Shown here: positions 1-64,000 of the stretch, piece after piece
How the letters are laid out: every line of letters starts with the position of its first letter
Position numbering within the stretch: position 1 is the stretch's first letter
Program-made: the position numbers and the translations under genes
Source of the DNA: Candidatus Omnitrophota bacterium
Lineage (GTDB): Bacteria > Omnitrophota > Gorgyraeia > Gygaellales > Profunditerraquicolaceae
NCBI GenBank assembly: GCA_041651035.1
Contig: JBAZKC010000002.1
Location: 30,884 to 94,883 of the forward strand
Length of the DNA stretch: 64,000 nt
Reading direction: 5' to 3'
Notes under the pieces: model-generated
What the model was told of the DNA's origin: nothing
Databases searched by the model: none
The model's input: only the letters and a program-made list of their open reading frames with translations

Positions 1-2
1 TG

Positions 3-1169
3 ATGTTTAAACTTTCCCAAAAACTAAAAAGCCTACCGCCTTATCTTTTCTTGGAGATCGATAAAGCGAAGAGAAAGGCCAGGCAGGAAGGCCGGGATAT
101 TATTGATCTGGGGATAGGCGACCCGGACAGCCCCACGCCAAAGCATATTATTGAGGCATTATATACGGCAGCACAGGATCCGGCCAATCACCGTTACGCC
201 CTTGATCAAGGTATGCCTGTATTGCGCGAAGCGATCGCGGGCTGGTATAAGAGGCGGTTTAATGTCAGCCTTAACTCCGGCACTGAAATACTGCCTTTGA
301 TCGGCTCTAAAGAAGGTATCGCTCATCTTCCGTTAGCCTTTCTGGATGAGGGAGATTATTCGTTAGTGCCCGATCCATGTTATCCTCCTTATAGATGCGG
401 GACGATCTTAGCAGGCGGTAAGCCGTATCTTATGCCTTTGCGCGGATCAAACGCGTTCTTGCCTGACCTTAAGAAAATACCCGCGGATATCCGCGGGAAA
501 GCAAAATTGATGTATATCAATTATCCTAATAATCCGACTGGAGCAACCGCGGAGGAGGATTTCTATCGTCAGGTGGTAGAGTTCGCGGTTAAAAATAAGA
601 TTATCGTTGTTTCGGATCTGGCATATTCGGAGATGTCTTATGACGGATACAGGCCGGCTAGTTTCCTGGAGACGGAAGGCGCCGGGGATATAGGAATAGA
701 ATTCCATTCTTTGTCTAAAACCTATAACATGACCGGTTGGCGCGTAGGCTGGGCTTGCGGCAAGGCGGAATTGATCCAGGCCTTGGCAAAGGTTAAATCT
801 AATATTGATTCCGGGATATTTTCAGCGCTTCAGTTAGCGGGTGTCGCCGCTTTGGAAGGCCGGCAGGAATACGTTAGGAATATGTCCAATCTTTACCAGG
901 AAAGGCGCGATACCCTAGTTAAAGGTTTGAATTCGCTGGGCTGGCAGGTGAATCCTCCCCGGGCTTCTTTCTATATATGGATAAAGATCCCCCTAAAGAC
1001 AGGTTCTATAGAGTTTGCCAATTTGTTATTAAGGGAAGCGGATATTGTAGTTACTCCCGGAGTCGGATTCGGCAGGTATGGCGAGGGTTACATCCGCATG
1101 GCCTTAACAGTGCCTAAAGAAAGAATAAAAGAAGCGGTCGAAAGAATAAGTAAAGTTGCCAGGTTCTGA
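3..1169 (+). CDS. Class I/II PLP aminotransferase, LL-diaminopimelate aminotransferase-like
   Basis: 388 aa ORF, begins near the window edge but has an ATG. N-terminus LPPYLFLEID..IDLGIGDPD and SLSKTYNMTGWRVGW (PLP-lysine region) are typical of DapL-type fold-I aminotransferases. Confidence 0.75.
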   Translation: MFKLSQKLKSLPPYLFLEIDKAKRKARQEGRDIIDLGIGDPDSPTPKHIIEALYTAAQDPANHRYALDQGMPVLREAIAGWYKRRFNVSLNSGTEILPLIGSKEGIAHLPLAFLDEGDYSLVPDPCYPPYRCGTILAGGKPYLMPLRGSNAFLPDLKKIPADIRGKAKLMYINYPNNPTGATAEEDFYRQVVEFAVKNKIIVVSDLAYSEMSYDGYRPASFLETEGAGDIGIEFHSLSKTYNMTGWRVGWACGKAELIQALAKVKSNIDSGIFSALQLAGVAALEGRQEYVRNMSNLYQERRDTLVKGLNSLGWQVNPPRASFYIWIKIPLKTGSIEFANLLLREADIVVTPGVGFGRYGEGYIRMALTVPKERIKEAVERISKVARF

Positions 1170-1173
1170 GCCG

Positions 1174-1605
1174 ATGCCCATTTGTTATATAGGAATAGGT
1201 TCAAATTTAGGAGATCGCCGGGAAAAGATCGAATTAGCGATAGATAAGATCAGCCGGCTTAAAGACACAAAAGTGGCTAAAGTATCCTCGATCATAGAAA
1301 CTGATCCTGTCAGTACCCTTCCCCAGGGTAAATATTTAAACGCCGCGATAGAAATCAAAACAGGCTTGTCCGCGCGGGAATTATTAACCAACCTGCAAAA
1401 TATCGAAACTGAATTAGGCAGGAAGCGCTCTGTGAAGAACGCTCCGCGCACCATAGACCTGGATATTTTGCTTTTTGATGGCCAGGAAATAAAAGAACAG
1501 GATCTGACCGTGCCGCATCCTAAGATGCTGGAGAGAGAATTTGTCCTTATTCCTTTAAGGGAAATTGCCCCTGAGGTTGTGGAAAGGCTTACTTCATGCG
1601 CGTAA
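1174..1605 (+). CDS. folK: 2-amino-4-hydroxy-6-hydroxymethyldihydropteridine pyrophosphokinase (HPPK)
   Basis: MPICYIGIGSNLGDR..TIDLDILLF..LTVPHP motifs. The track ORF starts at a TTG at 1156, but the internal ATG at 1174 is the likely start. Confidence 0.85.
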   Translation: MPICYIGIGSNLGDRREKIELAIDKISRLKDTKVAKVSSIIETDPVSTLPQGKYLNAAIEIKTGLSARELLTNLQNIETELGRKRSVKNAPRTIDLDILLFDGQEIKEQDLTVPHPKMLEREFVLIPLREIAPEVVERLTSCA

Positions 1606-2456
1606 TCAGGAAAATTAAGAATATAAGAAGAGAAATAAATAAGGTAAAGGCAGGAAAAAAAACTATAGGTTTTGTTCCGACGATGGGAGCGTTGCATGAG
1701 GGGCACCTTAGCCTTATACGCCAGGCGCGCGCGGACAATGATTATGCCATAGTGAGTATATTCGTTAATCCTGTTCAATTCGGGCCGAAGGAAGACTTTA
1801 AGAAGTACCCCAGAAATCTGCCGCGGGATGCCGCTTTATGCAGAAAAGAAGGAGTAGATATTATATTTTATCCAGATATAAAAGAGATGTATACGGGAGA
1901 TTTTAAAGCGTATGTGGATGTCCAGGGCTTAAGCGGAGTTTTATGCGGCTTGTCCCGTCCGGGGCATTTTAAAGGCGTTGCCACGGTAGTAGCAAAGTTG
2001 TTTAATATAATCAGCCCGGATATAGCTTATTTCGGCCGCAAGGATGCTCAACAGGCGGTAATTATCAAGAAGATGACTGAAGATCTGAATTTTCCTGTTA
2101 AGGTTAAAGTTATGCCTATTGTGCGCCAGAAAGACGGCTTAGCGATGAGCTCAAGAAATACCTATCTGAGTAAAAAAGAGAGGAAAGACGCGTTAGTCTT
2201 GCCTGAGTCATTAGGCCTGGCTAAGGATTTGATTTATAGGGGCATAAAGGATCCAGGTAAGGTTATCCGCGGCATGAAGCAGCTTATACAGGGCAAGGGG
2301 TCTATCCGGATTGATTATATATCTATTCTGGATTTTGATACCCTAAAGCCGGTTAAGAAGATAATTGATAATTGCCTGATAGCTTTGGCAGTGCGTATCG
2401 GTAAAACCAGGCTGATAGATAATGCCGTAATATCTAAGGGACGTTTCTTGAGCTGA
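1596..2456 (+). CDS. panC: Pantoate--beta-alanine ligase
   Basis: 286 aa with GFVPTMGALHEGHLSL HIGH-type motif. Overlaps the folK end. Its last 6 codons and stop lie inside a palindromic element. Confidence 0.9.
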   Translation: MRVIRKIKNIRREINKVKAGKKTIGFVPTMGALHEGHLSLIRQARADNDYAIVSIFVNPVQFGPKEDFKKYPRNLPRDAALCRKEGVDIIFYPDIKEMYTGDFKAYVDVQGLSGVLCGLSRPGHFKGVATVVAKLFNIISPDIAYFGRKDAQQAVIIKKMTEDLNFPVKVKVMPIVRQKDGLAMSSRNTYLSKKERKDALVLPESLGLAKDLIYRGIKDPGKVIRGMKQLIQGKGSIRIDYISILDFDTLKPVKKIIDNCLIALAVRIGKTRLIDNAVISKGRFLS

Positions 2457-2496
2457 TCCCTGCCTGCCGGCAGGCAGGGGAGATCTGTCCCTTTTT
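2438..2496. terminator. GGGAC..GTCCC palindromic element acting as an intrinsic-terminator-like hairpin with a T5 tract
   Basis: gggac at 2438-2442, a perfect 22-nt GC palindrome ccctgcctgccggcaggcaggg at 2458-2479, gtccc at 2487-2491, then ttttt. Contains the panC stop codon (2454-2456). Confidence 0.6.
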
Positions 2497-2499
2497 AAA

Positions 2500-3324
2500 A
2501 TGATGAAAAGATTAAAAATCGGAATTGTGGGGTGCGGAGCGATCGGCAGTTCTCTAGCTAAAGCAATAGCTAGTGATTTTAAGAAGGAAGCAGAGCTATC
2601 CGCGTTTTACGATATTGATACTAAGAAATCCCGCGATTTATCAAGAACGGTCTCTAATAAGCGCGATTTAGTGGTCCGGGGGCTTAAACAATTAATTGAT
2701 AGATCTGAATTGGTGATCGAGGCATCTTCTGCCAAGAGTTCCTGGGGAATAACCAAGAATGTCTTAACAAGGCGGCGCGATATTATGGTTATGAGTGTAG
2801 GCGGGGTAGCCGGCCATTTCCGGGAATTAAGCGGGCTGGCAAAGAGGTATGGTTGCAGGGTTTATATTCCCAGTGGAGCCATTGCCGGTATCGACGGTAT
2901 AAAAGCGGCGGGGATCGGAAAGATCAGAAGGGTTACGCTTACTACGCGTAAGAATCCCAAATCTTTTAAAGGCGTTGAGTATATTAAAAAGAAGGGTATC
3001 AATTTAGATAAGATCAAAAAAGATACTACGTTATTTTCCGGCAGCGCCAAAGAAGCGGTTAAGTGTTTTCCTCAAAATATCAATGTTGCCGGGTTATTGA
3101 GTATTGCCGGTGTCGGGGAGGATAAAACCAAGGTTAGGATCATCGCCTCTCCGGATACAAAGAAGAATATCCATGAGGTCAGGATAGAATCGGAAGGTGC
3201 TAAGATATTTACGAGGACCGAGAATATCCTTCATCCCGATAATCCTAAAACAAGCTATCTGGCGGTATTATCGGCAGTAGCGGTTTTAAAACAGATTTTA
3301 GGCCCGGTTAAGGTCGGCACTTAA
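2500..3324 (+). CDS. Aspartate dehydrogenase domain protein (NadX-like)
   Basis: 274 aa, N-terminal Rossmann motif KIGIVGCGAIGSSLAKAI and overall NadX-like layout. Confidence 0.6.
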   Translation: MMKRLKIGIVGCGAIGSSLAKAIASDFKKEAELSAFYDIDTKKSRDLSRTVSNKRDLVVRGLKQLIDRSELVIEASSAKSSWGITKNVLTRRRDIMVMSVGGVAGHFRELSGLAKRYGCRVYIPSGAIAGIDGIKAAGIGKIRRVTLTTRKNPKSFKGVEYIKKKGINLDKIKKDTTLFSGSAKEAVKCFPQNINVAGLLSIAGVGEDKTKVRIIASPDTKKNIHEVRIESEGAKIFTRTENILHPDNPKTSYLAVLSAVAVLKQILGPVKVGT

Positions 3325-3359
3325 TTAAAATAACATAAAGAAAGGGGGTGAATCAAGAT

Positions 3360-3599
3360 ATGGCACAGAAAATAGTAAAGTTGGGTATAAAGCGTCAAAA
3401 AGGCTGCCTCTATTACGTTGACAAGCAGGGTGATGTTTCCTGCGCTACAATGGCCAGAGGCAAGAAAAAAGGAGGAAGCCCTAAAAAAGTAGCGAAAGCA
3501 GGTATAAAGAGAAAAGAAGGGTACCTTTATTTCGTTGACAAACAGGGTGATGTCTCTTGCGCTAAGATGAAAAGGGGCGGTAAGAAGAAAAAGAAATAA
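3360..3599 (+). CDS. Small lysine-rich protein with an internal tandem duplication (two Cys-containing repeats), function unknown
   Basis: Repeat 1 is KLGIKRQKGCLYYVDKQGDVSCATMARGKKKGG and repeat 2 is KAGIKRKEGYLYFVDKQGDVSCAKMKRGGKKKKK. An aagggggtg RBS lies 8 nt before the ATG at 3360; the track start at 3348 is a GTG with no spacing to the RBS. Confidence 0.55.
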   Translation: MAQKIVKLGIKRQKGCLYYVDKQGDVSCATMARGKKKGGSPKKVAKAGIKRKEGYLYFVDKQGDVSCAKMKRGGKKKKK

Positions 3600-3620
3600 G
3601 CGGATAGTAAACAATAACCC

Positions 3621-3670
3621 TATAACCCCGCGCCTTTTAACACATGCATATTAAAGGGCGCGGGGTTATC
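3621..3670. terminator. Perfect 13-bp inverted repeat hairpin (ataaccccgcgcc / ggcgcggggttat) with a 22-nt partly palindromic loop
   Basis: Seen directly in the sequence between the small basic protein gene and the B12 radical SAM gene. There is no clear U-tract, so it may be a terminator or a 5' UTR structure. Confidence 0.4.
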
Positions 3671-3678
3671 TATATTCC

Positions 3679-5037
3679 ATGAATATATTGTTGATCCAGC
3701 CATTCTTTAAAAAAAGCGAAAAAGCATATCCTTTAGGCTTAGGGTATATCAGTTCTGTCCTGAAACAGCGGGGGCATAACGTCTTTGGCGCGGACCTTTC
3801 TTTTTATCATCCCGGAGAGATCTTAGATTTAATAAAAAAAGAGAACATCAACCTCGTCGGGATCTCAGCAATGTCATATAATTTTAGTAATGCCGTCCAT
3901 ATATGTAAAAATATAAAGAGCCGTTATGCTGTCCCCATTGTTGTCGGTGGCCCGCATGCGACTATATTTAAGGAGAGGTTACTGCGCAATTATGGCGGGT
4001 ATTTTGATTATTTAGTCGCCGGAGAAGGTGAATGGGCATTTGCCGAATTGACGGATTGCCTGCAAAAAGGAGTACCGCCTGCGCATGTAGATGGTTTATC
4101 GTATATCAGTAATGGGGAGATTTTCATAAATAAAAAGCGTAAAGAAGAACCCGATATCAATAATTTCCCTTTTCCTGACAGGAATATCTTTCCCATATAT
4201 AAATACAGGGGAATGTTTGCCAGGGAAAAACTATATACCCAGATTATTACCAGCAGAGGCTGTGATCACCGCTGCAACTATTGCCCTGAATCTGCGCTAT
4301 CAAACGGCTGGAGGGGCCGTTTGATAGAAAATGTAATTGCTGAGATCGAATCTATCGTGGCATCGTTTGGGATAAAGGAATTCCATATTGAAGACGCGAA
4401 TTTCCTTGGCGGCGGGGCAAAGAGGATAGAGGAATTATGCAAACGCATCATCGCTTTAAAATTAAATATAAAATGGCAATGCCCTAATGGGATACCCGCT
4501 ATGGATTTTAAAGATGATTCTATCCTGGGATTGATGGCGGAGGCAGGCTGTTACAGCATATCCCTTGGCATAGAATCGCTTGAAGAGGGTATTCTAAATA
4601 GCATGGGCAGGCTTTATAACTTTAATTCAGTCAAGAAGATAGTAAAAAGCGCGCATAAAGCAGGCATAGAAGTTACGGGATATTTTATGATAGGCTTCCC
4701 CGGGCAGAGCCTGAAAAGTATTAAAAATGATGCCTCCTTATCAAGAAGGTTAGGTTTTGATTTCTTGCATTATTCTATTTTTCAGCTGATTCCCGGTTCT
4801 TCTCTTTTTTATAGTTATTCTGACAGTTTAGATATAGAATATACAATAAAACAATACGCCATTTTGCCGGGTATCAATAAGAGATCTTTAGGCAGGCTTC
4901 GAATACTGTTTTCCCTATCAGGCTTTTTAAGCCCGAGGTATTTTTTGTTTATTTTCAGCCTGATAATAAGAAATAATCCGTATAGGATCTTACGCAGGGC
5001 GGCCGTGCATCTCTTGGGGTTAGATCTTAAATTCTAA
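3679..5037 (+). CDS. B12-binding domain radical SAM protein
   Basis: N-terminal cobalamin-binding-like domain (NILLIQPFF..LGLGYISS) followed by RGCDHRCNYCPE (CxxxCxxC). Confidence 0.8.
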   Translation: MNILLIQPFFKKSEKAYPLGLGYISSVLKQRGHNVFGADLSFYHPGEILDLIKKENINLVGISAMSYNFSNAVHICKNIKSRYAVPIVVGGPHATIFKERLLRNYGGYFDYLVAGEGEWAFAELTDCLQKGVPPAHVDGLSYISNGEIFINKKRKEEPDINNFPFPDRNIFPIYKYRGMFAREKLYTQIITSRGCDHRCNYCPESALSNGWRGRLIENVIAEIESIVASFGIKEFHIEDANFLGGGAKRIEELCKRIIALKLNIKWQCPNGIPAMDFKDDSILGLMAEAGCYSISLGIESLEEGILNSMGRLYNFNSVKKIVKSAHKAGIEVTGYFMIGFPGQSLKSIKNDASLSRRLGFDFLHYSIFQLIPGSSLFYSYSDSLDIEYTIKQYAILPGINKRSLGRLRILFSLSGFLSPRYFLFIFSLIIRNNPYRILRRAAVHLLGLDLKF

Positions 5038-5043
5038 CCCCCC
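5017..5043. repeat. Hairpin ggggttaga-N8-tctaacccc overlapping the stop codon of the radical SAM gene
   Basis: 9-bp stem with the TAA stop (5035-5037) inside the 3' arm. Confidence 0.4.
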
Positions 5044-5052
5044 ACTACAATT

Positions 5053-7866
5053 ATGGAAGAAAATATCATTATCAGGGGAGCCAAAGAGCATAATCTAAAA
5101 GATATAGATCTTAAGCTGCCCCGCAATAAATTTATCGTGATCACCGGTTTGTCTGGTTCGGGCAAATCCAGCCTCGCCTTTGATACTATTTACGCGGAAG
5201 GCCAGCGCAGGTATGTCGAGAGCCTTTCCAGTTACGCCCGCCAGTTCTTAGAACAGTTACAGAAACCGGATGTTGAGCACATTGAAGGGCTATCTCCGTC
5301 TATAGCGATAGAACAAAGGGCTGCCGGAGGGAGCCCGCGCTCCACGGTGGCAACGCAAACTGAGATCTATGATTATTTGAGGCTGCTTTTTGCCCGCATT
5401 GGAAAGGTATATTGTTATCAATGCGGACAGCCGATAGAAAAACAAAGTTCACAGGAAATAATAGGTAAAATAATGGCTTTATCTTCCGGGACATCCATTC
5501 AGATATTGGCTCCGGTAGTAAGGGGGAGAAAAGGGGAATACAAAGAAATATTCGGTTCAATTCAGAAGTCAGGGTTTGCGCGCTGCCGGGTTGACGGCAA
5601 AGTTTATGAACTGCCGGCAAAGATAAAACTCGCCAAATATAAGATCCACGATATCGAAGTGGTTGTGGATAGATTGATCATTAAGCCGGAAATAAAAAAG
5701 AGGTTAACCGATTCGGTTGAGACGGCGCTTAAGGCTGGTAAAGGCAGTATAATTGTTTCTTTAACTGGTGCGCGTGCCCAAGAATTGGTTTTTAATGAAC
5801 AATACGCCTGCGCAAAGTGCGGTATAAGCTATTCGGAAGTCGAACCGCGCACATTTTCTTTCAATTCTCCGTATGGGGCTTGTCCTGAATGTAACGGCTT
5901 AGGCACAAAACTGGAGTTCGATCCCGATTTAGTTATTCCGGATAAAGATAAATCTATAAATGAAGGAGCAATAGATCCCTGGAGAAGGGGAGGCCGGGGA
6001 TACATACTTTATTATCGCTGGCTCATCAGGGAGCTTTCTTCCAAGATGGGTTTTGACCTGGGAACGCCGTTTAAGAGATTAAGCAAGGTAGCGCAGAAGG
6101 CGATACTCTATGGTACTGATGAAATTGTGGGAAGCAAGCCCTTTGAAGGCGTAATACCTAATTTGGAAAGGTTATTCCGCGAAACAGACAGCGATTATTT
6201 AAAAGAAGAAATTTCCAGGTTTATGTCCAGCCTGCTGTGCCCTGTGTGTAAAGGTGCCAGGTTACGTAAAGACAGCTTGTCTGTAAGGATCGGCAATAAG
6301 AATATCTGGGAAGTTTCACTGATGTCCATAAAAGAAGCTCAGGATTTTTTTAACAGATTAGAATTGGATGAAAGGCAGAAGATAGTCGCCCAGCATGTAT
6401 TAAAAGGCATAATTCAGAAGATTAGATTCTGCGCTGATGTAGGGTTGGATTATTTAACTTTAGACAGGAAGAGTTCGACTCTTTCAGGAGGGGAGGCGCA
6501 GAGGATCCGTTTAGCCACTCAGGTGGGCTCAGGGCTCGTGGGCGTGTTGTATGTCTTAGATGAGCCCAGTATAGGTTTACATAAAAGGGATATCGATAAG
6601 CTCCTTTTGACTCTTAAGGCTTTAAGGGATTTAGGCAATACTTTGATTGTCGTAGAGCATGATGAATCCATGATCCTGGCCGCGGATCACATCGTAGACC
6701 TGGGCCCGGGCGCGGGCAGGCATGGCGGAGAAGTGATTTTTTCCGGGTCAAAGGAAGCGCTTTTAAAAGATCAAAAATCCCTTACCGCTAAATACCTGCG
6801 GCGGGAATTAAAAATAGATATTCCTCTTAAAAGGAGGCCGTGGCAGGATAAAAAGTTCCTGGAAATAGTCGGGGCCAGGGAACATAACTTAAAATGCATA
6901 GATGTAAAATTCCCTCTAGGTTTGTTTGTTTGCGTTACAGGCGTATCAGGTTCAGGCAAGTCTACTTTAATAGACGGGATATTGTTTAAGGCCTTAGCGC
7001 AAATGCTCTATAGAGATCCCCGGAACAAACCCAAAGAAAAACCCGGTCTTTATGAAAAGATCAAAGGGGCGGAATTTATCGACAAGGTTATAGTAGTTGA
7101 TCAGTCTCCCATAGGCAGGACCCCCCGCTCAAATCCGGTTACATATACCGGTGTTTTTACTCATATCAGGGATATATTCAGCAGGCTTCCCGAGGCCAGG
7201 ATGCGGGGTTTTAAACCGGGGAGGTTTTCTTTTAATGTCAAGGGCGGGCGCTGCGAAGCATGCGCGGGCGACGGTATAAAAAAGATAGAGATGCATTTTC
7301 TTCCCGACGTATATGTAAAATGCGGTGTATGCAAGGGCTTGAGATTTAACGAATCCACCCTGGAAGTAAAATATAAAGGTAAGTCCATCGCTGATTGTTT
7401 GGAAATGACCGTAGAAGAGGCGCGGGAGTTATTCGCTAATATCCCTAAGATAAGCAATACCCTTAACCTTCTTTCCGATGTAGGCTTAAACTATATACAG
7501 CTCGGCCAGCCGGCGACTACTTTATCCGGAGGAGAGGCGCAGCGCCTCAAGCTTTCCTCCGAGCTTAGCAAGCGTTCCACAGGCAAGACCCTGTATATCC
7601 TGGATGAACCCACTACGGGTTTGCATTTTGCTGACGTGGCAAAGCTGCTGTCGGTCCTGCAAAGATTAGTGGATAAAGGCAATACAGTCATTGTGATCGA
7701 GCACAATTTAGAAGTAATAAAATGCGCCGACTATATTGTTGATCTTGGGCTTGAGGGAGGGGATAAGGGTGGAGAGGTTGTAGCTTTTGGAAGCCCCGAA
7801 GAGTTGATCAATAATAAGAGATCATATACTTCCCAATCCTTAAGAAAGGTATTGAAGGGTAAATAA
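5053..7866 (+). CDS. uvrA: Excinuclease ABC subunit A
   Basis: 937 aa, two ABC ATPase modules ([12 protein letters not shown].., LSGGEAQR x2), zinc fingers CxxC. Confidence 0.97.
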
Positions 7867-7909
7867 AGAAGTGGTATAGTTTAAGTATTCCGAGGGGCTC
7901 AAGCGCAAA

Positions 7910-10417
7910 ATGAATAAATCCATAAAAATATTCTTATTATTAGCGGTTGTTACAGGCTGCCTGCTGTGGGCCTCTGCCATAAATATAGGAGGGATCAGCC
8001 ATAAATCTTATGCCCAGGAATCTTCTAAAGAAGAAGAGGCGCTATTCGTCGCGAAAAAAGCATTTGAAGACGGGTTTTATGAAGTAAGCCTGGGCTTATT
8101 GGAGCGGTTCTTGAATAATTACCCTGGTTCATCCAAAGCGGTGGAAGCAAATTTATTAATAGGCAGGTGCTATTTCCAGCAAAATAAGTTCTTAGACGCC
8201 CTGGCTAAATTTGAAGGCCTCTTGGGTCAGCCCCAGGCTTTAAATGTAAGAGATGCTGTTCTTTACTGGATCGCCGAAGCGCATTTTAAAGGGAATGGCT
8301 TTAACGCGGCCGCGACTTATTACCAAAGGATAATCAATGAATTCCCCAGGTCTTCTTATATTCCCGCTGCTTATTATTCTCTGGGCTGGTGTTTATTTCA
8401 GGAACAGAAGTTCCAGCAGGCCCTGGAATACTTTAAGGTTGTGGAGGAAAAATATCCAAGGGAACCGCAGGCAAGAGATGTCCCCTTTAAGATAGCCGAA
8501 TGCCTTTATAACTTAAAAGATTACTCCGGATTAAAATCCAGGCTTAAGGATTATATAAAAATATATTCCCAGGATCCTACCCGCCTGTCTTATCTTTATT
8601 TTTATATGGCGGAAGCCGAGTATTATCTTAATAACTTTTCCGTTGCCGCCGATTGGTACCATAAGGCTTTTAACAGCAGCCGCGACGATAAGATACAGGC
8701 ATTATCTAAGCTGGGCCAGGCTTGGGCGTATCTAAAATTAAAACAATACAAAGATTCCGAAGCGGCGTTGAGGGAGGTTAAGGCCGATAAACTGGAAAAG
8801 AAGAACGTTGATGTTTTATTGCTGGGCAAAGCTATATTAATGACAGAGACCAACCGGGTTAATGAAGCGGAGGGGATATACCAGGAGCTGTTAAACACGA
8901 CCCTTGATCCGCTCGTTTTGATCCAGGCATATCTTGGCAAGGGCGACGCTCTCTATAACCTTGCTGATTATCAAGAAGCTGTAAATGTGTATAAAGAAGC
9001 TATTGTTAAGGCTGGCGCGGGGACTGTCTCCGGAGAAATGGTTGATAAACTGCATTATAATCTGGCTTGGGCTTTCTTGAAACAAGGAGAGTTTAAGGAG
9101 GCTATAAAAGAATTCCAGAAGATCATAAAGACCAGTGATGATAACATTGTTAAGGCCAGCGCCCTTTGCCAGATAGGAGACGCGTATCAAGATTCGGGTG
9201 ATTACAATAAAGCGCAAGAGACCTACGATACCATATTAAAGGATTATCCCGATAATTTCTACGGTGATTATGTACAGTACCAATTGGGTCTTACCTTGCT
9301 TAAGAATTCAAATTACGACGGAGCGGTCTTAAGCTTCTTGACTCTCAAAAATAACTTTCCTAAATCTAAACTTTTAGACGATGCCTCTTACGCTTTGGGG
9401 CTGGCTTATTTTCAGAAGCAGGACTATAACTCAAGCAAGGATGTTTTCGCGAAGTTCCAGGAAGAGTTTAAGGATAGCAGCTTAAGGCCGCAAGCGATGT
9501 ATCTTTTGGGCACCAGCTTGTATAATCTCGGGGATTTTCCGGGGGCCATAGAGGTGTTTAAAAATATCGCCAGGGGCTACGGCCAGGATACGGAATTGAC
9601 CCAGAAGGCCGAATATGAAATAGCGGATTGTTTTTATCAGATGGGCGAGGAAAAAGAAGCCATGGCAAGATTTAAGGCGTTACGCTCTAAATACCCTGAC
9701 TCCAAGCTCACCCCCGAAATTATGTGGTGGTTAGGAGAATACTACTACAGGCATAATGAATTGGAACTGGCGCGCCGGTATTTTACTTCTCTGATACGGG
9801 ATTTTCCCAAGAGTAATTTGATCGCTGATGCTTATTACGCTTTAGGCTCGAGCTTCACAGAGGAATCCCGGTACGAAGAAGCGATAGAGAATTTTAAGAA
9901 GATCGAAGAGCCGGGCAGGTCTGACCTTAGCGGCCAGGCGGCTGTCGCCATAGCCGATATTTATGTAAAACAGGACAAGGCTGATTCAGCTTTAAATACA
10001 TACCAAGAGGTCATTAAAGAATACCCCGGGCTTACGAATTTAGTTTATCCTAAAATGGCAGGTTTGTTCTACAAAATGAATAAATTAGCCCAGGCTTTAG
10101 ATTTTTATCGCCAGAGCCTGGATCTTGTGCCGGCAAAAGAGATGGCGGGTATCCAATTCAAGATAGCCGAAGTCCTAGAGGCGCAGGAGAAGATCCAGGA
10201 GGCTATAGAAGAGTACCTTAAGGTTACCTACCTTTACGCGGAGGATAACAATTTAGCGGTAAAGGCGCTTTTAAGGGTAGCGGAGATTTATGAGGGGAAG
10301 GGGGATCTTAAAGAAGCAGTCAGCATCTACAAAAGAATTATTTCCCTGAATACCGAAGAAGCAAAATACGCTCAAGAGCGGATAGATTGGATAAAAACTA
10401 ACAATAACAGGAGGTAG
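7910..10417 (+). CDS. Tetratricopeptide-repeat protein with N-terminal signal peptide
   Basis: 835 aa. Signal-like N-terminus, then many 34-residue A..Y..G..Y..A TPR units and YbgF-like repeats. Confidence 0.8.
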   Translation: MNKSIKIFLLLAVVTGCLLWASAINIGGISHKSYAQESSKEEEALFVAKKAFEDGFYEVSLGLLERFLNNYPGSSKAVEANLLIGRCYFQQNKFLDALAKFEGLLGQPQALNVRDAVLYWIAEAHFKGNGFNAAATYYQRIINEFPRSSYIPAAYYSLGWCLFQEQKFQQALEYFKVVEEKYPREPQARDVPFKIAECLYNLKDYSGLKSRLKDYIKIYSQDPTRLSYLYFYMAEAEYYLNNFSVAADWYHKAFNSSRDDKIQALSKLGQAWAYLKLKQYKDSEAALREVKADKLEKKNVDVLLLGKAILMTETNRVNEAEGIYQELLNTTLDPLVLIQAYLGKGDALYNLADYQEAVNVYKEAIVKAGAGTVSGEMVDKLHYNLAWAFLKQGEFKEAIKEFQKIIKTSDDNIVKASALCQIGDAYQDSGDYNKAQETYDTILKDYPDNFYGDYVQYQLGLTLLKNSNYDGAVLSFLTLKNNFPKSKLLDDASYALGLAYFQKQDYNSSKDVFAKFQEEFKDSSLRPQAMYLLGTSLYNLGDFPGAIEVFKNIARGYGQDTELTQKAEYEIADCFYQMGEEKEAMARFKALRSKYPDSKLTPEIMWWLGEYYYRHNELELARRYFTSLIRDFPKSNLIADAYYALGSSFTEESRYEEAIENFKKIEEPGRSDLSGQAAVAIADIYVKQDKADSALNTYQEVIKEYPGLTNLVYPKMAGLFYKMNKLAQALDFYRQSLDLVPAKEMAGIQFKIAEVLEAQEKIQEAIEEYLKVTYLYAEDNNLAVKALLRVAEIYEGKGDLKEAVSIYKRIISLNTEEAKYAQERIDWIKTNNNRR

Positions 10418-10420
10418 CAG

Positions 10421-11059
10421 ATGGGTGATATATACAAGATGAATCTATGGCAGATATTCTTAGCCGGCGGCCCGGTGATGTGGCCGATACTATTATGTTC
10501 CATATTCGCTTTGGCGGTGGCTTTGGAGAAATTCTGGCATCTGCATAAGATAGATAGTATAGATACCCAGGGTTTCTTAAGTAAAATATTGGATAAGATG
10601 AAGCGCCACGATACTAAAGAAGCCTTGCAGATCTGCGATAACACCAAGAGCCCTATCGCCAACATATTAAAAGCGGGGATCTTGAAATACGACCGCCCGC
10701 GCCCCCAGATTGTAGAAGCTATTGAAGACGCTTCTCTGTATGAGATACCCCGGATAGAAAAGAATCTTACTACGCTTGCGACTATAGCCCATATTGCCCC
10801 GCTCTTAGGGCTTTTAGGGACAGTTACGGGTATGGTCAGGTGTTTTCAGACCATTCAGGCAAAAACCACGACGTTACATCCGGTATCTCCCGGAGACTTA
10901 GCCGGCGGCATTTGGGAAGCGCTGCTTACGACTGTTGCCGGTTTGATCGTAGCAATACCGACGTTTGTAGCTTATAATTACCTGGTTAACCGTATAAATA
11001 ATTATATCTTAGAGATGGAAAAAGCATCTACGGAATTGGTTAATTTTCTCACGGAGTAA
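10421..11059 (+). CDS. MotA/TolQ/ExbB proton-channel family protein
   Basis: 212 aa, 3 TM segments, conserved C-terminal TM region ..AGGIWEALLTTVAGLIVAIP..; aggagg RBS. Confidence 0.85.
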   Translation: MGDIYKMNLWQIFLAGGPVMWPILLCSIFALAVALEKFWHLHKIDSIDTQGFLSKILDKMKRHDTKEALQICDNTKSPIANILKAGILKYDRPRPQIVEAIEDASLYEIPRIEKNLTTLATIAHIAPLLGLLGTVTGMVRCFQTIQAKTTTLHPVSPGDLAGGIWEALLTTVAGLIVAIPTFVAYNYLVNRINNYILEMEKASTELVNFLTE

Positions 11060-11093
11060 AAATTGATGGCTAGATGTGTGAAGGGAGGCAATA

Positions 11094-11501
11094 ATGCGTT
11101 TTAAGGGCCGCATGGAATTAGAACACGGGCTTAAGCAGATAGATATCGCCCCTCTTATAGATATTGTATTCCAGCTGCTGATATTCTTTATGCTTACCTC
11201 AAGTTTTGTAATACAGCCGGGTATAAAGGTCAATCTGCCAAAGGCGATAACCAGCGAAGCGGTAAAATCCGAGAATATAGAGATACTGGTAACCGGTGAG
11301 AATGTGACTTATTTGAATGGCAGGGTAGTGACCACGCAGGAATTGCAGGCATTGCTTAAGCAGGCAGCCAAGAGGGATCAAACTATCCTGATTAAGGCGG
11401 ACAGGCGCGCGTCTTTAGGCAGGGTAGTAGAGGTTTGGGATCTGGCCCGCGATTTAGGCATAACCCAGATAAACATTGCTACAAATCAATCCTTAGACTA
11501 A
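11094..11501 (+). CDS. ExbD/TolR biopolymer transport protein
   Basis: 135 aa, PLIDIVFQLLIFFM TM helix and ExbD periplasmic domain. Confidence 0.85.
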   Translation: MRFKGRMELEHGLKQIDIAPLIDIVFQLLIFFMLTSSFVIQPGIKVNLPKAITSEAVKSENIEILVTGENVTYLNGRVVTTQELQALLKQAAKRDQTILIKADRRASLGRVVEVWDLARDLGITQINIATNQSLD

Positions 11502-11512
11502 GCCCGCTTCAA

Positions 11513-12145
11513 ATGATAAACCGACTCCTGAAGAAAACAATCTTCATATCTTTATTAGGGCATATAACTGTTTTTAGTGTTTTTGGCCTTTCTTTTGGCA
11601 ACAGGATGCCCCAGGCGAATTATGCCCAGGTTTATTTTTGGGGCCAATTCTTGCGCAGCGCTCAGATTGACCCTCCCGTTGTTTCTGATTTAAGCCGTAT
11701 AAAGAAGATCCTTATTAGAAAACCGGTTACGCCAGAGCTCGATAATATCTCCAGGACCGGGTCTTCCCGGGTATTAAATAATTGGGGGGAAAAACCGCCG
11801 TTTCCCTTGGTGTTTAATAGCCAGAAAGAGCCTTTTATCAAAGAAACTGGAGCCAGGTTCTTACCCCAAAGAAGGCCTGAACCTACGATAATATTCCATC
11901 CTTTACTTCCTTATTGGTTCGCCTTATATTTTAAAGACAGGCAGGTCGCGCATGTTGAGCTCGTATTTAAAACAATCTCCGGGGGCAAGGGGAATTCCAT
12001 ACTAGTCAAGAGGAAGATCTCATCCGGTAATTTAGAGGTTGATCTCTTGAGTTTGCGTTATATAGGGCATTATCTTTCCATAAAACAGGCAAACTCTGCT
12101 TTCGATAGCTGGCAGACGGTAAAAATTGACCTTTCGGCAAAGTAG
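11513..12145 (+). CDS. Hypothetical membrane-anchored protein in the position of TonB/TolA
   Basis: The internal ATG (MINRLLKK) gives a single N-terminal TM helix. There is no recognisable TonB C-terminal domain, and the ORF is trimmed from the track start to avoid overlap with exbD. Confidence 0.4.
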   Translation: MINRLLKKTIFISLLGHITVFSVFGLSFGNRMPQANYAQVYFWGQFLRSAQIDPPVVSDLSRIKKILIRKPVTPELDNISRTGSSRVLNNWGEKPPFPLVFNSQKEPFIKETGARFLPQRRPEPTIIFHPLLPYWFALYFKDRQVAHVELVFKTISGGKGNSILVKRKISSGNLEVDLLSLRYIGHYLSIKQANSAFDSWQTVKIDLSAK

Positions 12146-12166
12146 GGTTAAGGTATCTTTTAACCA

Positions 12167-12388
12167 ATGATAAACATAGATTTTTCTTTAGCCATAGCCC
12201 TGTATACTTCTATTTTATTAAGCGCGGTATTAATTGCCTGGATATTTGCCAAGAAATATAGAGATAAGGATTTAACGCTTGACCCCAAGTTCATATGGTT
12301 TTGTTCCGTATGCGCTTATACCTATATTAATACCAAAGAAGACGTGATTTCGGTCTGTCCCAGGTGCGGGAGCTATACGAAAAAATAA
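12167..12388 (+). CDS. Small membrane protein with C-terminal CxxC..CxxC zinc-ribbon
   Basis: 73 aa, one TM helix, CSVC..CPRC. Confidence 0.4.
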   Translation: MINIDFSLAIALYTSILLSAVLIAWIFAKKYRDKDLTLDPKFIWFCSVCAYTYINTKEDVISVCPRCGSYTKK

Positions 12389-12416
12389 TTGACCAAGGTT
12401 AGTTTATTGCTATAAT
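12389..12416 (+). promoter_or_regulatory. Sigma70-type promoter TTGACC-16-TATAAT
   Basis: TTGACC at 12389-12394 and TATAAT at 12411-12416. A 7-bp stem / GAA loop hairpin (gttacttgaaaagtaac) follows in the leader. Confidence 0.6.
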
Positions 12417-12488
12417 ATATCTTAGGTCTAACTTTAAGGGCGCGAATAAGTTTTGTTACTTGAAAAGTAACCTATGGGGGAGGGCGAA

Positions 12489-12698
12489 ATGATTACAGAG
12501 ATAGGGATAGTAGCCGGGGATATCTGGCACTTTTTAGACCAGCATGGAGAGGTTTCTTTGTCTGTCCTGGTAAAGAGCATAGATAAACCGCGCGATAACG
12601 TGCTTATGAGTTTAGGCTGGTTAGCCAGAGAAGGCCATGTGATTCTCCAGCAGGTGAATAACGGAGAATATAAAATAAACTTGAGGAAAGATGCCTAA
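12489..12698 (+). CDS. Hypothetical small protein (possible winged-helix fold)
   Basis: ATG at 12489 is preceded by a gggggaggg RBS; no family recognised with confidence. Confidence 0.4.
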   Translation: MITEIGIVAGDIWHFLDQHGEVSLSVLVKSIDKPRDNVLMSLGWLAREGHVILQQVNNGEYKINLRKDA

Positions 12699-13119
12699 GC
12701 CCGGGATCCAGGAGAAGGGGATTGTGCTGTTTATAGCTTTAGCGACAATTTTTATGGTTATTCTCCTGGCGAATATTGTGCTGAGTATTGTCTCCAGCCA
12801 GTCACGCCTGACACACCATAGGGTTAGCCGTATTCAGGCTTATTACGCGGCACTAGCAGGGGTAAATTTTAGCCTGGAACAGTTAAGGACCGGCGTTTGG
12901 GCTTTTACTCCTACTAATTCCTGCCCTGATCCAGGTGGCTGCTTACTTACTAATTTTGTCCAAGATTACGCAGGCACATTCCCCACGAGCGTAAGCGAGA
13001 TAAAGATCATTTTTTGTCCTTCAGGCAGCACTTGCACAGGAACATCCGATGCTTGCAGCCCTCCCACTGGCTATACTTTCTGTATAAATTCTACCGCAAC
13101 ATTCACCTACACACCGTAA
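12691..13119 (+). CDS. PilX-N-like minor pilin / pilus assembly protein
   Basis: N-terminal hydrophobic helix GIVLFIALATIFMVILLAN then ..SRIQAYYAALAGV resembling the PilX N-terminal domain; Cys-rich C-terminus. Confidence 0.5.
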   Translation: MPKPGIQEKGIVLFIALATIFMVILLANIVLSIVSSQSRLTHHRVSRIQAYYAALAGVNFSLEQLRTGVWAFTPTNSCPDPGGCLLTNFVQDYAGTFPTSVSEIKIIFCPSGSTCTGTSDACSPPTGYTFCINSTATFTYTP

Positions 13120-13250
13120 CGTAATACCCTATTTATAATCTATATATATCTAAGTAAGTTTATTATGAATTTATATGTTTTAATTTAGGGTCATTTTTAT
13201 AGTATTTTCTTCTAATAAGTAAATCTAAGTAAGAGTATATAAAAAAACAC

Positions 13251-13280
13251 TTGACAAGATAAATACTTTATGATTAAATT
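13251..13280 (+). promoter_or_regulatory. Candidate promoter TTGACA-18-TTAAAT in an AT-rich 200-bp spacer
   Basis: TTGACA at 13251-13256. Direct repeats atctaagtaag at 13148-13158 and 13223-13233 lie upstream. Confidence 0.35.
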
Positions 13281-13319
13281 AAGTCCACAATGATTTATAA
13301 TGTAATAAGGTAAAATCCT

Positions 13320-13520
13320 ATGGCAAGACTTATTGATATTGATGAATTAGCCGAGTATCTAAAATTGAAGAGGCAGACCCTTTATAATTGGCTGCACCAG
13401 GGGAAGATCTCCGGTATTAAAGTGGGGGGAGTCTGGAGATTTGACCGCAGGGAAGTGGATAATTGGTTAAAAAGTAAAAGGCGCTTAACCAGGGAATTAA
13501 AACCCGGAGAAAAGCAATGA
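13320..13520 (+). CDS. Excisionase-family helix-turn-helix DNA-binding protein
   Basis: 66 aa. ELAEYLKLKRQTLYNWLHQGKISGIKVGGVWRFDRREVDNWL matches the Xis/AlpA-type HTH pattern. The stop overlaps the pilM start (ATGA). Confidence 0.75.
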   Translation: MARLIDIDELAEYLKLKRQTLYNWLHQGKISGIKVGGVWRFDRREVDNWLKSKRRLTRELKPGEKQ

Positions 13521-15082
13521 ATTCATCATTAGGTATATATTTCGGGCCGAAAGCAATCAGCCTCGTTGAAGTCAAGGGCAGGAAGCTCATAAATAATATT
13601 CAAATATCCCATTCAGCGGCCTCTTCCGGAGAACTGGAAGAAAAAGTTCCCGCGGAGGCAAAGGTGATCGGGATAATCGCTCTTTTTAAGGAAGAACTGC
13701 GCAGGAACAGGGTTGAGGCGAAAGAGGCGACTCTGTGCCTTTCAGGAAAGGATTTGATCATACGTACCTTTGAAATGCCTGTGCTGCCGCGTGAGGAGCT
13801 GCAAAGCGCCATAAATTTTGAAGTTAAGAAGTATATGCCTTTTAAAACTGAAGAGCTCATCTCGGATTTCCAATTAAAGTTTGATAAAATAAGCCGCACC
13901 AATATCGTCCTGTTTATGGGCATAAAGAAAGAAGCCCTGGATAGTTATCTTTCCATATTAAGCCAGTTAGATATCAAGCTTAACGCGATAGAGTATTCCG
14001 CTTTCAGTATTTTGAGGTGTTTGAAATTGTCGGGCGCCAGTGAAAGCGGTATTATAGGTATTCTTGCCGCTGACCTCCCTGGCAAGGACGAAGTTAATTT
14101 TACGATCCTAGAAAACGGATTCCCGTTATTCAGCCGGGATATTACCTTGCCTGCCTCGCCCGAATATATGGGAAAAGACGCGGAAGCGGAGTCATCAGCG
14201 ACTTTAGAGAAGCTAAAAACAGAGATCCGTATGTCCCTGGATTATTATGATCGTAAATTCTCCAATAAAAACATTAAAAAGATGTATCTCTTGTTTAACC
14301 AGGAGCATCATTTAGAACTGGAGGCGTTTATGGCGGAAATAGGTTTTCCCGCCACATTCATAGATATAAATAAATGTTTAGACAGGACTACACCCTATTC
14401 TCTGGGTTTTGTTAAAAGCTACAGCGCTTCCTTGTCCAAGGTAATAAAAAATAAATTAACGGTCGACTTGCTGGCGGCGCAGGCAAAGATAAAATCCCTG
14501 AAAGAGAAGTCTATACAGAAGGAAATACTATCTTTGTTTGAGGGCATAAAGTTAGATTACAGAATGGCTGCCGCGGCTCTGTTTATAATCATCGCGAGCA
14601 TTGGCTTGGGTTTCTACCGTACCCAGCCTTTACGTAAAGAATTAGAGACTATCCTGGCCGTGCGCCCGCGGGTATCTGTAATAAGCCCGGGTGCTTCTTA
14701 TGGGGAGTTGGCGGGCAAGGATACCGAATACAAGAGAAAGCTGGACGCCTTAGGTAGCCTAGTAAATAAACAAGTATACATTACCGAGCCGCTGGATGTT
14801 TTGCCCCGGGTTTTGCCGAAAGGCGTGTGGTTGACGAGCCTTTCTCTTAATAAGAGAAGCGAAGGCAAGGCAGAGCTTACTTTAGAGGGTACTGCCTATC
14901 TGTCTGACAGTGATAAAGAATTCGCCGCGGTAAATGAATTCCTGCTAAGCTTAAAAAGTACTCCTGCCTTTACCAAGTATTTCAAGGATATAAACGTCAC
15001 GTCTTTGAATAGCGGGAGATCCCAAGAGGTAATGGTAACCAATTTTTTGATATCCTGTAAGACTTATCAAGGAAGAGAATAA
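13517..15082 (+). CDS. pilM: Type IV pilus assembly protein PilM fused to PilN
   Basis: 521 aa. An N-terminal ~350 aa actin-like PilM domain, then a TM segment AAAALFIIIASIGLGFY and a PilN-like periplasmic region. Confidence 0.8.
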   Translation: MNSSLGIYFGPKAISLVEVKGRKLINNIQISHSAASSGELEEKVPAEAKVIGIIALFKEELRRNRVEAKEATLCLSGKDLIIRTFEMPVLPREELQSAINFEVKKYMPFKTEELISDFQLKFDKISRTNIVLFMGIKKEALDSYLSILSQLDIKLNAIEYSAFSILRCLKLSGASESGIIGILAADLPGKDEVNFTILENGFPLFSRDITLPASPEYMGKDAEAESSATLEKLKTEIRMSLDYYDRKFSNKNIKKMYLLFNQEHHLELEAFMAEIGFPATFIDINKCLDRTTPYSLGFVKSYSASLSKVIKNKLTVDLLAAQAKIKSLKEKSIQKEILSLFEGIKLDYRMAAAALFIIIASIGLGFYRTQPLRKELETILAVRPRVSVISPGASYGELAGKDTEYKRKLDALGSLVNKQVYITEPLDVLPRVLPKGVWLTSLSLNKRSEGKAELTLEGTAYLSDSDKEFAAVNEFLLSLKSTPAFTKYFKDINVTSLNSGRSQEVMVTNFLISCKTYQGRE

Positions 15083-15083
15083 T

Positions 15084-15590
15084 ATGAAATTAAGCGGGCT
15101 GATCAACAAAAACAGGGTTTTTAATGCCTCCTTGATCATACTGGCGGTCATAGTAGCCGGAAATATTTATAAGGGCCAGGGCAAGGGGGTAGAGGCGTTG
15201 AAAAAAGAGAACGATATGGAAATAAAAAAGAACACTGTAATGAATAGCCTCAGTAAAGGAGAAAATGATCTTGATGGCTACAAAAACATTTTTGTCAAAA
15301 AAGACGCCGGCTCCATTATAAACACGCTTAGCAATATCGCTAAAGAATCGGGCGTTAAGATCAAGTCTATTAAGCCGGCGCAGGAACAGAAGCTTACATA
15401 CTACATTAAGACCCCTTTTAATCTAGCGCTTAGCGTTCCCGGTTATCATGCTTTAGGCGGCTTTATCAGTAAATTAGAAAATTACCGGGACGCGTATCTG
15501 GTCGTTGAGGCTGTTGATATAAGGTCCGAGACGCAGGGCGAGGGATTGAATGTTAATTTAATGGTGAACTCTATAGTGCTTACGAACTGA
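15084..15590 (+). CDS. pilO: Type IV pilus assembly protein PilO-like
   Basis: 168 aa, N-terminal TM, coiled coil, position between pilMN and pilP/Q. Confidence 0.6.
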   Translation: MKLSGLINKNRVFNASLIILAVIVAGNIYKGQGKGVEALKKENDMEIKKNTVMNSLSKGENDLDGYKNIFVKKDAGSIINTLSNIAKESGVKIKSIKPAQEQKLTYYIKTPFNLALSVPGYHALGGFISKLENYRDAYLVVEAVDIRSETQGEGLNVNLMVNSIVLTN

Positions 15591-15592
15591 CG

Positions 15593-16054
15593 ATGAAAAA
15601 GACAGGAGCCAAGATAATAAATATTTTCTTCTTAACCGTATTTATCCTTGGTTTATTTACATTGGATTCATTCGCGGCGCAGGCGGAAAAGCCTTCTGTC
15701 GCAGGGCGTATTGAAAGGCCGGTTGTAGAATATAAAGCGCAGGGCTTGAGAGACCCTTTCCGCAGTCCCTCTACAGGAGGAGATGATAGTAGGCAGGCTA
15801 AACAGAGTGAAAAGCCCGTGCATCCTGGAGGGGCGGTAGAACAGCAACTCCCTTCTTTGGTTGTGCAGGGTTTGATCTGGGGAGGGGATTTCCCGCAGGC
15901 GATCATTAACAATAAAGTCTTGAAAATAGGGGACGTAATAGGGGGCGCGCGCGTTACCAGCATTGATAAAGACGGCGTAAGCGTGTATTTCGCGGAAAAG
16001 CAATACAAGCTGTCTCCACCGGCGGCAAACGCGAGCCCTTCTAAAAAACATTAA
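15593..16054 (+). CDS. pilP: PilP-like pilus assembly protein
   Basis: 153 aa, signal/TM N-terminus and a C-terminal beta domain (VLKIGDVIGGARVTSIDKDGV), immediately upstream of the secretin. Confidence 0.55.
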   Translation: MKKTGAKIINIFFLTVFILGLFTLDSFAAQAEKPSVAGRIERPVVEYKAQGLRDPFRSPSTGGDDSRQAKQSEKPVHPGGAVEQQLPSLVVQGLIWGGDFPQAIINNKVLKIGDVIGGARVTSIDKDGVSVYFAEKQYKLSPPAANASPSKKH

Positions 16055-16064
16055 GGAGGATAAT

Positions 16065-17609
16065 ATGAAAAAGTTTTCCCAGTTGGGTGTATTTATTCTT
16101 ATACTTTTTTTAATCCTGCCGCCTCCTTACTTATGCGCTGATTCAAAAGTAACATTTTCCGGCTCGGAGCCGGAGGTCTCTATGGATTTTAAAGACGCCA
16201 GCCTGAAAGATATATTGAAAGCCTTATCTATGCAGTCAGGCCTGAATTTTATTGCTTCAGAAGGACTACAGGATAGGAAGGTAACTCTTTATCTGGACCG
16301 GGTCCCTTTAAGGAAGGCGATGGATAGATTGTTTAAAGCGAATAATCTATCTTACGAGCTGGATAAAGATGCCAATATCTTTATTGTTAAAGACTGGGGT
16401 AAGGTCCAGGTTGAGACTATCACCAAGGTCTTTTATCTGAAATACGCCACTGTTTCCTCCTCTTCTTTAAAAGAGGAGATGTCGAATCAAATAAACGGAG
16501 AAAGCAGTTTTGCTACCGGCAGCACATCTTCTTCATCGAGTACTAGCAGTAGCAGCAGCAACGGTAAATGGAACGTAGAAGAAGACGTGGGTATCACTAA
16601 AGCAGTAAAGAAGCTTCTTTCTCCGGCCGGTTCAGTGGTTGAGGATTTTCGCACCAACAGCCTTATTGTTACGGATACTCCCGGCCGTATGGAGGTTGTA
16701 AGCCAGGTGATCGCTTCTTTGGATGTGCGCGTGCCGCAGGTTATGTTAGAAGTAGAGATGTTAGATGTAAGTAAGAACGAGGTGGATAAGTTAGGGTTTA
16801 AATTCGGCCAGACGCCTTTCGCGGTGGCTATAACAGGCGCTACGGCAAGCACCGGTTTCCCTTTTGGCAGCTGGAGCAAGATCTTTAATCCAGCCCTCGG
16901 CACCATATCAATAAATCCGAATGGTTATTCGGCGCAGTTAGATTTTCTAAGGACCCGCACTGATACGAAATACCTAGCCAGGCCCAGGCTCCTTACTTTA
17001 AATAACGAAACCGCGGAGATCAGGATCGCTACTAATGAATCAATAGGCGTAACTTCAACCAGCGTTACCGAAGCAGGCACGACTACAGCCACAGCGGAGA
17101 GGACGGAGACAGGCGTGATCTTAAGGATCACTCCTCAGATAAATCAGGAGACAGGCGAAATTACCATGTTTGTTTTTCCTAAGGTCGCCGAGGCGGTACA
17201 AGGGAATAGTTTAACCAGCGGAGGCAGCCAGAGCCGTTTCAGGGATCCTGAAGAGCGCAGCACTAAAACCTTAGTAAGGGTCAAGGATGGGGAGACGGTA
17301 GTTCTTGGAGGATTGATCCGGAATGAAGTGGTTGATATCGAAACGAAGCTTCCTATTTTAGGGGATCTTCCTATAATAGGGGTTTTCTTCAGGCATAAAG
17401 GCGGTGGCAGCGACGATTCCCCTAAGAACAAGGAACGCGAATTATTGGTATTTATTACTCCTCGTATTATAAAAGATACGGATATTAAACTTGCCCAGGC
17501 CAATAAAACCGTACTTTCCTTAGAGAGAGAGCAGAATACGGCATCGGGGGTTAACCGCGAGACAGCAATAAACGCCAGCTTAAACAATTTTGAGAAGAAG
17601 AAAAGATAA
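16065..17609 (+). CDS. pilQ: Type IV pilus secretin PilQ
   Basis: 514 aa, signal peptide, N0/N1-type domains, secretin domain motif TLVRVKDGETVVLGGLI..LPILGDLPIIGVFF. Confidence 0.9.
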   Translation: MKKFSQLGVFILILFLILPPPYLCADSKVTFSGSEPEVSMDFKDASLKDILKALSMQSGLNFIASEGLQDRKVTLYLDRVPLRKAMDRLFKANNLSYELDKDANIFIVKDWGKVQVETITKVFYLKYATVSSSSLKEEMSNQINGESSFATGSTSSSSSTSSSSSNGKWNVEEDVGITKAVKKLLSPAGSVVEDFRTNSLIVTDTPGRMEVVSQVIASLDVRVPQVMLEVEMLDVSKNEVDKLGFKFGQTPFAVAITGATASTGFPFGSWSKIFNPALGTISINPNGYSAQLDFLRTRTDTKYLARPRLLTLNNETAEIRIATNESIGVTSTSVTEAGTTTATAERTETGVILRITPQINQETGEITMFVFPKVAEAVQGNSLTSGGSQSRFRDPEERSTKTLVRVKDGETVVLGGLIRNEVVDIETKLPILGDLPIIGVFFRHKGGGSDDSPKNKERELLVFITPRIIKDTDIKLAQANKTVLSLEREQNTASGVNRETAINASLNNFEKKKR

Positions 17610-17629
17610 CACCCGCAGGCCCATTAAAA

Positions 17630-19351
17630 ATGTCTAAAGAAAGATACCTAAAATTAGGCGAGCTTCTGGTTAAGGAAGGGCTTATTAATGCCAGCCAGTT
17701 AGAGAACGCGATCAGTGTTCAGAGGCAGGAGGGCGGCCGGCTGGGTGAGATCATTGTTAATCTGGGATTTATTAAGGAAGACCGCGTTGTAGCCGCCTTG
17801 GGCAAACAACTTAATATTCCTTATTTTTCTTTAGGCACGGGGATGTTAAAACCGGCGATTGACCAGGGATTAGAGCGCCTTATTCCCCAGGATTTCGCGC
17901 TGAAGAATTCCATCCTTCCCTTATCGCGCACCTTAAGGTCTATAACCATAGCTATGTCCGATCCTTTAGACATTATCCTTATTGATAACCTAAAGAAACT
18001 GACAAGCTGCGAGATCAATCCTGTAATCGCCACAAAATCCGATATCGCCAAGGCGGTAGAGGAATTCTACGGCAAGTCCGCCATGCTCAGGGAGGCTGTA
18101 GAGGCCAGTTACGATATTACTTCTGTTGAAGCACCTTTGGCGGAAGCCGAGGCTGGCGATCAGGAATTGAGTTTGGATAAATTGATCGCCCGGGCCGAAG
18201 AAGCTCCGGTAGTAAAATTAGTAGACTTAATTGTCCGCCAGGCTATTGATGAGCGCGCCTCGGATATACATATCGAACCGTTCAAGGATAAGATATCTTT
18301 AAGGTACCGTATAGACGGAAAACTTTATGAGATACCACCTCCTGCCAGGCACCTGCATCTTCCGATCATATCCCGCATAAAGATATTGGCAAAATTAGAT
18401 ATCGCGGAAAAACGCCTTCCCCAGGACGGCGGTTTCTCGGTGAGAATAGGGGAAAGGCCTATAGACATAAGAATTTCCACTATACCTACGATATACGGCG
18501 AGAAGTTAGTTTTAAGGATACTGGATAGAATGCAGGTAGTTTTAGACCTTAATCAATTAGGCTTTGACGCCAAGCAGCTTGAGCATATCCGTTGGGCGAC
18601 TAATCAGCCTTACGGGTTGGTATTTTTAACCGGCCCTACCGGCAGCGGAAAGACCACTACCTTATACGCTATATTAAACGAGATAAAAAAACCCACAAAA
18701 AACATTATTACTATCGAAGATCCGGTAGAATACAAATTGGAAGGCATTAATCAGGTCCAGGTAAAGCCTGAGATCGGCCTGACCTTTGCCACCGCGCTGC
18801 GCAGTTTCTTAAGGCAGGACCCGGATATAATGCTGGTAGGGGAGGTAAGAGACTTAGAAACTGCCCAGATCTGCATTCGTTCAGCATTGACCGGCCATTT
18901 GGTATTAAGCACGTTACATACTAATGACGCGCCTTCAGCTGTAAGCCGTATTATGGATATTGGTATTGAATCTTATCTCTTGGCGCCTTCGTTGATAGCG
19001 GTGGTAGCGCAGCGGTTGGTGAGGAAGCTGTGCCTGGATTGCAAAGAGGCCTATGAGCCCACTGCCGAAGAAGTCAATAGGATGAAACTAAAGGCGGAAT
19101 TGATATACAAGCCGAGAGGCTGCGCTAAGTGCAATAATACCGGCTATAAAGGCAGGGCGTGTATCTCTGAAATCATGATCGCGGACGAAAAGGTCAGAGA
19201 ATTGATCAACCAGAGGGTGTCATTCCAGAAAATAAGAGAGGTAGCCAGGGCCAGTGGCATGCAAACTCTTTATGAATCAGCTATAAAAAAGGTTGAGGAA
19301 GGGGTAATTTCTTCCGAAGAAGCGCTTTCTGTTACCTTAGGAGTGGATTAG
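17630..19351 (+). CDS. pilB: Type IV pilus assembly ATPase PilB (GspE family) with N-terminal MshEN/T2SSE_N domain
   Basis: 573 aa; Walker A GPTGSGKTTT, Asp box, His box, tetracysteine CLDC..CAKC. The N-terminus carries two RLG..GLI..QL..A 24-residue motifs. Confidence 0.95.
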   Translation: MSKERYLKLGELLVKEGLINASQLENAISVQRQEGGRLGEIIVNLGFIKEDRVVAALGKQLNIPYFSLGTGMLKPAIDQGLERLIPQDFALKNSILPLSRTLRSITIAMSDPLDIILIDNLKKLTSCEINPVIATKSDIAKAVEEFYGKSAMLREAVEASYDITSVEAPLAEAEAGDQELSLDKLIARAEEAPVVKLVDLIVRQAIDERASDIHIEPFKDKISLRYRIDGKLYEIPPPARHLHLPIISRIKILAKLDIAEKRLPQDGGFSVRIGERPIDIRISTIPTIYGEKLVLRILDRMQVVLDLNQLGFDAKQLEHIRWATNQPYGLVFLTGPTGSGKTTTLYAILNEIKKPTKNIITIEDPVEYKLEGINQVQVKPEIGLTFATALRSFLRQDPDIMLVGEVRDLETAQICIRSALTGHLVLSTLHTNDAPSAVSRIMDIGIESYLLAPSLIAVVAQRLVRKLCLDCKEAYEPTAEEVNRMKLKAELIYKPRGCAKCNNTGYKGRACISEIMIADEKVRELINQRVSFQKIREVARASGMQTLYESAIKKVEEGVISSEEALSVTLGVD

Positions 19352-20586
19352 TGCCGAAATTCTTTTATATCGCCAGGAATAAATCAGGGGATAAAGAAAC
19401 AGGCCTTGAGGACGCGGGTAGTCAAGATGAGGTTATTGTCAAGCTGCAGGCTAAAGGTTTGCTTGTAGTGAGCGTTTCTCCTGAAAATAAGAACGGGCAG
19501 CATCCTGCTGCCCCTGAAATAACGGCAAAGGTAAAATTTAAGCCGAAACGTTCCCGTATCACAAGCGATGATATGGTCCTTTTCTGCCGGCAATTAGCCA
19601 CGCTTTTGGGCGCCGGAGTTACTATTCTTAAGAGTTTAGATATAATCTCACAGCAAGTAGCCAGCCGCAGGCTTTACATCATAATAAAGGAATTACAAAA
19701 AGATATGGAGGGGGGGCTTAGTTTTCACGAAGCAATGGCCAAACATAAGGTTGTGTTTTCGGACTTATGGATTAATTTAGTAGAGAGCGGCGAGGCGTCA
19801 GGGAATTTAGCGATGGTATTAAGCCGTTTAGCAAGCTACCTGGAAAAGGCTGCCGCGTTCAAAAAGAAATTCATCTCGGCGCTTATTTATCCGGCTATAC
19901 TTTTTATCGCCGGCTCCAGCGCGCTGCTGTTTTTGACCATCAAGATCATCCCTACCTTCGTGGAATTATTTAAAGGGTTTAAGATCAAGTTGCCTTTTTT
20001 AACCCAGGTGCTTGTGTCCGTAAGCGGTTTTGTCAGGCACTATATACTTTTTATAATTATCGCGATTGCCTTAGGTATATTCGTGCTGCGCAGGTTTATT
20101 TCCACGAAACCCGGCAGGAGGAGTTTTGAGAAATTTCTTTTTAGCCTGCCGGTATTCGGAGAATTCTTTCGGGTCCTGATCATTGAACGCTTTACTTCTG
20201 AAATGGCTACATTGGTTGAAAGCGGCGTCCCCATCTTGTATTCCCTGGAAATAGCCGAGCACAGCGTGGGTAATTTGACCCTGGGCGATATCATTCATAA
20301 TATCAAAGATGATGTGCGCGGAGGCAAGCCTTTATCACAGCCTTTGGAAAGGAGCGGTTTTTTTGATCCCATGGCGGTGCAGATGATAGCCATCGGGGAA
20401 GAAATAGGCGAGTTATCCAGTATGTTTAAGCGGTTGAACGCGTTTTACCAGGAATACGTGGATACATTCCTGACCAGGTTCGCCAGTATGTTTGAGCCGA
20501 TAATGCTTGTTTTTATGGGACTGGTAGTCGGGATCATGGTTATCGGTATGTTCCTGCCTATATTCCAGATCACCCAGATCCATTAA
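19351..20586 (+). CDS. pilC: Type IV pilus inner-membrane platform protein PilC (GspF family)
   Basis: 411 aa, two T2SSF repeats, GTG start overlapping the pilB stop. Confidence 0.9.
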   Translation: MPKFFYIARNKSGDKETGLEDAGSQDEVIVKLQAKGLLVVSVSPENKNGQHPAAPEITAKVKFKPKRSRITSDDMVLFCRQLATLLGAGVTILKSLDIISQQVASRRLYIIIKELQKDMEGGLSFHEAMAKHKVVFSDLWINLVESGEASGNLAMVLSRLASYLEKAAAFKKKFISALIYPAILFIAGSSALLFLTIKIIPTFVELFKGFKIKLPFLTQVLVSVSGFVRHYILFIIIAIALGIFVLRRFISTKPGRRSFEKFLFSLPVFGEFFRVLIIERFTSEMATLVESGVPILYSLEIAEHSVGNLTLGDIIHNIKDDVRGGKPLSQPLERSGFFDPMAVQMIAIGEEIGELSSMFKRLNAFYQEYVDTFLTRFASMFEPIMLVFMGLVVGIMVIGMFLPIFQITQIH

Positions 20587-20603
20587 CCGGATTATTTAAA
20601 TAT

Positions 20604-20632
20604 TTGACAAAATTGTTTTTAGATGATAAACT
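20604..20632 (+). promoter_or_regulatory. Candidate promoter TTGACA-17-(TGa)TAAACT upstream of the first pilin
   Basis: TTGACA at 20604-20609; extended -10-like TGATAAACT. Confidence 0.35.
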
Positions 20633-20663
20633 GTGTGGCATTAACAATAACAGGAGGTGTCAA

Positions 20664-21092
20664 ATGAGTAGGAAAGGTTTTACGTTGCTGGAGTTGATAG
20701 TAGTAATGGTTATTATCGGTGTACTGGCTACCTTAGGTTTTAATCAATACGGAAGGATGATAGAAAGGGCTCGCGGCGCTGAAGCCAGGTCAATTTTAGG
20801 GGATATCCGCAAGTACTCTGCCGCTTATTATCTGGAAAACGGCGCGGTTACAAATCTTACCGCGACCCTTGTTAATATCGGCACGGATAACGATCAAATC
20901 CCCAGCGCATGCGCTGACTCACATTATTTCAGTTACGCTCTGACTTCCCATGTAGATCCTACTATAGTAGCTACTGCTACGCGTTGCATAGCGGATGGAA
21001 AGACTCCTGATGCGGCTACAGCCTCAACGCTTATCCTTACTTCAAATATGTCTACAGGGGTAGATGCCTGGAGCGGGACTGGCGGTTATTAA
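20664..21092 (+). CDS. Type IV (major-type) pilin, prepilin N-terminal cleavage/methylation domain
   Basis: MSRKGFTLLELIVVMVIIGVLATL has the G|FTLLE class III signal. A caggaggtg RBS precedes it, and its C-terminal domain differs from the next three pilins. Confidence 0.85.
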   Translation: MSRKGFTLLELIVVMVIIGVLATLGFNQYGRMIERARGAEARSILGDIRKYSAAYYLENGAVTNLTATLVNIGTDNDQIPSACADSHYFSYALTSHVDPTIVATATRCIADGKTPDAATASTLILTSNMSTGVDAWSGTGGY

Positions 21093-21125
21093 TTTCTATA
21101 AAGACAAATAACCCGCTGGAGTACA

Positions 21126-21539
21126 ATGAAGGATAAGGGGTTTACTTTAATAGAGCTTATTGTTGTTATTATTGTCATCGGTGTTCTGGTGACTTTGACT
21201 TTTACCCATTATGGCTCATACACGGAACGCGCTTTAAATAAAGAGGCCCAGGCAAACCTAAGGTTGATCATAGCGGCAGAACGCAATACTAGAGTAGAAA
21301 CAGGCGATTACTATGCCAGCGATTCCACTCAACCTACGGCAATAAATAATATAAATACTAATCTAAGGCTATCCCTTTCAGCGGCAACTAACCGAAAGTG
21401 GGATTACGTCACTACGGTTGATAACGCGGCTGATCCTCCTACCTGTTGTGCTCAGGCAACGAGGAATGGCGATGATTCCAGGACTTATAGGATCCGTGAT
21501 ACCGAAGACAACCCGGTCGCAGACGGTACTTGTCCATAG
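21126..21539 (+). CDS. Type IV pilin paralog A
   Basis: MKDKGFTLIELIVV..; C-terminal CCAQATRNGDDSRTYRIRDTEDNPVADGTCP disulfide loop. Confidence 0.85.
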   Translation: MKDKGFTLIELIVVIIVIGVLVTLTFTHYGSYTERALNKEAQANLRLIIAAERNTRVETGDYYASDSTQPTAINNINTNLRLSLSAATNRKWDYVTTVDNAADPPTCCAQATRNGDDSRTYRIRDTEDNPVADGTCP

Positions 21540-21572
21540 ACAGCCGACCTTTCGTAAGGCGCCCAAAATAAA

Positions 21573-22049
21573 ATGCGTAAAAAAAGCCTTACCTTTGCTC
21601 CCATACCCGGAAAACAGAGAATAAATACGCCGGCAGCGCGCGGTTTTACTTTGATGGAGATCCTGGTGGTTATTATTATAGTAGCTATTCTGGCAACTTT
21701 GGCTATAAACCAATACCGTTCATATAAGGAACATGAACTGGATAAAGAGGCGCAGGCAACCCTAAGGTTGATTATGGGGGCAGAAAAGATCTACCGCATG
21801 GAGATAGGCGGTTACTATGCCAGTGGTCCCACTCAACCTACGGCAATAAGCAATATAAATACTAATTTAAGGTTATCTATTTCTACGGCAACTAACCGGA
21901 ACTGGGACTATATCACTACAGCCGATAACGCGTCTCCTATTCCTGTTAGCTGTACTCAGGCTACAAGGAATGAGGATGAAACTGACGCCAGGACTTATAG
22001 GATACGCAATACTGAAGATGATCCTGTCGCGAACAGTATTTGTCCATAA
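21573..22049 (+). CDS. Type IV pilin paralog B with a 19-aa insertion in the leader
   Basis: MRKKSLTFAPIPGKQRINTPAARGFTLMEILVV..; the C-terminal motif CTQATRNEDETDARTYRIRNTEDDPVANSICP is shared with paralogs A and C. Confidence 0.8.
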   Translation: MRKKSLTFAPIPGKQRINTPAARGFTLMEILVVIIIVAILATLAINQYRSYKEHELDKEAQATLRLIMGAEKIYRMEIGGYYASGPTQPTAISNINTNLRLSISTATNRNWDYITTADNASPIPVSCTQATRNEDETDARTYRIRNTEDDPVANSICP

Positions 22050-22063
22050 GGGATACCCACAAA

Positions 22064-22477
22064 ATGCGTAAAAAAGGCCTTACCTTGATGGAACTCCTGG
22101 CGGTTATTGTTATAGTCGGTGTTTTAGCAACTTTGGGTTTAGGCCAATACCGTTTATACAAGGAACGTGAATTAGATAAAGAGGCGCAGGCAAACTTAAG
22201 GTTGATTACGGGGGCAGAAAAGATCTACCGCATGGAGGCAGGCAGTTACTATCCTTATATTGGAGGCACTGTTGACAACATGGCCAGTATTAATACTGAC
22301 TTAGGTTTGCTTTTGCCTACAGGCTCCGGCCGCGCGTGGAATTATCTTACGATAGCTACTGTCAGCCCCGCTGCTTTCTGCGCTCAGGCCACAAGGAATG
22401 AGGATGAGGATGACGCCAGGACTCATAGAATACGCAATACCGAAGACGATCCGGTTGCGGACGCTATTTGTCCATAG
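22064..22477 (+). CDS. Type IV pilin paralog C
   Basis: MRKKGLTLMELLAV.. and the C-terminal CAQATRNEDEDDARTHRIRNTEDDPVADAICP. The junction sequence tgtccata-N-cacaaaatgcgtaaaaaagg is repeated before paralogs B and C. Confidence 0.85.
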   Translation: MRKKGLTLMELLAVIVIVGVLATLGLGQYRLYKERELDKEAQANLRLITGAEKIYRMEAGSYYPYIGGTVDNMASINTDLGLLLPTGSGRAWNYLTIATVSPAAFCAQATRNEDEDDARTHRIRNTEDDPVADAICP

Positions 22478-22491
22478 AGGATATTCACAAA

Positions 22492-22878
22492 ATGCGTAAA
22501 AAAGGCTTTACTTTGATCGAAGTAGTTGTTGCTATGATCATCATATTAATTACATTGACTGGCCTGATACATTTATTTGTCGCCGGGAAGAAATTGATTT
22601 TACATAGCCACGCCAGGATGACCGTAGGGGAGTTAGGAAAGGTTTTTATGGACCCCTTGCAGATGCAGGTGCGCCAGGATACCTGGGATGTGGCAGGCAA
22701 TTCGTTGTTGATTGTTACGGGCGCGGATAGCACAACCTGGACAGGGGCCGCGGAAGGCTTAAATGGGATTGATTTTACTCCTGATTATACTGTAGCCAGA
22801 GTTAAGGATGCCAGCAGTAATGATACGGGTTTGCGCCGCGTAACAGTAACTGTCCAATGGGAGGAACCTTCACCGTAA
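22492..22878 (+). CDS. Minor pilin (prepilin-type N-terminus)
   Basis: MRKKGFTLIEVVVAMIIIL.. class III signal; the C-terminus is unrelated to the major pilins. Confidence 0.75.
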   Translation: MRKKGFTLIEVVVAMIIILITLTGLIHLFVAGKKLILHSHARMTVGELGKVFMDPLQMQVRQDTWDVAGNSLLIVTGADSTTWTGAAEGLNGIDFTPDYTVARVKDASSNDTGLRRVTVTVQWEEPSP

Positions 22879-22886
22879 TTTAGCCT

Positions 22887-23561
22887 ATGAAGCGTATAAT
22901 TAAAGCGGTAACTCTTATGGAACTATTGATCGCCTTGGTTTTACTGGCGATCATTGTTTTAGGTATCGGCCAGATCGATATCTTTAGCAATCTCCATGTG
23001 TTAGGCACAGAGCGCCGGGCAAAGATAGATAACGAGATATCGCTGGCTTTAACCCATATGACTAAAGGTATTTCTAAGGCCATTGGTAATGAGGTATCCG
23101 GCGGAGCCAATTCAGTCGTAAATATCGCTAATGTTGGCGATTATACCGCGATAAGGGCTTATGTGGATACGGCTGACGATTATGTTTCAGCCGGAGACGG
23201 GCAAACAGGCACGCAAGGAGACCACTGGATCGCCTATGAATTTACAGGTACCGTTGCTTCTGATCCCGCTAACCGGTACCAGATCTGGTATTGCCCTCGG
23301 TGCACAGACAGCTCTTGCGTTACTTGCAATACCGCCTGGGGGACCGCAGGTAATACTATAGCCAGGAATATCAGCGCGGTTACTATTACTAAACCGGTGG
23401 ATAGCTCCAGCCAACTCAATAATAATTATGTAACGATAGAGATTACAGGCTGCTGGGATCCTGCAACTGTGGATGTAACGATTAATCATAACGGAACCAG
23501 GCTTAATCCTTGTGTCGATATGAATAGCCGCATTAATATGCCTTCCGTTTCTGTTAATTAA
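22887..23561 (+). CDS. Minor pilin-like protein (prepilin-like N-terminus, AVTLMELL)
   Basis: 224 aa with N-terminus KAVTLMELLIALVLLAIIVLGI (Glu at +5); the C-terminal domain is Cys-containing. Confidence 0.65.
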   Translation: MKRIIKAVTLMELLIALVLLAIIVLGIGQIDIFSNLHVLGTERRAKIDNEISLALTHMTKGISKAIGNEVSGGANSVVNIANVGDYTAIRAYVDTADDYVSAGDGQTGTQGDHWIAYEFTGTVASDPANRYQIWYCPRCTDSSCVTCNTAWGTAGNTIARNISAVTITKPVDSSSQLNNNYVTIEITGCWDPATVDVTINHNGTRLNPCVDMNSRINMPSVSVN

Positions 23562-23562
23562 T

Positions 23563-23590
23563 TTGCCCCGTTAGAAATTAATGGTATAAT
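23563..23590 (+). promoter_or_regulatory. Promoter TTGCCC-16-TGgTATAAT (extended -10) for tRNA-Ala
   Basis: TTGCCC at 23563-23568 and TATAAT at 23585-23590, preceded by TGg. Confidence 0.55.
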
Positions 23591-23614
23591 GTGTGTCCCT
23601 AAAGATAATTTTAC

Positions 23615-23690
23615 GGGGCAGTAGCTCAGTTGGGAGAGCGTCGCGTTCGCATCGCGAAGGCCGTGGGTTCGAATCCCATCTGCTCCACCA
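23615..23690 (+). tRNA. tRNA-Ala (anticodon CGC)
   Basis: 76 nt cloverleaf folded by hand: acceptor GGGGCAG/CUGCUCC with a G3:U70 wobble (the Ala identity element), D-arm GCUCAGUUGGGAGAGC, anticodon loop UUCGCAU, T-loop GUUCGAAUCC, encoded CCA, then a T6 tract. Confidence 0.9.
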
Positions 23691-23700
23691 TTTTTTGAGC

Positions 23701-24834
23701 ATGAAGAATATTTTAAGGTTAAGTTTAGGGCTGTTTTTTCTTCTGGGTTTGATCAGTGTTTGTTTCTATTTTCAAGATATTCCCACGCCGCCTTTTTCAA
23801 TAGCAGCCCAATCTCAAGAATCCGGATCTAAAGAAGCGCTTTTTTATCAACGGCTGGATAACAAAGCTGTCCAATGCCGATTATGCCCGCGGAATTGCTT
23901 CATACCTGAAGGCGGCCGCGGATTTTGCGGGGTAAGGGAAAATCAGGAAGGGGTATTGTATGCTCTTTCTTACGCTAAAGCCGTTGCCATACATATTGAT
24001 CCTATCGAAAAAAAGCCTTTATTCCATTTCTTACCGTCTACTGCCGCCTTTTCTGTTGCCACCGCGGGCTGTAACTTAAGGTGTAAATTCTGCCAGAACT
24101 GGGAGATCTCTCAGAAGCGTCCGGAAGAAGTTGATTATGTGTATCTTGAACCGGAGGAATTAATCAGGAAGGCCCAGGAATCCGGCTCTCCGGTGATAGC
24201 TTATACCTATACCGAACCTACCATATTTTACGAATATATGCTTAAGACCGCTAAGCTTGCGCGCGCCCGGGGAATAAAAAATGTCATACATTCCGCGGGC
24301 TATATTAACGAGGAGCCCTTGAGGCAATTAGTAAAGTATATTGATGCCGCTAATATTGATTTAAAAGGTTTTAGTAATGATTATTATGCCCAGATGTCGG
24401 AGGCGACATTAGAGCCTGTCCTTAGGACCTTAAAGATATTAAAAGACGCGGGCGTGCATCTGGAAATTACCAATTTGGTGCTGGCCGGTTATAATGACAG
24501 CGCGGATGCAATTGCTAAAATGTGCCTGTGGATAAAGGAAAATTTAGGCAGTGACACGCCAATACATTTTTCCCGGTTTTTCCCGATGTATAAAATGCTT
24601 AGCCTTGATCCCACGCCGGTTGAGACTTTAGAGAAGGCAAGGAAGATCGCCCTGGATTCCGGATTAAAATATGTGTATATAGGTAACGTCGCTGGACACA
24701 CCGGAGAGAATACCTATTGCCCTAAATGTAAAAGCATAGTTATCCAGCGCAGGGGCTATTTTATCTTACAGAATAATATTAAAGATGGAAAATGCAGGTT
24801 TTGCGGTGAAAAGATTGACGGGGTTTGGAATTAG
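23701..24834 (+). CDS. amrS: AmmeMemoRadiSam system radical SAM enzyme
   Basis: ATG at 23701 (the track ORF started inside the tRNA). CRLCPRNC and GFCGVREN, then CNLRCKFCQNWEIS (the CxxxCxxC radical SAM cluster), resembling the pyruvate formate-lyase-activase-like AmrS family. Confidence 0.85.
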   Translation: MKNILRLSLGLFFLLGLISVCFYFQDIPTPPFSIAAQSQESGSKEALFYQRLDNKAVQCRLCPRNCFIPEGGRGFCGVRENQEGVLYALSYAKAVAIHIDPIEKKPLFHFLPSTAAFSVATAGCNLRCKFCQNWEISQKRPEEVDYVYLEPEELIRKAQESGSPVIAYTYTEPTIFYEYMLKTAKLARARGIKNVIHSAGYINEEPLRQLVKYIDAANIDLKGFSNDYYAQMSEATLEPVLRTLKILKDAGVHLEITNLVLAGYNDSADAIAKMCLWIKENLGSDTPIHFSRFFPMYKMLSLDPTPVETLEKARKIALDSGLKYVYIGNVAGHTGENTYCPKCKSIVIQRRGYFILQNNIKDGKCRFCGEKIDGVWN

Positions 24835-26287
24835 ATTTATCCCCGCCCTGATTGCTTTTATAGCGCTTATCTCATCCGGCGCCTTGGCCCAGGATGTTAA
24901 ACAGCCCAATGCCGCCGGCACATTCTATCCTGATAACCCCGCGGAATTATCGCGTATGATCCAGGGTTTTCTGGAAACGGCAGATCCTGCTCAACAGGAA
25001 GGCCGGTTATTCGCTTTGATCTTACCACACGCTGGCTATGGTTTTTCCGGGCCAACCGCGGCCGCGGGCTTTAAGCTTATACAAGATAAAGCCTACAAAA
25101 CCGTAATTATAATCGGCACAGGCCACCGTTATAGTTTTAGCGGGGTATCTGTTTATCCTGAAGGGATATTCCGCACGCCTTTAGGCGATTTGGAGGTAGA
25201 TAAGGAATTCACGCGGCAGCTGCTCAATAAAGACAAAGAAATATTCTTCCAGCCCCGGGCCTTTGAAAATGAACATAGTGTTGAAGTTCAGTTGCCGTTT
25301 TTGCAGAAAGTTTTATCAGGTTTTAAGATAGTCCCCATAGTTACGGGAGACTGCACACTTGATGTTTGTAAAAAATTAGCGGAATTATTAAAAATAGCTA
25401 TTGGCAGCCGCAGCGACGTTTTAGTCATTGCCTCAACCGATATGTATCATGGTTATGATTACCAGGAGGCTGACACAGTTGATAACTTAACTTTGTCTTA
25501 TTTAAAGAATATGGACGCGGAAGGCCTGTATTACGGCCTGCGCGAACGTAAATTAGAGCTTTGCGGAGGGTTCGGGGTAGTTTCTACGATTATCTTAGCA
25601 AAAGATTTAGGGCATAAAAAGCTGGATGTCTTAAAGCATACCAATTCCGCTATGGTGACCGGAAAAATGGTTAAAGGCACCTGGACCGTAGGTTATGCCA
25701 GTTGTGCCATAGACAAAGAAGAAGGAGGCGCTGCTTTGTTAAACAAAAATCAGAGAAAAAGGCTGCTGGAGATCGCGCGGGGATCCATTAAAACATATTT
25801 AACTACAGGCAAGAAAACGGAAATTAGTGAAGCAGATCCGGTATTACTTAAAGAAATGGGCGCTTTTGTTACTTTAAACGAAGGCGGCCGGTTACGTGGT
25901 TGTATCGGCAATATTGTGGCAAGAGCTCCGTTGTATCTTACGGTCAGGGATATGGCTGTTGAAGCGGCAGTAGGCGACCCCCGTTTTCCGCAGGTAAATT
26001 TATCCGAACTTAAAGATATTGAAATTGAAATATCAGCGCTTTCTCCTTTAGAAAGGATAGACTCGGCTGAGAAAATAAAATTAGGCACTCACGGAGTTAT
26101 CGTAAAAAAAGGTTTTAACAGCGGCGTATTCCTTCCCCAGGTAGCTACAGAGACCGGCTGGTCAAAAGAAGAGTTCTTGTCTAATCTGTGTTCTCATAAA
26201 GCCGGCCTCTCTGCGGATGCCTGGAAAGATAAGTCTACCGAGGTCTATATATTTACTGCCGAAGTCTTCTCGGAAACTAGTTACTAA
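24785..26287 (+). CDS. amrB: AmmeMemoRadiSam system protein B (Memo-like) fused to protein A (AMMECR1 domain)
   Basis: 500 aa. The N-terminal ~300 aa are Memo-like (LILPHAGYGFSGPTAA.. HxGYxxSG) and the C-terminal ~190 aa are AMMECR1 (GAFVTLNEGGRLRGCIGNI). A hydrophobic segment sits at the extreme N-terminus. The start overlaps the amrS end. Confidence 0.8.
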   Translation: MENAGFAVKRLTGFGIRFIPALIAFIALISSGALAQDVKQPNAAGTFYPDNPAELSRMIQGFLETADPAQQEGRLFALILPHAGYGFSGPTAAAGFKLIQDKAYKTVIIIGTGHRYSFSGVSVYPEGIFRTPLGDLEVDKEFTRQLLNKDKEIFFQPRAFENEHSVEVQLPFLQKVLSGFKIVPIVTGDCTLDVCKKLAELLKIAIGSRSDVLVIASTDMYHGYDYQEADTVDNLTLSYLKNMDAEGLYYGLRERKLELCGGFGVVSTIILAKDLGHKKLDVLKHTNSAMVTGKMVKGTWTVGYASCAIDKEEGGAALLNKNQRKRLLEIARGSIKTYLTTGKKTEISEADPVLLKEMGAFVTLNEGGRLRGCIGNIVARAPLYLTVRDMAVEAAVGDPRFPQVNLSELKDIEIEISALSPLERIDSAEKIKLGTHGVIVKKGFNSGVFLPQVATETGWSKEEFLSNLCSHKAGLSADAWKDKSTEVYIFTAEVFSETSY

Positions 26288-26290
26288 AAT

Positions 26291-26944
26291 ATGACGAAGA
26301 TAATTATCAGCCTGTTTTTAACAGGCTTGTTATTCGGATCAGGCCCTTGTATGGCAAGCTGCGGCCCTTTTCTTATTAGTTATATCGCGGGATCCGGGAA
26401 AAGTATCACCAAGGGGATCATGGCTTATATTTTATTTTCTTTAGCCCGGATACTTGTGTATGTTGCCCTGGCTTTAGCGGTTTTCTTTTTAAGTAGTATC
26501 GCGGTAGAGAACTTATTGGGCGGTTTATATAAATATATCCTTATAGCAGGAGGCGGTTTTATAGCTATTATTGGTTTATTTATGTCTTTTGGAAAAAAGC
26601 TGGAATTCAGGCCGTGGCAGACCTTGTATAAGAATTTATTTGAACGCGATAAAAAAAGTGTTTTTGCTGTTGGGTTAATGATCGGGCTCCTGCCTTGCGC
26701 GCCGCTTTTATCAGTACTTTCTTATGTAGGCTTAGTTTCGCGGACGTGGCAGGCAAGCTTATTATATTCTCTTTCCTTCGGCATAGGCACTTTTGTATCT
26801 CCGTTGCTGTTACTGGTTATTTTCGCAGGCGCGATACCGCGTTTGCTGCCGGACAAGAAAGCAGCTTATCATAAGATATTTACTTTTATTTGCGGTTTAA
26901 TAATTATATTCTTAGGGGTTCAATTAATTCTAAAGGGATTTTAG
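26291..26944 (+). CDS. Integral membrane protein, DsbD_2 / TauE-SafE-like family
   Basis: 217 aa, ~6 TM helices, GSGPCMASCGPF and LLPCAPL Cys motifs within the TM helices. Confidence 0.45.
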   Translation: MTKIIISLFLTGLLFGSGPCMASCGPFLISYIAGSGKSITKGIMAYILFSLARILVYVALALAVFFLSSIAVENLLGGLYKYILIAGGGFIAIIGLFMSFGKKLEFRPWQTLYKNLFERDKKSVFAVGLMIGLLPCAPLLSVLSYVGLVSRTWQASLLYSLSFGIGTFVSPLLLLVIFAGAIPRLLPDKKAAYHKIFTFICGLIIIFLGVQLILKGF

Positions 26945-27685
26945 ATGAACAGACTTTATTCTCCTTCTCAAAGTGTTTCCGGTGATACTATAACCTTTGA
27001 CAATAAAGAGCAGGTCCATCATGCCAGAAATGTTTTAAGGCTTAAAGTAAATGAGGAAGTTATAATATTTGACGATAAGGGCAATGAGTACTTCTGTGCT
27101 GTAGAGAAAATACTTCCGGAAAGTATTATTTTTAAGGTTAAAGAAAGAAAGGTTCCTATCAATACACTATCAAAGGTCAAGATCACAGTTGCCTGCGCTA
27201 TACCCAAAGCTTCTCATATGGATGACATTGTTGATAAGCTTACACAATTAGGGGTAGGCGCGATCATCCCTATGGAGACCGAGCGTGTGATCGTAAAGCT
27301 GGATAAGCGCAAGAAAATCTTACGCCAGGAGCGATGGGAGAAGATCATTCTAAACGCAAGCCAGCAAAGCCAGAGAAATACTTTAGCTGTATTAGAGCCG
27401 GTAAAGAAGATGGAGGGGGTGTTATCCGAATCAGCCGGTTACGATTTAAAACTGATACCCGCCTTGATAGGGGATAGGAAGCCGCTAAAAGAAGTCCTGG
27501 GTAAATATAAGCCAAAGAATATACTGGTATTAATAGGCCCCGAAGGTGATTTTACCGTCGAGGAAGTTGATTTAGCAATAAAATCCGGTTTTATACCGGT
27601 TACATTAGGGGATTCGGTCCTGCGCGTGGAAACCGCCGCTGTTAGTGTTGCGGCTTTTATCCGGCTATATTATGAAAACAGTTAA
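26945..27685 (+). CDS. rsmE: 16S rRNA (uracil1498-N3)-methyltransferase
   Basis: 246 aa, RsmE family layout (PUA-like N-domain, SPOUT C-domain ..LIGPEGDFT..). Confidence 0.8.
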   Translation: MNRLYSPSQSVSGDTITFDNKEQVHHARNVLRLKVNEEVIIFDDKGNEYFCAVEKILPESIIFKVKERKVPINTLSKVKITVACAIPKASHMDDIVDKLTQLGVGAIIPMETERVIVKLDKRKKILRQERWEKIILNASQQSQRNTLAVLEPVKKMEGVLSESAGYDLKLIPALIGDRKPLKEVLGKYKPKNILVLIGPEGDFTVEEVDLAIKSGFIPVTLGDSVLRVETAAVSVAAFIRLYYENS

Positions 27686-28967
27686 ATTCATTACTTTAGG
27701 CTGTAAGGTAAATCAATTTGATACCCAAAGTATAAGAGAGAGGTTCTTAGGGGCAGGGTACTCGGAAATAGATAACGGAAAACCCGCGGATATTTACCTG
27801 ATTAATACCTGCACAGTTACGCATAGGGCGGACTCTGATTCTCTTAATCTTATCCGCAAAGCAAAAAGAGAGAACTCCCGCGCCAAGATCATAGTTACCG
27901 GCTGCCTTACAGAACTTGATGAAGATTTAATAAGGCAGGCTGCAGCCAAGGTGATAATTGTAAAAAATAAGGATAAAGAAAAGCTGCCTTCACAGGGACT
28001 GACCCCGAAATATAACTCCCGAAGAGCTGTTCTTAGGGGTCTGTCCCTAAGAGCCAACAGCATTTCTTACTTCAAAGGCCACACCCGCGCATTCTTAAAA
28101 ATTCAGGACGGCTGCGATAATTTTTGTTCTTACTGCAAAGTCCCGTTAGTAAGAGGGAGATCGCGTAGCCGTGGCTTAGACAAGATTGTAAGCGACGCGC
28201 GGCAGCTGGTAAAAAACGGTTTTAAAGAGATAGTGCTATGTGGTATTTGCCTGGGTTCGTATGGTAAAGGCTTAAGCAGCGGCAAAAATCTTGTTGATGT
28301 GATTGAAGCGCTGGAAAAAATAGACGGGTTATTGCGCATCAGGTTGAGTTCTATAGAAGCAGGTGATGTTTCAGATAAATTGATTGCTAAGATGGCAGGC
28401 TCCGAGAAATTATGCCCGCATCTGCATATTCCTATCCAAAGCGGTGATGACGATATTTTAAAGAAAATGAACCGCCGCTATAGCCGTAAGGATTATCTGG
28501 CGCTTATCAAAAGAATAAAAAAGAATATTCCCGAAGTTGCCATTACTACGGATGTATTAGTAGGTTTTCCCGGAGAATCTGAATGCAACTTTCAAAATAC
28601 CCTGAAATTAATCAAGGAAATTCTGCCTTTAAAAGTGCATATTTTCCCTTATTCTCCGAGAAAAGGCACACTGGCTAGCGCAAAATTCAATCAAAGGATA
28701 GACCCTGGAATAATAAAAGAAAGGATTGCCCGGCTTAAGGACGTCGCCGGCAGTTGTTCGCTTGAATATAAAAAACAATTCTTGAATAGGAATATGCAGG
28801 TGCTTGTTGAAGGCCGTTCCAAAGAAAACCCCGCTTTCTGGCAGGGCCATACAGGAAATTTCCTAGAGGTTCTAATAAGGTTAGATCTTAATCTAAGCAA
28901 TAAAATCGTTACAACTAAATTAAGAAAACTAAAGGACGATTTTGTTTTAGCGGAGATTTTTCATTAG
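27675..28967 (+). CDS. mtaB: tRNA methylthiotransferase, MtaB/MiaB-like (MTTase N-domain, radical SAM, TRAM)
   Basis: MKTVKFITLGCKVNQFDTQ.., CDNFCSYCKVP radical SAM cluster. Carries a 61-bp in-frame palindromic element at 27993-28053 in the inter-domain linker. Confidence 0.85.
   Translation, partial: KTVKFITLGCKVNQFDTQSIRERFLGAGYSEIDNGKPADIYLINTCTVTHRADSDSLNLIRKAKRENSRAKIIVTGCLTELDEDLIRQAAAKVIIVKNKDKEKLPSQGLTPKYNSRRAVLRGLSLRANSISYFKGHTRAFLKIQDGCDNFCSYCKVPLVRGRSRSRGLDKIVSDARQLVKNGFKEIVLCGICLGSYGKGLSSGKNLVDVIEALEKIDGLLRIRLSSIEAGDVSDKLIAKMAGSEKLCPHLHIPIQSGDDDILKKMNRRYSRKDYLALIKRIKKNIPEVAITTDVLVGFPGESECNFQNTLKLIKEILPLKVHIFPYSPRKGTLASAKFNQRIDPGIIKERIARLKDVAGSCSLEYKKQFLNRNMQVLVEGRSKENPAFWQGHTGNFLEVLIRLDLNLSNKIVTTKLRKLKDDFVLAEIFH
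27993..28053. repeat. Type A GGGAC/GTCCC palindromic element, in-frame inside mtaB
   Basis: cagggactgaccccgaaatataactcccgaagagctgttcttaggggtctgtccctaagag; translated as QGLTPKYNSRRAVLRGLSLRA. Confidence 0.8.
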
Positions 28968-28968
28968 A

Positions 28969-29026
28969 CAGGGACTGGGTCCGAAATATAGCACCAGCAT
29001 GGTTGTTCTTAGGAGCCTGTCCCTAT
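28969..29026. repeat. Type A palindromic element, intergenic, directly after the mtaB stop
   Basis: cagggactgggtccgaaatatagcaccagcatggttgttcttaggagcctgtccctat. Confidence 0.8.
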
Positions 29027-29045
29027 TTATTTTAGCAGAATTATC

Positions 29046-29073
29046 TTGATTTTTAGCCTTTTAATTATATAAT
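29046..29073 (+). promoter_or_regulatory. Candidate promoter TTGATT-16-TATAAT upstream of the paralog array
   Basis: TTGATT at 29046-29051 and TATAAT at 29068-29073. Confidence 0.4.
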
Positions 29074-29104
29074 AAAATCAACCAAGCCCTTAGTAAAGGA
29101 ATAT

Positions 29105-29764
29105 ATGTCTAAATTACTTATTAAGATAGGGATCACCTCATTTTTCCTGCTCATCCTCTCCTCTTTTAGTTTTGCCGAAGAAACCCTTACCTTTACCACG
29201 TATTATCCGTCACCCTATGCCAGCTACAACGAGCTCCGCGCTAAGCGTATGGCTATTGGTGATAATTATATTGACAGCACTACTTATACCTGGGAGGTAA
29301 CCGACGGAGATGGAGGAGAGGTTGATTACTTAGCTGACCTGGTAGTTGAAGGCAGGGTAGGCATCGGCACAGTTATTCCTACTGTTCCTCTGCATGTCGC
29401 AGGCGCGGCAACCGGAGCTGTAAGGATAGTAGATGGCAACCAGGCTTTAGGTTATGTCCTGACTTCAGACGCAAACGGCGTAGGCAAATGGCAGGCAAGT
29501 TCAGGTGGTATAGTATATACATACTATTGTTATAACTCTCCCAGAGGCACTCCTGTGTGTACCGACTCCGGAGGCACTCAAGGTTATTGCCCCGCAGGAT
29601 ATACGCAGAAGCTTGCCCTTGGAGCGTGGGGTGTATGCTATTATACTGTAGCAGGCTGCTACGGTGATTCATACTATTATCATTTTCTTCCTCCGAATGG
29701 CAGTTGTGGTTCTACTTATCCCACTACGCAACTTTTTGGTTACGCTTATGTATGCTCTCAGTAA
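29105..29764 (+). CDS. Secreted Cys-rich protein, paralog 1 of a tandem triplet (unknown family)
   Basis: Signal peptide MSKLLIKIGITSFFLLILSSFSFA|EE. Conserved core YYPSPY.SYNELRAKR.AIGDNYI..TTYTWE.TDGDGGEVDYLADLVVEGRVGIGTV.PT.PLHV.G..TGAVRIVDGNQA.GYVLTSDANG.GKWQASSGG, then a variable Cys/Tyr-rich tail ending YVCSQ. Confidence 0.7.
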   Translation: MSKLLIKIGITSFFLLILSSFSFAEETLTFTTYYPSPYASYNELRAKRMAIGDNYIDSTTYTWEVTDGDGGEVDYLADLVVEGRVGIGTVIPTVPLHVAGAATGAVRIVDGNQALGYVLTSDANGVGKWQASSGGIVYTYYCYNSPRGTPVCTDSGGTQGYCPAGYTQKLALGAWGVCYYTVAGCYGDSYYYHFLPPNGSCGSTYPTTQLFGYAYVCSQ

Positions 29765-29772
29765 AGGAATAT

Positions 29773-30405
29773 ATGCCTAGATTATTTATTAAAATAGGGA
29801 TCACCTCATTTTTCCTGCTCATCCTATCCTCTTTTAGTTTTTCCGAAGAAACTCTTACTATCACCTCCTATTATCCTTCACCTTACGGCAGCTACAACGA
29901 GCTCCGCGCCAAGAGAGTGGCTATAGGAGACAACTACATCAACACCACTACCTATACCTGGGAGACAACCGATGGAGACGGAGGAGAGGTTGATTACTTA
30001 GCTGACCTGGTAGTTGAAGGCAGGGTAGGTATCGGTACCGTTACTCCAACTACTCCGTTGCATATCGTAGGCACAACTACTGGAGCTGTAAGGATAGTAG
30101 ATGGCAACCAGGCTTCAGGCTATGTCTTAACATCAGACGCAAATGGCCTAGGCAAATGGCAGGCAAGTTCAGGAGGTACAATGTACATGTATTATTGTTT
30201 TTCTAGCACTACCTATGGCACTCCTGTGTGTACCAACTCCGGAGGCACCCGGCTTTATTGCCCCGCAGGATATACACAAAAACTTGCGCTTGGCGCGTGG
30301 GGTACAAGCAACGGTCTCCAAGACCCGTATTATATTCCTCCGGGCGGCAGTTTCAGTGGTATTGCTGGATATGTTGGTTCAGCCTATGTATGCTCTCAGA
30401 ATTAA
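29773..30405 (+). CDS. Secreted Cys-rich protein, paralog 2
   Basis: The ATG at 29773 is preceded by the same agtaaaggaatat unit as paralog 1, with ~85-90% nt identity to paralog 1 in the first 430 nt. Confidence 0.7.
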   Translation: MPRLFIKIGITSFFLLILSSFSFSEETLTITSYYPSPYGSYNELRAKRVAIGDNYINTTTYTWETTDGDGGEVDYLADLVVEGRVGIGTVTPTTPLHIVGTTTGAVRIVDGNQASGYVLTSDANGLGKWQASSGGTMYMYYCFSSTTYGTPVCTNSGGTRLYCPAGYTQKLALGAWGTSNGLQDPYYIPPGGSFSGIAGYVGSAYVCSQN

Positions 30406-30418
30406 AAAGAGGTGTATA

Positions 30419-31123
30419 GTGTTTAAGAACAAGTTTTTATTCTTTCCGCCACTAATCTTTATTTTATTTCTTATTCCAAATTATTTCCTTTTTGCCGAAG
30501 AAACTCTCACTATCACCTCCTATTATCCGTCACCTTACGGCAGCTACAACGAGCTCCGCGCTAAGCGTATAGCCATAGGAGATAACTATATCAATACCAC
30601 TACCTATACCTGGGAGGCAACCGACGGAGATGGAGGAGAGGTTGATTACTTAGCTGATCTGATAGTTGAAGGCAGGGTAGGCATTGGCACGGTTACTCCT
30701 ACTGTCCCGCTGCATGTTACAGGTACATCAACCGGGGCTGTAAGGATAGTAGACGGCAACCAGGCTTCAGGCTATGTCCTGACTTCAGACGCAAACGGCG
30801 TAGGCAAATGGCAGGCAAGTTCAGGTGGTACAAGTTATACATACTATTGTTATAACTCTACATATACTAGTATGTTTGGAGTCGTGATGGCTTCTACTGG
30901 TACCCCCCAATGTACCGACTCCGGAGGCACTCGAGGTTATTGCCCCGCAGGATATACGCAGAAGCTCGCGCTTGGCTCATGGGGTATATGTGCGGCAGGC
31001 GTTCTTACCTACTATGGATATTTTCTTCCTCCGAGTGGCAGTTGTGGTACCGTGAACATATCAGGTACAGATTTTGCTGCGGCTGCTGTTGTTTACGGCA
31101 CAGCATACGTTTGTTCTCAGTAA
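30419..31123 (+). CDS. Secreted Cys-rich protein, paralog 3 (probable GTG start)
   Basis: The GTG at 30419 is preceded by an aaagagg RBS. Mosaic similarity to paralogs 1 and 2, with the longest C-terminal tail. Confidence 0.6.
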   Translation: MFKNKFLFFPPLIFILFLIPNYFLFAEETLTITSYYPSPYGSYNELRAKRIAIGDNYINTTTYTWEATDGDGGEVDYLADLIVEGRVGIGTVTPTVPLHVTGTSTGAVRIVDGNQASGYVLTSDANGVGKWQASSGGTSYTYYCYNSTYTSMFGVVMASTGTPQCTDSGGTRGYCPAGYTQKLALGSWGICAAGVLTYYGYFLPPSGSCGTVNISGTDFAAAAVVYGTAYVCSQ

Positions 31124-31133
31124 ATAATATAAG

Positions 31134-31298
31134 ATGATTTATGCAAATAGAAAAAGATCATTTACGCTGGTAGAGATCATGATCGTTATCGCGATAATCG
31201 CGTTATTATCCCTTATTGCTATACCTAATTTACTCCGGCAGCGCCTCCAGCAAAATGAATCCGCGGCGCCGGCAGCTTTAAATGGTGTAGTAGCGCCA
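31134..31298 (+). pseudogene. Prepilin-type N-terminal fragment (54 codons), possibly a truncated pilin/pseudopilin
   Basis: MIYANRKRSFTLVEIMIVIAIIALLSLIAIPNLLRQRLQQNESAAPAALNGVVAP stop. Classic FTLVE + hydrophobic helix, but Ser at -1 and no globular domain. It ends where the palindromic element at 31304 begins, and is not in the ORF track (<60 aa). Confidence 0.45.
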
Positions 31299-31303
31299 TA
31301 AAA

Positions 31304-31405
31304 GACAGGGACAGCCCCCAATAGCGGCGGGACACTTTCCATTGAGTTACCTTGTTTTAGCTCTGATGGAAGGTGTCCCGTAACTGTTTTCGGGGACAGT
31401 CCCTT
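31304..31405. repeat. Composite nested palindromic element (gggacagcccc .. gggacactttcc .. ggaaggtgtccc .. ggggacagtccc) followed by a T6 tract
   Basis: Seen directly: outer gggacag arms and inner gggacac/gtgtccc arms. This may act as a terminator. Confidence 0.7.
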
Positions 31406-31459
31406 TTTTAAAATAATTTCCCTTGCTGAAGGCCGTTTTTATGATAGAATTTACATATT

Positions 31460-31876
31460 ATGAATAATACACGGGGCAAAAGTTTTGTGATGATAATGAT
31501 GGTGATAGCAGTTTCCGCCCTCTTTTTGAGGTTTGCCATCGATAAAGTAATAAGATTCAATATATCCCAGAATGAATCCAATGCCCAGGGTACGTTAAAA
31601 TTGATCTCCGCCGCCTTAGAAAATTACGCTAAGGATAACCACGGTGTTTACCCGGCAAGCGCGGATATCCTGACAAAATCCCAGCCGCCTTACCTGGACA
31701 AAGATTATATTTCCCAGTATCCCGCGAAAGGTTATAATTTCACTTGTCCGAAACTCGAACCGTCCGGTTATAACTGCTATGCCAGCCCCGTTAGGTGCAA
31801 ATTGACCGGCATAATGATGTATACCGTTACCACCGGCGGATTATTCGTATCGGAAGGGTGTAAAGTAAAAGAGTAG
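31460..31876 (+). CDS. GspG-like pseudopilin / pilin-like protein with a degenerate N-terminus
   Basis: KSFVMIMMVIAVSALFL (no Glu5) followed by NAQGTLKLISAALENYAKDNHGVYP..SQPPYLDKDY, which resembles the GspG core (A.E.Y..DNG.YP). Confidence 0.55.
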   Translation: MNNTRGKSFVMIMMVIAVSALFLRFAIDKVIRFNISQNESNAQGTLKLISAALENYAKDNHGVYPASADILTKSQPPYLDKDYISQYPAKGYNFTCPKLEPSGYNCYASPVRCKLTGIMMYTVTTGGLFVSEGCKVKE

Positions 31877-31897
31877 CCTGGTAAAGAGAAAGGCTGG

Positions 31898-32203
31898 ATG
31901 TACAAGGTTAAATTTGTTTTCGCCAAAAAAGGCGAAATGAAGTATATATCTCATTTAGACCTGATGCGGCTGTTTACGCGGGCATTGCGCCGGGCGGATC
32001 TGCCGGTTAAGATCACAGAAGGGTTTAGCCCTCATCAAAAGTTTAGTATTAAACGGGCCTTGAAATTAGGCGTAGAAAGCGATAATGAAGAAGCAGCGGT
32101 AGTGTTGGCCGAATTCATGGCTGTTGAAGAATTCCAACGCAGGCTGCAGGAACAATTACCAGAAGGGATAGAAATAAAAAATGCCGAAAGAGATTTTAAT
32201 TAA
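31898..32203 (+). CDS. DUF2344 / TIGR03936-family radical-SAM-associated protein
   Basis: MYKVKFVFAKKGEMKYISHLDLMRLFTRALRRADLPV..GFSPHQKFS signature. Confidence 0.7.
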   Translation: MYKVKFVFAKKGEMKYISHLDLMRLFTRALRRADLPVKITEGFSPHQKFSIKRALKLGVESDNEEAAVVLAEFMAVEEFQRRLQEQLPEGIEIKNAERDFN

Positions 32204-33626
32204 TGTTGAGCCTCAAGAGAGGCGAGTAGCCATAGTTTCCGACGGGCAGCCGGAAGAATTTTATATTGAGCGGCCGCAGGATAAGACTATAGTCGGTAAT
32301 ATATATAAAGGCATAATCGAGGCGGTCTTGCCTTCTATAGGTGCTGCGTTTGTGGATATAGGCATGGCCAAAAAGGGTTTCCTTTATTTATCCGAGATAG
32401 AGTTTGCTTTTGAATCTTTGGATACTCCGGAGCCGTTGGCTCCTCCTCGTGAGATAAAAAAGGGCCAGGAAGTCCTGGTGCAGGTAGTAAAAGAGGGGTT
32501 TGGCACAAAAGGGCCGCGGCTGTCCACGCATATCGGCCTTGCTGGAAGGTATTTAGTGCTTTTACCTTTGGATAATCAGGTAGGCGTGTCCAAAAGGATA
32601 GAGGATGATGAAGAAAGAAGGCGCTTAAGGCATATGCTGGGTGAGCTTAAACTGTCTGAAAAAGTGGGTTTTATCGTGCGCACTGTTGCCAGCGGGAAAA
32701 CAAAACAAGAATTATCCCGGGATGCGCAGTTCCTGCTTAAATTATGGAGCAGACTGCAGAAAATAATAGAGCAAAAGAAAGCTCCCAGCCTTATCTATGA
32801 AGAGTACGACCTGGTATTTCGGGTAATAAGGGATTCTTTCAGCGAGGATGTCTCTAAGCTGATCGTAGATTCAAAACCTGAATACTACAGGATACAGCGT
32901 TTCATGAGGACGTTCATGAGCTACCTGGCAAAGAGGGTAGATTTATACCGGGGCGATGACCTGTTCGGAGATAAGGATATTGAAAAACATACCAATAAGA
33001 TATTCGACAGCCACATTTATTTGAAATCAAAGGCCTATATCATAATCGAGCCTACCGAAGGGCTGGTGGTGATAGACGTAAACAGCGGGGGCTTCAGGAA
33101 GAAGTTGAACCAGGAAGACGCTGCTTTTAAGGTAAATTGTGAAGCCGCGGTTGAGATTGGCCGCCAGTTGATCTTGCGTGATCTGGGGGGTATAATCGTC
33201 ATAGATTTTATTGACATGGAAAAAGAAGCTCACCGCCGCGAACTCCTGAATGTCTTAAAGAAAGCTTTAAGCAAGGACAAGGCAAAATACGATATTTTAG
33301 GTATTTCGAAGTTTGGATTAGTGGAAATGACCAGGGAGCGGGTCCATAAGACTGTGCAGATGCTTTCTTACCAACTCTGTCCGTGCTGTCACGGAAGGGG
33401 AAAGGTCAAGTCTCCTATGACTATAGCTATCTACGCGCTGAAGGAATTAAAGAGGTTTTTAAAAGATAAATCATTAAGGCAGGTTAATCTCACATTGGCC
33501 CCCGCGGTAATTGACGAAATCTTAAAAGATAAGGGTAATTTAAAGGCAATTGAGCAGAAATTCAATACCAAGGTTAACCTTATCTCCAATCCTGCTTCCC
33601 ACACAGAAGAAATAAAAGTATCTTGA
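32181..33626 (+). CDS. rng: Ribonuclease G/E family (Rne/Rng)
   Basis: 481 aa, S1 domain (IVGNIYKGIIEAVLPSIGAAFVDIG), DNase I-like and Zn-link CPCCHGRG motifs. Confidence 0.85.
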   Translation: MPKEILINVEPQERRVAIVSDGQPEEFYIERPQDKTIVGNIYKGIIEAVLPSIGAAFVDIGMAKKGFLYLSEIEFAFESLDTPEPLAPPREIKKGQEVLVQVVKEGFGTKGPRLSTHIGLAGRYLVLLPLDNQVGVSKRIEDDEERRRLRHMLGELKLSEKVGFIVRTVASGKTKQELSRDAQFLLKLWSRLQKIIEQKKAPSLIYEEYDLVFRVIRDSFSEDVSKLIVDSKPEYYRIQRFMRTFMSYLAKRVDLYRGDDLFGDKDIEKHTNKIFDSHIYLKSKAYIIIEPTEGLVVIDVNSGGFRKKLNQEDAAFKVNCEAAVEIGRQLILRDLGGIIVIDFIDMEKEAHRRELLNVLKKALSKDKAKYDILGISKFGLVEMTRERVHKTVQMLSYQLCPCCHGRGKVKSPMTIAIYALKELKRFLKDKSLRQVNLTLAPAVIDEILKDKGNLKAIEQKFNTKVNLISNPASHTEEIKVS

Positions 33627-33666
33627 TTTTCTCTCTCTTGCATGCCTGAAAATCATACCGCCGAGT

Positions 33667-33717
33667 ATGCTAAAATTATCCGAGTTCCTAGAAAAGGAAC
33701 GAGGAAAATTTTAGCAT
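33667..33717. terminator. Imperfect hairpin atgctaaaatt..ttcct / aggaa..aattttagcat after rng
   Basis: 11-bp outer and 5-bp inner complementary arms; T-rich downstream. Confidence 0.35.
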
Positions 33718-33762
33718 ATTTTACGAGGCGGGATTTACTAATTTTTATTCACTAATTTTGGC

Positions 33763-33790
33763 TTGACCTGGTTAGAAATTGTGATAATAT
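33763..33790 (+). promoter_or_regulatory. Promoter TTGACC-16-(TGa)TAATAT upstream of rplU
   Basis: TTGACC at 33763-33768; extended -10 TGATAATAT ending at 33790. Confidence 0.5.
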
Positions 33791-33836
33791 AATAGGTTAT
33801 AATCAACTTTTTTAAGCCATTTAAGGAGGGTAACAA

Positions 33837-34151
33837 ATGTATGCGATAATTGAAGTTGGGGCAAAACAGTATAGTGTCAAGAAAGACGATATTATTGACG
33901 TAGAGTTGATAGCTGCTAAAGAAGGCAAGGTAGTCGATTTAGATAAGGTGCTTTTGGTTTCTAAGGACAAGAAGATAGAAATAGGCCAGCCTTATTTAAA
34001 AGAAGCCAAGGTCAAGGCAACGGTCTTAGGGCAGATAAAAGGCGAAAAATTAATTTCTTTTAAGTACCGCAGGCGCAAGTCTTCGCATTGGACAAAAGGG
34101 CATCGCCAGCAGCTGACGCGGTTAAAAATAAAAGAAATAGAAGCCGCTTAG
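33837..34151 (+). CDS. rplU: 50S ribosomal protein L21
   Basis: MYAIIEVGAKQY.V...D....E bL21 signature, 104 aa, aaggaggg RBS. Confidence 0.92.
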   Translation: MYAIIEVGAKQYSVKKDDIIDVELIAAKEGKVVDLDKVLLVSKDKKIEIGQPYLKEAKVKATVLGQIKGEKLISFKYRRRKSSHWTKGHRQQLTRLKIKEIEAA

Positions 34152-34155
34152 CCCG

Positions 34156-35142
34156 ATGTTTGTTGACAGCGTAAAAATATACGTCAGGGGAGGCAATGGC
34201 TCCAGAGGCTGCCAGAGCTTCTACCGTGATAAATATACGCGCCACCCGATACCTAACGGAGGAGACGGCGGCAAGGGTTCCGACATTATTATAAAAGCGG
34301 ATAGGAATTTATATACCCTTTTAGACTTTAAGTATAACAGTAATTTTCGCGGCCCAAACGGCGGCCGCGCTTCCAGCAATAAGAAAAAGGGCAAGGATGC
34401 CTCTAGTATTATTATCCCTGTCCCTATAGGCACGACCATTAAGGATATAAAAACAAATTGCGTGCTTCGCGATCTGGATAAAGACCAGCAGGAAGTTATA
34501 GTAGCTTATGGCGGTAAAGGCGGCCTGGGTAACCAGCATCATAAAGAAGCTTCTGATGGGGAGCCCGGAGAGGAAAAAGAGCTGCTGCTTGATTTAAAAG
34601 TAATCGCGGATGTGGGCATCGTAGGTTTTCCTAACGCGGGAAAATCCACGTTGATCTCCAGTATCTCTAATGCCCATCCGAAAGTAGCCTCCTATCCTTT
34701 TACTACCAAATCCCCTATTTTAGGCGTGGTTAATTATTCCCGCAAGCCGTTTACAGTAGCTGATATTCCCGGGCTTATCAAAGGTTCATCAGAAGGCCGC
34801 GGCCTGGGGGATAGGTTTTTAAGGCACATCGAACGGACGAGAATTATTATCCATATTGTGGATATCTCGAGCTCTGAAGGCAGGGACCCGGTAGAGGATT
34901 ATAAGACCATAAATGAAGAGTTAAAGAATTATAGCGAGGAAGTTAGCTCCGATGTTAAATATTTTGGCGCCAGGGTTAATAAAAAGCCGCAGATCATCGT
35001 TGCCAATAAAATGGATATAACAGGCGCTGATTCTAATCTCAAGATATTTAAGAAGGCGGTAAAGAAAAAGGTTTATCCGATATCCGCGCTGAAAAAAGAA
35101 GGGCTGGAGGAGTTAATTGAAGCAATCGTCGAAAAACTTTAA
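34156..35142 (+). CDS. obg: GTPase Obg
   Basis: MFVD..KIYVRGGNGSRGC, glycine-rich Obg fold, G1 GFPNAGKST, G3 DIPG. Confidence 0.92.
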   Translation: MFVDSVKIYVRGGNGSRGCQSFYRDKYTRHPIPNGGDGGKGSDIIIKADRNLYTLLDFKYNSNFRGPNGGRASSNKKKGKDASSIIIPVPIGTTIKDIKTNCVLRDLDKDQQEVIVAYGGKGGLGNQHHKEASDGEPGEEKELLLDLKVIADVGIVGFPNAGKSTLISSISNAHPKVASYPFTTKSPILGVVNYSRKPFTVADIPGLIKGSSEGRGLGDRFLRHIERTRIIIHIVDISSSEGRDPVEDYKTINEELKNYSEEVSSDVKYFGARVNKKPQIIVANKMDITGADSNLKIFKKAVKKKVYPISALKKEGLEELIEAIVEKL

Positions 35143-36187
35143 GAGGATCGTTGTAAAAATAGGCTCAAGCCTTCTGTGCCCTGATAAGGGGAAGCTTGAG
35201 CGCGGGCTGCTTAATGAGATCACCGGCCAGATCCAGGATCTGGTTAAAGACGGCAAAGAGATAGTCGTGGTCTCTTCGGGCGCGATCGCCCTGGGGATGG
35301 CTATATTGAAACTGGAATCACGCCCGAAAGAACTGGCGTATCTGCAGGCAGCCGCGGCTATAGGCCAACCAGAGCTGATGGATATCTATAGGGAATCTTT
35401 TAAGCAAAGGCAGTTAAATTGCCCGCAGCTGCTTTTAACCTGGGAAGATTTTAATGACCGCTCGCGTTATCTAAACGCCAAGAATACATTGTTAGCGCTT
35501 TTAAAATTAAACAGCGTGCCGATAATAAATGAAAACGACACAGTCTCCACTGATGAGATAAAATTCGGAGATAATGACCGGCTTTCAGCGCTGGTATCCA
35601 TACTTATCGGCGCGGACCTTTTGGTCATACTCTCTGATGTTGACGGCCTTCTGGAAAAAGATAAAAAGACCCTGGTAAGGTTAGTAGATAAAATTACGCC
35701 CCAGATACATGGCCTGGCTTGCCCTACGGATAAAAAAACCTGCGTGGGCGGGATGGTGACCAAGATAGAAGCAGCCAGGATTGTCGTAGACTCCGGTATT
35801 CCCTGCGTGATCGCCAATGGCAGGCGTAAAGGTATTATTAAATCCTGCGTAGACAATTCTAGTGAGAGCGGCACTTTGTTTTTGCCTAAGAAAGATCATC
35901 TTGCCGCGAAGAAGCGCTGGATCGCTTTTAGCGCCAAGCCAAAAGGAAAAATTATCGTTGATGATGGGGCCCGCCTTGCGCTCCTGAATAAGAAGAGCCT
36001 GCTTTCAGTAGGGATCGTTGGTTGTGAAGGCAGTTTTAATAAAGGGGACATTGTCAGCTTAAGAGATAAGCAAAACCGCGAATTCGCCAGGGGCAAAGCG
36101 GCGCTTTCCAGCGGAGAATTAGACAAAATTAAAGGCAGGCGCTGCGAGAAAGAAGCGGCCCATTGCGATAATATAGTCATATTGTAG
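35117..36187 (+). CDS. proB: Glutamate 5-kinase with C-terminal PUA domain
   Basis: KRIVVKIGSSLL.., amino-acid kinase fold, PUA C-terminus. Confidence 0.9.
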   Translation: MKQSSKNFKRIVVKIGSSLLCPDKGKLERGLLNEITGQIQDLVKDGKEIVVVSSGAIALGMAILKLESRPKELAYLQAAAAIGQPELMDIYRESFKQRQLNCPQLLLTWEDFNDRSRYLNAKNTLLALLKLNSVPIINENDTVSTDEIKFGDNDRLSALVSILIGADLLVILSDVDGLLEKDKKTLVRLVDKITPQIHGLACPTDKKTCVGGMVTKIEAARIVVDSGIPCVIANGRRKGIIKSCVDNSSESGTLFLPKKDHLAAKKRWIAFSAKPKGKIIVDDGARLALLNKKSLLSVGIVGCEGSFNKGDIVSLRDKQNREFARGKAALSSGELDKIKGRRCEKEAAHCDNIVIL

Positions 36188-36192
36188 TTACA

Positions 36193-36254
36193 CAGGGACT
36201 GTCCCCGAAATGTAGCTCCTGATGGGCTGTTCTTAGGGGACTGCCCCTAGAGAG
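36193..36254. repeat. Type A palindromic element between proB and proA
   Basis: cagggactgtccccgaaatgtagctcctgatgggctgttcttaggggactgcccctagagag. Confidence 0.8.
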
Positions 36255-36260
36255 AAGCTA

Positions 36261-37517
36261 ATGGATCTAAAACAAGAGTTGATAAATACGGTAAAGAATA
36301 CTAAAGCAGCTTCAGGTTTTCTGTTAAATATTTCTTCCGCTACGAAGAATAAGATCCTTCGTGATATGGCCTCTAGTTTAAACGCTAGAAGCGGTTTTAT
36401 CCTGAAAGCTAATAGAAAAGATGTAGCGGGAGCCAAAACAGCGGGCCTTTCTCTAGCGCTTATTGACAGGCTTACTCTTAATCCTAAGCGGATAAAAGAG
36501 ATGTCTGATTCTTTGATAGAGATATCCAAGTTAAAAGATCCTGTGGGAGAGGTGATAAAAGCCTGGACCCGGCCAAACGGCTTGCGTATACAGAAGGTGC
36601 GCGTGCCTATTGGAGTCATCGCCATCATCTATGAGTCGCGTCCCAATGTTACTTCTGACTGCGCGGGGCTTTGTTTTAAATCGGGCAACAGTGTAGTCTT
36701 AAGAGGCGGGAGCGAGGCATTAAATTCCAATAAAGCTATCTATCAGGTACTTAAAGATGTGTTGAAGAAATATAAGATCCCTGAATCTGTGATAAATATT
36801 ATTACTACTAGAGACAGGCGCGCGGTAGACGCGCTGCTAAAATTGAATGATTACATTGATCTGGTTATTCCCCGCGGCGGAGAAGGGCTTATAAGAAGAG
36901 TAGTTAAATTATCGCGCATACCGGTAATAAAACATTATAAGGGTATCTGCCATACCTACGTGGATGAATGGGCGGACCTGAATATGGCAGAGAATATTTG
37001 TTTTAATGCCAAGGTCCAGCGCCCCGGGGTATGCAACGCCATGGAAAGCATGCTTGTGCATAAAGATGTCGCGGCAAGATTCTTGCCGGGGATGTTAAGA
37101 AAATTCAAACAGGCAGGGGTAGAGATCCGTGGTTGCGCTGTTACCCAAAGAATAGTTAAAGGCATCTTAAGGGCTAGCGAAAAAGATTACCGCACCGAGT
37201 ACCTGGATCTGGTGCTTTCCGTAAAGGTGGTGGAGGACCTGAAAGAGGCGATAACCCATATAAATAATTATGGCTCGCACCATTCTGATACTATCATTAC
37301 GGAAGACCATAAAAATGCCCTGCAATTTTTAAAAGGCGTTGATTCGGCCTGTGTTTATGTAAATGCCTCCACGCGGTTTACCGACGGCCATCAATTCGGA
37401 TTAGGGGCGGAGATAGGCATATCCACGGATAAATTGCACGCGCGCGGGCCTATGGCGCTTGAAGAATTGACTACTTATAAGTATATGGTATTCGGGAGCG
37501 GCCAGATACGGGCATAG
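36261..37517 (+). CDS. proA: Glutamate-5-semialdehyde dehydrogenase
   Basis: 418 aa, aldehyde dehydrogenase fold, catalytic Cys region ..VCNAMES.. Confidence 0.9.
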   Translation: MDLKQELINTVKNTKAASGFLLNISSATKNKILRDMASSLNARSGFILKANRKDVAGAKTAGLSLALIDRLTLNPKRIKEMSDSLIEISKLKDPVGEVIKAWTRPNGLRIQKVRVPIGVIAIIYESRPNVTSDCAGLCFKSGNSVVLRGGSEALNSNKAIYQVLKDVLKKYKIPESVINIITTRDRRAVDALLKLNDYIDLVIPRGGEGLIRRVVKLSRIPVIKHYKGICHTYVDEWADLNMAENICFNAKVQRPGVCNAMESMLVHKDVAARFLPGMLRKFKQAGVEIRGCAVTQRIVKGILRASEKDYRTEYLDLVLSVKVVEDLKEAITHINNYGSHHSDTIITEDHKNALQFLKGVDSACVYVNASTRFTDGHQFGLGAEIGISTDKLHARGPMALEELTTYKYMVFGSGQIRA

Positions 37518-37519
37518 AG

Positions 37520-38098
37520 ATGAAAATTGGCATCTTAGGCGGGACATTTAATCCCGTGCATATAGGGCATCTTATTTTAGCGGAAGAGGCGAGAGAAAAA
37601 TTAGGCCTGGATAGAGTTGTTTTTGTGCCCGCGTATCTGCCTCCGCACAAAGACAGTTCTGATATTGCTTCCGCCAGGGACAGGTTTTTGATGGTAAAGC
37701 TCGCGATCTCCGGCAATAGATATTTTTCCGCCTCCGATATAGAAATAAAAAGGGACGGCCGTTCTTTTACAATAGACACCATAAAGGAATTTAAAAAAAT
37801 ATACCCGCAGGATGAGTTATATTTTATAATTGGTTCTGACCTGCTTAAATATTTAGATGAATGGAAAAATTTGGACGAGATCATTAAGATGGTAAAATTT
37901 ATCGCGGCAACCCGGCCGGGATACCCTTTAGAAAATCTGCCTGCTTATATCTCTACCGTTGCTATCAGGGCGGTAGATGTTTCAGGGTTCCAGATCCGTC
38001 GTTGCATAGAGGCAGGCAGGTCATTCAGGTATCTTATTCCCGACGCAGTGCGTAAATACATCCTTAAAAAGAAACTATACAGGAAAGCCCCTAATTAA
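37520..38098 (+). CDS. nadD: Nicotinate-nucleotide adenylyltransferase
   Basis: MKIGILGGTFNPVHIGHL (HxGH) motif, 192 aa. Confidence 0.9.
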   Translation: MKIGILGGTFNPVHIGHLILAEEAREKLGLDRVVFVPAYLPPHKDSSDIASARDRFLMVKLAISGNRYFSASDIEIKRDGRSFTIDTIKEFKKIYPQDELYFIIGSDLLKYLDEWKNLDEIIKMVKFIAATRPGYPLENLPAYISTVAIRAVDVSGFQIRRCIEAGRSFRYLIPDAVRKYILKKKLYRKAPN

Positions 38099-38101
38099 TT
38101 T

Positions 38102-38746
38102 ATGAAGATTAAAATCGCTCCCTCGATATTATCAGCAGATTTCAGCTGCCTGGCTTCTGACATGAGAAAGGCCCAGGCCGCCGGAGCCGACATGTTCCAT
38201 GTGGATATTATGGACGGCCATTTTGTGCCTAATATCACCATCGGCCCTGTGGTCGTAAAGCGTATCCGCAAGGTAACAAAATTACCGCTGGATGTGCATC
38301 TGATGATCGAGGAGCCGGAAAAGTTCATTAATGCTTTCGCGGAAGCTGGAAGCGATATGATCACCGTGCACATAGAGACCATAAGCCCTAAACGCTATAC
38401 CCTCTGCGCCAGGCGTTTAAAAGCAAAAGGCATTAAAGCAGGCATTTCTTTAAATCCCTCTACTCCTTTAGCAAAAATTAAACCCGTACTTAATGTGGCA
38501 GATCTTGTTTTAATTATGTCGGTTAACCCGGGCTTTGCCGGCCAGGCGTTCATAAAGGCGGCTTTACCCAGGATAAAACAACTGCGTTCTATTTATGACG
38601 GCGATATCGCCGTGGATGGCGGGATAAATGACAGTAACGCCAGGCAAATAATCAACGCAGGGGCAAATATTTTAGTCGCGGGTTCCTACATATTTGGCGC
38701 CAAAAATATGAAGCTTGCTATGGAAAGGATAAGAAATGCGAAGTAA
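38102..38746 (+). CDS. rpe: Ribulose-phosphate 3-epimerase
   Basis: IAPSILSADF..HVDIMDGHFVPN..MSVNPGFAGQ motifs. Confidence 0.92.
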   Translation: MKIKIAPSILSADFSCLASDMRKAQAAGADMFHVDIMDGHFVPNITIGPVVVKRIRKVTKLPLDVHLMIEEPEKFINAFAEAGSDMITVHIETISPKRYTLCARRLKAKGIKAGISLNPSTPLAKIKPVLNVADLVLIMSVNPGFAGQAFIKAALPRIKQLRSIYDGDIAVDGGINDSNARQIINAGANILVAGSYIFGAKNMKLAMERIRNAK

Positions 38747-40115
38747 TCAGGAAATTAAATTCGGGACCGACGGCTGGAGAGCTGTTATTGGAGATACCTA
38801 TACTTTTTCTAACCTGCGTATTCTTTCACAGGCGGTAGCGGATTATCTAGGTTCTGGTAAAAAGGTGGCCGTGGGTTATGATACGCGTTTTATGTCTGGA
38901 CGTTTCGCCAGGATAGCCGCCGAAGTGCTGGTTAACAATGGTATTGATGTCCTGCTCGCGGACAGCTATATTCCTACTCCCGCTTTAAGCCTTACCGTTA
39001 AAACAAGAAAATTAGATTTAGGCATTATGATCACCGCTTCGCATAATCCCGCGGAATATAACGGGTTTAAGATCAAGGATCCCACCGGAGGCTCAGCCAG
39101 CCCTGAAGTAACCGGCGCCATAGAAAACCTCTTGGGCGCAAACGCGGTAAAAGAGTCCAATAATACACCGGCTAAAATAATAGAGGAAGACTTAATACGT
39201 GATTATGTAGGTTTCTTGCGTTCCTATATTGACTTTAAGAAGATAAAGAACAAGAAATTCAAAGTTTTGGTTGATCCTATGTATGGTGCGGGAAACAGTT
39301 TTATCGCTCGAATACTCAAAGGATCGAGCATAAAGATAGAATTTATGCACAACACTGTTAACCCTTCTTTTGGCGGCAGGCGGCCTGAGCCGGTTGAAGA
39401 AAACCTGGAAGAATTAAAGGGCCGGCTTAAGAAAGAAAAATTCGATTTAGGGATTGTCCTTGATGGGGATGCTGACAGGATCGCCGCTGTGGCTCCGGGA
39501 GGCATATTTATACATCCGCAGAAGATATTAGGCCTCCTGGCCCTGCACCTTAACCAGGACAGGCATATGTCAGGCGGTATCGTAAAGACGATCGCCGGCA
39601 CAGCTATGATCGATAATATCGCTAGATCTTTAGGTGTTAAACTTTATGAAACACCGGTGGGCTTTAAATATATCTCCGAACTTATGGGGAAAGAAGATAT
39701 TGTAGCCGGCGGGGAAGAAGCCGGCGGCATGGGAGTAAAAGGCTACATCCCCGAACGGGACGGTACGTTGGCAGGCCTGTTGCTTTTAGAGATGATGGTT
39801 TATCGTAATAAAAACATTCTAGAGATCTTAAAGGATACCGAGAAGAAATTCGGCAGGTATTATTATCTCCGCAATGACCTGCGCCTGGATAGGAAAATTG
39901 AATTGAAGAAAGAAAACCTGCCGAAAGAGCTGCTGGGCAAGAAAGTGACGCGGGTAAAAGATTACGACGGGATAAAATTGATCTGTGAAGATGAGAGTTG
40001 GCTGATGTTCAGGGCTTCGGGCACCGAACCGATCATGCGTTTATATGCTGAGGCAAAAAGTTTAAGCAGGTCTAAAGGGCTATTAGAGTTAGGCGAAGCA
40101 ATGATCCGTCCTTAA
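38736..40115 (+). CDS. Phosphoglucomutase/phosphomannomutase family protein
   Basis: FGTDGWR.., active-site loop TASHNP, metal loop DGDADR. Confidence 0.88.
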   Translation: MRSNQEIKFGTDGWRAVIGDTYTFSNLRILSQAVADYLGSGKKVAVGYDTRFMSGRFARIAAEVLVNNGIDVLLADSYIPTPALSLTVKTRKLDLGIMITASHNPAEYNGFKIKDPTGGSASPEVTGAIENLLGANAVKESNNTPAKIIEEDLIRDYVGFLRSYIDFKKIKNKKFKVLVDPMYGAGNSFIARILKGSSIKIEFMHNTVNPSFGGRRPEPVEENLEELKGRLKKEKFDLGIVLDGDADRIAAVAPGGIFIHPQKILGLLALHLNQDRHMSGGIVKTIAGTAMIDNIARSLGVKLYETPVGFKYISELMGKEDIVAGGEEAGGMGVKGYIPERDGTLAGLLLLEMMVYRNKNILEILKDTEKKFGRYYYLRNDLRLDRKIELKKENLPKELLGKKVTRVKDYDGIKLICEDESWLMFRASGTEPIMRLYAEAKSLSRSKGLLELGEAMIRP

Positions 40116-40121
40116 GAAGCA

Positions 40122-40745
40122 ATGGTTTATTCTATATCGCGGTTTTTAAGTTTATTGATATTTAAGATCGTGTTTCGGCTGGAGGTACACGGCCAAAAAA
40201 ATATACCTGAAAAAGGAGGTTTTATTTTAGCCGGCAACCATGTCAGTTACTTAGACCCGGTTGCCGTAGGGGTAGCCTGTCCGCGTGAAACTGATTTTAT
40301 GGCGCGGCACGATTTATTCTCGAAGCGTTTTCTCTCCTGGTGGCTGCCCAGAGTGAGGGCTTTTCCGGTAAAAAGGGATTCTCCGGACGCGTCAGCTTTA
40401 AAAGAAGCTATACGGCGCCTAAGGCGCGGCAGGGGGTTGGTTATGTTTCCTGAAGGCAGCCGCCGCGACGGGCCAGACGGCACTTCAGCTGGACCGCAGC
40501 CGGGTATCGGATTTATAGCGGTAAAAGCTGATGTGCCTGTGATACCGGCTTTTGTAAAAGGGACGGAAAGAGCGCTTCCCAGAGGCGCTAAATTCATATT
40601 TCCCGCTAAGGTTTCCGTGTATTTCGGGAAACAAATTCATATAGAAAAGGGGGTATCTTATCAAAGCGTCGCTAAAATAGTAATGGACAATATTAAAATT
40701 ATTGATACGAAGGGAGAAATAAAAAATGACAGAAACAAGATCTGA
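40122..40745 (+). CDS. plsC: 1-acyl-sn-glycerol-3-phosphate acyltransferase
   Basis: AGNHVSYLDP (HX4D) and MFPEGSRR acyltransferase motifs. Confidence 0.85.
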   Translation: MVYSISRFLSLLIFKIVFRLEVHGQKNIPEKGGFILAGNHVSYLDPVAVGVACPRETDFMARHDLFSKRFLSWWLPRVRAFPVKRDSPDASALKEAIRRLRRGRGLVMFPEGSRRDGPDGTSAGPQPGIGFIAVKADVPVIPAFVKGTERALPRGAKFIFPAKVSVYFGKQIHIEKGVSYQSVAKIVMDNIKIIDTKGEIKNDRNKI

Positions 40746-42264
40746 GATGGAGCAGTTTTATAATCAAAGTATAAAGATAATCCGCGAGGGCCAGGTAGTT
40801 ACCGGAAAGATCATTTCCGTGAGGGCTAAAGAGGTACTGGTGGATGTGGGGTTTAAATCCGAAGGCCTTGTCCCGATCATCGAGTTTAGCAAGGATGACC
40901 TAGAACCCGGAAAAGAATTAGAGTTCTACGTCGAATCAATAGAGAACGACGCGGGCAATATTGAGCTGTCCAGGGAAAAGGCAATGCGCATACAGGGGTG
41001 GGACAAGATCGTTAAATTTTCCCAGGATGGAGAGTTTGTCGACGGCAGGCCTGTTAAGAAAGTAAAAGGCGGGTTTCTCGTTGATGTTATGGGTATTGAA
41101 GGGTTCCTGCCTTCGTCTCTTTCCGCTTTTAAGGGTATCATGGAAAGGGATATTATGTATAAGCCTTATAAGTTCAAGATCGTCAAAGTTAATAACCTAA
41201 GGCGGAGCATTATCGTCAGCCGGCGTGAAGCTGTGCAGAAAGACAAGGAAGTAAACAAAACTAAAGTATGGCAGGGATTAAAGATCGGCGATATACATTC
41301 CGGCATGGTCAAGGCCATAACCGATTTCGGCGCCTTTATTGACTTAGGCGGAGTAGACGGGCTCCTGCATATTACGGATATGTCCTGGTCAAAGATCAGC
41401 CATCCTTCAGAAATAGTGGCTTTGGGGGATAAGATCGAAGTAACGATCTTGAATTTGGATAAAGATTCGGGAAAGATCTCTCTGGGATTAAAGCAAAGGC
41501 TGCCGGATCCCTGGCAGGATGTTGAGACAAAATTCAGCGTCGGCTCTAAAGTTAAGGGGAAGGTTGTAAATATTCTTCCATACGGGGTGTTCGCTGAATT
41601 GGATAAAGGGATAGAGGGATTGATCCATATATCAGAGATCTCCTGGATAAAGAGGATCAATAACCCGAGCGAGATGTTCGCTATCGGGGATATGGTAGAG
41701 ACTCAAGTGATAAGTGTGGATAAAGAGTCCCGCAGGATATCCTTAAGCATTAAACAACTGGAGCAGAATCCCTGGTTAGAGGCTGAATCCAAGTATCCTG
41801 TAGGCGCGAAAATCTCAGGTAAAGTAAGGGGATTTACGGAATACGGCGCCTTTGTGGAATTAGACAGCAGCTTGGAAGGAATGATCCATGTTTCTGATAT
41901 CTCTTGGACTAAAAGGATCGCGCATCCTCAGGATGTGTTGAAAAAGGGCCAGAAGGTGGATGTATCTGTTCTTTCCGTGGACAGCCAGAACCGGCGCATT
42001 TCTTTAGGCTTAAAACAATTACAGCCTAATCCTTGGACGGAGATCGCCGCCAAGTATCCCCTGGATACTATTTTAGAAGCAGAAGTAGCCAGCATCACTG
42101 ATTTTGGTGTCTTTGTGAAAATAGAAGAGGATCTGGAGGGTTTGATTTACGCCAGTGAAATAGATAAGGACACGGTTTCTAAATTGAAACCGGGAGATAA
42201 AATACAGAGCAAGGTTATTAAGGTTGATGTTGAGCAGGCCAAGATCGGCCTCGCCCCCGTTTAA
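40726..42264 (+). CDS. rpsA: 30S ribosomal protein S1
   Basis: 512 aa, six S1 (OB-fold) repeats. Confidence 0.92.
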   Translation: MTETRSEMEQFYNQSIKIIREGQVVTGKIISVRAKEVLVDVGFKSEGLVPIIEFSKDDLEPGKELEFYVESIENDAGNIELSREKAMRIQGWDKIVKFSQDGEFVDGRPVKKVKGGFLVDVMGIEGFLPSSLSAFKGIMERDIMYKPYKFKIVKVNNLRRSIIVSRREAVQKDKEVNKTKVWQGLKIGDIHSGMVKAITDFGAFIDLGGVDGLLHITDMSWSKISHPSEIVALGDKIEVTILNLDKDSGKISLGLKQRLPDPWQDVETKFSVGSKVKGKVVNILPYGVFAELDKGIEGLIHISEISWIKRINNPSEMFAIGDMVETQVISVDKESRRISLSIKQLEQNPWLEAESKYPVGAKISGKVRGFTEYGAFVELDSSLEGMIHVSDISWTKRIAHPQDVLKKGQKVDVSVLSVDSQNRRISLGLKQLQPNPWTEIAAKYPLDTILEAEVASITDFGVFVKIEEDLEGLIYASEIDKDTVSKLKPGDKIQSKVIKVDVEQAKIGLAPV

Positions 42265-42271
42265 ACGCTTA

Positions 42272-42339
42272 GGGACACCCTTTTTGCCAATCGAGGGACA
42301 CCCTTTCAGCTAATCGGGAGGGTGTCCCTTCAAGGGACA
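42272..42339. repeat. gggacaccc-type palindromic element (two direct gggacaccctttt copies plus inverted agggtgtccc) between rpsA and tyrS
   Basis: gggacaccctttttgccaatcgagggacaccctttcagctaatcgggagggtgtcccttcaagggacat; can form a 9-10 bp hairpin. Confidence 0.7.
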
Positions 42340-42343
42340 TAAA

Positions 42344-43528
42344 ATGCAAAAACCGGATATAAAAAAACAACTGGAGATAATAAAACGCGGCGCGGTGGAT
42401 ATTATCTCTGAGGATGAGCTTAAGCAGAAATTGGAAGCGAGTATTAAATCCGGCAAACCGCTTAAGATTAAAGCCGGTTTTGATCCTACAGCTCCTGATA
42501 TCCATCTGGGGCATATAGTGCTTTTGCGCAAGCTGCGCCAGTTCCAGGAGCTTGGGCATGAAGTCATCTTTTTGATCGGTGATTTCACCGGTCGTATCGG
42601 AGACCCCAGCGGCCGTTCCGAGATCCGCAAGCAGCTTACTGCCGAAGAAGTGGCTAAGAATGCCGAAACATACCGCAGGCAGATTTCAAAAGTCCTCGAC
42701 ATTAAGAAGATCAAGATCGTTTTTAACAGCTCCTGGTTCGAGAAGCTATCTTTAACCAGTATGCTCCATCTTGCCATGTGCTCTTCAGTCGGCCAGATGC
42801 TTGCCCGCGATGATTTTAAGAAGCGTTATACCAAAGGCGAAAACATCTCCATACTTGAATTTATCTATCCGCTCCTTCAGGGATATGATTCGATTAAGCT
42901 TGAGGCTGATGTTGAGCTCGGCGGGACAGACCAGGTTTTTAATCTTTTGATGGGCAGGGAGCTCCAGAAAGATTTTAACCAGCCTCAACAGGTAGTCATT
43001 ACTATGCCGCTTCTGGAAGGCACTGATGGGGTTAACAAGATGAGTAAGTCTTCGGGTAATTATATCGGCATTAACGAAAGCCCTTCTGAAATGTTCGGAA
43101 AGATCATGTCCATATCCGACGCGTTAATGGTCAAGTATTACGAATTGTTGACGGATGAAGACCTGGCTGCGGTAAAGAGTATGCACCCTAAGGAAGCAAA
43201 GATAAAATTAGCCCGGGAGATCGTCGCGCAGTACCATTCCCCGGAAGACGCAAAGCGGGCCCAGGCGGAATTTGACCGCGTATTCAGCCAGAAAGAATTG
43301 CCGGATGATATTCTAGAATATAAAACAAACGGGACAGAGACGATCCTGGCCATATTATTAAATACCGGATTGGTAAAAAGTGGCAATGAGGCACGCAGGC
43401 TCCTAAAGCAGGGGGCGGTTATCTTCTGTGACGCTAGAATAGAAAAGGATAGTTTTATCCCCCAAGAAAGCGGCATCTTGAAAGTCGGCGCGCGCAGGTT
43501 CTTGAAAATTACATGCCCAATAAAATAG
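42344..43528 (+). CDS. tyrS: Tyrosine--tRNA ligase
   Basis: HLGH (HIGH-class) and KMSKS motifs, C-terminal S4-like domain. Confidence 0.92.
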
Positions 43529-44799
43529 ATTCTTTCCACAAGAATATCCTCATTGTTTTTGCCGGAGCATCGTTAGCCAATTTCTTTAATCTTCTCTACC
43601 AATTACTAATTGCCCACAAGCTTTCAGCCGCGGATTTCGCGGCATTTAACTCCTTACTTGCTATATTCACGGTCATTACATCTCCTTTAGGCACTGTCCA
43701 GATGGCGGTAACCAAATATAGCGCGGAATTTAATGCCCGTAACCAGATCAACAAACTAAAATTCTTACTATCAGGCTTGTTTAAAGCGGCATCTATCCTG
43801 GCGATAGTCATCCTCCTGGTCTTTTGTTTTTTTTCAACTCAGATAACAAATTCCTTGAAGATCCCGTCGGTTTCTGCCGGGTATATTCTAGCCATATTGC
43901 TGGCTTTGACCTGCCTGACCCAGGTTTTCGCGGGTGGAGTACAGGGGCTGGAACTATTTAAATGGCTTGCTTCTGGATCTATCATAGCCGGTGTCTTGAA
44001 GTTAGTCTTTGGTTTTATATTCATTTCTTTAGGATATAATATTGCCGGCGCTTTAGGCGCCTTATTAGTTTCCAGTTTTATCGGGCTGGTTATTTACTAT
44101 TTTCCTTTAAGACAGTATATACGTTTAAATACGGCAGGCCCAATTACCGGCACGCCTGAGCAAGTAACAGCTTCTGGCGGGATAAATTATAAGGAGATGT
44201 TTGTATATTTATTTCCTGTGGCAGCCGCCTATTTTTGTTTTTCGAACCTGGTGAATTCCGATATGGTCCAGGTAAAGTACTTTTTTAACCCTCAAGATTC
44301 AGGTTTTTATTCTTTGGCGCAGATGTTAGGGAAGATTTTTCTGTTTCTTCCCGCGGCGATAAGCTTAGTGATGTTCCCCAAGACCTGCGGCTTAAACGCC
44401 AAGAATATGGATACGAGGGTAATTTTAAAAAAGTCAATGCTGTATGTCCTGGGTTTGTGTATCCTGTCGGTTTTATTCTATAATATTTTTCCATCCTTTG
44501 TGTTAAAGGTTTTAACCGGCAAGGCGTATCCCGAATCTATATTGTTAGGCAGGTTGTTCAGTATATCCATGAGCTTTTTCGCGCTCTTATATGTTTTGAT
44601 CATGTATTTTCTTTCCGTAAAAGACCTGCGCTTCATCAAATATTTAGCTTCTTTTACTATTTTACAATTCTTAGCCGTCGCATTCTTTCATAAAAACCTC
44701 ATTCAAGTCCAACTGGTGCTTTGCGTAAATGCGGTATTGCTTTTTTGTATTCATCTTATTCTGGCTAACTTTACTCCGTCTCTGCGCGAGGAGGCATAG
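43513..44799 (+). CDS. Oligosaccharide/polysaccharide flippase (Wzx/MOP superfamily)
   Basis: 428 aa, ~12 TM helices, polysaccharide biosynthesis protein-type N-terminus. Confidence 0.75.
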
Positions 44800-44802
44800 A
44801 TA

Positions 44803-45600
44803 ATGCGCGACATAAAAGGAAAGGTTTCCATAATCATGCCTGCTTATAATGAAGCAGGCCGCATCGCCGCCAGCATAGAAGAAACAGCCAAAACTTTTAA
44901 CGAGTTTGGGTGCTCTTGGGAGCTCATCGTGATGGATGACGGCTCAAGCGACGATACGTATGAGTTTACCAGAGAAATTTCCAAAAAATACCCCGCCGGC
45001 CGGATTATTATCAAAAAGAACCCTTTTAACATGGGTAAAGGCAGGGCGCTTAAAAAGGCATTACGTTACATAAGCGGGGATTACGCGGTGTTCTTAGACG
45101 CGGATATGGATTTGCACCCCATACAGGTTCAAACGCTTTTTGACATCATGCGCCTGGATAACGCTGATATAGTCATAGGCTCTAAATTGCACCCTAATTC
45201 AATAGTGGATTATTCTTTCCAGCGCAGGCTTTATAGCTGGGTTTATTATTTGTTGGTAAAGATGCTTTTTGGCCTGCCTTGTCATGATACTCAAACCGGC
45301 CTTAAGTTATTTAAGACCGAGGTCTTGCGAAAGGTTTTCCCCCGGATACTGGTAAAGAAATTTGCCTTTGACCTGGAGGTTTTGGTAAACGCGCACCACT
45401 TAGGATATAAAATGGCGGAAGCCCCGATAGTGCTTAGTCCCCAAAGGCGTTATGGCCGTATTGGGCTCAATGCCGTCTTTGTTACTTTATGGGATACCCT
45501 GGCAATATTCTATCGGATGCATATTTTAAAATATTATGACCGTATCCATTATTATCGTCGTAAAAACCTGGCAAAAGAATTTAGAAGAATGCGTAGGTAA
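44803..45600 (+). CDS. Glycosyltransferase family 2 (DPM/undecaprenyl-phosphate sugar transferase-like)
   Basis: VSIIMPAYNE..DDGSSDDT..FLDADMD motifs. Confidence 0.85.
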   Translation: MRDIKGKVSIIMPAYNEAGRIAASIEETAKTFNEFGCSWELIVMDDGSSDDTYEFTREISKKYPAGRIIIKKNPFNMGKGRALKKALRYISGDYAVFLDADMDLHPIQVQTLFDIMRLDNADIVIGSKLHPNSIVDYSFQRRLYSWVYYLLVKMLFGLPCHDTQTGLKLFKTEVLRKVFPRILVKKFAFDLEVLVNAHHLGYKMAEAPIVLSPQRRYGRIGLNAVFVTLWDTLAIFYRMHILKYYDRIHYYRRKNLAKEFRRMRR

Positions 45601-46507
45601 GTGCCTCAAACTCGACTCTGCTGAGTTTGAGATCTTGATCTTGCCTGACGAACCTATTGCCCAAAGGGACAGTCTCTGTTCGGGGACAGTCCCTATTAGA
45701 GTTATTCCCACGGGCCCTGTGTCTCCGGCTGATAAGCGGGACATAGCCATAAAATACGCGAAAGGAGACATCGTTGCTTTTATCGATGACGATGCCTATC
45801 CGGTAAAAGATTGGCTTAAAAACGCGTTAGAGAATTTTAAAGATGAAGAGGTGGCCGCGGTAGGGGGGCCGGCAATAACCAGCCCTCTGGACAGCTTAAG
45901 ACAAAAAGCAAGCGGCGCGATATATTCGTCGTTTTTAGTAAGCGGGGGATTTGTCTATCGTTATCTGCCTAAGGAAAAAAGAGAGATAGATGATTATCCG
46001 AGTTGTAATCTTCTGGTCCGTAAATCCATAATGCGGGAGTTAGGCGGTTTTAATACCAAGTTCTGGCCGGGAGAAGATACTAAGCTTTGCCTGGATATAA
46101 CTGTCAGGCTCGGTAAAAAGATAATTTATGACCCCGGTGTCCTGGTTTATCATCACCGCCGGCCGGTCTTTGTCCCCCATCTTAAGCAGATAGCTAATTA
46201 TGCCCTTCATCGCGGTTATTTCGTAAAGAAATACCCCGAAACCTCTTTAAAGTTGCCTTATTTTATTCCCACGCTATTTCTATTCGCGCTGACAATAGGC
46301 GCTATCTTGTCTATGGTTTCAGCTCCCATTAGAATAATTTATTCTTTAGGGTTGTCGTTATATTTAATTTCAGTTTTTATTTCTAGTATTCGTAATGGCG
46401 CGCGTTTGGCACCTTTTGTATTTTTCGGCATAATATTTACTCATTGCACCTATGGTTTTTATTTCCTGAAAGGCCTTTTTTACCAGAAGCTTTCCGAAGA
46501 AAAATAA
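45536..46507 (+). CDS. Glycosyltransferase family 2 with C-terminal membrane helices
   Basis: VSIIIVVK..IDDDAYP; contains a 28-bp in-frame GGGAC element at 45666-45693 (SLCSGTVP). The start overlaps the upstream GT2 by 65 nt. Confidence 0.75.
   Translation: MTVSIIIVVKTWQKNLEECVGKCLKLDSAEFEILILPDEPIAQRDSLCSGTVPIRVIPTGPVSPADKRDIAIKYAKGDIVAFIDDDAYPVKDWLKNALENFKDEEVAAVGGPAITSPLDSLRQKASGAIYSSFLVSGGFVYRYLPKEKREIDDYPSCNLLVRKSIMRELGGFNTKFWPGEDTKLCLDITVRLGKKIIYDPGVLVYHHRRPVFVPHLKQIANYALHRGYFVKKYPETSLKLPYFIPTLFLFALTIGAILSMVSAPIRIIYSLGLSLYLISVFISSIRNGARLAPFVFFGIIFTHCTYGFYFLKGLFYQKLSEEK
45666..45693. repeat. Short gggacagtc / ggggacagtccc element inside the GT2 CDS
   Basis: gggacagtctctgttcggggacagtccc. 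Confidence 0.6.
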
Positions 46508-46508
46508 T

Positions 46509-46744
46509 GGGGACGGTTCTCTTCGAGAACCGTCCCCAGGTTTCACCAAAACAGGGACTGGTTCCGAAAGCTATTTAAAATCGCGGGGATAATTTGTCAT
46601 TCTGAACTACTACTCTTTTAGTCATTCTGAGCGAAGCGAAGAATCTGTTTTTAGATTCTTCGGCCTGCGGCCTCAGAATGACGACAAGACAGGGACTGGT
46701 CCCGAAAAGTAGCTCAATATAGACTGTTCTTAGGGACCTGTCCC
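46509..46744. repeat. Intergenic nest of palindromic elements: a type B hairpin, a partial type A arm, a long gtcattctgag hairpin and a full type A element
   Basis: 46509-46537 ggggacggttctcTTCGgagaaccgtcccc (13-bp stem, UUCG loop). 46552-46575 cagggactggttccgaaagc. 46621-46682 gtcattctgagcgaagcgaagaatc..gattcttcg..ctcagaatgac, with an extra gtcattctga copy at 46596. 46690-46744 cagggactggtcccgaaaagtagc..ctgttcttagggacctgtccc. Confidence 0.8.
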
Positions 46745-46754
46745 AAAAATAAAT

Positions 46755-48248
46755 ATGAAAATTATAATTTCTTACCCGCCGTTAAAGAACCAAAAAGGCT
46801 GCCCTACGCTTGGCCAAAACCGCCAGTTCCAGTATTTTAAAGACGAAACATTTATTTATCCGGTAGTCCCGGCGCAGGCGGCTACACTGCTAAAACAAGC
46901 AGGGCATGAAGTTATTTGGAATGATTGCCTGGCTCAAGGCTGGGATTACAAAAGGTTCCTTGATTTTATAAAATCTGAGAATCCTGACCTGATCGCTTTT
47001 GAAACAAAAACTCCCGTGATCAAGCAGCACTGGCAGATAATAAACGATATTAAGGGACTGTCTCTGAATGCCCCTAAGATAGCCTTATTCGGCGACCACG
47101 TTACTGCTCTTCCGGAAGAATCATTCCAGAATTCAAAAGTAGACTTTGTATTGACTGGAGGCGACTATGATTTCTTGCTTCTGAATTTATGCAATAACCT
47201 TCAGGGGACGGTTCTCAAAGAGAACCGTCCCCATGTTTTGCCTGCCCCTGAGTTTGAACCCGGCATCTATTATCGCGAAAACAACCAAATTAAAAATACC
47301 GGAAAATTTGAGCTTAACCATGACTTAAATTCACTCCCGTTTATCGATCGTGACTTAACCAAGTGGCAGCTATATGCCCGTAAGAACGGAAATTATAAGA
47401 GGACTCCCGGGACCTACATTATGTCCGGCAGGGATTGTTGGTGGGGAAAATGCACATTTTGCAGCTGGGGGAGTTTCTATCCGTCATTCCGCAGCCGCTC
47501 TGCCAGTAACGTGTTGGATGAGATCGGTGATCTGATAAAACGGTATGGGGTAAGAGAAATAATGGATGATACGGGTAGCCTTCCTACAGGAGGGTGGCTT
47601 AGAGAATTTTGCCGGGGCATGATCTCGCGCGGCTATAATAAAAAAATTTATTTAGACTGCAATATGCGTTTTGGCGCGTTGTCAGCGGAAGAGTACCGGC
47701 TGATGAAGGAAGCCGGGTTTCGTCTGCTTTTATTTGGCTTAGAATCCGCGAATCAGTATACTTTAGACAGGGTAAATAAGAAACTGCGGGTTCAGGATAT
47801 TATTGATTCCTGTAGATCAGCCCGTAAAGCAGGGTTATTCCCGCATATTACGCTTATGTTTGGTTACCCTTGGGAAAGTTATTCCGATGCCTTAAACACC
47901 CTAAAACTGGGGAAATGGTTATTGACTAAGGGTTGCGCTTATACGATGCAGGCAACTGTAGTTATCCCGTATCCCGGCACTCCTCTTTTTGAAGAATGCA
48001 GGAAAGAACGTTGGCTAAAGACCTTAGACTGGGATGATTATGATATGAAGAAGCCTGTGATGACAACCGCCATACCCGATAATAAAATTTTAGGGTTGGT
48101 CCAGGATATGTATAAAGTTTCTTTCCGACCGGATTTTATTTTAAGAAAGATATTTTCCCTAAGGGATATTGAAGATGTAAAATACTCTTTGCGCGCGGCA
48201 AAGAAGGTGTTGGGGCATATTTTTGATTTTAAGAAGGGGGAAAGATGA
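46755..48248 (+). CDS. B12-binding domain radical SAM protein (sugar-modifying candidate)
   Basis: 497 aa, cobalamin-binding N-domain, radical SAM core. Contains an in-frame type B element at 47205-47233 (GTVLKENRPH). Confidence 0.75.
   Translation: MKIIISYPPLKNQKGCPTLGQNRQFQYFKDETFIYPVVPAQAATLLKQAGHEVIWNDCLAQGWDYKRFLDFIKSENPDLIAFETKTPVIKQHWQIINDIKGLSLNAPKIALFGDHVTALPEESFQNSKVDFVLTGGDYDFLLLNLCNNLQGTVLKENRPHVLPAPEFEPGIYYRENNQIKNTGKFELNHDLNSLPFIDRDLTKWQLYARKNGNYKRTPGTYIMSGRDCWWGKCTFCSWGSFYPSFRSRSASNVLDEIGDLIKRYGVREIMDDTGSLPTGGWLREFCRGMISRGYNKKIYLDCNMRFGALSAEEYRLMKEAGFRLLLFGLESANQYTLDRVNKKLRVQDIIDSCRSARKAGLFPHITLMFGYPWESYSDALNTLKLGKWLLTKGCAYTMQATVVIPYPGTPLFEECRKERWLKTLDWDDYDMKKPVMTTAIPDNKILGLVQDMYKVSFRPDFILRKIFSLRDIEDVKYSLRAAKKVLGHIFDFKKGER
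47205..47233. repeat. Type B palindromic element in-frame inside the radical SAM CDS
   Basis: ggggacggttctcaaagagaaccgtcccc (13-bp stem, aaa loop). Confidence 0.75.
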
Positions 48249-49114
48249 AAGGAATAATTTTAGCAGGAGGCAAGGCCAGGAGGCTGTATCCGATCACCAA
48301 GGGGGTCTGTAAGCAAATGCTCCCTATTTACGACAAGCCTATGATTTATTATTCTCTATCTACGTTGATGCTTGCCGGTATAAAGAATATCCTGATAATT
48401 TCTACTCCGGTTGCTCTGCCTAGATTCAAGGATTTATTAGGCGATGGCTCTCTTTTGGGTATTAACATTTCCTATGCCCAACAGCTTGAGCCAAAAGGCA
48501 TAGCCGAAAGTTTTATCGTAGGAGAAAATTTTATCGGGGACGATAAGGTTTGTTTAATATTAGGAGATAATATATTTTACGGGCACAATCTTACCGGGAT
48601 CCTGAAAGAGGCCCGTTCCCTAAAGGAAGGGGCAGCGGTTTTTGGCTATTATGTAAAAGACCCCTCAAGATACGGAGTAATAGGGCTTAACGCTCGGGGC
48701 AGGGTAATCTCAATCCAAGAGAAGCCAAAAAAACCGGCATCCAACTGGGCAATTACTGGATTGTATTTCTATGATAACGAAGTAGTCCGCATCTCAAAGA
48801 GCCTCAAGCCTTCTTACCGCGGAGAATTAGAGATAACCGATGTTAATAACGAATATTTAAAGAAAGGGAAACTTAAAGTCAAACTTTTAAACCGCGGATA
48901 CGCCTGGTTGGATACAGGTACTTGCGATTCTTTAATTGACGCTTCGATGTTCATTAAAACCATAGAAGAGAGGCAAGGGTTAAAGATCGGCTGTATTGAA
49001 GAAGTGGCTTATAGAATGGGGTATATCAACAAAAAACAATTGGCAAATTTGGCGCGGGAAATAGGCACAAATTATGGCGAATACCTAAAGAGCATATTAA
49101 AAGATGAAGAATAA
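48245..49114 (+). CDS. rfbA: Glucose-1-phosphate thymidylyltransferase
   Basis: MKGIILAGGKARRLYPITK..KQMLPIYDKPMIYY signature. Confidence 0.92.
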   Translation: MKGIILAGGKARRLYPITKGVCKQMLPIYDKPMIYYSLSTLMLAGIKNILIISTPVALPRFKDLLGDGSLLGINISYAQQLEPKGIAESFIVGENFIGDDKVCLILGDNIFYGHNLTGILKEARSLKEGAAVFGYYVKDPSRYGVIGLNARGRVISIQEKPKKPASNWAITGLYFYDNEVVRISKSLKPSYRGELEITDVNNEYLKKGKLKVKLLNRGYAWLDTGTCDSLIDASMFIKTIEERQGLKIGCIEEVAYRMGYINKKQLANLAREIGTNYGEYLKSILKDEE

Positions 49115-49952
49115 AATCCTTATTTTAGGCAATGGTTATATCGGTAATAGGCTTTGCGAGGAGCTCGGAGCCGAGCTTGCCGGAGGGAGGATCAGTTCTT
49201 TGCTAGATGCGCAAGAACAGATCCAGATGTATAAGCCTAACATCATTATTAACTGTATCGGGCATACCGGAAGAAACGTTGATGATTGCGAACTGGATAA
49301 GGATAAGACATTAATGGCGAATACATTTGTCCCCGTGATCTTAGGCGAAGCGGCGCTGCGCGATAATATTAAACTCATCCATATCAGCAGCGGATGTATT
49401 TACAAATTTGATTATTCTCAGGATAGTCCTATTAAAGAAGATAAGACGCCCGATTTCTTTAGGCTCTTTTATAGCCGGACCAAGATATACGCCGAACAGG
49501 CGTTAAAGGCATTGTTTAAAGAATGTCCGGCACTGATCGTCAGGATACGCATACCGCTGGACAACCGGCCCCATCCTAAGAATCTGCTTACTAAGCTGCT
49601 GGAGTACAAGAAGATTATCGATATTCCCAATTCAGTTACCTATATCCCAGATTTTATAGAAGCTTTAAAACATTTGATCCATATTAATGCCGAGGGTATT
49701 TACAATGTCGTCAATAGAGATGGCTTGCGCTACCCCGACCTTTTAGATGCATATAAGAAATACATTCCGGATTTTCAATACCGGGTCGTTGACTACAAGG
49801 AATTGAATTTAGTAAGGACTAACCTGATATTGTCTACGGCTAAACTCCAGAGATCCGGCTTTAAGGTGAGAGATATTAATTCTGTTTTAGACGAATGTGT
49901 AAGGGGATATTTGGGATATTCAGGGACTGTCCCCACCAAAGCTATTAGTTAG
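49104..49952 (+). CDS. dTDP-4-dehydrorhamnose reductase-like (RmlD substrate-binding family)
   Basis: ILILGNGYIGNRL Rossmann, HISSGCIY, YSRTKIYAE catalytic YxxxK. The last 10 codons and stop are encoded by the palindromic element at 49921. Confidence 0.65.
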   Translation: MKNKILILGNGYIGNRLCEELGAELAGGRISSLLDAQEQIQMYKPNIIINCIGHTGRNVDDCELDKDKTLMANTFVPVILGEAALRDNIKLIHISSGCIYKFDYSQDSPIKEDKTPDFFRLFYSRTKIYAEQALKALFKECPALIVRIRIPLDNRPHPKNLLTKLLEYKKIIDIPNSVTYIPDFIEALKHLIHINAEGIYNVVNRDGLRYPDLLDAYKKYIPDFQYRVVDYKELNLVRTNLILSTAKLQRSGFKVRDINSVLDECVRGYLGYSGTVPTKAIS

Positions 49953-49981
49953 CCATAACCAAGGGGACTGTCCCTAAAGAG
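49921..49981. repeat. Type A-variant palindromic element spanning the rfbD-like 3' end
   Basis: cagggactgtccccaccaaagctattagttagccataaccaaggggactgtccctaaagag. Confidence 0.75.
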
Positions 49982-49990
49982 GGTGGTATA

Positions 49991-51028
49991 ATGACCAATA
50001 AATCTATCTTGATTACCGGCGGCGCGGGTTTTATCGGCAGCGCCTTTGTAAGATTGTTAAATCAAGGGGACGGTTCTGCCTTTGGTAGAACCGTCCCCGA
50101 GTTTCACAGAACAGGAACTGTCCCTAAGATTATAGTAGTAGACAGCCTTACCTATGCCGGAGATTTAAAGCGTCTTAAAGAAGCAAAGGGCAGATTTAAG
50201 TTCTACAAAGTTGATATTTGCGATAAGAAAAGAATGGAAGCGGTCTTCGCGAAAGAAAAACCGCAAGCCGTAGTGCACTTTGCCGCGGAAAGCCACGTTG
50301 ACCGCAGTATTAATGATGCTACGCCATTTATTGAAACTAATATTAAGGGCACACAAATTCTTCTTGATGCCGGCCGCAAGCACGAGATAAATAAATTTAT
50401 TTTTATTTCCACCGACGAGGTCTACGGAGAGATTGCCAATGGCAAGTTTAACGAAAATTCTCCAATTAGGCCGAACAGCCCTTACGCGGCTTCTAAAGCG
50501 GCAGCAGACCTCCTGGTGCAGGCATATATCAGGACTTACAAATTCCCCGCGATAATTATCCGGCCGTCAAATAATTACGGCCCCTGGCAATACCCGGAAA
50601 AACTCATTCCCTTAGCTGTTTTAAAAATATTGCGCGATAAAAAAGTGCCTGTTTATGCTCAGGGCAAGAATGTCCGGGAGTGGCTTTATGTGGAAGACTG
50701 CGCGAAAGGAATTATGCGGATATTGCAAACGGGAAAGCTTGGGCAGGTTTATAACCTGGGAAGCAATGAAGAAAAACAGAATATAGACGTGGTGAAAATG
50801 ATCTTGAATATTTTCAATAAGCCCGAAAATATGATTGAATTTGTAAAGGACAGGCCCGGGCATGACATACGCTATAGCCTGGATTCCAGGAAGGCCCGTC
50901 GGGAAACTAATTGGAAACCGAAAATAAAGTTCAAAGAAGGCATTAAATTGACCGTATCTTGGTATCTCAAAAACAAGAGTTGGCTTCTTAGTAAATATCC
51001 GTCAGCAGGGACTGGTCCCGAAAAGTAG
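49991..51028 (+). CDS. rfbB: dTDP-glucose 4,6-dehydratase
   Basis: ILITGGAGFIGS.., YAASKAAAD (YxxxK). Has a 62-bp composite element inserted in-frame after the Rossmann motif (50067-50128), and its C-terminus and stop lie inside the element at 51006. Confidence 0.88.
   Translation: MTNKSILITGGAGFIGSAFVRLLNQGDGSAFGRTVPEFHRTGTVPKIIVVDSLTYAGDLKRLKEAKGRFKFYKVDICDKKRMEAVFAKEKPQAVVHFAAESHVDRSINDATPFIETNIKGTQILLDAGRKHEINKFIFISTDEVYGEIANGKFNENSPIRPNSPYAASKAAADLLVQAYIRTYKFPAIIIRPSNNYGPWQYPEKLIPLAVLKILRDKKVPVYAQGKNVREWLYVEDCAKGIMRILQTGKLGQVYNLGSNEEKQNIDVVKMILNIFNKPENMIEFVKDRPGHDIRYSLDSRKARRETNWKPKIKFKEGIKLTVSWYLKNKSWLLSKYPSAGTGPEK
50067..50128. repeat. Composite type B + partial type A element in-frame inside rfbB
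   Basis: ggggacggttctgcctttggtagaaccgtccccgagtttcacagaacaggaactgtccctaag; colinear with the intergenic composite at 46509-46575. Confidence 0.8.
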
Positions 51029-51067
51029 CTTAAGATGAACTGTTCTTAGGGACCTGTCCCTAAAGAG
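51006..51067. repeat. Type A palindromic element overlapping the rfbB stop
   Basis: cagggactggtcccgaaaagtagcttaagatgaactgttcttagggacctgtccctaaagag; the rfbB TAG is the aaaagTAG inside the element. Confidence 0.8.
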
Positions 51068-51078
51068 AGGAAAGTAGT

Positions 51079-52158
51079 ATGTCCATAGTCATAGTTACCG
51101 GTTCTTGCGGTTTGATCGGCTCTGAGGCAGTGAGCTTTTTTTGTGAAAAAGGCTTTAAGGTTATAGGCATAGATAATAATATGCGCGAGGCCTTCTTTGG
51201 CAAAGACGGCAGTACCTTCTGGAACAGGAAACGGCTGGAGAAGAAGCATGAGAACTATAAGCATTATTCAGTTGATATCAGGAATGGATCCGGGATTACG
51301 CGGATTTTTAAGAAATTCCATAAAGATGTTTCTTTGATAATCCACGCCGCTGGCCAACCTTCGCATGATTGGGCTGCGGGTGACCCGAAGACGGATTTTG
51401 GAGTCAATGCCGCCGCTACTTTGTTGCTGCTGGAGGCCTACAGGAAATATTGCCCGGAGTCGGTATTTATTTTTACCTCAACCAACAGAGTTTACGGCGA
51501 TAGGCCTAATTACCTGCCTTTAATAGAGATGGAGAAAAGGTATGAACTTCCTTCAGGCCATGAGTATTATAACGGCATAAACGAGTCCATGAGCATAGAT
51601 AATTGCCTGCACGGTTTATTTGGCGCTTCCAAGGTTAGCGCGGATATATTGACACAGGAGTATGGAAAATATTTCGGCTTAAAAACCGGGGTATTCAGAG
51701 GTGGCTGCCTTACCGGCCCGGCGCATTCCGGGGCAGAGCTTCATGGTTTTTTGTCATATCTGATGAAGTGCTGCGTAACCAAAAAAAAGTATACAATATT
51801 TGGCTATAAAGGCAAACAGGTGCGCGACAATATCCATTCTTATGATCTGGTAAGCGCCTTTTATCATTTTTTTCAGCAGCCGCGCCGCGGGGAAGTTTAT
51901 AATATCGGTGGAGGAAGGTTTGCTAACGTATCGGTTCTGGAGGCAATAGATATATGTGAAAAGGTAACAGGGGCAAAATTAGATTATGAATACGCCGAGA
52001 AAAACAGGATCGGAGACCATATCTGGTGGATAAGCGATGTTTCCAAATTCAGGTCTCATTATCCCGGATGGGCTTATAAATATAACACTGAGGATACCAT
52101 AAAACAGATCTACGAAGTTCAAAAGGGATCAGTAAATTCTAAGAGATTGATCGGTTAA
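51079..52158 (+). CDS. NAD-dependent epimerase/dehydratase (CDP-paratose/tyvelose 2-epimerase-like)
   Basis: [25 protein letters not shown].., SDR-extended fold with a YxxxK. Confidence 0.75.
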
Positions 52159-52908
52159 ATGGGGACAACCCTGAAAGATACCTTCCGTAGGCGTTTTATC
52201 GCCGCTGAATCCGACTCGCTTATCATTGAGACTATCCAGACTCTATCCAAAACCCGCCGCCAGCAGTTGCGCGTATTAAAACTAAAAGGCACTTGGCATG
52301 CCAATGAATATAATGAATTGGTTTTTGAGGTGACAGGCCGCAAAGGCCCTCCTGAAACCTATACCTTCAAAGGGAGCTGGAGATTAAACAAAAACCAGCA
52401 GATTGAGTATAGCCACGGAGATGGCCCGGATGTGCTGGTTTTTAAGGGCTATTGGGATATATCTTCAGCCAGCAGGCTTGTTTATATCTTGGAAGGCAGC
52501 TCAGCTTCGCGTTTTGAATTTAAAGCCCAGCTTGAGTCACCTACGCTGTATCCTAAGGAAGGGCAGATACGCTATCGTATCGGCATAGGGGCGCGCAAAA
52601 GCCGCCTGAACAAGCGCAGACAAATAATTACTCTATACGGAGAATGGAAATTTGGCCGCAACCTGGGTTTGACTTTTGAGATGGATTATGGTCAGGGTAG
52701 GGTAAAATCCATTACTTTCGGGGCAGAGGTAACTTTTGGTAGCAATGAGGTTATTTTCGCGCTGAAGGATGAGATAGGAGAGCCCCTGGGAATAACCTTG
52801 ACTTTTACGCGTAAATTCTTGAAAAGAATGGATGCCGAAGCATTCCTTCGCCTGAAAGCCCTTGGCAAGGAACAAGGGCTTGAGGCTGGATTAAGAATAC
52901 CCTTTTAA
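52159..52908 (+). CDS. Hypothetical protein (beta-rich, no recognised family)
   Basis: 249 aa ORF abutting the epimerase stop; I could not place it. Confidence 0.45.
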   Translation: MGTTLKDTFRRRFIAAESDSLIIETIQTLSKTRRQQLRVLKLKGTWHANEYNELVFEVTGRKGPPETYTFKGSWRLNKNQQIEYSHGDGPDVLVFKGYWDISSASRLVYILEGSSASRFEFKAQLESPTLYPKEGQIRYRIGIGARKSRLNKRRQIITLYGEWKFGRNLGLTFEMDYGQGRVKSITFGAEVTFGSNEVIFALKDEIGEPLGITLTFTRKFLKRMDAEAFLRLKALGKEQGLEAGLRIPF

Positions 52909-52967
52909 TCATCCCCCCCTTCCTATATCTACCTGTAATGAAATAAGTTATGTTCGAAAAAAGTGTT

Positions 52968-52994
52968 TTGCTATAGCCCAATCAGTGTTATAAT
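52968..52994 (+). promoter_or_regulatory. Promoter TTGCTA-15-(TGt)TATAAT, 8 nt before the peptidase ATG (near-leaderless)
   Basis: TATAAT at 52989-52994 preceded by TGt; the ATG is at 53003. Confidence 0.45.
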
Positions 52995-53002
52995 ATACAA
53001 CT

Positions 53003-53791
53003 ATGTTTGCCCTCGGCTGCCATAAAGATCCCGAAGATTTGCGTGATATCCCTATGGGCTTAGTTTTGCCACCCATACCTCTGCCTAAGAGCGTAGATTG
53101 CACTCTTCAAATGTCTCCTGTCAGAAATCAGGGAGATGAAGGGACCTGTGTTGCCTTTGCTTCAGTTGTAGGCGTTAAGGAATATCAGGATAAGAAAGAA
53201 TACAATAAGCTGATAGAATTATCCCCACGGTACCTCTATTACCTTTGCAAAGAATTTGACGGACAGCCTTATCAGGAAGGCACGTATCCCCGGATTGCCA
53301 TGAAGTTGCTTGTAAAATATGGCGTAGCCGAAGAGTCATGCTGGCCCTATAAACCTTTTCAAAAAGATCACCCTTGCGCCGATGCCTCCAGGGAGGCAAA
53401 AAAATACCGTATTAAAGCCTATGCCCGCCTGCATTCGATAGTGGAAATGAAAAGAAGCCTGGCGATAAACGGGCCTTTTCTTGCCGGTGTAGAAGTATTT
53501 GAGAGCTGGTTTAGTAAACGAGCGGTAAAGAGCGGATTAATCCCCATGCCCAGAAAAAGCGAACAGGCGGTAGGAGGGCACGCGGTATGTATCTCCGGTT
53601 TTAATGATGCTAAGCAAATTTTTAAGTTTAAAAACTCCTGGGGCAGAAGCTGGGCAGATAAAGGTTACGGTTATTTAAGCTATGCCTATATGCAGAGGTA
53701 TTGCGTGGATGCCTGGAGCGCTACCGACCTTATTCTTAATCCTAAAGCCCTGGTTAAAAAGAGAGAAGAAATAATAAAGAGGTTTAAATAA
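53003..53791 (+). CDS. Papain-family (C1) cysteine peptidase, no signal peptide or prodomain
   Basis: QGDEGTCVAFAS (catalytic Cys), GGHAVCISGF (catalytic His), NSWG. Confidence 0.75.
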   Translation: MFALGCHKDPEDLRDIPMGLVLPPIPLPKSVDCTLQMSPVRNQGDEGTCVAFASVVGVKEYQDKKEYNKLIELSPRYLYYLCKEFDGQPYQEGTYPRIAMKLLVKYGVAEESCWPYKPFQKDHPCADASREAKKYRIKAYARLHSIVEMKRSLAINGPFLAGVEVFESWFSKRAVKSGLIPMPRKSEQAVGGHAVCISGFNDAKQIFKFKNSWGRSWADKGYGYLSYAYMQRYCVDAWSATDLILNPKALVKKREEIIKRFK

Positions 53792-53794
53792 TAT

Positions 53795-54058
53795 ATGTTC
53801 TGGACTATCGTTGGCTCAACTGCCGCGGCCCTAACCATGTTTTCGTTTGTGCCTCAGATTATCAAAGGATTTACTACGAAATCTGTCAAAGACGTCAGCC
53901 CGGTTACGTTATTTCAACTTTCAAGCGGTGTTTCATTATGGGTTATCTACGGTATATATCTTAAGGATTATGTTATAATAATTGCCAATATAGTAACCCT
54001 GGTTTCTTTAATAATTTTGTTATGCCAGTATTTTAATTACAGAAAAACAAAATGTTAA
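53795..54058 (+). CDS. SemiSWEET / PQ-loop sugar transporter
   Basis: 87 aa, 3 TM helices, PQ motif in FSFVPQIIKG. Confidence 0.7.
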   Translation: MFWTIVGSTAAALTMFSFVPQIIKGFTTKSVKDVSPVTLFQLSSGVSLWVIYGIYLKDYVIIIANIVTLVSLIILLCQYFNYRKTKC

Positions 54059-54075
54059 CGGCTGACGGCTAAAAC

Positions 54076-56055
54076 ATGGAAGAGCGCCCGGTAGTTTCAG
54101 TTATAGTAACAACCAGGAATGAAGAAAATAATATAGCAGGTTGTCTGGAATCCATCAAAAATCAAACCTATCCTCAAGATAGGATTGAAATAATTGTGGT
54201 GGATAACAGCTCTATAGACAAGACTAAGGGAATCGCTTATAAATATACAGATAAAGTATACAATTCTGGCCCTGAGCGCTCAGCCCAGAGAAACTTCGGC
54301 GTAAAACAGGCAGCCGGTAAGTATATTTTGTATTTAGATGCGGATATGGCATTATCTGAAAATGTTATATCTGAATGTGTTCAGAAATGCGAAAAAGAAG
54401 GGTATGTTGCTATATATATACCTGAAAGGATTATTGGTAAAGGGTTTTGGATTAAAGCAAGGGACTTTGAACGGAGTTTTTATAACTCTACCTGTATAGA
54501 TTGTGTAAGATTTATCAGAAAGGATAATTTTCTGGAGATAGACGGTTTTGATGAGACCTTAACAGGACCCGAGGATTGGGATTTTGATAGGAGAATAAAT
54601 AAGAGCGGTAAAGTCGGGATTATAAACTCTGTCTTATATCATAATGAACATAACTTCTGTCTTAGAGAATACCTAAGAACAAAAATCTATTATATTGTAT
54701 CTTTTAATAAATATATACGTAAGTGGGGGAAAGACGACGCAATAATAAAGAAACAACTTGGCTTTTACTATAGGTATTGGGGGGTTTTTATAGAAGACGG
54801 CAGATGGATAAAGCTAATTCTGCATCCTTTGTTAACTATAAGAATTTTTTTATTGAGGTTTCTAGTAGGGGTAGCATATCTATTGAGTAGAATGAAGAAA
54901 AATAGCACAGTTCTTTCCGGAAGAGGAGTGTTGATACTATCTCCATTTTTTTCTCCAAATATGGGAGGAGTTGAAACTCATCTTGATGATCTCTGCGGAT
55001 ACCTTACTTCACATAACTATAGAGTACATGTTATTACTTACCAGCCACTAACTACAAGAGTAAAATGCCCCAAATTTTATAAAAATAATGGCTTGGAAGT
55101 AAAAAGGATTTATTGGTTTAGGGGGAATCTTTTTCACAAATTGGAACCTTATCCTGTTTTGGAAGTTTTATATCTTACGCCCAGACTTCTCTTGAGTACT
55201 TTCTGGTTCTTGGTTTTTAATAAGGATAAGATTGACGTAATACATGCTCACGGATTTAACGCAGTTTTAGTCACTAGACTTGTAAATTTAATATTTAGAA
55301 AAAGATCGGTTATGAGTACTCATGCCATTTACCAGTTAGATAAAAAACCGTTAATGGCAAAATTCATTAAATGGATGTTGGGTGGCATAGATGTAATAAT
55401 GCCTCTTGCAGAGAAATCAAAGAAAGAATTAGTAACAATCGGCGTGCCTGAGAAGAAAATCAGGATTTATACTCAATGGGTTAATCAAGAAATTTTCCGT
55501 CCTTTGTTAAAAAATGAATGTAGAAAGAAATTGAATCTTAAAGGAGAATTCTTTGTGCTTTTTGTCGGCAGGCTGATTGAAAAAAAAGGAGTTTTGGTTT
55601 TATTAGATGTCGCCAGGAAATTACCCGAAATAAATTTTATTTTTGTAGGTAGTGGTCCGGTATTAGGGCGACTCTTGGACGCAAAGACATATTTAAATAA
55701 TATTTTCGTCGCGGGAGAGAAGAACCAAGAAGAAATAAGTATTTTTTATGGGGCTTCCGATGTTGTAGTTGTTCCTTCTCAATATGAAGAAGGCTTTGCT
55801 CGTGTTGTATTGGAAGCGCTTTTCTCGGGGAGACCGGTTATAGCCGTCAACAAAGGGTGTCTTGTCGAAATGTTGAATAAAGACGTTGGGATCTTGGTTG
55901 ATCCTAGTATAGAGAATCTGGCTAAAGCTATTAAATCATTATATCATGATTCGGCATATCTTACTAATATAACCTCCAATACAAGACTATACGCTTTAAA
56001 CCGCTTTAGCGAGAATAATGCTAAAGCCATAATGGGATCCTATGAAAAGAATTAA
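54076..56055 (+). CDS. Bifunctional glycosyltransferase: N-terminal GT2, C-terminal GT4/GT1
   Basis: VSVIVTTRNE..VVDNSS..YLDADM (GT2) and a C-terminal E..FARVVLEALFSGRPVIA (GT4 E-x7-E region). Confidence 0.8.
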   Translation: MEERPVVSVIVTTRNEENNIAGCLESIKNQTYPQDRIEIIVVDNSSIDKTKGIAYKYTDKVYNSGPERSAQRNFGVKQAAGKYILYLDADMALSENVISECVQKCEKEGYVAIYIPERIIGKGFWIKARDFERSFYNSTCIDCVRFIRKDNFLEIDGFDETLTGPEDWDFDRRINKSGKVGIINSVLYHNEHNFCLREYLRTKIYYIVSFNKYIRKWGKDDAIIKKQLGFYYRYWGVFIEDGRWIKLILHPLLTIRIFLLRFLVGVAYLLSRMKKNSTVLSGRGVLILSPFFSPNMGGVETHLDDLCGYLTSHNYRVHVITYQPLTTRVKCPKFYKNNGLEVKRIYWFRGNLFHKLEPYPVLEVLYLTPRLLLSTFWFLVFNKDKIDVIHAHGFNAVLVTRLVNLIFRKRSVMSTHAIYQLDKKPLMAKFIKWMLGGIDVIMPLAEKSKKELVTIGVPEKKIRIYTQWVNQEIFRPLLKNECRKKLNLKGEFFVLFVGRLIEKKGVLVLLDVARKLPEINFIFVGSGPVLGRLLDAKTYLNNIFVAGEKNQEEISIFYGASDVVVVPSQYEEGFARVVLEALFSGRPVIAVNKGCLVEMLNKDVGILVDPSIENLAKAIKSLYHDSAYLTNITSNTRLYALNRFSENNAKAIMGSYEKN

Positions 56056-57064
56056 AGATAAACTTTACGATATTGTAGTCTATAACCGTTCAATTAAGCG
56101 GATGGTGGTCGCCTTTTTTAAAACGCCGATTATCGTGAATAACCCGGCATACAATTTCATTTATGGGCGCTTATTAAAAAAAAAGATGGAGTTATTCAAT
56201 GATATCCCTTTCAGGGTAATGATTGAAAATACGAATAATTGCAATGCAAATTGCGTATTCTGTCCTCATAAAAATATGAAGCGTGAATCCGGCACGATGG
56301 AACTTGCTTTGACACGAAGAATCATAGATGAATGCGCTAATTTCGGGATTACATATTTGACTATTTATGGTTTCGGAGAGCCGCTCCTAGATAAATATTT
56401 TTTTGAGAGGGTAAGATATGCAAAATCAAAGAAGATAGATAGAGTAACCACAAATACAAATGCCATGTATCTGAACAAAAATATCGCTAAAGAGTTTATT
56501 GATTCGGGCATTGACGAAGTATACATAAGTTTTGACGCAGCTACGGCAGATACATTTAAAATGATCAGGCCCAACCTTAATTTTGATACAGTAAAACAAA
56601 ATATACTCGGGTTGATAGAAGAGAAGAAGCGGAGAAAAATCTCCAAACTAAAAGTTTTCTTGAGTTTTGTAGAAGGCAATCATAATATGCATGAAAGAGA
56701 TGCATATATTAAAGAATGGAAGAATAAGGTGGATGGTGTGTCGGTATCATTGATTCATAACTGGACGGGAAGTATCAAGAAAATGGACAAAGAATTGAGC
56801 TGTCTCAGGAGAGATCCTTGTAGGTTGCTTTGGACCGATATGGTCGTAAGCTGGAACGGTGATGTACCTTTATGCTGTAATGATTTTGATAACCGGATAA
56901 TCCTTGGTAATGTCACTTGTTCTTCCATCAAAGAGATATGGTCGGGAGAAAAGCTCAAAAAAATACGGCAATCGCACTTGAATAAAGAATTCTCGGCAAT
57001 AGCCGTTTGTAAAGAATGTGAATATAATCTTCATTTCAAATCACCCTGGTGGATATCAAAATGA
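56042..57064 (+). CDS. Radical SAM/SPASM domain protein
   Basis: CNANCVFC radical SAM cluster. C-terminal Cys cluster C..C..CC..C..CKEC typical of SPASM. Confidence 0.8.
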   Translation: MKRIKDKLYDIVVYNRSIKRMVVAFFKTPIIVNNPAYNFIYGRLLKKKMELFNDIPFRVMIENTNNCNANCVFCPHKNMKRESGTMELALTRRIIDECANFGITYLTIYGFGEPLLDKYFFERVRYAKSKKIDRVTTNTNAMYLNKNIAKEFIDSGIDEVYISFDAATADTFKMIRPNLNFDTVKQNILGLIEEKKRRKISKLKVFLSFVEGNHNMHERDAYIKEWKNKVDGVSVSLIHNWTGSIKKMDKELSCLRRDPCRLLWTDMVVSWNGDVPLCCNDFDNRIILGNVTCSSIKEIWSGEKLKKIRQSHLNKEFSAIAVCKECEYNLHFKSPWWISK

Positions 57065-57870
57065 CGCGTATTAACGACATGGAAGAGGATATCGCTATTA
57101 CAAGAGAAAAATGGCAGAATCGATATTTGGATAGTCAATCTGATAAGTATAAGAGATCCTGCGTACCCTCGACGGTTAAAATAAGCAGTGGGTACGCAAG
57201 AAATTTCCTTTTTGACAATAAACCGGAAAGCGGTATCCTGCTTGAGGCTGGATGTGGGACTGCTAGGACATCATTAGATGTATCCTTTTCAGGAGAGTTG
57301 ACTATAATCTGTGTCGATATATCTATGGGGGCATTAGAACAGGCGCGTAAACTTTTCAAGGAAAATAATCCTTCTGCAAAAGTTTATTTCGTTTGTTGCG
57401 ATTTGAGAACGCTCCCTTTTAAGGGTGCTTCCATAGGGCATATATTCAGTGATGGTGCGATTGAGCATTTCCGGGATACCGGGCTTTCGGTTAAAGAATT
57501 CTACCGTGTGCTTAAATCCGGTGGCAGAGTATTTGCTACTGTTCCATGTGTATCGTTTTCCATGTTTACATACGGACAATTACAGGGTAATATACCCGAT
57601 ATATTCTTACTGAGAAATCTATTTGAAGTGATTCATATAAAAATGCTTAGATCCAAATTAATGACCAATGGTTATGAATTATCATTCATCCCTGGTAAAA
57701 TCAGGGGTATTTTTAAAAATGCTGGCTTTAAGTATCCCCGGATTGGCCTTTTCGATACTTTTAACGAGATTAAATTCGTCAGAAACCAGTTTCTAAAACA
57801 AATATTTAGAAGGCTGACAAAGATGCGCATGTTTTGGCCATTGATTTATATTTTTGCGGAGAAACAATGA
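57061..57870 (+). CDS. Class I SAM-dependent methyltransferase
   Basis: LEAGCGTAR motif I; ATG at 57061 overlapping the upstream stop (ATGA). Confidence 0.75.
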   Translation: MTRINDMEEDIAITREKWQNRYLDSQSDKYKRSCVPSTVKISSGYARNFLFDNKPESGILLEAGCGTARTSLDVSFSGELTIICVDISMGALEQARKLFKENNPSAKVYFVCCDLRTLPFKGASIGHIFSDGAIEHFRDTGLSVKEFYRVLKSGGRVFATVPCVSFSMFTYGQLQGNIPDIFLLRNLFEVIHIKMLRSKLMTNGYELSFIPGKIRGIFKNAGFKYPRIGLFDTFNEIKFVRNQFLKQIFRRLTKMRMFWPLIYIFAEKQ

Positions 57871-58919
57871 GCGGATTGAAAGCCCATCTTGAATTAACCA
57901 ATATATGCAACCTCGAATGTTCGTATTGTCCAAAATATGCGATGAAACGCAAATTGGGGTATATGGACAAAAACCTGGCAATCAGACTGATCGACGAACT
58001 GTCCGGCTATGGAAAAAGTTTGGAAAAGGTGTTCTTTCATTTAATGGGGGAACCTCTGATGCATCCAAATTTCATGGAGCTGGTGCATTATGCAGTAGCG
58101 AAGAAGATTCCCCTTTCACTTTATTCGAATGGTAGCCTTTTAAATGTTGATCGCATAAGGGCGTTGCTTAATTCCAATCTAAAGGAATTAATTGTGAGTT
58201 TTCAGACTCCGGCTAAAGATAGTTTTAAGCTTAGGAAAGACTCCTTAGGTTATGATGACTATCTAGAGAACATCAAGAATCTTATTCTGGAAAAGATAAA
58301 ATCAGAATCAGAAACCAGGATTGAATTAAGGATTTTAAACACAGCAAAAAGGAATATTTTTTCTTTGCGTTTCTGGTTTGTGGATAGAAATCTAGATGTT
58401 TTTTCAGATAAGGGAATCCTTAAAAACTTCCTTGCTGACCTTAATCAGAAGTTAAACAAACACTCTTTGCATATAGATATACAAAAAGTCCTGGGAGGGA
58501 TTTCTATGAGAAGCTCGGTGTTTACAGCGGAACTGTTTAAGGGCATATTTGTAGTAGGGACTACGTATTTTTCCTGGTATAATTTCGAAGACGCTAAGGA
58601 TCCGGTTTTCAAGAAAGCCAGGATAGGGAGTTGTGATGGATTCATGAAACAGGTGGGTATACTGTGGGATGGATCGGTAACTTCCTGTTGTGTTGATTAT
58701 AATGGGGATAATGTTATGGGTTCCGTTGTCAATAAGAGCATTAGAGAAGTATTGAGTAGCCAAAAAGTTATTGATTTCATATCTAAGCTTAAGCATTGTC
58801 TGCTGCCTACGCCATATTGCAGAATATGTCGCGGCGCGAGAAAAATAAGGGTGTTACTTATGAAACAATTAGGTTCAATTATTATTTTTAATCTCGCTAG
58901 AATCGGAGAGGGAAAATGA
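57867..58919 (+). CDS. Radical SAM/SPASM domain protein (second copy, divergent)
   Basis: CNLECSYC cluster; C-terminal C..CC..C..CRIC SPASM-like; ATG at 57867 with a ggag RBS. Confidence 0.8.
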   Translation: MSGLKAHLELTNICNLECSYCPKYAMKRKLGYMDKNLAIRLIDELSGYGKSLEKVFFHLMGEPLMHPNFMELVHYAVAKKIPLSLYSNGSLLNVDRIRALLNSNLKELIVSFQTPAKDSFKLRKDSLGYDDYLENIKNLILEKIKSESETRIELRILNTAKRNIFSLRFWFVDRNLDVFSDKGILKNFLADLNQKLNKHSLHIDIQKVLGGISMRSSVFTAELFKGIFVVGTTYFSWYNFEDAKDPVFKKARIGSCDGFMKQVGILWDGSVTSCCVDYNGDNVMGSVVNKSIREVLSSQKVIDFISKLKHCLLPTPYCRICRGARKIRVLLMKQLGSIIIFNLARIGEGK

Positions 58920-59968
58920 AAAGAGCTCTTATAACGGGCATCACGGGGCAGGACGGTTCTTATCTGGCAAAGTTTCTTCTTGAAAAAGGGTATAAGGTTT
59001 ATGGAATTTATCGACGGTTATCTACGCCTAATTTCTGGCGGCTGCAGCATTTAGATATTTTTGACAAAGTAAACCTTATACCAGCTGATTTGATAGATGC
59101 GGCTTCAATCAGTGAAGCTATTAGGATTGCCGATGCTGAAGAAATATATCATCTCGCCGCGCAAAGCTTCGTAGGGACTTCTTTTGAGCAGCCCATAGGT
59201 ACGGGCGAAATTACTGGTCTCGGAGTGACCAGAATTCTCGAGGAAATACGCCAGATTAACCCAAAGATCAAATTTTATCAGGCATCTACTTCAGAATTGT
59301 TCGGCAACGGCCACAAGAAACCACAGAATGAGATCTCGCGGTTTCAACCTTCAAGTCCATATGCAGCTTCAAAACTGTACGGTTACTGGATTACTGAAAT
59401 TTATAGGAAGGGTTATGGTCTATTCGCGGTTAACGGGATACTGTTTAATCACGAGTCACCCTTAAGAGGCCTGGAATTTGTAACCCGGAAAATATCAAAT
59501 GCAGTTGCAAAGATCTCGTTGGGGTTGGCGAAGGAATTAAGAGTTGGGAATATGACTGCCAAAAGAGATTGGGGTTATGCCCCTGAATACGTAGAAAGTA
59601 TGTGGCTTATGCTCCAGCAGAAGAAAGCAGATGATTTTGTAATATCCACGGGTGAAACTCATTCGGTTGAAGAATTTATGTCTGAGGCGTTCAAAATAGT
59701 AAATTTAAAATGGCAGAAATATGTAAAAAAAGATAAGACTCTAATGCGGCCGCTTGATGTAGATCTACTTTGTGGTGATTGTTCCAAGGCAAAAAACATA
59801 CTGCATTGGCAGCCAAAGACTAAATTTAGGGAGTTAGTGAAAATAATGGTGGAAGCTGACCTAAAGAGATGGAAAAGGTTTCTAAAGGGGGAGCATTTTC
59901 CATGGGATGCGGCGATCTATCCCCATGAGTATATGATATTATCAAGACAATATAAACTCGACCAATAA
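58916..59968 (+). CDS. gmd: GDP-mannose 4,6-dehydratase
   Basis: [28 protein letters not shown]..; GMD family signature. Confidence 0.92.
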
Positions 59969-59987
59969 TACCGCGCTTAAATATTTT

Positions 59988-61214
59988 ATGACGCATTGTA
60001 GAATCTGTAAATCTAGAAATCTATCGAAATTCTTGGATTTGGGTATGATGCCACCCGCAGATGGTTTTCTTAGCAAAGGTGAACTATGCTTGAAAGAAAA
60101 AAGCTATCCCTTGGAGGTATGTATTTGCAAAGATTGTTCCTTAGTTCAACTGGGCTATACAGTTTCTCCCCAGATCCTGTATCAAATGAACTATCCTTAC
60201 GAATCATCCATTACAAAGACAGGAGTAACACATTTTTATTCCTTCGCCAGTCAGATTGTCAGTGACTTTGGGTTATCAAGAAATGATTTGGCGGTAGATA
60301 TAGGATCTAATGTGGGGGTGTTACTTGAAGGTTTTAAGAAATCAGGAATTAAGGTGTTGGGGGTCGAACCGGCGGCAAATATCTGTCAGAAATCGCATCA
60401 AAGGGGGATAGAGGCTATAAATGATTTTTTTAATGCAAAAACAGTCAAGTTAATCATTCGGGAAAAGGGGAAGGCAAAGGTGATAACAGGCACTAATGTC
60501 ATCGCCCATATAGATAACTTGCATTCGCTGGTTAGAAATGTAAAGAATCTGCTCACAGAAAAAGGGATATTTGTTTTTGAGGCCCCCTATTTGGCCGATT
60601 TGATCAATAACCTTGAATATGACACAATCTATCACGAGCATCTTATGTACTTTTCGGTTAAACCCTTAATCACATTATTTGATCAATTTGATATGGAGAT
60701 CTTTGATATAAAAAAACAGCGTATCCATGGGGGTTCTTTAAGATATTTCATTTCTCGGAAATACAATTATCCTGTTTCTGCGGAAGTCAACAAATTTCTG
60801 AAGATTGAAAAAGAACAGAGAATCCACGATATTGCCACATTTAGAAAGTTTTCCAAGAGAGTCAAGAATAACCGTAAAATTCTAGTTACTTTACTTGAAT
60901 CCTTGAAATCTAAGGGTAAGAGAATTGCCGGGGTAGGGGCGCCGGCAAAAGGAATGACTTTGCTTAATTATTGCGGTATAGGTCCCGAAACGCTTGATTT
61001 TGTAACCGAAAAATCAAAGTTAAAAATAAACAAATTCACCCCTGGGCGGCATATACCTATAGTGCCTGATTCACGGTTGATTAAAGCAATGCCTGATTAT
61101 GCCCTTTTACTACCCTGGAATTTTGCGAATGAAATTATGAACAATCTTAAAAATTATACCAAATTAGGCGGTAAATTTATACTTCCCATACCTAGCCCGC
61201 GTATTATCAGCTAG
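59988..61214 (+). CDS. NDP-hexose C-methyltransferase-like (zinc-ribbon N-terminus, class I SAM MTase, C-terminal C-methyltransferase domain)
   Basis: CRICKS..CKDCSLVQL zinc-binding N-terminus, then DIGSNVG motif I; layout of TylCIII-type sugar 3-C-methyltransferases. Confidence 0.7.
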   Translation: MTHCRICKSRNLSKFLDLGMMPPADGFLSKGELCLKEKSYPLEVCICKDCSLVQLGYTVSPQILYQMNYPYESSITKTGVTHFYSFASQIVSDFGLSRNDLAVDIGSNVGVLLEGFKKSGIKVLGVEPAANICQKSHQRGIEAINDFFNAKTVKLIIREKGKAKVITGTNVIAHIDNLHSLVRNVKNLLTEKGIFVFEAPYLADLINNLEYDTIYHEHLMYFSVKPLITLFDQFDMEIFDIKKQRIHGGSLRYFISRKYNYPVSAEVNKFLKIEKEQRIHDIATFRKFSKRVKNNRKILVTLLESLKSKGKRIAGVGAPAKGMTLLNYCGIGPETLDFVTEKSKLKINKFTPGRHIPIVPDSRLIKAMPDYALLLPWNFANEIMNNLKNYTKLGGKFILPIPSPRIIS

Positions 61215-61226
61215 AAAGGCGTCGTC

Positions 61227-61601
61227 ATGAAAATCAAGAAAAAAAAGATATCTTTCCGCGACAAAAGAGGCTGTATCGCAGACATCCTTGGAAAAGAACA
61301 CATTGAGTATATCACTTTAATAACTTCCAAAAAAGGTGCGGTCAGAGGTAATCATTTTCATAGATATTCGGTACAATATAACTTCATTGTTAATGGGAGG
61401 ATGAAACTTTTTAGTCGTATGCCTGGGGAAAAAACCAAAACCGTTGTCTTAAAAAAAGGAGACTTGGCCTTCAACCCGATGAGAGAAGAACATGCTTTAC
61501 TTGCTTTGGAAAACTCGGAATTCTTAGTATTTACAAGAGGGCCGCGAGGCGGGAAAAACTATGAGAACGATACATTCCGTCTGAAAAATAAACTAATCTA
61601 A
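61227..61601 (+). CDS. Cupin-fold sugar isomerase/epimerase-like protein (FdtA/WxcM-like)
   Basis: 124 aa with VRGNHFH (RG.H.H) cupin motif. Confidence 0.5.
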   Translation: MKIKKKKISFRDKRGCIADILGKEHIEYITLITSKKGAVRGNHFHRYSVQYNFIVNGRMKLFSRMPGEKTKTVVLKKGDLAFNPMREEHALLALENSEFLVFTRGPRGGKNYENDTFRLKNKLI

Positions 61602-61607
61602 GAAATT

Positions 61608-62723
61608 ATGAAAATCCCTGTATCAAAACCATTTTTAGGAAAAGGGGAAATACAAAATGTCCTTACTGCGCTAAAGGTAAAGGCAATCTCTGGTTTATAC
61701 GGTGAATACATCAATAAATTCGAGAATGAGTTTGCTAATTATTGCGGATGTAAATACGGTGTATCCACAAATAGCGGAACCACGGCCCTGCATTTAGCTA
61801 TCGCTTCTCTGGGAATAGGTAAAGGGGATGAGGTATTGGTGAGTTCTTTTACAAACATGGCGACATTTTTTGCAGTTCTTTACCAGGGGGCGAAACCAGT
61901 GCCGATAGATATAGAGCCGGATACCTGGAATCTAAACCCGGACCTTTTGGAGAGTAAAATAACGAATAAGACAAAAGCCATCATGGCGGTGCATATCTAT
62001 GGTCATCCGTGCAATATGGGACCGATAATGAAAATTGCAGCTAAGTATGGTTTATTTCTCATCGAGGATTGTGCGGAAGCGCACGGGGCTACCTATCGAG
62101 GACGAAAAGTAGGCTCTTTTGCCGATGTTGCGGCCTTTAGTTTCTATGCCAATAAGATTATCACCACCGGCGAAGGAGGGATGCTTATAACCAATAATAA
62201 GAAGCTTGCAAACAAAATAAGGTCTTTGAAAAGCCTAGCATTCGGCAACAAGCATAGATTTATGCACAAAGACATAGGCTATGGCTATAGGATGACTAAT
62301 ATACAGGCAGCGATAGGGTACGCCCAGTTTAAGAAAATAGAAAAATTGATTAAAATGAAACGAAAGATGGCAGATTATTATACCAAAAACTTTATTGCTA
62401 TTCCTTCTTTGCAGCTACCCATAGAAGAAAAATATGCCAGGAATGTTTACTGGATGTACCACGTAGTGTTAAAGCGGGACTCTGCTCTTTCGCGCAATAA
62501 AATCATGAAAGAACTGTCCGGAAGAGGCATTGAAACTAGGGAATCATTTATTCCGTATAATATGCAGGAAATATTCACTAGAAAAGGATGGACAGCATAC
62601 GGTGATTGTCCAATAGCTAATTTTGTGGCCAAAAATGGGTTTTATCTTCCGAGTTCACCCGATCTCACAGAAAAAGAACAGAATTATGTAATTAAGAATA
62701 TAAAGGAAGTCATAAATGGATAA
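61608..62723 (+). CDS. DegT/DnrJ/EryC1/StrS-family sugar aminotransferase
   Basis: 371 aa, PLP fold type I; FSFYANKIITTGEGG (PLP-lysine region). Confidence 0.88.
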   Translation: MKIPVSKPFLGKGEIQNVLTALKVKAISGLYGEYINKFENEFANYCGCKYGVSTNSGTTALHLAIASLGIGKGDEVLVSSFTNMATFFAVLYQGAKPVPIDIEPDTWNLNPDLLESKITNKTKAIMAVHIYGHPCNMGPIMKIAAKYGLFLIEDCAEAHGATYRGRKVGSFADVAAFSFYANKIITTGEGGMLITNNKKLANKIRSLKSLAFGNKHRFMHKDIGYGYRMTNIQAAIGYAQFKKIEKLIKMKRKMADYYTKNFIAIPSLQLPIEEKYARNVYWMYHVVLKRDSALSRNKIMKELSGRGIETRESFIPYNMQEIFTRKGWTAYGDCPIANFVAKNGFYLPSSPDLTEKEQNYVIKNIKEVING

Positions 62724-63501
62724 AAAAAACAGAGAGGAACTACTGCGCGACAGTAAATTACGAGAACATTTTTTTGCTAATGAAGTAATTGCTTTTTGCA
62801 GGAGAAAAATGGAATTTATACTGCAAAATCTGAAGCCAGGGATAATATTAGATGCGGGCGTCGGTTCAGGCTATATTTCTGCTGAGATTAAGAAATCCAA
62901 TTCTAAGGTATTCTCACTTGATTCCGAATTTGCAGCTATACAGGAATGCCAATTGTTGATGGATCTCAGACAGATAAGGTTTCAATTATTTATTGCCAGA
63001 CTCCCCGATCTGCCATTTAAAGATTCAAATTTTGATTCTATTGTCTGTACCGATGTTATCGAGCATATTCCGGATTTGGAAAAAGCTTTTTATTGCTTTC
63101 ACCGTATTCTGAAACCCGAAGGCAGATTGATACTTTCATTGCCTAATGGTTACGGATTTGATACAATTGCCGGATTATATTCGAAGAGAAATAACTCTGT
63201 AAATAAGCGTCTTAAAGAATTAGGCATCGATATAAACCAAAAATATAGCAAGAGTACATTACGGCATATACATAAATTTACTCCACGTTCGATGAAAAAA
63301 TATCTAGAAAAATCAAGATTTGATATTCTAAAATTTGAGAATACCGCATTTTTGTCCCAGTATATCTCAGCTTTTTTCTCTGGCATCTTAGGTTATGAAA
63401 GAGAATTTTCTTCTAGAATAGAGAATATCGATATCCGTATTGCCAAACACTTGCCGTTATTATTGGGAAGCCATTGGCTGATATCCTGTAAGAAAATATA
63501 A
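62716..63501 (+). CDS. Class I SAM-dependent methyltransferase
   Basis: LDAGVGSGY motif I; acidic motif II DVIEH. Confidence 0.75.
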   Translation: MDKKNREELLRDSKLREHFFANEVIAFCRRKMEFILQNLKPGIILDAGVGSGYISAEIKKSNSKVFSLDSEFAAIQECQLLMDLRQIRFQLFIARLPDLPFKDSNFDSIVCTDVIEHIPDLEKAFYCFHRILKPEGRLILSLPNGYGFDTIAGLYSKRNNSVNKRLKELGIDINQKYSKSTLRHIHKFTPRSMKKYLEKSRFDILKFENTAFLSQYISAFFSGILGYEREFSSRIENIDIRIAKHLPLLLGSHWLISCKKI

Positions 63502-63502
63502 A

Positions 63503-64000
63503 ATGAATAATAATATTTTTGATTCTAAATATGCAAGATATTACGATATAATCTATAAAGATAAAGACTACCCAAAAGAATGCATATACATAGAGAAACT
63601 TTTTAAAAAGTTTATAGGTGGGCATATAGAGATTTTAGATATCGCCTGCGGAACAGGCAATCATTTACTACCATTTATCAATAAAGGATATGCGATCAGC
63701 GGGATAGATTTATCTTCTGCTATGATCGAAGCGGCGAAAAGGAAAATACCGTCAGGCATAAGTTCGAAAATAGATTTACAGGTCGCCAGCATGCAAAACT
63801 TTAGGATGAAAAAAAGATTTGATGTCATAATATTAATGTTTTCCGCGATAAATTATCTTACTGAATATCGTGATTTGAAAAAAACCATAATAAATATCCG
63901 CACTCATCTTAAGCCAGGAGGAGTATTTATTTTCGACTTCTGGAATGGTTTTGCAGTACTTGACCATTATTCTATCAGAAGAGATAAAATAGCGAGAGAA
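63503..64000 (+). CDS. Class I SAM-dependent methyltransferase (3'-truncated by window end)
   Basis: ILDIACGTGNHL motif I; the ORF runs off the window and is not in the track because it has no stop. Confidence 0.65.
   Translation, partial: MNNNIFDSKYARYYDIIYKDKDYPKECIYIEKLFKKFIGGHIEILDIACGTGNHLLPFINKGYAISGIDLSSAMIEAAKRKIPSGISSKIDLQVASMQNFRMKKRFDVIILMFSAINYLTEYRDLKKTIINIRTHLKPGGVFIFDFWNGFAVLDHYSIRRDKIARE

Follow-up and report, generated by a model that had tools for sequence, protein, structure and literature searches.

Three tandem genes of an Omnitrophota bacterium encode candidate short, phage-tail-fibre-like surface proteins with variable tips

What do three consecutive genes for secreted, cysteine-rich paralogs do in the genome of an Omnitrophota bacterium? 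The initial annotation, made from the letters of a 64,000-nucleotide stretch of one Candidatus Omnitrophota contig (hereafter "the window"), had suggested a diversifying surface protein, adhesin, or toxin-like cassette, possibly displayed or exported by pilus or type II secretion system (T2SS)-like machinery. The open reading frame (ORF) list and alignment place the three paralogs, g1, g2, and g3, head-to-tail on the + strand with 74–77% identity, and the originally read lengths of 219, 210, and 234 aa hold, with g2 starting at 29773 rather than 29774. Each protein has four parts, i.e., a Sec-type signal peptide, an N-terminal module (N-module), a tail-fibre-type neck, and a six-cysteine head, laid out as follows:

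29105-29764, + strand: g1, 219 aa (ORF list and alignment), identical to NCBI WC723_03205 (Candidatus Omnitrophota MAG)
29105-29176, + strand: g1 signal peptide, residues 1-24
29177-29353, + strand: g1 N-module, residues 25-83
29354-29509, + strand: g1 cap-loop rung and DGNQ neck, residues 84-135
29510-29761, + strand: g1 Cys-rich head, residues 136-219
29773-30405, + strand: g2, 210 aa, architecture as g1, identical to WC723_03210
30178-30402, + strand: g2 head, lacking Cys4 and Cys5
30419-31123, + strand: g3, 234 aa, GTG start at 30419 preceded by an AGAGG ribosome-binding site
30419-30496, + strand: g3 signal peptide, with no sequence relationship to the g1 and g2 signal peptides
30830-31120, + strand: g3 head, with two loop insertions

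JGI gene call P0003 for g3 begins at a longer upstream start. All three proteins terminate in YVCSQ(N), as first described, while the strongly conserved mature core covers ~111 residues (25-135) and not the ~140 originally given.

The N-termini of g1-g3 display basic residues, 13–15 hydrophobic residues, a small residue at -1, and then E-E-T-L, a rule-based reading that agrees with the Sec signal peptide proposed earlier. The predicted signal-peptidase site is likewise consistent across the family, with an A|E-E junction conserved in 247 relatives, 231 of which carry E or D at position -6 and about 90% of which retain a T-I-T-T-Y-Y-P core. In every relative, the signal peptide is directly followed by the N-module, a nearly invariant segment of ~60 aa (E-x-[IL]-T-I-T-T-Y-Y-P-S-P-Y-G-x-Y-x-E-L-R..AIGDNY) whose family-wide signature admits variants (E-x-[IL]-T-I-T-T-Y-Y-P-[SA]-P-[YF]-G-x-Y-x-E-L-R..AIGDNY), and which was poorly modelled as a monomer (pLDDT ~50).

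The trio had been assigned to an unknown family, and this remains accurate to the extent that no curated family exists for it: Pfam and NCBIfam scans of g1-g3 yielded no meaningful match, and literature searches on the motif and on tail-fibre or adhesin families of Omnitrophota brought up no account of the N-module family. These genes are, however, not an orphan trio. The hunt for further copies uncovered a large N-module family (at least 2,456 cluster representatives at E ≤ 1e-3), almost all from Omnitrophota, with one Elusimicrobia label among the divergent members (based on cluster names), and at least 415 family loci were confirmed in GTDB genomes, several per genome. The members listed range from 89 to 614 aa and always carry the module at residues ~21-90. 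No housekeeping family could be assigned to the trio and its signal peptides are present, which leaves the original proposal in place on both counts. Of 78 loci, about 10 carry tandem arrays, in some of which adjacent genes bear different tips. The neighbours in the window and in the related loci examined (76 clustered) are housekeeping genes, including rRNA/tRNA-modification genes, RNase G, RadC, purB, and recA.

Downstream of the N-module, family members carry interchangeable C-terminal tips, including an S74 chaperone, Peptidase_G2 IMC, C1q, gp53-like C, and YadA head domains, along with many unknown ones. Based on Pfam, Peptidase_S74 is present in 26 of 117 family members, and YadA-head or UspA1 repeats in a few. 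The S74, Peptidase_G2 IMC, YadA head, gp53-like C, and C1q domains are modules of obligate-trimer fibres or adhesins. This repertoire bears on the possibility that g1-g3 are released Cys-rich effectors (bacteriocin-, toxin-, or lectin-like) whose N-module acts as an export or targeting signal rather than as an anchor, as do the N22 segment of curli subunits and the TPS domain of two-partner secretion. In favour of such effectors, g1-g3 combine small size and a predicted wealth of disulfides with a Sec signal and conserved residues right past the cleavage site; the commonest head-bearing relatives are only ~165 aa long, and none of the neighbourhoods offered an outer-membrane route or an anchoring partner. 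The same N-module, however, bears S74, YadA head, C1q, and gp53-like tips, all of them structural binders rather than toxins. Family genes have no recurrent neighbour encoding immunity, a transporter, or a partner, and no toxin or enzyme family was matched in Pfam or NCBIfam. Nothing speaks for the toxin-like cassette of the initial annotation, and we consider released effectors unlikely.

The neck of g1-g3 consists of one GxVGIGTxxPxxxLHV cap-loop rung, present as a single RVGIGTV.PT.PLH copy in each protein, and a VRIVDGNQ..VLTSDANG.GKW element. Across the family, neck and head shuffle independently: two neck types precede the head, and at least four tip types follow the DGNQ neck. The tail-fibre likeness first noticed in the VGIGT..P...LHV and G.VRI.DG strands was supported through weak matches of tail-fibre PHROGs to the stalk, through a jumbo-phage protein matching the neck (54% over 56 aa), and, at the profile level, through Bdellovibrio fibre structures (see below). 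Phage tail fibres and tailspikes that end in an intramolecular chaperone (Peptidase_S74, PF13884; e.g., K1F endosialidase and the T5 L-shaped fibre) share the GNVGIGT..P...L rung motif with the Omnitrophota family, as well as the S74, Peptidase_G2 IMC, and gp53-like C tips found in many family members, and in both, the N-terminus is conserved whereas the receptor-binding tip at the C-terminus varies and is swapped through recombination. Together with NCBI names such as "tail fiber domain-containing protein", these similarities could indicate remnant prophage or tailocin tail-fibre genes. Virion fibres, however, assemble in the cytoplasm, whereas Sec signal peptides occur in all members of the Omnitrophota family. 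In addition, the genes lie outside phage or tailocin clusters, with housekeeping flanks and no phage structural genes near family genes in the window or the related loci examined. A scan of 2.9 million IMG/VR viral contigs found no relative of the N-module, and the sole phage-genome match to the mature protein is in the neck, with none in the N-module or head. Unlike the S74-bearing phage fibres, g1-g3 lack a C-terminal S74 domain with SDxxxK (no Pfam match). A prophage or tailocin origin appears very improbable, and we instead favour, at somewhat better than even odds, a reading in which g1-g3 are the bacterium's own surface fibres, short and phage-tail-fibre-like, in three variants.

The closest cellular parallel for this reading emerged from the PDB, where the family profile matched only mosaic adhesive trimer (MAT) fibre structures (8OND, 3.9e-13; 8OJN, 1.4e-7; 8OML, 4.7e-5; 8OL4, 1e-3), in an alignment that spans the cap loop and pre-tip element and owes its strength to a short motif of wide occurrence. 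With g1 alone, the match was marginal (8OJN, E = 0.03), and a Bd2133 fragment taken from the HMMER alignment and used as a homology query returned three short fragments only. MAT fibres, with which the predator Bdellovibrio bacteriovorus recognises prey (e.g., Bd2133, Bd3182, and Bd1334), are built from a signal peptide, an invariant N-domain, a trimeric fibre, and S74 or non-S74 tips (Caulton et al. 2024; PMC10769870). Like the MATs, the Omnitrophota proteins form a chromosomal multi-copy family, and their bacterium presumably depends on other cells as Bdellovibrio does. Both families progress from a signal peptide to an invariant N-terminal module, a tail-fibre-type beta-helix with a VG-x-x-x-P-x-x-x-L cap loop (V-G-G/N-pi-x-x-P-x-x-x-L as defined for MATs), and exchangeable tips that may or may not carry an S74 chaperone; even the pre-tip elements can be aligned (IKFPDGSVQTTAASGAATW vs VRIVDGNQASGYVLTSDANGVGKW). 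Several differences are nevertheless clear. MATs are ~1,000 aa long and extend over hundreds of angstroms, compared to 89–614 aa for the Omnitrophota family and 210–234 aa for the trio, and the ~60-aa Omnitrophota N-module with its TTYYPSPYG motif contrasts with a beta-rich MAT N-domain of ~130 aa common to 21 MATs. None of the solved MAT tips corresponds to the Cys-rich head, the PDB entries covering tips only, and the two families belong to different phyla. Function and trimeric state of the Omnitrophota proteins are extrapolated from homologous modules. Trimeric autotransporter adhesins (YadA/UspA1) are similarly exported fibrous adhesins with modular heads; in the Omnitrophota family, however, the conserved element is N-terminal, and no C-terminal YadA-type membrane anchor was matched by Pfam in g1-g3 or the 117 family members.

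The head itself, 84–101 aa long with six cysteines and a YVCSQ end, was found only in Omnitrophota. It had been described as a hypervariable tail, which applies to three indel-rich loops but not to the domain as a whole: the six cysteines form a conserved scaffold and are all retained in 32 of the 33 homologous heads. The only exception, g2, lost Cys4 and Cys5 together, from which we infer that these two residues pair. A head-only model was confident (pLDDT > 90) and displayed a 4-strand sheet, and a Foldseek search with this model returned nothing below E = 0.03 in PDB or BFVD; the weak top BFVD matches (tail-fibre or collagen-like phage proteins) probably reflect the neck. There were 0 matches between the head profile and PDB sequences, and the full-length AF2 model, of low confidence (pLDDT 69), yielded nothing in a Foldseek search of the PDB. 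A granulin-like match (2JYE, E = 0.02) was dropped as Cys-composition noise.

We then considered how the three copies differ. As anticipated from the initial annotation, variation sits in the C-terminal part, with amino-acid divergence concentrated in the head. The dN/dS ratios expected to be raised in this region were indeed higher in the head (0.22–0.49) than in the core (0.10–0.14), but stayed below 1 and thus do not indicate positive selection. Mosaic nucleotide similarity, previously read as a hint of gene conversion, was also recovered by max-chi-square permutation: g3 is nearest to g2 in alignment columns 87-200 and nearest to g1 in columns 207-640 (p = 0.0055), and the signal-peptide region of g3 is unlike those of g1 and g2 (breakpoint p < 0.0005). 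Tandem duplication and recombination between paralogs may thus generate new combinations of loops and signal peptides while base and neck would be held under purifying selection. These patterns are relevant to another interpretation, in which the proteins form a general structural envelope or surface coat (S-layer-like spikes) with no role in recognising other cells. An abundant, multi-copy, phylum-wide family at housekeeping loci with an invariant base would suit such a coat, whereas the diversity and shuffling of tips, the tandem arrays of mixed tips, and the loop-focused divergence point to variable ligand binding, which makes a passive coat a distinctly remote prospect in our assessment.

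The immediate surroundings of the array include several candidate regulatory and pilin-like features:

28967-29025, + strand: hairpin 3' of an MtaB-like gene (RNA fold dG -23.9 kcal/mol, z -2.6), a copy of the dispersed GGGACTGGKYCCGAAA repeat
29046-29073, + strand: sigma-70-like promoter candidate 5' of g1 (TTGATT-16-TATAAT; 10/12 consensus matches, from a consensus scan alone)
29092-29104, + strand: AGTAAAGGAATAT unit (ribosome-binding site) before g1, with an identical copy at 29760-29772 before g2
31134-31301, + strand: 55-aa prepilin N-terminus fragment, 10 nt past g3 (Pfam N_methyl, E = 3e-8)
31298-31415, + strand: 118-nt near-perfect hairpin and T-run (dG -58.9 kcal/mol, z -8.7), with the repeat motif on the minus strand
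31460-31876, + strand: neighbouring 138-aa pilin-like ORF with a degenerate N-terminus (no Pfam match; pilin-like by eye only)

The AGTAAAGGAATAT unit, believed at first to precede every gene, has only two exact copies in the window, in front of g1 and g2, and is absent before g3. Palindromic elements do bracket the array as reported, but belong to a hairpin repeat that is dispersed over the window (7 copies vs 0.08 expected), and are thus not specific to the array; Rfam has no family for either hairpin. The upstream hairpin probably acts as a terminator and marks the upstream boundary of the array, while the downstream one, which includes a terminator-like site at 31392-31404, is likely the terminator of the array unit. 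The 55-aa fragment is probably a pilin gene truncated by the hairpin element that follows it, an intact pilin with the same N-terminus being found after a family member at locus L050. A DsbD-like gene lies 2 kb upstream of the array.

The setting also includes, as noted from the start, pilin-like ORFs downstream and a type IV pilus/T2SS-like locus upstream, complete at 13.5–23.5 kb (PilMNO-secretin-ATPase-PilC-pseudopilin). The trio could accordingly be a cassette linked to this machinery, i.e., tip adhesins displayed on the pilus or T2SS cargo, and a major-pilin gene adjoins a family member at loci L050 and L070 as well. Within the window, however, about 5.5 kb of housekeeping genes separate pilus locus and array, and the adjoining pilin is the 55-aa fragment. 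No class III signal of type IV pilins and pseudopilins (G|F-x-x-x-E) and no N_methyl match was found in g1-g3, where the hydrophobic segment sits before the cleavage site, unlike in pilins. Of the 78 loci, only about 4 have pilin-like genes within 6 kb, and neither secretion nor pilus genes are recurrent neighbours of the family. Conserved gene order therefore lends no support to the link suggested by the initial annotation, and we regard a pilus- or T2SS-linked cassette as improbable, to about the same degree as released effectors. Since T2SS cargo is Sec-dependent and needs no linkage to its machinery, export by a T2SS is nonetheless compatible with our preferred reading of g1-g3 as the bacterium's own short surface fibres.

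Taken together, these data suggest how such fibres might be built and used. After Sec export, signal peptidase I would cleave each precursor immediately ahead of E-E-T-L, yielding a mature protein composed of a base (the N-module common to thousands of Omnitrophota proteins), a neck, and a tip. By analogy with the MAT N-domain and the N-termini of phage tail fibres, the base may dock the fibre to a shared envelope component or serve as an export handle. The neck appears homologous, at the profile level, to the trimeric beta-helix just under the tip of MAT and tail fibres, so that the fibre is probably a trimer. The tip would be a ~85-aa beta-sheet head with three disulfides, whose three indel-rich, Tyr-rich loops may serve to bind ligands on other cells or surfaces. 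For g1-g3, we infer trimer formation, surface location, and ligand from these modules, and MAT-like fibres with diversifying ligand-binding tips represent the best reading. As the mature window proteins are very short (about 195 residues, with one rung each), "fibre" may overstate their shape, and they could be stubby knobs. More tentatively, and with chances we put clearly below even, the N-module may be an unrecognised N-terminal sorting and anchoring signal through which Omnitrophota and some Elusimicrobia route proteins into a dedicated pathway of surface display, with host or prey attachment set by an interchangeable mini-fibre repertoire that includes the lineage-specific disulfide-rich head.

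Omnitrophota are abundant, uncultivated, ultra-small bacteria suspected to be predators or parasites, whose proposed routes to host contact have so far been limited to type IV pili and giant ORFs (PMC10066038). Given this ultra-small size and presumed host dependence, the latter extrapolated from the phylum (PMC10066038) to the MAG of the window, g1-g3 likely help the cell to attach to, or recognise, its host or prey. A family of MAT-like mini-fibres with swappable tips would provide concrete candidates for host-recognition proteins that are easily recognised and synthesised, with TTYYPSPYG as a simple sequence tag to catalogue the repertoire of each genome, and with small soluble tips that could be expressed as bait for ligands or hosts. 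The reuse of phage tail-fibre parts as adhesins by cellular predators would thereby extend from Bdellovibrionota to a distant phylum.

As the initial annotation described, the array consists of three head-to-tail genes on the forward strand; their secreted Cys-rich products share 74–77% protein identity (alignment of the three paralogs) and have no match in Pfam or NCBIfam:

29046–29073: sigma-70-like site upstream of g1
29105–29764, forward strand: g1, ORF of 219 aa
29773–30405, forward strand: g2, ORF of 210 aa
30419–31123, forward strand: g3, ORF of 234 aa, GTG start with AGAGG upstream of the start
31298–31415: strong hairpin with T-run after g3 (118 nt, near-perfect, dG −58.9 kcal/mol, z −8.7)

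The leader said to precede all three genes is confined to g1 and g2, each of which follows an exact copy of the 13-mer AGTAAAGGAATAT (two copies in total in the window), whereas g3 has a different leader. From the sigma-70-like site ahead and the hairpin behind, we infer that g1–g3 and a 55-aa pilin fragment lying 10 nt beyond them look like one transcription unit. g1 and g2 are identical to the 'hypothetical proteins' WC723_03205 and WC723_03210 of a Candidatus Omnitrophota MAG (385-kb contig). The 55-aa fragment is a prepilin N-terminus (fragment plus hairpin, 31134–31415) with S instead of G at −1, and ends exactly at the start of the 118-nt hairpin. A family member in a related locus is followed by an intact pilin that shares this N-terminus (L050 6887–7360), so the window gene looks truncated through insertion of the hairpin element. 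Palindromes do bracket the array, but both are copies of a dispersed hairpin-forming repeat (GGGACTGGKYCCGAAA ... CCTGTCCC) that occurs seven times in 64 kb versus 0.08 expected (window 27995, 28971, 31388 on the reverse strand, 36195, 46554, 46692, 51008). This repeat, to which no Rfam family corresponds, sits at gene ends in most copies and hence resembles a REP- or terminator-like element.

All three proteins are built from four parts:

Residues 1–24/26: signal peptide, read from the sequence (basic residues, hydrophobic core, small residue at −1, then E-E-T-L)
Residues 25–83: N-module, the base, EETLTITTYYPSPYGSYNELRAKR.AIGDNYI..TTYTWE.TDGDGGEVDYLADLVVEG
Residues 84–135: neck, a cap-loop rung and DGNQ element, RVGIGTV.PT.PLHV.G..TGAVRIVDGNQA.GYVLTSDANG.GKWQASSGG
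C-terminal 84–101 aa: head, with Cys at six fixed positions and the end YVCSQ

Across 247 sequences, the junction at which the signal peptide would be cleaved reads A followed by E/Q-E-x-I/L-T-I-T-T/S-Y-Y-P, with E or D at the second mature position in 231. The N-termini of g1–g3 contain no lipobox or prepilin motif. That the proteins are released Cys-rich effectors is an unlikely alternative.

Further copies, sought as the initial annotation had proposed, proved numerous. An initial homology search found 136 proteins, which came almost entirely from Omnitrophota, with a few from Elusimicrobia; they have the signal peptide and N-module in common and different C-termini (Peptidase_S74, C1q, gp53-like C, YadA head, DUF7483, and many without a known domain). 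NCBI labels those with Peptidase_S74, an intramolecular chaperone, 'tail fiber domain-containing protein'. When an N-module-only profile was run against 1.84 billion cluster representatives, 2,456 matched at E ≤ 1e-3, including 588 at E ≤ 1e-10, the module lying at residues ~21–90 in proteins of 89–614 aa (best 150 of the 2,456). Among 117 representatives, Pfam tips were S74 (26/117), Peptidase_G2 IMC (2/117), YadA head (2/117), and gp53-like C, UspA1 and ApeC (1/117 each), and ~70% carried no Pfam domain. The motif TYYP[SA]P[YF]GxY had at least 599 matches in GTDB species genomes, with 415 confirmed relatives and several members per genome; for instance, isolates STC_87 and binchicken_co330_156 have five loci each, and within the best 80 alone, the complete 1.8-Mb chromosome CP070807 accounts for five genes at three loci.

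At the profile level, the neck is homologous to known fibres. The stalk region gave weak but consistent matches to tail-fibre PHROGs (phrog_18345, E 6e-5 to 1.6e-3), and a stretch of 56 aa encoded by an uncultured jumbo phage of 735 kb (LR756501.1 411800–411967, reverse strand) is 54% identical to the g1 neck, spanning its cap loop and DGNQ element (E 7e-6). As the sole phage-genome match, it means that at least one huge phage shares the neck module. Derivation of the array from phage or tailocin remnants, which such matches might recall, is very improbable, and the N-module has no relative in IMG/VR. A virion component was excluded, as the genes lie outside a phage cluster and the proteins bear a signal peptide.

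When an 80-member family profile was compared with all PDB sequences, the sole significant matches were structures of the mosaic adhesive trimer (MAT) fibres of Bdellovibrio bacteriovorus: 8OND (bd2133, E = 3.9e-13), 8OJN/8ONB/8ONC (1.4e-7), 8OML (4.7e-5) and 8OL4/8ONF (1e-3). The alignments span the GNVGIGT..P...L.V cap loop and, in bd2133, also the stretch preceding the tip domain; g1 as a single sequence matched 8OJN at E = 0.03. According to the MAT study (PMC10769870), 21 chromosomal proteins each begin with a signal peptide and an invariant N-terminal domain that presumably attaches to the predator surface. A trimeric beta-helix comes next, its capping loops of the form V-G-G/N-pi-x-x-P-x-x-x-L, and the tips, S74 or non-S74, have been exchanged in evolution; these fibres are surface-exposed in the predator and take part in handling prey. 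The Omnitrophota family follows the same logic, although at about a quarter of MAT size it falls short of the length that defines MAT proteins. We therefore classify it as working like MAT rather than as belonging to the MAT family.

A profile of the Cys-rich head found only 30 further proteins, all those with a source name being labelled Omnitrophota. Most head-bearing relatives are ~165 aa long, with a signal peptide, the N-motif, a 'KGTMYYDxxxxxxxVCxGxxW' hairpin and then the head. Since two different necks precede the head and at least four different tips follow the DGNQ neck, the modules are shuffled independently. The tail, previously described as hypervariable, does vary in three indel-rich loops (g1–g3 alignment), but not uniformly, and it keeps conserved motifs (YxYYC, GTPxCTxSGGTxxYCPAGYTQKLALGxWG, LPPxGS, GxAYVCSQ). 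An AF2 head model (pLDDT >90, pTM 0.66; 44-sequence alignment) comprises a four-stranded antiparallel sheet and a long hairpin, with the variable segments in connecting loops. Among 33 heads, all but the g2 head of the window (30178–30402) carry the six Cys; in g2, Cys4 (WGxC) and Cys5 (GSC) are both absent, and this joint loss argues for a Cys4–Cys5 disulfide. The g2 head also has the shortest loops; g2 could be a copy in decay or under relaxed constraint, or else a variant managing without one disulfide.

The suspected alternation of g3 between g1 and g2 likeness was confirmed by site patterns in the codon alignment. g1 and g2 hardly differ in the signal-peptide region (dS 0.13), where g3 is unrelated to both; g3 then groups with g2 in columns 87–200 and mostly with g1 in columns 207–640. 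Max-chi-square permutation tests supported the g2-like to g1-like switch (p = 0.0055) and a breakpoint at the signal-peptide/mature junction (p < 0.0005). Amino-acid change is concentrated in the head, where dN is 4–6-fold the core value and dS is similar (Nei–Gojobori dN/dS 0.22–0.49, versus 0.10–0.14 in the mature core). The anticipated elevation in the tail is thus present, but these ratios do not establish overall positive selection. A plain surface coat is quite improbable alongside this head-biased divergence.

The surroundings agree with the initial annotation in having a pilus locus upstream and pilin-like genes downstream:

13.5–23.5 kb: PilMN/PilO/secretin/ATPase/PilC locus and six pseudopilins
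Then, in order: housekeeping genes (radical SAM, Memo-AMMECR1, DsbD-like, RsmE, MtaB-like), array
After the array: 55-aa prepilin fragment, hairpin, pilin-like ORF, DUF2344, RNase E/G

In such a setting the fibres could be exported or displayed by a pilus or T2SS, which we consider unlikely; pilin-like genes lie within 6 kb in ~4 of 78 related loci, and no gene for secretion, assembly or phage functions recurred on all-against-all neighbour clustering (76 of 78 loci). Outside conserved synteny, one neighbour alone recurs, a divergently oriented 73-aa XRE-type HTH gene ~97 bp upstream in 14/76 loci, which suggests dedicated regulation of some fibre genes; none adjoins the window array. Examples, all on the reverse strand, are:

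L001: 7687–7905
L003: 6773–6994
L004: 2852–3073 and 5202–5411
L005: 9536–9757

Other recurrent neighbours define two conserved chromosomal slots, RadC–HTH–fibre–purB and fibre–recA–recX–alaS. The RadC–purB slot holds a Cys-rich head in two genomes (P0008, P0036), S74 in P0024 and a different tip in P0004. Roughly 10 of the 78 related loci contain tandem arrays; in one (L085), two of three adjoining genes are family members with different tips (DUF7483, Cys-rich head). The DsbD-like thiol-disulfide transporter gene (26291–26944) lies 2 kb upstream of the disulfide-rich array, and L005 has a similar DsbD/thioredoxin pair ~8–9 kb upstream of its fibre gene; this proximity may be coincidence. Rfam places a tRNA gene (23615–23687, 69 bits) over the 5′ end of the radical SAM ORF as called mechanically (23593–24834), so the true start of the radical SAM gene must be further downstream.

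Taken together, the most economical reading is that g1–g3 are MAT-like mini-fibres, exported by Sec and probably trimeric. Their base module, found across the phylum, would anchor them or target them for export, followed by a tail-fibre neck and a disulfide-stabilised head exposing variable Tyr-rich loops for binding, perhaps at the cell surface; the tandem arrangement and recombination between paralogs would diversify the tip. Given the lifestyle proposed for the phylum (PMC10066038), the fibres may serve in contact with hosts or prey. Our literature search found no mention of the motif or of such a family in Omnitrophota. Bdellovibrio already offers a precedent for a cell-dependent bacterium with chimeric adhesins derived from phage tail fibres (PMC10769870); what would be new here is a miniaturised form from a different phylum that has a base module of its own and a head specific to its lineage.

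Follow-up and report, generated by a model that had tools for sequence, protein, structure and literature searches.

GGGAC…GTCCC hairpins within and between genes of an Omnitrophota bacterium: probable REP/REPIN-type repeats that include in-frame copies

Described palindromic repeats and the elements of this locus

REP/REPIN repeats and their REP-associated tyrosine transposases (RAYTs) are the closest described counterpart of the elements reported here (Nunvar 2010; PMC3116915; PMC3479197; PMC6006769). In both cases, short imperfect palindromes form hairpins, are dispersed mostly just 3' of genes (for the elements here, within the window and among the metagenomic copies), occur as inverted copies on both sides of a single Y1/HUH transposase gene, and make longer hairpins when present as RAYT-less double copies; one arrangement described for subclass 2.4 (PMC6006769) appears in a metagenomic locus of our set (L197). 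Different from the known systems, the elements here lack the GTAG/CGTC tag: it is absent as a conserved feature from the hairpin foot, and the only GTAG occurrences are in the loops of some type A elements. Their conserved part is instead a 12-nt core, GGGGACGGTTCT, which at RAYT gene ends lies within a loop closed by a short, genome-specific stem (A-core-A') and which is the stem itself in the minimal 29-nt form. Unlike the lineage-specific classical REPs, this core is found in at least four phyla.

Intragenic REPs, stop-supplying REPs and in-frame REPs inside RAYT genes are documented (PMC3733652, PMC6006769). Di Nocera, De Gregorio and Rocco (2013, PMC3733652) described REPs lying wholly within ORFs of known proteins as well as stop codons derived from REP ends, proposed neutrality on the basis of flexible linker or loop sites, and found REPs at the same site of Xanthomonas recB in two species. 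The elements analysed here share these properties, but they belong to another phylum and another repeat family, occupy the same loops across many species, and are contained in, or terminate, four consecutive genes of a 5-kb cluster. An oddity that is already known is encountered here in a repeat family that we have not found described.

Two further systems need to be considered. Rickettsia palindromic elements (RPEs; Ogata et al. 2000), as cited in PMC3733652 and PMC10969869, are also in-frame palindromic repeats that are surface-exposed in the products of unrelated, functional genes; these citing papers give them a size of 100-150 bp, a restriction to Rickettsia and no known transposase. The elements here are 27-59 nt long, tied to a RAYT, located in Omnitrophota and without sequence similarity to RPEs. 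Size and host rule out membership, and only the in-frame, in-loop behaviour is alike. The IS200/IS605 family (e.g. IS608) shares the Y1 HUH transposase, the recognition of subterminal hairpins in single-stranded form and the absence of target-site duplication, and a RAYT unit with identical ends in at least three genomic contexts (P0400) shows IS-like behaviour. However, IS608 has two similar hairpins on the same strand, whereas the ends here are inverted copies, as in the REP arrangement, and the best family match of the transposase is RAYT and not IS200.

The window, i.e. the whole stretch of DNA that was analysed, comprises 64 kb of an Omnitrophota contig. The elements and the two principal host genes are as follows:

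27993..28051 (+): type A element in the coding sequence of a MiaB/RimO-like methylthiotransferase, at the linker of the N-terminal domain to the radical SAM domain (SQGLTPKYNSRRAVLRGLSLRA)
28969..29027 (+): type A element, 1 nt past the stop of the MiaB/RimO-like methylthiotransferase gene
31308..31403 (no strand given): intergenic GGGAC…GTCCC hairpin cluster with GGGACAGCCCC, a 51-nt GGGACAC…GTGTCCC hairpin and a lone GGGACAGTCCC palindrome with a T run after it
36193..36251 (+): type A element between proB-like and proA-like genes, 5 nt past the upstream stop
42272..42328 (+): GGGACACCC…GGGTGTCCC hairpin (1.5 copies) between the upstream gene and tyrS
45536..46507 (+): host gene 1, GT2-family glycosyltransferase (PF00535), 323-aa ORF; the element is located in the beta2-beta3 loop, residues 39-53
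45666..45693 (-): 28-nt double GGGAC hairpin GGGACAGTCTCTGTTCGGGGACAGTCCC inside the GT2 coding sequence, codons R44-D-S-L-C-S-G-T-V-P53
46509..46569 (+): intergenic type B hairpin (46509-46537), 16-nt tail and left half of a type A element, beginning 1 nt past the GT2 stop
46690..46748 (+): intergenic type A element of the 59-nt family, 7 nt ahead of the radical SAM start codon
46755..48248 (+): host gene 2, B12-binding radical SAM protein (PF02310 and PF04055)
47052..47074 (+): decayed double hairpin AAGGGACTGTCTCTGAATGCCCC in loop 1 of the radical SAM protein (KGLSLNAP)
47204..47232 (no strand given): type B REP hairpin GGGGACGGTTCTCAAAGAGAACCGTCCCC in the radical SAM coding sequence, read as G151-TVLKENRP-H160
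49921..49979 (+): type A-like element covering the 3' end and stop of an RmlD-like gene (…SGTVPTKAIS*) and the spacer before rfbB
50066..50124 (+): type B hairpin inside rfbB with a longer loop and the same tail as 46509-46569, ending GGAACTGTCCC
51006..51064 (+): type A element that gives rfbB its last 7 codons and stop (…SAGTGPEK*)

Altogether, 15 element loci were counted in the 64 kb. Two thirds of them (10/15) are intergenic or overlap a gene 3' end, though non-coding DNA makes up only about 6% of the window, and several begin 1-7 nt past a stop codon or provide the stop codon. Family membership is less certain for the cluster at 31308-31403 and for the hairpin at 42272-42328, whose syntenic site holds similar hairpins in other Omnitrophota loci. 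In the 5-kb cluster, the four consecutive genes are the GT2, radical SAM, RmlD-like and rfbB genes, and the GT2 and radical SAM genes are part of a surface-glycan cluster.

Copies inside coding sequences

A sequence-only reading of this DNA had noted that the four in-CDS copies keep the reading frame, and this was borne out: the MiaB-like gene (27645-28967), the GT2 gene, the radical SAM gene and rfbB (49991-51028) are all intact and full length in comparison with their homologues. The in-frame status of all in-CDS copies is a survivorship expectation and not evidence of a special mechanism. The same reading had proposed that the elements would appear as insertions in orthologue alignments; for the GT2 and radical SAM genes this held, and the sites are loops of hypervariable length.

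The GT2 element is a double GGGACAGTCCC hairpin with one degenerate arm (GGGACAGTCTC) and a predicted folding energy of -17.9 kcal/mol (z = -2.7, RNA parameters). Its translation as RDSLCSGTVP within 45536-46507 agrees with the sequence and the ORF, but it had been placed between the DxD-region strands, while it actually falls between beta2 (residues 31-36) and beta3 (54-56), two strands upstream of the DDD motif (84-86). In the structural model, block 41-50 has a pLDDT of 66 compared to a whole-model mean of 89. The loop between the ILPD and IPTG motifs is 18 aa long in the window and 12 aa in 23 of 67 orthologues; its median is 12 aa in 42 distant orthologues versus 19 aa (maximum 41) in 25 closer ones. 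Loop lengths of 17-41 aa in close relatives often coincide with the same elements, and 11 of the 25 closer orthologues carry GGGACNGTCCC at this position. The GT2 copy, common to members of a clade by descent or by recurrent occupation, is not private to the source genome.

The radical SAM gene holds two elements. The hairpin at 47204-47232 has a perfect 13-bp stem and a 3-nt loop, its arm corresponds to the RAYT-associated core GGGGACGGTTCT, and its predicted fold is the most stable relative to background (-26.3 kcal/mol, z = -7.5, RNA parameters). The 29-bp type B hairpin encoding GTVLKENRPH had been recognised correctly and is in frame, although its coordinates had been given one base off (47205-47233). 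It is unique to the window among 81 orthologues, in which this loop 2 varies from 8 to 36 aa, and the model shows a pLDDT of 53-64 for residues 156-170, with values <50 at residues 158-163. A partial match reported near 47055 was located at 47052-47074. This remnant has no hairpin fold now (z = -1.1), and radical SAM orthologues carry an intact 27-nt double hairpin GGGACTGTCCCCGCAGGGGACTGTCCC, translated as GLSPQGTVP, at the matching site, of which it is the decayed counterpart. Together, the window copies form a decay series from the perfect hairpin at 47204 through the one with a degenerate arm at 45666 to the remnant at 47052.

In rfbB, the copy at 50066-50124 encodes a 15-16-aa insertion (GDGSAFGRTVPEFHRTGTVP) in comparison with solved RmlB structures. 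The MiaB-like copy lies in an inter-domain linker, but when the protein is aligned to MiaB 7MJV no large net insertion is seen, so that this copy is at most a candidate insertion. In the structural models, the GT2 and radical SAM loops fall in inter-strand or inter-domain segments of lower confidence.

Across the elements, predicted free energies range from -18 to -35 kcal/mol with z between -2.7 and -7.5 (RNA parameters). The conserved unit is the hairpin, with a 12-bp stem and a T.T mismatch that is kept in 18 of 21 copies; the type A element at 46690-46748, for example, combines such a stem with a loop of about 29 nt. Compensatory changes are found at stem positions 8-10 (T-A/A-T/G-C and C-G/T-A), and GGGAC/GTCCC forms the hairpin foot in all subfamilies. 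In the window, tRNA was the only Rfam 15 match above the gathering score, and across 18 element-bearing loci only sub-threshold generic long-hairpin matches coincided with element positions.

The transposase connection and alternative explanations

ORFs from 131 loci carrying GGGACGGTTCT…AGAACCGTCCC were clustered, and a single relevant recurrent family emerged, which matches Y1_Tnp (PF01797) and the NCBIfam REP-associated tyrosine transposase model. These RAYTs are about 252 aa long with a C-terminal HTH domain and score 68-78 bits against the NCBIfam model (cutoff 80); the one relative with a solved structure is E. coli TnpA-REP (4ER8). The core GGGGACGGTTCT flanks the RAYT genes in inverted orientation. 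[quoted passage not shown] When contigs of seven further RAYT homologues were fetched, all seven had A-GGGGACGGTTCT-A' upstream and six had an intact A-AGAACCGTCCCC-A' downstream, which is degenerate in L223.

The core is found at RAYT flanks and in RAYT-less copies in Bacillota, and as RAYT-less derivatives in Bacteroidota, Actinomycetota and Omnitrophota. Across at least four phyla, the core also builds nested palindromes without a RAYT, and most of these lie immediately 3' of a gene. Their A-core-A'-loop-A-core'-A' organization corresponds to two inverted REPs in a larger hairpin (REPIN/BIME arrangement), and the core is flanked by an inverted repeat of 5 nt or more in 116 of 252 half-units versus 11 of 252 in shuffles. 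Among 130 metagenomic copies, 68% are intergenic despite a coding share of 88% in the contigs, and the majority are located 3' of genes. The at least 120 raw metagenome matches are not evidence alone, as any 11-mer stem gives a few database matches: permuted-core controls hit 2 and 9 viral contigs compared to 11 for the real core, and the short 29-nt hairpin had no match in IMG/VR. The real matches are set apart from these controls because of their nested structure, multi-copy contigs and RAYT flanks. An earlier idea that the element is PVC-specific was dropped, as carriers include Bacteroidaceae, Coriobacteriia and Oscillospiraceae.

We consider it probable, at roughly 75%, that the GGGAC…GTCCC hairpins belong to the REP/REPIN type of repeat and that a RAYT whose gene is at another site of the genome disperses them in trans. 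The elements would be small, non-autonomous DNAs that are recognised as single-stranded hairpins by a REP-associated tyrosine (HUH/Y1) transposase, presumably the RAYT of the source genome. Most copies would land, or survive, just 3' of genes, while in-gene copies would persist only if the 9-20 added codons are in frame, free of stops and placed in a tolerant loop or linker. Such sites are the beta2-beta3 loop of GT2, two loops in the B12-binding part of the radical SAM protein, the RfbB loop between alpha1 and beta2, and the linker that joins the domains of the MiaB-like protein. After fixation, copies would decay; the in-CDS copies are probably neutral passengers. Inspection of the sequences beside the type B copies at 46509, 47204 and 50066 and beside the type A copies revealed no target-site duplication, which at the three type B copies fits HUH/Y1 transposition. 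A search with tblastn and an HMM of 120 homologues found no RAYT in the window or in 80 Omnitrophota loci, a weak negative at about 15-20 kb per genome. For the GGGACTGTCCC double hairpins and the type A elements, including the GT2 copy, the RAYT tie consists of core similarity (9-10 of 13 bases) and shared architecture only, and we infer from this resemblance that they may form a sister REP family with the variant core GGGAC[G/T]GT[T/C]C[T/C]C.

Simple neutral insertion does not predict two of the observations. Near-consensus copies persist in the same loops across many species whose proteins are 30% diverged, and the double hairpins are strongly biased in orientation, with 35 T-centred versus 2 A-centred copies. 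Selection, gene conversion or re-insertion could produce both. In line with selection, the hairpins might be cis-acting elements, either at the mRNA level (with effects on stability, translation pausing or co-translational folding) or at the DNA level (as on/off switches of envelope-polysaccharide genes), with the loops being kept as repeat-bearing sites. This explanation is compatible with a REP origin, and it would also account for the same three loops holding repeats in most orthologues and for the location of the host genes in a surface-glycan cluster. In one clade the GT2 and radical SAM loops contain GGGAC hairpins, in others they contain tandem heptanucleotide repeats, and 49 of 91 period-7 arrays are in the radical SAM gene. 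We nonetheless regard it as unlikely. The copies of the window range from perfect to fully decayed and loop content varies freely among species. The GT2 element is A-centred on the + strand, opposite in orientation to almost every other copy, and of the type B copies the one in the radical SAM gene seems to be inverted with respect to the intergenic one. Moreover, with almost all genes on the same strand, replication is an equally possible source of the orientation bias.

Much less probable still is an origin as MITEs of a DDE-type insertion sequence, in which GGGAC/GTCCC would be terminal inverted repeats accompanied by target-site duplications. Inverted ends, small size and several subfamilies with a common terminal pentamer would suit such elements. 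However, direct repeats are missing beside the three type B and the type A copies, and the sole recurrent transposase family in the 131 element-bearing loci is Y1/RAYT, with the core at its gene ends. The elements can be as small as 27-29 nt, and to our knowledge every described MITE is longer.

The remaining alternative, that GTVP, GLSP and RDCP are selected protein linker motifs with the palindromes as a by-product or that the matches reflect k-mer chance, is refuted by shuffling and by codon usage, even though many orthologues of GT2 and of the radical SAM protein have GTVP in the same column of the alignment. Matches to GGGACNGTCCC with at most one mismatch number 13 compared to 0.83 expected, a count that none of 100 shuffles reaches; with at most two mismatches, GGGGACGGTTCTC occurs 8 times (0.79 expected) and GGGACAGTCTCTG 9 times (0.49 expected). 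The GGGAC pentamer is itself not enriched (56 versus about 49 expected from base composition), and the signal is therefore the GGGAC-GTCCC pairing and not k-mer frequency, so that the concern raised in the sequence-only reading about chance matches does not apply. The peptide GTVP is found 21 times (2.6 expected); GGGAC[AT]GTCCC encodes 15 of these and the other 6 are one base off, i.e. codon choice is essentially fixed to the palindrome, although GGG and GTC make up only 22% of Gly and 18% of Val codons, respectively. In addition, one DNA element is read in three frames across proteins (GTVP, GLSP, RDCP), and elements identical to in-CDS copies are also intergenic. GTVP is a DNA motif and not a protein motif.

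Significance for Omnitrophota and for the RAYT family

Literature searches with the exact strings GGGACTGTCCC, GGGACAGTCCC, GGGACGGTTCT and AGAACCGTCCC returned only unrelated primers, and a search for palindromic repeats or hairpins in Omnitrophota returned nothing relevant. Assigning the elements to the REP/RAYT type gives an anonymous repeat of an uncultured phylum a place among known systems and accounts for odd peptides such as GTVP, GLSPQ, RDCPR, EPSP and NRP in predicted proteins of Omnitrophota and other metagenomes. The GT2, B12 radical SAM and RmlB loops that tolerate 10-20 extra residues are of use in annotation, alignment trimming and protein engineering.

A broader proposal is more speculative, and we advance it tentatively, with the odds against it. 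The core GGGGACGGTTCT may define an undescribed, phylum-spanning REPIN-like family that is mobilised by a widespread clade of RAYTs of about 250 aa with a C-terminal HTH; in Omnitrophota, it might be maintained, and not merely tolerated, together with the GGGACTGTCCC sister family and the tandem heptanucleotide repeats in the same loops of envelope-polysaccharide enzymes. If true, these elements and the heptanucleotide repeats could tune or switch the expression of envelope-polysaccharide genes. The RAYT clade resembles Bertels Group 1 or Quentin subclass 2.1, which were reported without associated REPs. The RAYT-flanking 12-nt core is a simple candidate substrate for this RAYT group, and this aspect could outweigh the main result.

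GGGAC hairpins in the window

Judging from the names of its closest homologues, the window belongs to a Candidatus Omnitrophota genome. Elements with GGGAC…GTCCC ends occur in the window in three forms: a 59-nt unit (type A), a hairpin with a 13-bp stem and a 3-nt loop (type B) and a short double hairpin.

27993, 28969, 36193, 46690, 49921 and 51006: type A, six copies
46509 and 47204: type B; a variant with a longer loop at 50066
45536-46507: GT2 glycosyltransferase gene (PF00535), host gene
45666-45693: short double hairpin GGGACAGTCTCTGTTCGGGGACAGTCCC in the GT2 gene, translated as RDSLCSGTVP
46755-48248: B12-binding radical SAM gene, host gene
47052-47074: partial copy in the radical SAM gene, remnant of a short double hairpin
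47204-47232: type B hairpin GGGGACGGTTCTCAAAGAGAACCGTCCCC in the radical SAM gene, translated as GTVLKENRPH

The sequence-only reading had allowed that k-mer frequency might explain the short matches. In the window, the pentamers GGGAC and GTCCC alone occur about as often as expected, whereas three pattern counts (13, 8 and 9 observed versus 0.83, 0.79 and 0.49 expected) were never reached by shuffles. The signal thus lies in the pairing of GGGAC with GTCCC, and chance does not account for it. Type A and the double hairpin share a 12-bp stem, GGGAC-T-GNNCCC / GGGNNC-T-GTCCC; the loop is about 29 nt long in type A and 3 nt in the double hairpin. A T.T mismatch in this stem is kept in 18 of 21 copies and compensatory changes occur at stem positions 8-10, which shows that the conserved unit is the hairpin and not an 11-mer palindrome. 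Apart from the remnant at 47052, every form folds much more stably than shuffled sequence. A tail of 26-28 nt is common to two of the type B copies, 46509 and 50066.

Ten of the 15 element loci are intergenic or overlap a gene 3' end, with non-coding DNA making up only about 6% of the window. Several elements begin 1-7 nt past a stop codon or themselves supply it, and no target-site duplication was seen in the flanking sequences in the window.

The window holds further repeats. In the spacer between the GT2 and radical SAM genes (46597-46684), GGGAC elements enclose a different palindromic element, GTCATTCTGAGCGAAGCGAAGAATC…GATTCTTCGGCCTGCGGCCTCAGAATGAC, which is found once in the window and is absent from 80 related loci. 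Just upstream of tyrS, GGGACACCC…GGGTGTCCC hairpins keep the same syntenic position in several Omnitrophota species (window 42272-42328; related loci L004 at about 5656, L005 at 5762, L019 at 5794, L020 at 5763 and L021 at 5766). No Rfam family matches them, and instead of mobile copies they may represent a terminator or regulatory hairpin that has been conserved. At 29086-31123, a secreted-looking protein of about 220-300 aa is encoded by three paralogues in tandem (668-nt repeat unit), and at 20604-22878 five genes in a tandem row encode proteins with prepilin-like N-termini (GFTLLELIVV…).

Translated copies and their host loops

GGG-ACN-GTC-CC translates as G-T-V-P, or as (K)GLSP and RDCP/RDSP in the remaining two frames, and none of the six frames contains a stop. 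The window and 80 related loci together comprise 370,000 codons, among which GTVP was counted 21 times (2.6 expected), encoded in 15 cases by GGGAC[AT]GTCCC and in the other six by sequences one base off. A protein-level motif is ruled out by this codon choice, by the translation of the same DNA in different frames in different proteins and by identical intergenic copies; the GGGAC elements are a DNA motif.

In-frame location within the GT2 and radical SAM genes, as proposed from the sequence alone, was confirmed for both elements and the partial copy. All four in-CDS copies do keep the frame, which is equally what survivorship predicts. The proposed alignment with orthologues, for which we used 80 Omnitrophota loci that contain the radical SAM orthologue (GT2 orthologue present in 70; 97% of coding bases on the radical SAM gene's strand), also bore the reading out. 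The GT2 loop from ILPD to IPTG is 18 aa long in the window, and 23 of 67 orthologues have a 12-aa loop. Its median length is 12 aa in 42 distant orthologues, none with the motif, versus 19 aa (maximum 41) in 25 closer ones, of which 11 contain GGGACNGTCCC; examples are RDCPRMGTVP and GTVPALAKILSTKGTVP. In the AlphaFold model, the GT2 element lies between beta2 and beta3 (block pLDDT 66 versus a model mean of 89) and not between the DxD-region strands, where it had been placed; the DDD motif follows at residues 84-86.

In radical SAM loop 1, orthologues contain an intact 27-nt GGGACTGTCCCCGCAGGGGACTGTCCC (GLSPQGTVP) versus a decayed GLSLNAP in the window. Loop 2 is 8-36 aa long and in some orthologues contains 51-nt type A elements (GLSPQ…KGTVP); its type B hairpin is found in the window only, one among 81 sequences. 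The hairpin-encoded residues 151-160 lie at the end of helix 138-155 and in a linker (AlphaFold, pLDDT 53-64). Between the GxxGxxG helix and beta2, RfbB is 15-16 residues longer than RmlB proteins of solved structure, and the MiaB-like methylthiotransferase carries a type A element in its inter-domain linker with no clear net length gain. Perfect palindromes occur in only 14 of 81 sequences, which indicates a family that is clade-restricted within the phylum.

The public GT2 gene call P0001 (288 aa) uses as its start a TTG that lies 35 codons past the ATG (window 45536-45641). The ATG is backed by all orthologues and the P0001 start removes beta1 and helix 1; this start is probably an annotation error.

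In most other Omnitrophota orthologues, both radical SAM loops contain tandem heptanucleotide repeats (CTATCGA, TTACCAA, TTACGAG, CTATCAG and others) at the equivalents of window 47052-47080 and 47195-47255, encoding 7-aa-periodic peptides such as KLSTIDYRLSTV and PITDYRLPIT. Among 91 period-7 arrays in 1.2 Mb, 49 lie in the radical SAM gene, 24 are intergenic and 16 lie in other CDSs. The unit is homogeneous inside one array and varies from species to species. An array that gained or lost a single unit would put the gene out of frame, which makes phase variation possible.

Association with a RAYT and wider distribution

ORF clustering over all element-bearing loci gave one relevant recurrent family, which matches Y1_Tnp (PF01797) and NCBIfam NF047646, 'REP-associated tyrosine transposase' (RAYT). 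On contig L143, hairpins lie on both sides of the RAYT gene. On contig L197, the 29-nt hairpin GGGGACGGTTCTCGAAGAGAACCGTCCCC, an exact reverse complement of window 46509-46537, is located 39 nt upstream of the RAYT start; a second copy forms the C-terminus and a third is in frame just past the HuH motif. Homologues of this RAYT (n=1269, about 252 aa) share the motifs NH[IVL]H, FQ[DG]R[FY] and YIHQNP and have an HTH at the C-terminus; RayT is the annotation of some, and those that are named come from Bacillota. The sole solved relative is E. coli TnpA-REP (4ER8). In all seven homologue contigs inspected, A-GGGGACGGTTCT-A' lies 55-70 nt upstream of the start codon, and in six an intact A-AGAACCGTCCCC-A' lies 10-15 nt past the stop codon, the downstream copy on contig L223 being degenerate. 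The core at the RAYT flanks indicates that the type B hairpin is a REP of a RAYT-associated family, in its minimal core-loop-core' form. The 251-aa RAYT P0400 has identical A-core-A' ends in at least three genomic contexts, adjoins an IS110-family transposase in two and is indexed on hundreds of contigs, which suggests an active, IS-like unit. The GGGACTGTCCCC arm agrees with that of type B in 9-10 of 13 bases and is also the core of similar hairpins on other contigs; these elements are inferred to be a sister family of type B.

A metagenome scan with the type B arm pattern GGGACGGTTCT-N3-33-AGAACCGTCCC matched at least 120 contigs with GC contents of 27-71%; carriers include Bacteroidaceae, Coriobacteriia and Oscillospiraceae. 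Most listed matches are nested palindromes, A-core-A'-loop-A-core'-A', in which the short flank A is contig-specific. Among the listed matches, the core lies between inverted repeats 5 nt or longer in 116 of 252 half-units, versus 11 of 252 in shuffles, and 68% of copies are intergenic on contigs that are 88% coding, mostly 3' of genes. Controls with permuted cores matched 2 and 9 viral contigs, in each case one and the same homologous locus, as against 11 viral contigs with 19 copies for the real core, multi-copy contigs among them. Since any 11-mer stem yields a few matches, the weight lies on the architecture and not on the raw count. L204, a 6.1-kb IMG/VR contig classed as viral, carries five nested GGGACGGTTCT palindromes within 6 kb.

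Origin of the elements and relation to known REPs

Taking all forms together, we consider it probable (roughly 0.75) that the elements are REP/REPIN-type hairpins; we are more confident of this in the case of type B and less so in that of the GT2 double hairpin. The hairpins would be mobilised via single-stranded DNA, without target-site duplication, by a RAYT whose gene lies in another part of the genome. Insertions would survive chiefly downstream of genes, and those within genes only if in frame and in a permissive loop, where they would then decay; the in-frame fit follows from lengths divisible by three (27 and 51 nt) and from the lack of stops in any frame.

RAYT mobilisation leaves unaccounted for the near-consensus copies in the same loops of different species and a 35:2 orientation bias of the double hairpins. 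Both could stem from gene conversion or from a selected function of the RNA or DNA, which are possible alternatives. The bias may also reflect replication direction, because 62 of the 63 window ORFs lie on one strand, the + strand.

Rickettsia palindromic elements (RPEs) are the classical in-frame case. No paper containing the element strings in a microbial context was found. REPs within genes, REPs that provide the stop codon and the argument from loops and linkers have already been described (PMC3733652). The RAYT type found here resembles Group 1 / subclass 2.1, as assigned from motifs, protein length and HTH tail alone; that group has been reported without flanking REP-like structures and with flanking 16-mers in no more than about 12 copies (PMC6006769, PMC5581495). 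Features of the elements described here that may be new are the lack of a GTAG/CGTC tag, a 12-nt core kept across phyla and a RAYT type resembling Group 1 / subclass 2.1.

Follow-up and report, generated by a model that had tools for sequence, protein, structure and literature searches.

In the window (the whole stretch of 64,000 nucleotides of Candidatus Omnitrophota DNA analysed here), a GT2 glycosyltransferase gene (45536-46507, + strand; Pfam PF00535) is followed by a gene for a B12-binding radical SAM protein (46755-48248, + strand), and the 247 nucleotides between them raise the question of whether the gap holds an RNA gene, a regulatory signal or inserted DNA. The gap is a lineage-specific heap of small hairpin-forming repeats with one of the two genes on either side; it is an ordinary REP/BIME-like feature and no new RNA gene. 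Three kinds of observation carry this answer: the identity of the modules as repeats, the anatomy of the REP arm with its covariation, and the comparison of the filled site with empty sites. The spacer is very probably a BIME-like mosaic of non-autonomous palindromic repeats that was inserted, in this lineage only, at an ancestral 4-nt overlap (ATGA) of the GT2 and radical SAM genes.

The initial annotation described the spacer as built almost entirely of nested hairpins, and all of the features that it named were found where it had placed them. Folding of the spacer exceeds chance: the whole spacer gives -97.4 kcal/mol, compared with -63.8 +/- 4.9 kcal/mol for 200 dinucleotide shuffles (z -6.9, 0 of 200), and its minus strand gives a z of -8.3 against shuffles. 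A 14-bp hairpin, a 62-nt hairpin and a 55-nt hairpin of the element termed type A are present, but 82 nt (46539-46620) are unstructured (z +1.1). The three hairpins also stand in a row and are not nested in one another, although sub-hairpins do occur within the 62-nt element and there is a competing long-range pairing between a partial type A arm and the right arm of type A. Besides the three hairpins the spacer contains two repeat fragments; an A/T-rich linker (46573-46595, + strand) within the 82-nt region matches no repeat family and has no significant structure. Only two small ORFs were found in the spacer, both entering from a flank, and the G+C profile along 20-58 kb was uninformative on the origin of the inserted block. 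Visual inspection led us to discard two other identities for the spacer: the core of a hammerhead or another ribozyme, and an integron attC site, for which GTTRRRY ends and a cassette array were lacking.

The first hairpin, module 1 (46508-46538, + strand), begins 1 nt past the GT2 stop codon TAA (46505-46507) and is a perfect 14-bp hairpin, TGGGGACGGTTCTC-TTC-GAGAACCGTCCCCA, in which 46508-46521 pairs with 46525-46538 through 13 G/C-rich pairs and a T:A pair (-26.4 kcal/mol, z -6.7). Its feet are GGGGAC/GTCCCC and its inner stem is GGTTCTC/GAGAACC. It had been described as a perfect 13-bp stem with a UUCG tetraloop after the stop codon; the perfect stem and its position were confirmed, but the stem has 14 bp, and a C-G pair closes a loop of just three bases, UUC. 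The neighbours of UUCG are C and A, which excludes a cUUCGg tetraloop.

A G/C-rich perfect hairpin straight after a stop codon resembles an intrinsic terminator, and the spacer might be a selected transcription terminator or insulator between two glycan sub-operons, with the post-stop hairpin ending or attenuating transcription and the later hairpins backing it up. The stability of module 1 and the high degree of structure of the spacer overall are consistent with this, as is the position of REP elements in other bacteria, which are preferentially downstream of genes and have a presumed role in RNA (Di Nocera, De Gregorio & Rocco 2013, BMC Genomics 14:522; PMC3733652). However, the + strand continues beyond module 1 as AGGTTTCACC, without a U-run, and a consensus scan found no U-tract terminator anywhere on the coding strand of the spacer and a terminator-like score on the minus strand only. 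Copies of module 1 also lie inside two ORFs, which need read-through; a consensus scan of the + strand found no sigma-70- or promoter-like site within the spacer to restart transcription; and the two genes overlap by 4 nt in three relatives (see below), so their separation is no conserved need. We therefore consider a selected terminator unlikely. As the ancestral state is translational coupling, any effect on termination would be a by-product and not a conserved function.

Repeat comparison showed that module 1 and type A have further copies in the window. Module 1 is present three times (additionally at 47204-47232 and 50066-50098) and type A arms seven times, compared with a chance expectation of 0.03-0.8. 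Module 1b (46539-46572, + strand) consists of a 'gtttcac' linker and a solo type A left arm (CAGGGACTGGTTCCGAAA); the partial type A arm that had been reported in the spacer is indeed there, at 46552-46569, with 1 mismatch relative to the full arm. Modules 1 and 1b are repeated as a single unit, in frame, within the RmlB gene (50066-50124, + strand), where they encode GDGSAFGRTVPEFHRTGTVP; both of the solved RmlB structures displayed have gaps over most of these residues. The second module 1 copy is in frame within the radical SAM gene, at amino acids ~150-160, in a linker hypervariable from one homologue to the next; the segment is missing from the shortest homologues. Most of the Omnitrophota homologues listed carry variable repeat-derived inserts at the same loop. 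Rickettsia palindromic elements (RPEs) and the intragenic REPs of Opitutus terrae (PMC3733652, Additional file 3) are likewise palindromes that sit in frame in loops or linkers of proteins that are conserved otherwise, but the present repeats have GGGAC/GTCCC feet and encode GTVP, GLSP or RDCP depending on the frame.

The last hairpin is a full type A element, CAGGGACTGGTCCC ... GGGACCTGTCCC (46690-46744, + strand; -24.4 kcal/mol, z -3.7), with a 12-bp stem, a central T.T mismatch and the conserved inner motifs CGAAA and TGTTCTTAGG. Other copies in the window lie at 27993, 28969, 36193 and 51006, the last being a second full element (51006-51060, + strand) whose inner GTAG provides the RmlB stop codon TAG (51026-51028). 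Comparison of seven copies revealed compensatory changes at three stem pairs; together with the conserved loop motifs, these would be compatible with selection on an RNA or DNA structure as well. Assignment of type A to the GTAG-type REPs was dropped, as just 3 of 7 copies have GTAG in their inner part, where it lies on the wrong stem side. CAGGG, the end of type A, presumably resembles ends listed for ISAs1-family elements. A metagenome scan for type A yielded two more copies, too few for a covariance model, and a full-text literature search for palindromes in Omnitrophota returned nothing relevant. Judged by their sequences, module 1 and type A are one Omnitrophota-restricted family with GGGAC/GTCCC feet. 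Between 27 and 52 kb, its elements occupy seven of the nine intergenic gaps that exceed 35 nt, with further copies in frame within the radical SAM and RmlB genes, and the family may amount to a system, spread through the whole phylum, whose targets are Omnitrophota gene junctions and loops of proteins.

A structured small RNA, or a riboswitch-like cis leader controlling the radical SAM gene, would draw on the strong folding relative to shuffles and on the placement of type A, which ends 10 nt upstream of the ATG at 46755, as had been noted, with three compensatory stem pairs among its seven copies. Against this, the only Rfam match in the whole window at gathering thresholds was a tRNA at 23615, and even at E <= 10 the spacer gave only chance-level matches of 13-17 bits. 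Every module is multi-copy, located beside unrelated genes and within ORFs; the elements are near strand-symmetric palindromes, as DNA repeats should be; the + strand of the spacer has no promoter-like site; and orthologous operons have an empty site. We regard a small RNA or leader as highly improbable. No small RNA gene is present in the spacer, and the suggestion to that effect in the initial annotation finds no support from Rfam, from conservation at the orthologous site or from sigma-70-like sites on the + strand.

The central 62-nt hairpin (46621-46682; -34.0 kcal/mol with flanks, z -5.7) is a REP doublet. Its left arm (46621-46645, + strand; nhmmer E 4.9e-10) reads GTC-ATTCT-GA-GC-GAA-GC-GA-AGAAT-C and has a canonical GNA-triloop tip. 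An 8-nt loop or spacer, TGTTTTTA (46646-46653, + strand), separates it from the right arm (46654-46683, - strand), which is inverted and reads, on the minus strand, CGTC-ATTCT-GA-GGCC-GCA-GGCC-GA-AGAAT-C, its tip hairpin being expanded. This makes the doublet a heterodimer whose two tags lie outermost. Repeat comparison also identified a truncated REP outer arm (GTCATTCTGA, 46596-46605, + strand). This is the third gtcattctga copy of the initial annotation, and it lies 15 nt, not 16 nt, upstream of the 62-nt hairpin; a truncated arm ~15 nt upstream of a full doublet is an arrangement that recurs in other phyla. A 13-nt direct repeat, TTWGTCATTCTGA, is found at 46593 and 46618.

Recurrence of the gtcattctgag hairpin had been raised as a check on the initial annotation. 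The 64-kb window holds one doublet and one truncated arm and no further copy of the hairpin, so the status of the doublet as a dispersed repeat rests on other genomes. A cross-genome scan, counting one genome per species, located at least 120 stretches that hold 123 hairpins in at least 16 phyla. The 25-nt arm consists of an unpaired YGTC tag, a 5-bp ATTCY/RGAAT stem, a tandem G.A, a GC stem of 2 bp and a GNA triloop; when one arm is folded by itself, the tag stays unpaired. The pair between outer Y and inner R is retained in 200 of 202 parsed arms (T:A in 156, C:G in 44). Among doublets with all four boxes parsed, 5 of 82 have unlike arms, and pairing holds within arms and fails between them. 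The GNA triloop is found in 134 of 202 arms, with a variable N (A62 C43 T16 G13) and adjacent positions that are 87-100% fixed, while the remaining arms have tips of up to 23 nt, many of the longer ones being perfect hairpins with differing stem sequences. The base before GTC is usually T, giving TGTC (9 of the 10 commonest triplets; 124 doublets), and the base after the stem is C throughout, because the parse required C, followed mostly by T and sometimes continuing as CCA. The combination of a GNA triloop with tandem G.A is typical of very stable single-stranded DNA mini-hairpins.

The arm is nearly invariant across the 16 or more phyla, in loci at 30-70% G+C, and the left arm of the window is identical to arms in unrelated phyla. 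About 88% of doublet copies have no long ORF spanning them; their flanking genes are tandem in 45 cases, convergent in 23 and divergent in 12. Many single 8-kb loci in other genomes contain several arms, and doublets tend to lie within other palindromes. Around the 123 doublets, the only neighbouring genes enriched belong to ubiquitous families (histidine kinases, ABC transporters and permeases). A tblastn search with nine RAYT/TIRYT proteins gave no match in the window and two weak, non-adjacent matches in the 120 loci. Spread by phage is not indicated, with the doublet on only 7 viral contigs; plasmid records that bear it carry no annotation for it; and a full-text literature search for the repeat strings and arm 15-mers returned no relevant paper. 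There is some possibility, which we put forward tentatively, that the gtcattctgag element is more than another REP, kept or moved by some trans-acting enzyme or recognised as an exact hairpin by a universal host function.

We compared the doublet with CGTC-1 to -4 of the CGTC-tagged REP superfamily, which includes Neisseria dRS3 and Rickettsia RPE-4 and RPE-6, using the text description in the part of the paper available to us (PMC3733652). There, CGTC REPs are defined by a CGTC or TGTC tag (also CCTC), a stem starting A-T then T-A, tags-outside dimers, intragenic copies and no transposase; the stem has 8-9 bp, the loop 4-5 nt (CGTC-1 to -4) and the 3-nt unpaired tail is mostly CCA, most dimers have a spacer of 20-100 bp, and the hosts belong to 5 phyla. 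The present doublet is alike in its tag (CGTC in the right arm on its own strand, 46680-46683; AGTC in the left arm) and in its stem, ATTCYGAGC/GCGARGAAT, which has nine positions from A-T, T-A, two of them the tandem G.A and not Watson-Crick. It is also alike in forming inverted dimers with tags outside (a layout that the scan pattern itself required), including heterodimers (window tips GCGAAGC vs GGCC-GCA-GGCC), in its mostly intergenic location between co-directional or convergent genes with occasional intragenic copies, and in having no linked transposase. Of the published tail, the arm shares only the first base, C. Comparison with the CGTC-1 consensus CGTCATTCCCGCGAAGGCGGGAATCCA, a back-translation from the peptide VIPAKAGI given in that source, shows the same tag, outer stem and first tail base in the frame CGTC-ATTCC...GGAAT-C; records of Neisseria, Azospirillum and sphingomonads contain the back-translated consensus with 100% identity.

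The doublet is unlike the described CGTC REPs in the tandem G.A of its inner stem, in its dimer spacer (8 nt here and 2-27 nt in other genomes, vs 20-100 bp) and in its host range (at least 16 phyla vs 5). Its GNA triloop or variable extra hairpin also differs from the 4-5 nt loops of CGTC-1 to -4 (it reaches 5 nt only if the closing C-G is counted), and this suggests that it forms a family of its own inside the superfamily. By tag, outer stem and dimer layout, the doublet nonetheless matches the CGTC-tagged superfamily as described in that part of the paper. Likeness to the REPIN/RAYT system of GTAG-tagged REPs (Bertels & Rainey 2011) extends to two inverted REPs forming a long hairpin, each unit a hairpin in itself, in dispersed copies; the tag here is YGTC, however, no RAYT gene is present in the window or adjoins copies in the 120 loci, and the present arm is conserved across phyla whereas REPINs are species-specific.

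E. coli BIMEs (bacterial interspersed mosaic elements), which bind gyrase, IHF and Pol I, and Neisseria NIMEs are clusters of palindromic units with short linker motifs that fill operon gaps, and their layout varies between relatives. The present spacer is likewise a cluster of different palindromic units and linkers within an operon gap, but its unit sequences are other ones and two unrelated families are mixed in it.

We also compared the junction with three syntenic relatives. All three keep the order flippase-GT2-GT2-radical SAM, and in each the GT2 stop codon overlaps the radical SAM start codon (4-nt ATGA). At the protein level, the C-termini of GT2 and the N-termini of the radical SAM protein can be aligned with those encoded in the window, including the window GT2 C-terminus ..QKLSEEK*, and the radical SAM proteins are 73-75% identical to that of the window. 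The spacer is not conserved at the orthologous site, and no REP arm was found in any of the three. The overlap in these relatives indicates that the spacer was inserted secondarily, splitting a junction that had been translationally coupled. An insertion hotspot, one of the suggestions of the initial annotation, is thus supported by the absence of the spacer from the three relatives and by each structured module being a copy of a dispersed repeat family.

It is also possible, if improbable, that the block 46508-46744 is a composite miniature transposon with GGGGAC...GTCCC ends that was inserted in one step, duplicating an 8-nt target, and not by successive insertions. Identical 8-nt repeats read from the sequence, AAAAATAA, stand exactly at both borders of the block: the left copy (46500-46507, + strand) includes the GT2 stop TAA and the right copy (46745-46752, + strand) lies 2 nt upstream of the ATG. 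Removal of the block and one repeat copy leaves a compact junction (stop, 2 nt, ATG), and GGGAC/GTCCC feet in inverted orientation form its two ends. On this evidence the pair may be a target-site duplication. However, AAAAATAA is short and A/T-rich, with a rough chance estimate of 0.02-0.2 for a match in the border zones, and inspection by eye revealed no clear target duplication beside other type A, module 1 (including in-ORF) or REP copies; a classical MITE would have terminal inverted repeats and such a duplication at each of its copies. The whole block occurs once only in the window, and the fragments inside it (half a type A element and a truncated REP arm) suggest several events.

The sequence derives from a MAG, and arms with exactly the sequence of the left REP arm occur in unrelated phyla, so a chimeric join at a repeat common to different organisms was also weighed. 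Lineage-specific module 1 and type A flank the REP doublet on both sides, however, the flippase-GT2-GT2-radical SAM order is the same in three independent assemblies, and the shared repeat (25-62 nt) would be below typical assembly k-mers. An assembly artefact is hardly credible.

In the preferred reading, a mosaic of inserted palindromic repeats, two unrelated families feed the mosaic, the Omnitrophota-restricted GGGAC/GTCCC family and the multi-phylum REP doublet, with the former supplying the post-stop hairpin, the half element and the full type A element before the ATG. The elements would move as DNA, probably in the form of single-stranded hairpins on which a trans-acting enzyme works, because no transposase is linked to them; their mobility is deduced from their distribution and from the filled and empty sites. 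They may accumulate at the GT2/radical SAM junction because it tolerates insertions. In the polycistronic mRNA, the three separate hairpins would uncouple translation of GT2 and the radical SAM protein, and could serve as barriers to decay or as a leaky terminator.

Annotations of the spacer should name repeat elements and neither a small RNA nor a regulatory leader; the unusual insertions within RmlB and the radical SAM protein derive from repeats and are not functional domains. The locus is a clean case of palindromic repeats splitting a translationally coupled gene pair, in which the cost or benefit of insertion can be measured. Relative to the 2013 paper, the host range of CGTC-type REPs widens from 5 to at least 16 phyla, including Patescibacteria (Saccharibacteria and Parcubacteria) and Omnitrophota. 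How REPs spread without a transposase has been a question since 2013, for which the arm anatomy and the filled and empty sites provide concrete material. The insertion in the window can be placed on a phylogeny, and this, together with the doublets found within palindromes, offers a route to the insertion mechanism of the 'orphan' CGTC REPs.

The 247-nt gap (46508-46754) between the GT2 glycosyltransferase gene (45536-46507, + strand) and the B12-binding radical SAM gene (46755-48248, + strand) is a mosaic of repeats of two families that is absent from orthologous sites, in line with the insertion hotspot considered in the initial annotation. The surrounding gene array of this Candidatus Omnitrophota MAG is long and almost wholly co-directional. 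Across the window (1-64000), 63 of the 64 non-overlapping ORFs of 80 aa or more lie on the + strand and gaps between genes are mostly below 50 nt; G+C skew is positive in all 2-kb bins from 20 to 58 kb, and this skew, together with the one-strand ORFs, fits a long leading-strand gene array. The spacer comprises a perfect 14-bp hairpin (module 1, 46508-46538, + strand) that begins one base past the GT2 stop codon, a partial type A arm (46552-46569), a third gtcattctga copy (46596-46605), a 62-nt gtcattctgag hairpin (the REP doublet, 46621-46682) and a full type A element (46690-46744) ending 10 nt 5' of the ATG. All had been recognized initially, save that the UUCG tetraloop assigned to the first stem proved to be a UUC loop closed by a C-G pair rather than cUUCGg. 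The predicted fold reached -97.4 kcal/mol versus -63.8 ± 4.9 in shuffled sequences (z -6.9; opposite strand, z -8.3), confirming the proposed enrichment of structure. Folded singly, the three hairpins gave z-scores of -6.7, -5.7 and -3.7, and the 82 nt from the first to the second were without structure (z +1.1). The folding models thus indicate three strong hairpins in a row plus fragments rather than the almost wholly nested arrangement first proposed. No small ORF confined to the spacer was found. Such a row of hairpins could be a selected terminator or insulator, but no U-tract terminator was found on its coding strand, nor any promoter-like site within it on the + strand; we consider this explanation unlikely.

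The order flippase, GT2, GT2, radical SAM is kept in three Omnitrophota contigs from independent assemblies (L132, L133 and L134), whose radical SAM proteins are 73-75% identical to that of the window. Each of them has an ATGA overlap of GT2 stop and radical SAM start. At the C-terminus of GT2 they read ..KRLKEEL*, ..KRLKEE* and ..RGLKE*, which align with ..QKLSEEK* of the window, and their radical SAM N-terminus, MKIIISYPPL.., aligns with the window's MKIIISYPPL... Judging from the overlap and the aligned termini, the 247 nt were added, in the window's lineage, to a translationally coupled junction. No REP arm (the 25-nt, YGTC-tagged stem-loop half of the doublet) was found in these contigs, and all three carry GGGACTGTCCC motifs inside genes. 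A fourth relative, L128, lacks a radical SAM gene at the junction as well as type A and any REP arm, and its module 1 candidates are not convincing copies. Two other junctions point the same way: RmlB is followed by a gap of 5-9 nt in relatives and of 50 nt, filled by type A, in the window, and RmlD and RmlB overlap by 28 nt in relatives and are 38 nt apart in the window, where a GGGACTGTCCC doublet (49923-49975) spans the RmlD-like stop codon and reaches to 16 nt 5' of the RmlB ATG. The inserted block (46508-46744) is flanked exactly by the 8-nt direct repeat AAAAATAA (46500-46507 and 46745-46752). This may be a target duplication, although its significance is doubtful because so short and A/T-rich a match may be due to chance; arrival of the block as a one-step composite insertion, a variant of the repeat-mosaic reading favoured here, is in our estimate a minor possibility. 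An assembly artefact deserves almost no weight. A small RNA, also raised initially, or a leader is very improbable given the repeat identity of the parts, the lack of a match to known RNA families, the missing + strand promoter-like site and the empty site in relatives.

Further copies of the gtcattctgag hairpin, which the initial annotation had proposed looking for in this genome, were found in other genomes and not elsewhere in the window. Scanned against one genome per species, the pattern GTCATTCYGAG-N25-55-CTCRGAATGAC returned at least 120 stretches with at least 123 hairpins. Hosts among the matches listed span at least 16 phyla (Planctomycetota, Pseudomonadota, Desulfobacterota-type deltaproteobacteria, Bacteroidota, Gemmatimonadota, Armatimonadota, Bacillota, Chloroflexota, Patescibacteria, Acidobacteriota, Omnitrophota, Binatota, Spirochaetota, Latescibacterota, Cyanobacteria and Zixibacteria) and include cultured Flavobacterium, Hymenobacter and Acidobacterium strains. 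Each arm consists of an unpaired YGTC tag, a 5-bp ATTCY/RGAAT stem, GA opposite GA, a 2-bp GC stem, a GNA triloop and C(T). The Y:R pair of 202 parsed arms is T:A in 156, C:G in 44 and mismatched in 2; where the arms of a doublet differ (5 of the 82 with all four boxes parsed), pairing persists within each arm but not between the two. At the triloop, N is unconstrained (A62 C43 T16 G13) while adjacent positions are 87-100% fixed, and many longer arm tips are perfect hairpins with differing stem sequences. Loci range from 30% to 70% G+C, with C:G arms in those of higher G+C (median 0.61 versus 0.51, p 7e-7). Among the matches listed, about 88% of doublets have no long ORF across them, and the genes on either side run in tandem in 45 cases, converge in 23 and diverge in 12; with tandem or convergent flanks, median distances to the gene end are about 40-85 nt. 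Doublets within very long predicted ORFs, of about 950 to 1180 aa, were seen in L028 (1260-1336, Omnitrophota), L014 and L004, and may be in-frame intragenic copies.

Many of the 8-kb loci hold several arm occurrences, and truncated outer arms adjoin full doublets in other phyla as they do in the window. At L027:6140-6240, L022:6560-6740 and L070:2330-2360, full doublets stand beside short arrays of truncated outer arms or tandem repeats of arm plus spacer, for example CGCTCAGAATGAC every ~29 nt; such arrays may be footprints of the propagation mechanism. The sequences on either side of the doublets form inverted repeats more often than control flanks do: complementary runs of at least 6 nt flank 20% of doublets versus 6% of controls, and runs of at least 8 nt flank 5.9% versus 0.85%, a ~7-fold enrichment. 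Perfect 9-14-nt inverted flanks were noted at L097:5539-5629, L115, L070, L048 and L036, where the doublet looks as though it had entered the loop of a pre-existing hairpin. Beside the doublets listed, the only recurrent gene families were histidine kinases, ABC transporters and permeases, and nine RAYT/TIRYT queries gave no match in the window and two weak, non-adjacent matches in the 120 loci. The doublet is rare in viral contigs (7 stretches), and its plasmid copies carry no annotation.

The account of CGTC-tagged REPs (Di Nocera, De Gregorio and Rocco, 2013; PMC3733652) describes an unpaired CGTC tag, often TGTC, a stem of 8-9 bp opening A-T then T-A, a loop of 4-5 nt and a 3-nt tail. According to this account, the elements are mainly dimers with tags outside, often heterodimers; they lie between co-directional and convergent genes, have no associated transposase and are known from five phyla. 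Neisseria dRS3 is given there as CGTC-1 and Rickettsia RPE-4/6 as intragenic cases. The REP-encoded peptides listed there (VIPAKAGI, SFPRKRES and DSRFRGND) back-translate to CGTCATTCCCGCGAAGGCGGGAATC, which was matched at 100% identity in records from Neisseria, Azospirillum and sphingomonads, taxa named in the paper. The spacer arm has the same tag, ATTCC/GGAAT outer stem and next C as CGTCATTCCCGCGAAGGCGGGAATC, whereas inner stem and loop differ. On these shared features, the gtcattctgag hairpin is best classed as an inverted dimer of a member of the CGTC-tagged REP superfamily. Its loop falls outside the 4-5 nt described, which argues for a separate family within the superfamily, though the paper's four families may already include its exact consensus.

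The second family has GGGAC/GTCCC feet, which in module 1 (stem GGGGACGGTTCTC / GAGAACCGTCCCC) enclose an added inner stem. Type A arms number 7 in the window versus 0.03 expected, and full elements start at 27993, 28969, 36193, 46690 and 51006. Seven type A copies, two of which come from further metagenome contigs, have in common a 12-bp stem interrupted centrally by a T.T mismatch, compensatory changes at three pairs and conserved inner motifs CGAAA and TGTTCTTAGG; type A is thus a doublet of the GGGAC/GTCCC palindrome. Elements of the family occupy seven of the nine intergenic gaps over 35 nt between 27 and 52 kb. A hairpin in the style of the spacer (GGGACACCCT...AGGGTGTCCC, 42272-42334), with an extra GGGACACCC copy upstream, fills the 79-nt gap that precedes a gene with its start at 42344. 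Several GGGAC motifs (31308-31410) lie within a 336-nt gap, where GGGGACAGTCCC followed by TTTTTT on the + strand resembles a short-stem terminator. The type A copy at 27993-28050 falls within a mechanically called ORF (27645-28967, GTG start) and is either another intragenic copy or the sign of a miscalled start. Literature searches by motif strings or Omnitrophota palindromes found no description of this family, which belongs broadly with intragenic REPs and RPEs.

Module 1 copies also lie inside the ORFs of the radical SAM gene (47204-47232), as a hairpin of the -26 kcal/mol class scored terminator-like by consensus scan, and of RmlB (50066-50098). In RmlB, module 1, a 'gtttcac' linker and a type A arm are repeated as a single unit (50066-50124) encoding GDGSAFGRTVPEFHRTGTVP (aa ~26-45), and solved RmlB structures are gapped over most of this stretch. 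In most of 120 Omnitrophota homologues (P0001-P0120), inserts of very variable sequence occupy the loop after GxxGxxG; they are composed of GLSP, GTVP, RDCP, GDSS, KNRTVP and similar peptides, which by translation are the three reading frames of GGGGACNGTCCCC palindromes. Hypervariable and repeat-derived in the same manner, among homologues P0121-P0240, is the segment (aa ~150-160) that joins the B12-binding domain to the radical SAM domain, with motifs KGLSPQ..GTVP and, as a second type, PITDYRLPIT / RVTSYEL. Type A at 51006-51060 covers the last bases of RmlB, and the GTAG in its inner part supplies the TAG stop (51026-51028), as reported for GTAG REPs of other bacteria.

We consider it probable that the spacer is a repeat mosaic spread as DNA, tolerated, and decoupling the genes on either side. 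Given the arm-level covariation, the GNA triloops, the position of doublets inside other palindromes and the absence of any linked transposase, we infer that spread probably proceeds via single-stranded hairpin intermediates handled in trans; the repeats would then remain wherever tolerated. At this junction, three stable mRNA hairpins would end the translational coupling of GT2 and radical SAM, with an SD-like stretch at the GT2 end shifted 250 nt from the ATG, and the hairpins may hinder 3'-5' decay or terminate transcription in part. The spacer is a known kind of feature, a REP/BIME-like mosaic with RPE-like in-frame copies. The wider interest, which is not specific to this spacer, lies in the breadth and sequence constancy of CGTC-type REPs and in the way protein loops have been colonised across the phylum Omnitrophota.
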